Shown: piece by piece, positions 1 through 14,108 of the stretch
Layout of the letters: each line of letters opens with the position of its first letter
How positions within the stretch are numbered: the first letter of the stretch is position 1
NCBI GenBank assembly: GCA_964035545.1
Contig: CAXIUT010000283.1
Coordinates: 1-14,108, forward strand
DNA: 14,108 bases
Direction of reading: 5' to 3'
From: Bugula neritina
Taxonomy: Eukaryota; Animalia; Bryozoa
Notes under the pieces: model-generated
What the model saw: only the letters and a program-made list of their open reading frames with translations
What the model was told of the DNA's origin: nothing
Database searches by the model: none
Translations under genes and position numbers: made by a program

Positions 1-87
1 CCCAACCCCAACCCCAACCCCAACCCCAACCCCAACCCCAACCCCAACCCCAACCCCAACCCCAACCCCAACCCCAACCCCAACCCC
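1..87 (+). repeat. Left telomere, (CCCCAA)n, about 14 units (Tetrahymena-type C4A2)
   Basis: Perfect tandem CCCCAA from base 1, C-rich strand at the 5' end as expected for a left chromosome end. Confidence 0.97.
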
Positions 88-293
88 TAAATATTAACAT
101 CAAATATAGATTTCATATATTATATTATTATCGATCAGATCATATTCTTATTCTATCGTTTTTATCTATTGTAGTTCATTCATATCCTAATATTTCATTC
201 ATTTGTAGTCTTTCTAGACTATTAAACTTCCTTTAACATAAATCTAATTAATCTAGATACTTTTATTATTGATACTTATAAGTCCAGAATAGT

Positions 294-818
294 ATGGAGA
301 CATAGTCTATTAAAACTTCAATAAAATCATCAGCAAAACAATGGACTCCTCTATAAGAACGTAACTTCAACCTTTTTATCATCCTTAATCTCAAACGTTT
401 TGCTTCAAAGAAAAAGAGTTTCCATATTTTTAGATAAATGACTCTTTTTCTTCCCTAAAGAAATTAAAAACAATGCAGATCTCATTTTCAAAAAAAGATA
501 AAAAAATTATCTATATGGAAATTCCTGAAAATCTTTTTAGAAGAAGACTATCAAGTCAGATATCTTTCAGTTGATCATTCAATAACTGAGTTAGAAGCCC
601 ATCTAAAAAGTGAAGGTAGATATTATCTCAGAAATAAAACAGTAGATCAATTAGTCGACATATTTAGGTAAAATTTACGAAAAGTATGTAAATAATAATA
701 ATTTTTTTCTGATGAAGAATAAAATGAAAATAGTTCTGAAGAAAAAATGGAATAAAATTCAAGTCTATCTTCAGTTTATAGTCTTTTCGAAGAAAATTAG
801 AAACTAGAGCTAAGTTGA
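294..818 (+). CDS. Myb/SANT-like (SHAQKYF-class) DNA-binding protein, 174 aa (TAR=Glu)
   Basis: ATG 294 to TGA 816-818 with no internal TGA. Motifs QWTPL(E)ERNF...R N(E)KQCRSHFQK match the Myb-like WTxEE...RxxxQxRSHxQK pattern. Acidic C-terminal tract (EEE)FFSDEE(E)NENSSEEK. (E) marks TAA/TAG. Confidence 0.8.
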
Positions 819-1066
819 ATGGAAATATGATGATCAGTTAGTCAATATTTTTACTTTTTTTATAATATATTAAGCTCTGTTCAAATGAAATGTTTCTTTA
901 TTTAGAATAGTTATATAATATTAAAATTAAATTCAAAACAGTATATTTAATACATCTAAAAGTAAACAGGATAGTATTAATATCACATTAAGATTCAACA
1001 ATATTCTACAATTTTAATAATTAAAAGGTTATGAATTTTTTTATAAAACTAAAGATGATAAATCAA

Positions 1067-3110
1067 TCAAAAGTCTTGAGCAGCTTAAAGTCTATCTCCT
1101 CTACAAACACCACATCCTAAACAATACTAAGCCCCATTCCCTCCATGTTCGCCTCCTACAGGACACTTCTCTTTACCTTCACATCTGGGCAATTTCTATT
1201 TAGGAAGTCTAGAAATATATTATCCTGAAACCTGTTTTTTATGGCATGAATCACAAAAATGAGTATTGCCCCAACAAAACCATTGAGCCACTGAACAACA
1301 AAAACGACATTTGAATGAAATATACTCCTTCCCGTGCTTTTTACAATCAGTCATCTGAACAGGACAACATGAAGGACATATCAACTCTTTTGGGTTGTAT
1401 TTTTCACCATCGCGGGCCTAGTTCATTGCCTATGCACAGTTTTTGCGACCTCCAAAGTAAGGATCTCCACACTCAAAACATTGAAAATAGGCATAAATAG
1501 CCATAGCAAATTTAGTCTAATTTTTATAAAAAGGAGATTTGGGATCAGCTAATTTTTAGTTTTTTTATTCATGTTAATGTTTCAACCTCTTCAAAGCTTT
1601 ATCTTCAATCTTTTTAAGCATAGCTTTAAAAGTATTCAATTCTTTAAATATCGAGCAATCTTAAGGTATATCCATCCACTGATTGCAAAGAGGACACTCA
1701 CAAAAGCGAAAAGTTATCCTTGGACTTCCCCACTTGAGTTCTATTCTCTTCTTGAGACATTTCAAATGGAATATATGTCCACATTTAGATTGAACTGCTG
1801 GTGCCTAACCCAATGCTTCTACATAGCACAGACTGCAATAGCTGCTTTAATTTTAATTATGAAGTTTATCTGCTATTTTCAAGGCACATTCTTCTTTCAA
1901 GCAAGGTAGACAAGATCTTTCCTTGATAATTCCTCCACAACTATGACCACAAGGCAACTTCTTGCTACAGGCTTCTTTCATCTGCTGATAGCACTCCTTT
2001 GAGTCACAAATATCATCAAAAGTATGGATCCCTGAGTCGCTCATATATCCCTTTGGTAATGGTTTTCTGCAATATCTACATTTCCTGTATAATAAAATAG
2101 ATACTTTTTAGCCTTATGTTCTAGGAAGTCTTAACAATTGAATCCTAAATGATAAGGAGTTTCTCTACAATTTTTACACTGCTCTTGTTTACATTTAGGA
2201 CACTGAAATCTGTTTTATGCATAGTGTTTGGCCATTGATGGAACTATTGCCATTCCTTCTTCATTTTTCTTAGGAGCATCTGAAGCCTTTCCTTTTTCAA
2301 ACTGATATTGTTCTTTACATTTCTAGCATTGAATCAGAGTGAGTGCTTTTGAATTGAGTTAATTTTAAAGTTTAGCAAAGACAATTGGATCAGTTATGAG
2401 TTGAATTTGCAAATAAGGTATCTTAGCTTTGCATTTTTTACTGGGACAATGAAGTTCTCCTTTACTTTTAACATAGTTATTTCGAATATAATTTCTCAAA
2501 CAAAATAAACATATTGTGTGCAAACATTCATCCAGATATGTAAACTTCTCTATATCATTTAATTTGGCAGGATTTGTACAAAGAGAATCAACACATTATA
2601 TTTTTTATTAACTTTCTTAAAGAATATTGAAAGGGTCGTTAGGACCATAAAGATCTTCAATAACAAAAGTTGGATCTACTTTTGATGCCTTTAGAAGGTC
2701 CTTTATATCAACTTTATCTTCCACTATTGGTTTTAATTCCTATCTCTTTTCTTGTCTAGGTTTATTTTATTTTCTATTACCATTTTTATGTTGTTACTTC
2801 TCTTTACTTAACTATTTTTTTTATACTTTATCCATTATAAAAGGTTCTCCTTTATTTTATTGAATTTTCCTGGCAAGTTCCTATTTAACTAGATCCATTT
2901 ATTAGATTAAAAACTACATTTTATGACAATTACTTCCATATAATTAGGTGACATATGATCGATAAATCTTCGAATATTATGTACATAAGTTGGCACATAT
3001 TTTTTACATTTAAGGATATGTTCTTTAATATCCCAACTAGCAATAGACTAGTTACACTCAGGACAATTTACAACCTCACTTCTATGATCTCTTTTTGGCT
3101 ATTACTTCAT
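1067..3110 (-). CDS. E3 ubiquitin ligase, ~667 aa: C2HC zinc finger + RING1-like + IBR-like + MYCBP2/Highwire-type RING-H2 and tandem-cysteine (RING-Cys-relay) module
   Basis: Exons 3110-2934, 2913-2105 and 2084-1067; TGA at 1067-1069. C-terminal motifs KLPCGHSCGG..CLPCL, CSLCYVEAL, CGHIFHLKC, WGSPRITF..CPLC, YAYFQCFEC..PYFGGRKNC, ELICPSC, CKKHG..FKCRFCCSVAQWFCWGNTHFCDSCH and LGCGVCR follow the MYCBP2 C-terminus in order. The start may extend to ATG 3187, 3196 or 3208 through a further 20-nt intron at 3136-3155. Confidence 0.88.
2085..2104 (-). other. 20-nt spliceosomal intron GTATCTATTTTATTATACAG
   Basis: GT-AG. Removal joins IBR ...PYHLGFNC(E)DFLEHKAKK in frame to KCRYC. Confidence 0.88.
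2914..2933 (-). other. 20-nt spliceosomal intron GTAATTGTCATAAAATGTAG
   Basis: GT-AG. Supplies the frame change needed to join the N-terminal CPEC..EHILKC finger to the RING frame. Confidence 0.75.
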
Positions 3111-3258
3111 CTCGGAGCTAATCTGATCAATACCTCTATTTTATTATAAAAAAACTCTCTATCATCATTTAAATCAAATAGAGTCATTCTTATCATTACT
3201 TATATCATATAAATCAATATATTTTAGTTTAATTATTTAAGGGTAATTGACGATGTAA

Positions 3259-6200
3259 TCATGGCAACTTATTGCACCAAGGACAGTTAGCAAAGCAGTT
3301 CAAATAAGTGTTCCAGAACTCCTTTAGACCCCACTTTCCACAAGATCGACATTGCTTGCCATTCGAGCCGTTCACTGGATATCCAGTAAGCACACAAACC
3401 TCACTTCTGTTCTTACACTTGAAACAACTAACAGAAGCCTCATAGATCTTAGTGTTGCACTTCTCGCATGATCTTAAAGGTAAAGAACTATCGAATTTGT
3501 TGTTCATGCTCACCTCAAGAAGCCAATCCTTGATTTTTTCTTTTTCTCCTTCAGATACCATGTTTTTCATGGGCATATTGACATTGTAAGGAGAAGGAAT
3601 GTCAGTAATAGAAAATTAGTCATCTTCTGGTAAATTATTGTTGTCAGGATCATCAATGATTTAGTTGATATCGAGATATCTGTTGAGTAAAACTGATGCT
3701 AGTCCATAGATATTCTAAATAAATAAAAAAATACATTTTTTTGGCAGCTAAGACCTGCTTCATAGAATAGTTTATCCAATCGGATGAATTAACAATATCT
3801 TAGCAAAGAAACAGATATTTTCTGATGCAATTGCTGAGCTGCTGGCTTACGTTCATAAATGAATTTGAGGTTAGCCAAATGAGCAATTGTCAAGTAATTG
3901 TTGTATTCAATTAGAGTAGGAGAACCAGGTTAATTAGTACCTGATAGTAAGTTATAGAACTCAAAGAGAGCTTTTCTTAAAGGTTATATTTCTTTTTCTT
4001 CACACTCGACAAAAATTTATAAAGTCAACATTTTGTAAGTTGAATAATTTTTAGGAATAAGAGGCATTCCATAGGTTGCATAGGCCTGAGCAGCAGCTGC
4101 AAAGTTACCTCCCTCAACTGTAAATTTAATATATGAATTCAAATATTTATTTAGTAATTAAGGTCCTTTTTACTGTGCCTTATCCAGACAGTTATTCCAC
4201 TCTCCATTTTCTCTAAAGATGTCACAAGCAGTATCATAGTCTCCTATCTTAAGAGCTCCCCAAGGATCTCTTTAGTTTCTAACTTTTTTACCCTGCTTAG
4301 CATCAATCATATTGGTTAATTTCTCATTTAGTTCTGGATTTTTAATTAAATCAGTGCATTGCTTTGCAGCTTCATAATTTCCTCCTTAGCAATAAGTATA
4401 AACAGCTTATTCAAACAAATTCATTTGTTCAAGTAATTCACCAGCAGAATCGAAGGCTTAGATCTATCTCAACAACATACACACTTTTTTGACCACTCTC
4501 ATAGCTTTATCTTTCTCATAAGTTACAGCCAATTGAACAGCTCTTCTCCAAATCTGTTCTAACAACTGAGTATCCTTGAAATCATCAGGAGTGATATCTA
4601 GATATCCCTCAATAGCCTGAGAATAGTTTCGAGAATCATCCCATGTTTTAGCTTTTTGCAACTTCTGCTCAGGTGATTGATTACTCTGTGCTGGTTCCAT
4701 CCTCATCAGCCTCTCCACTTCATGGGGCATATGCTTTCTTGCTACTCTCAAAGCTTCTTGTAAGTTGTTCACCTCTACATACATCTTTATAGCTAGTTGA
4801 GGTTTGCGAGCGTTAATGTAAATAGCTTCAGCCTTAGGATATTCTCTTCTGTTGCCTTCAATATAACTTTTAGCTTGGTTAATTAAAATAGCATCACGGG
4901 CCTGTGGTTCATATTGACTAGCAACTGCCAAAGCTGAGTGGAAATCTCCAATATTTTCATACATACTGATAGCTTCCTGAGCCTTACCTGCCTTTACGAA
5001 CTCAACCTCTGCTTCTTTATATCTTTTTTAGTCTTCTAATTTCCAAGCAAATTTCAAATGAACATCTCTAATTTTATGTTTAGCATGTAGTCCAGCGATT
5101 TTAAAAGCTTCATCGAATTCTCCTTTATCAGATTGATATTAAACCACTGCATCAACCAAGTTCATTTTCAGCAACATTTTCATTCCTTGTTCTGGACCTA
5201 ATGACTCAGCCCATCTCTTAGCCAATTCACAGGTAAATTAATCTTTTCCATAGAGTTTAGAGCAACGAACAGCTTCTTCCCAAAGATTTTGAGTCTTATA
5301 CATTTCAACTGCAGCCCTCCAAGCTCCAGCAGATATATAGTGTGATTCTGCACTCTTGAAGTTTCCATCTTTATGCAATTTCTGAGCAACAGCCAAATGA
5401 GTCTCTTTCAAAAGATTTGATCTGTACTTTGATACAAGTCGAATCATGTTATCATACTGTTGACATTTCTTATACATAGCAATTGATAAATCGTACTCTT
5501 CTACAATTAAATACATTTTCTCTGCTTATTTCCACTTCTCTTCCTCTTCAAACTTTTTAGCCTGCTTCACGTATAAGTTGTTTATTTCACTTTAAGGTAA
5601 GTTTTCCTTAGCCAATCTTAATGCTTGTTCCCACTTGCCTGCTTGAGCGTACATCTAAAATGCATCTACTGGAAGAGCTGCCTTCAGATAATACTTTTCA
5701 GCGAAGTCATATTGACGAATTGAAGCAAAATGTTTAGCTATTTGACGATAGTAAGGACGAGCAACTTCTGGAGTTTGGTGAGTTAATAACTGAATAGCTT
5801 TGTTCCATTCACGAGCCAAAATAGCTGCCTCAATGGCTTTTTGAATCTTCTAAGCCTCGATGAAATGATTGATAGCAGCTTGATATTGTTTAATTGACAT
5901 CAAATAATTTCCCCATCTTTCTTACAAACTTGTGACCAATCTAGGTTCAGCGTTTTTAGCTAAATCTACAGCCTTTTTGTATGCATTTCCCTTAACATAG
6001 CAATCAAGAGCTTTTTGGAGCATATCCATTTCTTCATATAGTTCTCCTGCTTTTTAATGCATACTTCCTGAAGCAAGACTAGATGCAATTTTCTAGAGAA
6101 GCTATTGAGGGAAGCTAACATTAGAATTATAGACCACATTTGCAGCTCTAGCTGGAATACCACCTTTAAGATATAAATTAATAGCCATATTATGATCTCC

Positions 6201-8476
6201 TTATTCTTACTTGATTTCAGCAGCTTTTTCTTCTTGTCCAGTTTCCAACAACCAGTTATAATAATTTTTTTTCAATTCCTCAACATCAGGGTGTTTATAT
6301 TTTTCAGCGCATTTAATAGTTTAATCCCATTTATGCAATTCTTGATACATCTACATAGCTTCTTCAATTTAGTTATTTTCAAGTAGAAGTGATTCTGCTC
6401 TATGGAACTGTTTCTCCAAGACAGCCAACTTTGATTGCACTTTATAGTAGTTTATTCCATCTTTTCGACCGGTTTCTTTCTCATATGCCTCTAAAACTGA
6501 AATAATCTTTTGTAAATAAGTTGCCTTAGCGATATCTCCAATTGCAGAGTAACAGTGCTCAGCCACGTATATGTTCTGATTCTCAAGAGACATTTTAGCA
6601 AGAGCATTCCAGTTGGCTTCTGTCTAGTTGGTTAATTATGAGCTATCTAGGATTAAGGCAGCTTTTTCAAGATCTTTAGCCTACAAAGCAAATCCAAATT
6701 CAATCAAAGCTTCATTTAAAGTATAGGAAGAGGTTGAATTGCCACTACTATCTGAAACATTGACCTCAGTTTTTCCATTTTTCCTTTCAATCGACTCAAC
6801 ATCTCCTTTAATGTTATAGATAGTAACTTTTTCAGGATGATCAATGGAATACCAGACATTCAAATTTTGTCTATTTTGAGCTACAACAACCTAACTTGAA
6901 GGAACCCATTTAGCAAAAGTACAATAAGGCAGAAGGGTGCTCTTGGATAGAGAATTCAAATCATAAAGGTAGAGTTGTTTGCGTTTATCTTTAAAGAGGA
7001 GTTTGTTAGAATTAGCATTTAACTCCAAGTAATCAATTTTTGAGTCATGACTGATTTGACTAACAATACTGGAAGTTTGCAAATCGAAAAGAGAAATAGT
7101 TTGTAAATCCAATAGGTAAGCAATCATTTTAACTCCTTTTTCATTAATTCTGGCAGATATTAAGTTAGGTTTCATGTATTCTGTCCTGCAAGTACCTAAA
7201 GGTTCATTTCGACCGTATTCAACAAGAGTTAATTCACCAGCATTGGATATCATGCATAAATTCGGACTGCTAAAGTCAAATTTTTAATTTCCAGCACCTT
7301 TCCAGTAAATCTAACTACTTCTGTTGTTATCAATATCTGCAATAATAAGTGTCTCATAAGTGTTTCCAACTGCATATCGGTCATTATGGAAGTTTATCTT
7401 TGTAATTTCAAGACCGTTATGACTCTTAAGTACTGTTTCTTTTGTTGATCCCTCTACTTGTACTAGTACCTGACTTGGAGATACATAGTTTAATAAATAT
7501 TTTCCTTTTTTGAATTTCTTCACACTAGCATCATAGACATCGACTGATCCACACAAATTACCAATTACTAACTTGCTACCATCATTTTTCCAGCTAATAG
7601 ATGTCACAGTATAATAATTTTCAATAGTTTTGCATGTGTTTTCCTCCCACTGTCCTCTCTTGGCATTCAAGTTGTACACATAGTATCTATTGAAGTTTCC
7701 CATAGCTACTGTATCTCCTGAAGGATTAAATGAACAGACTGAAAAATCTTTAACTTTGTCTTCATGAGTATAATCAAATCTTTGAAGAATATTTCCATAA
7801 GTATCATAGAATGTCACTTTTTTATCATTTCCAGCAGCAACAATATTTTATCCGAAACCAAGAGCATAAGGTACTGAATGATGAGTAAAGATCTTTTTGT
7901 ATGATTGGTTTTCCATAGAATAAGCAAACACATTGCCATCAAGATGTCCAGATATAATAGTGCGGCCATCTCTAGCACTAGCCAATGACATACAGTATGT
8001 CTCCCCAGAATATAAAACACTTGATTTGTTTGATTTCAAAATACCCATTCTAACTTTTCCATCAGCCAGTCCAAATATCAATTCATTAGGATGATCTTTA
8101 GGCCATGTCATGCTCGTTACAGACGCACTGACAGGAAATTTGTTGCAAATTGCTTTCTTTTCACCCCATTCTAGTCCAACTTTGTATATGAACACGATGT
8201 TGTCACTTTGAGCCACAGCTATTTTTTGAGAATCAGGTGAGAATTCAAGTCCTCTAATAAGATAGCTTTTTTGACCTTTGTCTGAAGGTTTGGTTGGGAA
8301 CTTATCTTTTTTTTGTCCATTATCGTCAAAGAGATAGACGGTCTGAATAAAGGTTAAATTACTCTATCAGCAGCACCAACAGCAAACTTTCTGCCTGATG
8401 GAGCCCAAGTAATAGCAGCCACTTTTTTCATGCTGTCCTAAAAGGGCATCACGTTACCTGCGTATCTCAGCTTCAT
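3259..8476 (-). CDS. IFT172: Intraflagellar transport protein 172 (WD40 + TPR/solenoid), ~1725 aa
   Basis: Exons 8476-8363, 8342-3735 and 3714-3259; TGA at 3259-3261. The IFT172-like ORF fragments in the track between 4464 and 8216 all share one frame. Diagnostic motifs: KDKFPTKP, FSPDSQKIAVAQSDNIV, WGEKKAICNKF, NAGELTLVEYG, LIEFG, MYQELHKWD, AAINHFIEA, FYEAG, TDIP, IYEAS, CVLTGYP. Confidence 0.97.
3715..3734 (-). other. 20-nt spliceosomal intron GTATTTTTTTATTTATTTAG (IFT172 intron 2)
   Basis: GT-AG. Removal restores LDKLFYEAGLSCQKN|NIYGLASVLLNRYLD. Confidence 0.9.
8343..8362 (-). other. 20-nt spliceosomal intron GTAATTTAACCTTTATTCAG (IFT172 intron 1)
   Basis: GT-AG. Removal restores KFAVGAADR|TVYLFDDNG (human KFAVCTVDRVVLLYDEHG). 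Confidence 0.92.
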
Positions 8477-8640
8477 TCAAAATTTAAATAATCAATCGAG
8501 TTGAATTTTTCCATATATATTCAAATTATGTAACTTCAATAAAAAATATGTTAAATGTTAGTTTTAATTCTCTATTTATATTATTATCTATCAGCTAAAT
8601 AGATTAATGTTAGAAAGTCATTTTATTTATTATCACTTTT

Positions 8641-8712
8641 TTGGGGTTGGGGTTGGGGTTGGGGTTGGGGTTGGGGTTGGGGGTTGGGGTTGGGGTTGGG
8701 GTTGGGGTTGGG
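8641..8712 (+). repeat. Right telomere, (TTGGGG)n, 12 units (one G5 unit, last unit G3), internal to the window
   Basis: Reverse complement of the repeat at 1-87, in the correct orientation to cap the right end of segment 1-8640. Confidence 0.95.
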
Positions 8713-10198
8713 TATAGTCTTCTTCTCTTTCTTTTATCTATTTTTAAGTAGAATTAATCACAGCTTTTAGATGTTCGAACAAAGATGCCTTCTTAGATAC
8801 TGATATTTCCAACCTTTCCTCTTGTTTGATTACCCATCCCTTCAATTTAATCATTAAACTCTTGCATCGTTGTATTTCCTACTATCTACGATAGCAATCA
8901 TGGTTAAACTGATATTCTTCTTATCTTTTTGCATCTTATATCTTTTTCTTACCTGTTTTGAATTACATCTTCATCTCAGATAACTTTTTTTATATTTATT
9001 CGATCTCATTGAAGTTGTTAAGGGCACACTTTTCTTTTAATGCTTGATTTCTCTCTTATACTTTTTTCAAAATTTATTATTTATCAGCTATTTTTCTATC
9101 AAGTTCCTGTCTAGCTTAAAAACATATTTTAAAACCTTCCTGAACAGGACTATTTCTATGCATCGAATGCATTTTAATCAACTGTTAAGCTTTCTAATAA
9201 GCCTAGTAATATGAACTATATTTAGTCCACACAGAATCAAGCATCTTAGCACAACAATGCTGCAACAACATTTCTTTAGTATATCTGATATGTCCATTTT
9301 AGACCATTTCATTAGAATAGTCATCACGTTCCATAATAGTAATTGAATCTTGATGTTGTTTTAAAAAGTGTACAGACATGCTTTAACTTTTATTTCTCAC
9401 TGCTTTGTCTGATACATAGTAGAGATCTTCAGATTTAGCTGCCTAAAATTGACCATAATGTTTAAGAAGATATTCCTTATTATCTAATTCAGCTTGTTTG
9501 ATGCTCTAGATATCATTTAAAGTTTTAGCCTCATTCTATGAAGTCTTAACTTGATATTGGGCATCTTTAACTCGTTTTTTCATATTGATATTGATCTCTC
9601 TTAAGCGTTCCTGCATGTATCTTAGTTGATTTTCCTAGAAATGAATATAAACTATATTTTTTTATCTTTCCTTCAGCAATTCTTATTGTTTAATTGATGA
9701 TCTACTTAACAATTGTTTAAAGAATACAATCTTTTCTTTAACTTGATTGGTCAAAGCGACACTATTTTTAATATTTTTTTCCATTAATCTATTTTTTTAG
9801 CAATAAAAATTCAACTAGCTTTTTATTTTATTGAGGTAGCTGATTTGTTGATCAATGGTTGTTTTGGTTGGTTTCATAGCTTCTAGAGATATTTTGGTTA
9901 GAGAGCGTAGATTGTTGGTTTCATTTTTGCTGTGATCGAGGATACCCATTTTTCTGCTATCACAGAGATAGGTATCAACTTTGCTTTTTATTGTTGATTT
10001 TCTATCGATATAATCAAGATTTTTGCTATGAGTTTTTGTATGGGTTTTGTAGTTTAGTTCGGATTATGGATTTCCTGTTTATTCTTGTTATTAATCTAGA
10101 GCTATTTATCTTTCTGGTGATTTTTTGGTGAAGAAGTTATCGTATTTATTGAGGTTTACTTTTAGTTGGGGAAGAGATGATGATTTGGACAGAAGCAT
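8713..10198 (-). CDS. Hypothetical coiled-coil protein, 3'-truncated at the telomere junction (~495 codons, no stop)
   Basis: From ATG 10198 (MLLSKSSSLPQLKVNLNKYD) the frame is free of TGA down to ...KEREEDYT, then runs into the CCCCAA repeat. K/E/Q-rich helical composition, no recognised domain. Confidence 0.75.
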
Positions 10199-10356
10199 AT
10201 TTTATTATGTTAATTTTATTAGTAATGAACCACTATTAACTTTATTAATCTAATATTAAACCTCATAAAATTCTATACTATAAATAAATAAAACAAATCA
10301 TTTATTTCCAAAAAAATAATCAATAATTTAAATTGATCTATCTCTATAATAATAAA
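10199..10356. promoter_or_regulatory. Putative bidirectional promoter region (158 nt, very AT-rich)
   Basis: Positional only: lies between divergent ATGs at 10198 (-) and 10357 (+). Confidence 0.45.
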
Positions 10357-11508
10357 ATGAATCAAGAAGATATGATAGACAACCTCGAATACCTATCCTG
10401 TTCAAAATAGAACCACAGAGAAGAGTTATCAATGGTCTGCCTCTAAAAGAGATGTTACAAATAGATGTTAATTTGCCAAATATGTGAAACATAGACTCAT
10501 CGGGATCATAAGATAAAATCATTGAAAGAATATTTGAGATAAAATATAAAAGATGAGAATAGTATAGGCGATGCAATTCTATCAAAATTAGCTTATCAAT
10601 AATAGTTAAAATAAAAAATAAAAAAATAGATAGATCAGCTAAAATAAAACTTTTTACTACAAATATATCAAATATAAAATCAGATCGTCTAATACTTCAA
10701 TAACCTCTCATAGAAGTTTTTGTAAATCAGTTTGATTAATAATAATAGACATATTCGAAAATAGATCAATAAAATTAGGTAGGAGCCTTGTATTTAGAAA
10801 TTTAATAAACTTATCACTAAAATAAGAATATATAGTAATAAATCTATTAGTGATACGCTTAATCATTATATAACTAATTTATAAGACAAAATCAAATCAT
10901 TTGGTACAATTTTTGATTCTTTTGATTTGCTTTAGAAATCCAAAAAAGTAAATAAGTTATTTAGTATACCTAAAAATACTAATTTGGTGTTGAATTATCA
11001 TTGGAGTCATTTGAAGGGTCATAAAATCCAAATTAATTAAAATTTTGCTACTCAAACCGTTTCGAGTAGCAACAATGGATAAAGATTTGCACTGATATAA
11101 TCATCTGATCAGGTGGATTCTGATATAGTGATCGGTTTGAGAATTAAAAAGCTAAAAGGATGGATAGGACTAGGTATCTGTCTTAGAAATATAATAGTCA
11201 ATGCTGGTTATAAATTTAATTATACTCAAAATTATCATGGAAGCTACTTGATATCATCCAATGGATATTCATGGTCGCATTCTCAAAAATAATTCAATTC
11301 TGCACAAAAATCATTTACCTTCTCATAAAATGATCTCATTAAAATAGTCTATAAAGCATTCAAAAAATAAATTGTCTTTGAACATGTCAAAACTAAAAAA
11401 ACATTCAAATTAGAAGTAATCTAACCTACAAATGATGACTACTACCTTCCATGTGCAAACATGTGCAATCCAGGAGATTAAGTATAAATTGTACATGATT
11501 TCTAGTGA
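10357..11508 (+). CDS. B-box zinc finger + coiled-coil + SPRY/B30.2-like protein, 383 aa
   Basis: ATG 10357 to TGA 11506-11508 uninterrupted. B-box CSK(E)NH...VCL(E)KRC...LICQIC...HRDH. C-terminal WIGLGIC...GSYLISSNGYSWSH...FTFS(E)NDLI...PCANMCNPGD(E)V(E)I is SPRY-like. Confidence 0.8.
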
Positions 11509-11554
11509 TATAAAGTGATTGTAAATCTAATAAGTAAACTATATAACTATATAA

Positions 11555-12582
11555 TCAGTCTTCAGTGGGATATACTTGCCTTACGTTGATGTTTATTCGA
11601 TGGCTTTTCAAGTAGTTGTTTATATTCTAAGGTTTATTTTACCATTCCTAATTCTGCTTTATTTATAGATCTTTTATTTCATTAAAACTATTGCTGATAA
11701 TTCTTGGCACCCCGTGATAAGCTTTTCTACTTTACCCGCTCATAACTAAATATAAAAAACAATACTAAAAAGATCTCCAGAATCCAATTGAACAGAAATC
11801 GGTTTTGTCTACTTTGTAGGCCCTCCAATCAAAAAGATACAACTTAGACCTAAGCAAAACGAATAGATAGGACTTTTCTGATCGATTTAAGCGTCATCTA
11901 GGTGACCAGTCATGTAATCTTTTTATCCGTAGTAGTTGATGATGGCTGATTAGGGGTAGTAGTTCTTTTTTATTTTGGTTAGCTAGTTGAAAAGAATGTT
12001 AGCGCGTTTGCATAAGTTGTCTATTGATGGAGGAATGTCTGTCTTCATTTTTGGATATTTGCGCTAGGTCCAGTCATATTGATATCCCACGTTTGCCCAT
12101 CTTATCTTATCGTTGAAATAATAACCTTTCTCGCCTTTATCAAAGACTCCTTTCTAGTTATTTCCTTTATTTTCTTCATTCATCTTCTACTGCTTCTACT
12201 ATTTCATCTCTTTCTGATCTTCTTTCTTTTATTTTTATTATTTTTATTATTTTTTGTCTTATTTATAAATTTCCTCTTTACTATCCAAATTAGTTCTGTA
12301 TGGTTTCTTCCAATAGCTATTCAAAGCATTGGATGCCACTTCAAACACTACTTCTGGAGTATTGAAGTTTTTAACTAAATAACTTCCCTGAGGATAGGGC
12401 AATTCTGCAATTTAATATCCTCCAATAGATAGATATTTTTAAGGTTTGTAGACAATACTGAAATCAGTTTTATGATTTTGATACAATTTGAAATGTTTTT
12501 ATTGTTCTTTAAATGGATTTAAATTTTTATATTATGGCTTTTGGATATGTTTGTTTCGCTTTTTTGGATGTTGTGATTCCAT
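11555..12582 (-). CDS. ALKBH1: AlkB-family Fe(II)/2-oxoglutarate dioxygenase, ALKBH1-like, 335 aa
   Basis: Exons 12582-11766 and 11745-11555; TGA at 11555-11557. Motifs KIRWANVGYQYDW, P(E)SAIINYY, GHLDDA(E) (HxD), IFLIGG, LDSGDLFIMSG(E)SRKAYHGVPRI, RININVRQV. Confidence 0.93.
11746..11765 (-). other. 20-nt spliceosomal intron GTATTGTTTTTTATATTTAG (ALKBH1)
   Basis: GT-AG. Removal restores SGDLF-I-MSG(E)SR. Confidence 0.92.
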
Positions 12583-12630
12583 ATTTCTTTTATATCAATC
12601 TATATTTAATAATAATAACTTTATAAACAA

Positions 12631-14108
12631 TCAAAGTCTATTCATTTAGTTTAGAGTCAGGTAGATTTGAGCTTGACTTTGAGGGGCTTTTACTTTATCT
12701 AATATTTATTTTTTGATTCTATTTTGAAGATTTCTATTAAGAAGAGTCCAAAAACCATATGACCCTTTATTCATATAGCTAAATTTAAGAGCTATTTTAG
12801 CCAGTATTTATTGAATCTAAAATCGTTTTTTTTAACTTTAAATAGTCTAAAAAGTAGCATACAACCGATATTCCAACAACAACCATAATTTATGTTCTCC
12901 TATTTTAGCAGAACTAAGAATTGTAGTCAATTTATATAATTTCCTCAAAGACCACTCCTGATCAACTCGTTACAACAACTAGTTAATTTTATTATAAATT
13001 AACTCCCTGGTAGATACTTTAAAACCTTTAGACACAACGATTTGCAACAATCTGAGATAGTTATCTCTGAGTGGTTAAATAACCATATTTTTTTAATTAA
13101 GAACCAGTAGTTCTTCTAGCCATTGTACAGCTTTTCTCCAGAAACTGACTGATCCAAATGACATGGTAATCATTCGAGTATATAGTAATAATATTTTTTA
13201 TATCTAATATTATTATAATGTTTTATAATTGAATTCTTATAATGACAATTTAGATTTTATTATTTTTTATACTAGAAAATCTATCTAAGGAGTTAGTAGT
13301 TCATTCAAATTCAAATAATTCAGATAGGCTGTTAGTGGCATGAGGGTAGGTACAAAATATTATGATAGATTTTTAGTTATGCTCAAGACAGTATCTAATT
13401 TTAGTTATATTCTTAGTGATATTATTTTTTAAAAAGAGGAGTTGTTGGTTATCTGAAGTACTCCATTTGGTATTTTATGTTCTTTTAGGGCTAGTTATTA
13501 TTTTTTGAAATATTAAAGATATTCGATATATGCTTTAGGAGTGAAATGTAAAATATTTAACTTTTTTACTTGTTATGGATAGCATTTTAGTAAAAATGCT
13601 ATATATCTGCTCTCGAAGACATTGAAATCGACAGATCTGATTGCTTTTTTTATCTATCGATCCAAAATATCTTTCATTGAATCGGCTATCTCAACATTTA
13701 ACTTCTCACTCAGTAAATATACTAGAACTATGATCTTCAAATCCCATGTTTTGTTTTTTAGTATCCATTATTCCATTTTTTATTTGTTTACTATCCGATC
13801 AAGTACTACACCCATTTCAGCAAGAAATCCATTTATGAATAACAAATCATAGCTTAATTCCTTTACATCGCAATACTTGACCAATGCCTTTTAAAGAGAA
13901 TATAAATCTATTGAACTTTTGAATTAGTCGAAATTGGCTATCACGCTAATGCAAAAAGATATTTATTGAGGGTTCATCTCAAAGATCTGTTAGTTAAAAC
14001 TCTAAACGATAAGTTTCTGTTCTTAGGTATAGGTCCAATGAAATTCTTTATAGAGGAGACACTTAAAATATACCGATCTGACTTTAGATATCACTTATGC
14101 TTTTCCAT
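12631..14108 (-). CDS. Hypothetical alpha-helical repeat protein, 5'-partial (>490 aa); possibly a RAP/FASTK/HPR-type organellar RNA-binding protein
   Basis: One frame free of TGA from the window end to TGA 12631-12633. Recurring GSVSFWRK, IGEHKLWLLLE and KGSYGFWTLL motifs plus MNPQ(E)IS. The reading frame is well supported; the family assignment is weak. Confidence 0.7.

What the first reader, a model, noticed from the sequence alone, without database searches (positions are those of the whole stretch)
1067..3110. Compact hybrid E3 ligase: RING1-IBR joined to a RING-Cys-relay module
Seen: a C2HC finger (CPEC..H...C), a RING1-like domain (CVDSLC...CLHTICLFC...CPSKKC, ~2595-2431) and an IBR-like domain (C(E)KC...FQCPKCKQEQCKNCRETPYHLGFNC). 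Where an RBR ligase would have RING2, there is a full MYCBP2-type RING-H2 plus tandem-cysteine domain. Both relay cysteines appear conserved: FGGRKNC (codon 1436-1438) and WFCWGNTHF (codon 1274-1276). Known: human MYCBP2 is a ~4600-aa protein that relays ubiquitin between C4520 and C4572 and esterifies threonine; RBR ligases use RING1-IBR-RING2. Inference: a ~670-aa protist enzyme merging two E3 classes, with two potential E2-binding RINGs and possible non-lysine ubiquitination. Similar architectures may already exist uncharacterised in other ciliates.
Basis: partly seen in the sequence, partly recalled or inferred. Interest (0 to 1): 0.75.

Follow-up and report, generated by a model that had tools for sequence, protein, structure and literature searches.

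The report
Ciliate RBR-headed RING-Cys-relay ubiquitin ligase
This ciliate gene encodes a 667-residue ubiquitin ligase that joins the front half of an RBR ligase (RING1-IBR) to a complete MYCBP2-type RING-Cys-relay engine; the design is real, but it belongs to a widespread protist family already in databases, for which I found no published study.

Summary
The gene lies on the minus strand, from ATG 3110 to TGA 1067. It has two 20-nt introns and 35 sense TAA/TAG codons that fit Glu.

Domain order:
- a UBZ4-like C2HC finger
- an E/K-rich linker
- an RBR-type RING1 and IBR
- a RING-H2, a helical linker and a tandem-cysteine domain

Stop-free pieces match the human MYCBP2 crystal chain at 4e-12 (RING) and 2.4e-18 (tandem-cysteine domain). 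A weaker piece (E 0.024) carries the cysteine aligned with C4520. The cysteine aligned with C4572, and the residues aligned with the active-site His and Glu, are also kept. No RING2 is detectable.

The architecture is not unique. In my sample, 109 of 128 fetched relatives of at least 450 aa carry RING1-IBR. They come from ciliates, amoebozoans, a stramenopile, a foraminiferan, Diplonema and Anaeramoeba, and some are auto-named "RCR-type E3 ubiquitin transferase". PHR giants from nematodes and dictyostelids share only the part after the IBR.

A Paramecium orthologue folds confidently and matches MYCBP2 (Z 19) and RBR RING1-IBR pairs (Z about 10).

Most likely it is an active relay ligase that esterifies hydroxyl groups, with RING1-IBR as an accessory E2/ubiquitin dock. 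I found no published description. Transcript data could not be reached.

The parts
1067..3110 (-). Whole gene: ATG 3110 to TGA 1067-1069. The spliced CDS is 2004 nt (667 aa), with 35 in-frame TAA/TAG codons read as Glu.
   Evidence: frames and splice model; one continuous local alignment of aa ~165-660 to Paramecium P0152/P0015 (E about 1e-127) and dozens of others.
2934..3110 (-). Exon 1 (aa 1-59), carrying the N-terminal finger.
   Evidence: Its frame differs from exon 2, so an intron is required. Homologues carry the same finger at their N-terminus.
2914..2933 (-). Intron 1: 20 nt, GTAA..TAG, A at -6. The exact position is inferred.
   Evidence: It is the best of four GT-N16-AG candidates in the interval the frames allow. 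It lies in a non-conserved linker.
2105..2913 (-). Exon 2 (aa 60-329): E/K-rich linker, RING1 and IBR.
2085..2104 (-). Intron 2: 20 nt, GTAT..CAG, A at -6.
   Evidence: Alignments to homologues run straight across this junction.
1067..2084 (-). Exon 3 (aa 329-667 plus stop): middle zinc module and the RCR module.
3006..3065 (-). UBZ4-like C2HC finger, C16-x2-C19-x11-H31-x3-C35.
   Evidence: A profile of the homologues' fingers (A4) hits the RAD18 UBZ at 4e-8, the WRNIP1 UBZ at 6e-8, and also RAP80, FAN1 and FAAP20. The window's finger aligns over aa 14-35 at only 6.9 bits. Pfam hits on the homologues are below threshold.
2431..2595 (-). RBR-type RING1 (C3HC4): C166, C171, C189, H191, C194, C197, C215, C220.
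   Evidence: Pfam zf-C3HC4 at 8.2e-5 on the piece. The best PDB hit is HOIL-1 RING1. The family profile A2 hits ARIH2 at 1.9e-10, HOIL-1 at 1.8e-9 and RNF216 at 2e-9. The ligands are kept in 37-43 of 44 homologues.
2134..2328 (-). IBR (C6HC): C255, C258, C297, C300, C305, C308, H314, C319.
   Evidence: Pfam IBR at 0.0022 on the 27-aa piece. Homologue P0024 hits IBR at 1.2e-9. The A2 profile aligns to the ARIH2 IBR. In the Paramecium orthologue model, residues 136-300 match RING1-IBR of RNF216, HOIL-1 and ARIH2 at Z 9.6-10.2.
1886..2080 (-). Middle Cys-rich module with 11 conserved ligands: C331, C334, C355, C360, C368, C374, H376, C378, C387, C390, C395. It is shared with PHR-type giants. Its fold is unclassified and it is not a detectable RING2.
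   Evidence: ligands kept in 37-44 of 44. (giants align from aa 326 onward). No Pfam or PDB sequence hit for the piece or for profile A3. No structural match for the domain model.
1685..1837 (-). RCR RING-H2: C412, C415, C430, H432, H435, C438, C459, C462.
   Evidence: PDB 5o6c/6t7f MYCBP2 at 4e-12 on the piece. Several Pfam RING models hit below threshold. All ligands are kept in 44/44.
1496..1663 (-). Helical linker between the RING-H2 and the tandem-cysteine domain (aa ~470-525).
   Evidence: Long helix 435-460 in the orthologue model. It lies within the Z 19 superposition on MYCBP2.
1103..1480 (-). Tandem-cysteine (TC) domain, aa 531-656.
   Evidence: PDB MYCBP2 at 2.4e-18 and 0.024. All Cys/His ligands are kept in 43-44 of 44. 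Orthologue model against 6t7f: Z 19.2 with 240 residues aligned.
1436..1438 (-). C545, the upstream (mediator-loop) relay cysteine, equivalent to MYCBP2 C4520.
   Evidence: YFGGRKNC aligns with YFGGEARC, with the cysteine at chain position 143. It is kept in 43/44 homologues.
1274..1276 (-). C599, the downstream (substrate-facing) relay cysteine, equivalent to MYCBP2 C4572.
   Evidence: WFCWGNTHFC aligns with FFCFGTTHFC, with the cysteine at chain position 195. It is kept in 44/44.
1241..1243 (-). H610, aligned with the MYCBP2 active-site His (chain position 206, residue 4583).
   Evidence: alignment; kept in 44/44. The general-base role is described in PMC6769291. The residue number is from memory.
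1385..1387 (-). E562, aligned with the Glu of MYCBP2 'PRELIC' (chain position 157, residue 4534).
   Evidence: alignment; kept in at least half of the homologues. Its catalytic role is from memory of Pao et al. 2018.

Best explanation
The gene encodes a soluble, single-chain E3 ubiquitin ligase of the RING-Cys-relay (RCR) class.

**Shown**
- The C-terminal ~260 residues are a complete MYCBP2-type catalytic unit: RING-H2, helical linker and tandem-cysteine domain.
- That unit keeps every zinc ligand, both relay cysteines (C545 and C599), the active-site His (H610), the Glu (E562) and two of the three pocket aromatics (W600 and F605).
- In front of it lie a zinc module also found in PHR-type giants (nematode and dictyostelid), an RBR-type RING1-IBR pair without RING2, and a UBZ4-like finger.

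**Inferred mechanism**
1. A charged E2 docks on the RING-H2.
2. Ubiquitin is passed as a thioester to C545 on the mobile loop.
3. It is relayed to C599.
4. It is discharged, with H610 as general base, onto a hydroxyl group (Thr, then Ser) rather than lysine.

RING1-IBR belongs to the conserved ~500-residue core. It most likely acts as an accessory platform, either a second E2~Ub dock or an allosteric ubiquitin-binding site as in RBR ligases. The N-terminal finger probably steers the enzyme to ubiquitinated targets. Relatives carry C2 or ubiquitin-like domains at the N-terminus instead, so that end looks like the variable targeting part.
For: **Gene model**
-.

**RCR module in the window's own sequence**
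- The three stop-free pieces hit MYCBP2 chains 5o6c/6t7f at 4e-12, 0.024 and 2.4e-18.
- The cysteines align at chain positions 143 and 195.
- The chain numbering is confirmed.

**Family**
- There are 883 cluster representatives at E <= 1e-3.
- My local read-through model aligns in a single stretch, aa ~165-660, to Paramecium (1e-127), Diplonema, Nonionella and others.
- All zinc ligands and both relay cysteines are kept in 43-44 of 44 homologues.

**RING1-IBR**
- The family profile hits ARIH2, HOIL-1, RNF216, HOIP, RNF144A and CUL9 first.

**Structure**
- The Paramecium orthologue is 40.5% identical over aa 166-667.
- Its model has pLDDT 86.7.
- Residues 372-619 superpose on MYCBP2 4387-4636 at Z 19.2.
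- Residues 136-300 superpose on RBR RING1-IBR pairs at Z 9.6-10.2.

**N-terminal finger**
- The finger profile hits the RAD18 and WRNIP1 UBZ domains at about 5e-8.

**Variable N-terminal domains in relatives**
- C2 and ubiquitin-like domains are found there.

**Published mechanism of MYCBP2**
- The mediator-loop Cys, the second Cys, the His general base and the Phe pocket are described in PMC6769291 and PMC9120709.
Against: - No biochemical data exist for any member of this family, so activity, E2 partner and acceptor chemistry are all inferred from MYCBP2.
- The position of intron 1 is inferred.
- One pocket residue differs: Trp stands where MYCBP2 has Phe after the downstream cysteine. The third Phe could not be aligned.
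- The window's finger has Leu where RAD18 and WRNIP1 have Asp (H+2), and it scores only 6.9 bits, so ubiquitin binding is uncertain.
- The structure was predicted for an orthologue, not for this protein.
- The role given to RING1-IBR is the weakest step.
Confidence: 0.7

Rival explanations
1. This would be a functional RBR with a relay in place of RING2. RING1 would be the main entry point for E2~Ub, for example a Cys-reactive UbcH7-like E2. Ubiquitin would pass from the RING1-bound E2 to the mediator-loop cysteine C545, which would stand in for the RING2 catalytic cysteine, and then to C599. The RING-H2 would be structural or a second entry point.
For: - RING1-IBR is conserved, with all 16 ligands, in 109 of 128 relatives of at least 450 aa. 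This argues for a core catalytic role rather than decoration.
- Its nearest sequence and structure relatives are active RBR ligases caught with E2~Ub (RNF216 and HOIL-1).
- The RCR unit begins exactly where RING2 would follow the IBR.
Against: - The MYCBP2 fragment crystallised in 5o6c/6t7f lacks RING1-IBR. 6t7f is described as an E2-ubiquitin transthiolation intermediate of the RCR ligase.
- The RING-H2 here is closely similar to that RING.
- PHR-type proteins have no RING1-IBR at all.
Confidence: 0.2
2. The relay module is intact, but the enzyme modifies lysine or a non-protein nucleophile rather than Thr or Ser. Alternatively it is a regulatory pseudo-ligase.
For: - Trp replaces the Phe next to the downstream cysteine, and the third pocket Phe could not be placed.
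- No member of the family has been assayed.
Against: - His, Glu, the THFC motif and both cysteines are invariant or nearly so across 44 relatives.
- Sequence identity to MYCBP2 in the structural alignments of the orthologue model over the RCR module is 42-45%.
Confidence: 0.07
3. It is an artefact of gene modelling: two neighbouring genes (a RING1-IBR protein and a short RCR protein), or a pseudogene, wrongly joined by assumed 20-nt introns.
For: - No RNA evidence was obtainable.
- Intron 1 lies in an unconserved region.
Against: - After the two introns are removed there is no TGA in 2004 nt.
- Homologues from many lineages are continuous across the IBR-to-middle-module junction, where intron 2 lies.
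- Both introns fit the 20-nt, A at -6 pattern.
Confidence: 0.03

Closest known systems
[quoted passage not shown]
   Same: - RING-H2, helical linker and tandem-cysteine domain, with all zinc ligands.
- Both relay cysteines, the active-site His and Glu, and the THFC motif.
- A preceding Cys-rich module (aa 331-395) is also shared with the PHR-type giants from dictyostelids and a nematode.
- The orthologue model superposes at Z 19 with 42-45% identity.
   Different:
- No match to MYCBP2 or the PHR-type giants upstream of aa 326. RCC1-like, PHR, Myc-binding and F-box-binding regions were not searched for as such.
- It carries an RBR-type RING1-IBR and a UBZ-like finger, which PHR proteins lack.
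- On a quick tree the PHR-type proteins form their own cluster.
RBR ligases (ARIH1/2, HOIL-1, RNF216, HOIP, Parkin)
   Same: - RING1 (C3HC4 ending in CPxxxC) followed by a helical stretch and a C6HC IBR.
- The family profile and the orthologue structure hit RBR RING1-IBR pairs before any other RING.
   Different: - No RING2/Rcat and no catalytic cysteine in that position.
- The segment after the IBR matches no RING2 by sequence profile or by fold.
Unstudied protist proteins auto-named 'RCR-type E3 ubiquitin transferase', 'E3 ubiquitin-protein ligase MYCBP2' or 'myc binding protein 2' (Paramecium, Tetrahymena, Stylonychia, Dictyostelium, Polysphondylium, Anaeramoeba and others)
   Same: The same ~500-residue core: RING1, IBR, middle module and RCR. 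The window protein is 40.5% identical to Paramecium P0152 over aa 166-667 and groups with the ciliate members.
   Different: - N-terminal parts vary: a UBZ-like finger here, and C2 or ubiquitin-like domains in others.
- This copy is written in the TAA/TAG = Glu code.
- Its first RING1 cysteine pair is spaced C-x4-C rather than C-x2-C.
UBZ4 ubiquitin-binding zinc fingers (RAD18, WRNIP1, RAP80, FAN1, FAAP20)
   Same: C-x2-C-x11-H-x3-C spacing and the CPxC...H..C pattern. The finger profile of the family hits the RAD18 and WRNIP1 UBZ domains at about 5e-8.
   Different: The window's own finger scores weakly (6.9 bits). It has Leu at the H+2 position, where the aligned RAD18 and WRNIP1 fingers have Asp.

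Membership tests
RING-Cys-relay (RCR) E3, MYCBP2 type | RING-H2 (C3H2C3) homologous to the MYCBP2 RING | tested here: met
   The piece window:1664-1804:- hits 5o6c at 4e-12. The eight ligands are kept in 44/44 relatives.
RING-Cys-relay (RCR) E3, MYCBP2 type | Tandem-cysteine domain with its zinc ligands | tested here: met
   The piece window:1223-1417:- hits 5o6c at 2.4e-18. The ligands are kept in 43-44 of 44. The orthologue model matches 6t7f at Z 19.2.
RING-Cys-relay (RCR) E3, MYCBP2 type | Upstream relay cysteine in the mediator loop (C4520) | tested here: met
   C545 aligns with chain position 143 of 5o6c, which is residue 4520. This match is weak (E 0.024). The cysteine is kept in 43/44 relatives.
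RING-Cys-relay (RCR) E3, MYCBP2 type | Downstream relay cysteine (C4572) | tested here: met
   C599 aligns with chain position 195 of 5o6c. It is kept in 44/44 relatives.
RING-Cys-relay (RCR) E3, MYCBP2 type | Active-site His general base and aromatic pocket for Thr | tested here: inconclusive
   H610 and F605 are conserved. W600 replaces a Phe. The third Phe could not be aligned. The roles are as described in PMC6769291.
RING-Cys-relay (RCR) E3, MYCBP2 type | E2-dependent Cys-to-Cys relay and esterification activity | not testable with these tools
   This needs biochemistry.
RBR (RING-between-RING) E3 | RING1 of RBR type | tested here: met
RBR (RING-between-RING) E3 | IBR (C6HC) after RING1 | tested here: met
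   All eight ligands are conserved.
RBR (RING-between-RING) E3 | RING2/Rcat with a catalytic cysteine after the IBR | tested here: not met
   The segment after the IBR gives no RING2 hit by piece, by family profile or by fold. RBR superpositions on the orthologue model end at residue ~300.
PHR protein family (PAM/Highwire/RPM-1 orthologues) | Giant protein with RCC1-like, PHR and other N-terminal domains | tested here: not met
   The protein has 667 aa, and the giants align only from aa 326 onward. It falls outside the PHR-type cluster on the tree.
UBZ4 ubiquitin-binding zinc finger | C2HC finger homologous to the RAD18/WRNIP1 UBZ | tested here: inconclusive
   The homologues' finger profile hits the RAD18 and WRNIP1 UBZ domains at about 5e-8. 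The window's finger has the same spacing but scores only 6.9 bits and lacks the Asp at H+2. Pfam hits are below threshold.

The most novel reading that the evidence does not exclude
RING1-IBR-RCR proteins would be a fourth kind of thioester-forming E3, linking the RBR and RCR classes. RING1 would load ubiquitin from a Cys-reactive E2 onto the relay loop, so the tandem-cysteine domain would be the functional and evolutionary successor of RING2. Animal MYCBP2 would then be a derived form that lost RING1-IBR. The family would also give a compact, roughly 500-residue system for studying hydroxyl ubiquitination outside animals.
Probability: 0.2. Interest if true: 0.8.

Novelty: new variant of a known kind. 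Interest (0 to 1): 0.55.

Why it matters
The reviews I could reach treat RING-Cys-relay as a class exemplified by one giant animal protein, MYCBP2. One of them asks whether MYCBP2 is a lone example of a non-lysine E3.

This gene and its relatives show that the relay engine is old and widespread in protists. There it usually comes in a compact protein headed by an RBR-type RING1-IBR. That has three consequences:

- It offers a small, expressible enzyme for studying the relay and ester-forming chemistry.
- It raises a testable question about how two E2-binding RINGs cooperate.
- It bears on how the RBR and RCR classes are related.

The interest is limited because the architecture can already be read from public databases, and because nothing here is biochemical.

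Tried and rejected
- **Middle module as a degenerate RING2.** Rejected as untestable or unsupported. The window piece gave no Pfam or PDB hit. Family profile A3 gave none either. The domain model (pLDDT 81.6) had no VIA match at Z >= 2 among 48,161 chains, and only E of about 1 in Foldseek.
- **RNA evidence.** I did not try another route, and read laying was not used.
- **Paralogues in the same assembly.** There are none. Only the gene itself matched, both with the TC piece and with the Paramecium RCR part.
- **Literature.** Eight searches found no description of an RBR-RCR hybrid or of protist RCR enzymes. The only mention was a passing 'mycBP2/Highwire-like' label for a Dictyostelium giant. 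Mabbitt et al. 2020 (PMC7610530) is not held.
- **ESM Atlas look-up of the TC piece.** It returned only unnamed ciliate and echinoderm clusters.
- **Joined protein not sent to remote tools.** Remote searches used stop-free pieces by reference or homologues as proxies. The joined model, translated with table 30 from /data/window.fa, was used only in local scripts.
- **Uniqueness to one organism.** Considered and rejected.
Full report
**Observation**

The stretch 1067-3110 holds one minus-strand gene. Only TGA acts as a stop, and 35 TAA/TAG codons lie in frame.

Three reading frames are used in turn. Two 20-nt GT..AG introns, each with A at -6, join them into a single 2004-nt CDS of 667 codons:
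- intron 1 at 2933-2914
- intron 2 at 2104-2085

- RING1, C166 to C220, at 2595-2431
- the FGGRKNC cysteine at 1436-1438 (C545)
- the WFCWG cysteine at 1274-1276 (C599)

The position of intron 1 is inferred. It is the best of four GT-N16-AG candidates in an unconserved linker. Intron 2 is supported by homologues that align straight across the junction.

**How the searches were run**

I therefore searched stop-free pieces by reference and used homologues as proxies. The joined, table-30 model was built only inside local scripts from the window file and was never sent to a remote search or fold tool. I did not try another route.

**The RCR half**

Three pieces of the window hit the crystal chains of human MYCBP2 (5o6c, 6t7f):

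| Piece | E-value |
|---|---|
| RING-H2 | 4e-12 |
| Mediator loop | 0.024 |
| Tandem-cysteine | 2.4e-18 |

The chain covers residues 4378-4640, and the residue ranges confirm this numbering. The aligned residues are:
- C545 falls on C4520 (YFGGRKNC against YFGGEARC).
- C599 falls on C4572 (WFCWGNTHFC against FFCFGTTHFC).
- H610 and E562 align with chain positions 206 and 157. From memory of Pao et al. 2018, these are H4583 and E4534.
- F605 matches a pocket Phe.
- W600 replaces another pocket Phe.
- The third pocket Phe could not be placed.

PMC6769291 describes the mediator-loop cysteine, the second cysteine, the His general base and the three-Phe pocket.

**The RBR half**

The window evidence is modest:
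- The RING1 piece passes Pfam zf-C3HC4 at 8.2e-5.
- Its best PDB hit is the RING1 of HOIL-1.
- The 27-residue tail of the IBR hits Pfam IBR at 0.0022.

The family evidence is stronger:
- A profile of the RING1-IBR segment from 60 relatives (A2) hits ARIH2 (1.9e-10), HOIL-1 (1.8e-9), RNF216 (2e-9), HOIP, RNF144A and CUL9 before any ordinary RING.
- Local hmmsearch places the window's aa 169-323 on that profile.

All eight RING1 ligands and all eight IBR ligands are conserved.

**What lies between the two halves**

After the IBR comes a module with eleven conserved Cys/His residues (C331 to C395).

It is not a detectable RING2:
- There is no Pfam or PDB hit for the piece or for the family profile A3.
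- The domain model (pLDDT 81.6) finds nothing at Z >= 2 among 48,161 chains.
- Foldseek returns only generic cross-brace look-alikes at E of about 1.

The module is shared with giant PHR-type proteins. Two dictyostelid proteins of about 3400-3500 aa and a nematode RPM-1 align with my model from aa 326 to about 660, which is exactly from the end of the IBR. These giants have no RING1-IBR.

**The N-terminus**

The finger C16-x2-C19-x11-H31-x3-C35 recurs at the N-terminus of many relatives. A profile of twelve such fingers hits several UBZ domains:

| UBZ domain | E-value |
|---|---|
| RAD18 | 4e-8 |
| WRNIP1 | 6e-8 |
| RAP80 | 0.0015 |
| FAN1 | 0.0076 |
| FAAP20 | 0.11 |

The window's own finger aligns over aa 14-35 at only 6.9 bits. 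It has Leu where RAD18 and WRNIP1 have Asp. I therefore call it UBZ4-like with uncertain ubiquitin binding. Pfam hits on the homologues stay below threshold.

**Relatives**

The tandem-cysteine piece finds 883 cluster representatives at E <= 1e-3, and 358 at <= 1e-10. My local model aligns in one stretch, aa ~165-660, to proteins of 500-800 aa:
- ciliates: Paramecium (1e-127), Tetrahymena, Pseudocohnilembus and Stylonychia
- Euglenozoa: Diplonema
- a foraminiferan: Nonionella
- a stramenopile: Platysulcus
- Amoebozoa: Dictyostelium and Polysphondylium
- Metamonada: Anaeramoeba

Of the 128 fetched proteins of at least 450 aa, 109 have RING1-IBR and 119 have the middle module. Some are already auto-named 'RCR-type E3 ubiquitin transferase', 'E3 ubiquitin-protein ligase MYCBP2' or 'myc binding protein 2'. 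Some carry C2 or ubiquitin-like domains at the N-terminus.

I ran a quick FastTree on the shared unit. It has local SH-like support only, no bootstraps and no real root:
- The window protein groups with Paramecium and Tetrahymena (support 95 and 99).
- The eleven PHR-type proteins without RING1-IBR form one cluster (support 92) among RING1-IBR bearers.
- The other rows scored as lacking RING1-IBR are short fragments.
- Which state is ancestral cannot be said without a root.

**Structure**

The Paramecium orthologue P0152 is 40.5% identical over aa 166-667. It was folded with a 70-sequence family alignment, giving pLDDT 86.7 and pTM 0.66.

Foldseek ranks 5o6c and 6t7f first (E 3.7e-25, TM 0.76-0.80), followed by RBR ligases. 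VIA-align gives:

| Model residues | Match | Z |
|---|---|---|
| 372-619 | MYCBP2 4387-4636 | 19.2 |
| 136-300 | RING1-IBR of RNF216 | 10.2 |
| 136-300 | RING1-IBR of HOIL-1 | 9.6 |
| 136-300 | RING1-IBR of ARIH2 | 9.6 |
| 136-300 | RING1-IBR of Parkin | about 7.4 |

No RBR alignment extends past residue ~300.

**Genetic code**

Recoded codons fall on the following columns of the alignment of my model with 44 homologues built:
- codon 499 (TAA): Glu in 38 of 44
- codon 648 (TAG): Glu in 40 of 44
- codon 320 (TAA): Glu in 25 of 44
- codon 406 (TAA): Gln in 22 of 44, at a variable position

Summed over all recoded columns, Glu is the commonest residue (266, against 104 for Gln). The Glu reading is favoured.

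**Mechanism**

What is shown is a complete RCR catalytic unit with all known catalytic residues, preceded by a conserved RING1-IBR.

What is inferred is the reaction path:
1. E2~Ub docks on the RING-H2.
2. Ubiquitin is transferred as a thioester to C545.
3. It is relayed to C599.
4. It is discharged, with His assistance, to a hydroxyl group.

I give this 0.7. The main rival (0.2) is that RING1 is the real entry point and the relay loop replaces RING2. Strong conservation of RING1-IBR in the core argues for that rival. Two points argue against it: the crystallised MYCBP2 fragment lacks RING1-IBR, and PHR proteins have none.

**Membership**

By every sequence and structural feature tested, the protein is a member of the RCR kind. 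It is not an RBR, because RING2 was tested and not met. It is not a PHR orthologue.

**Novelty**

Eight literature searches found no description of this architecture or of protist RCR enzymes. The only mention was a passing 'mycBP2/Highwire-like' label for a Dictyostelium giant. Reviews present MYCBP2 as the example of the class.

The architecture is nevertheless visible in public databases through automatic names and precomputed Pfam hits. I therefore rate it a new variant of a known kind, of moderate interest, and not unique to this organism.

Other notes from this scan concern the same stretch. A word search found no earlier report of an RCR gene on other DNA.

Noticed in passing
window 4-87 and 8641-8707: (CCCCAA)n lies at the left end and (TTGGGG)n lies internally. 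Together they bound an 8.7-kb telomere-capped ciliate minichromosome. The record continues past the internal telomere to 14108, so two molecules appear to be joined in one contig.
   Followed up: partly
window ~3259-8476, minus strand: The neighbouring large gene has WD40 propellers and an IFT80/172/WDR35/WDR19-type TPR region. Pfam hits on its stop-free pieces are below threshold. From memory, its N-terminus reads like IFT172. Its last piece (3262-3576) is Cys-rich.
   Followed up: partly
whole assembly G000 (216 Mb, 321 contigs); window = C292: Another note from the scan describes a bryozoan gene in this same assembly. This contig has ciliate telomeres, the TAA/TAG = Glu code and 20-nt introns. 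It is therefore probably from an epibiont or contaminant ciliate rather than from the host animal.
   Followed up: no
window 2914-2933 and 2085-2104: Both introns of the gene are exactly 20 nt, GT..AG, with A at -6. This agrees with the scan's separate note on introns in this window.
   Followed up: partly
proteins P0078 and P0104 (Synstelium and Acytostelium, ~3400-3500 aa) versus P0183, P0196, P0198, P0202 and P0203: Dictyostelids hold both kinds of RCR protein. One kind is the PHR-type giants without RING1-IBR. The other is compact RING1-IBR-RCR proteins, one of which (P0183) also has a C2 domain. The two architectures therefore coexist in one lineage.
   Followed up: partly
protein P0167 (Paramecium primaurelia, 1065 aa): This protein matches the RING1-IBR profile and the middle-module profile twice each. 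That suggests a tandem duplication of the front half or a fused gene prediction.
   Followed up: no
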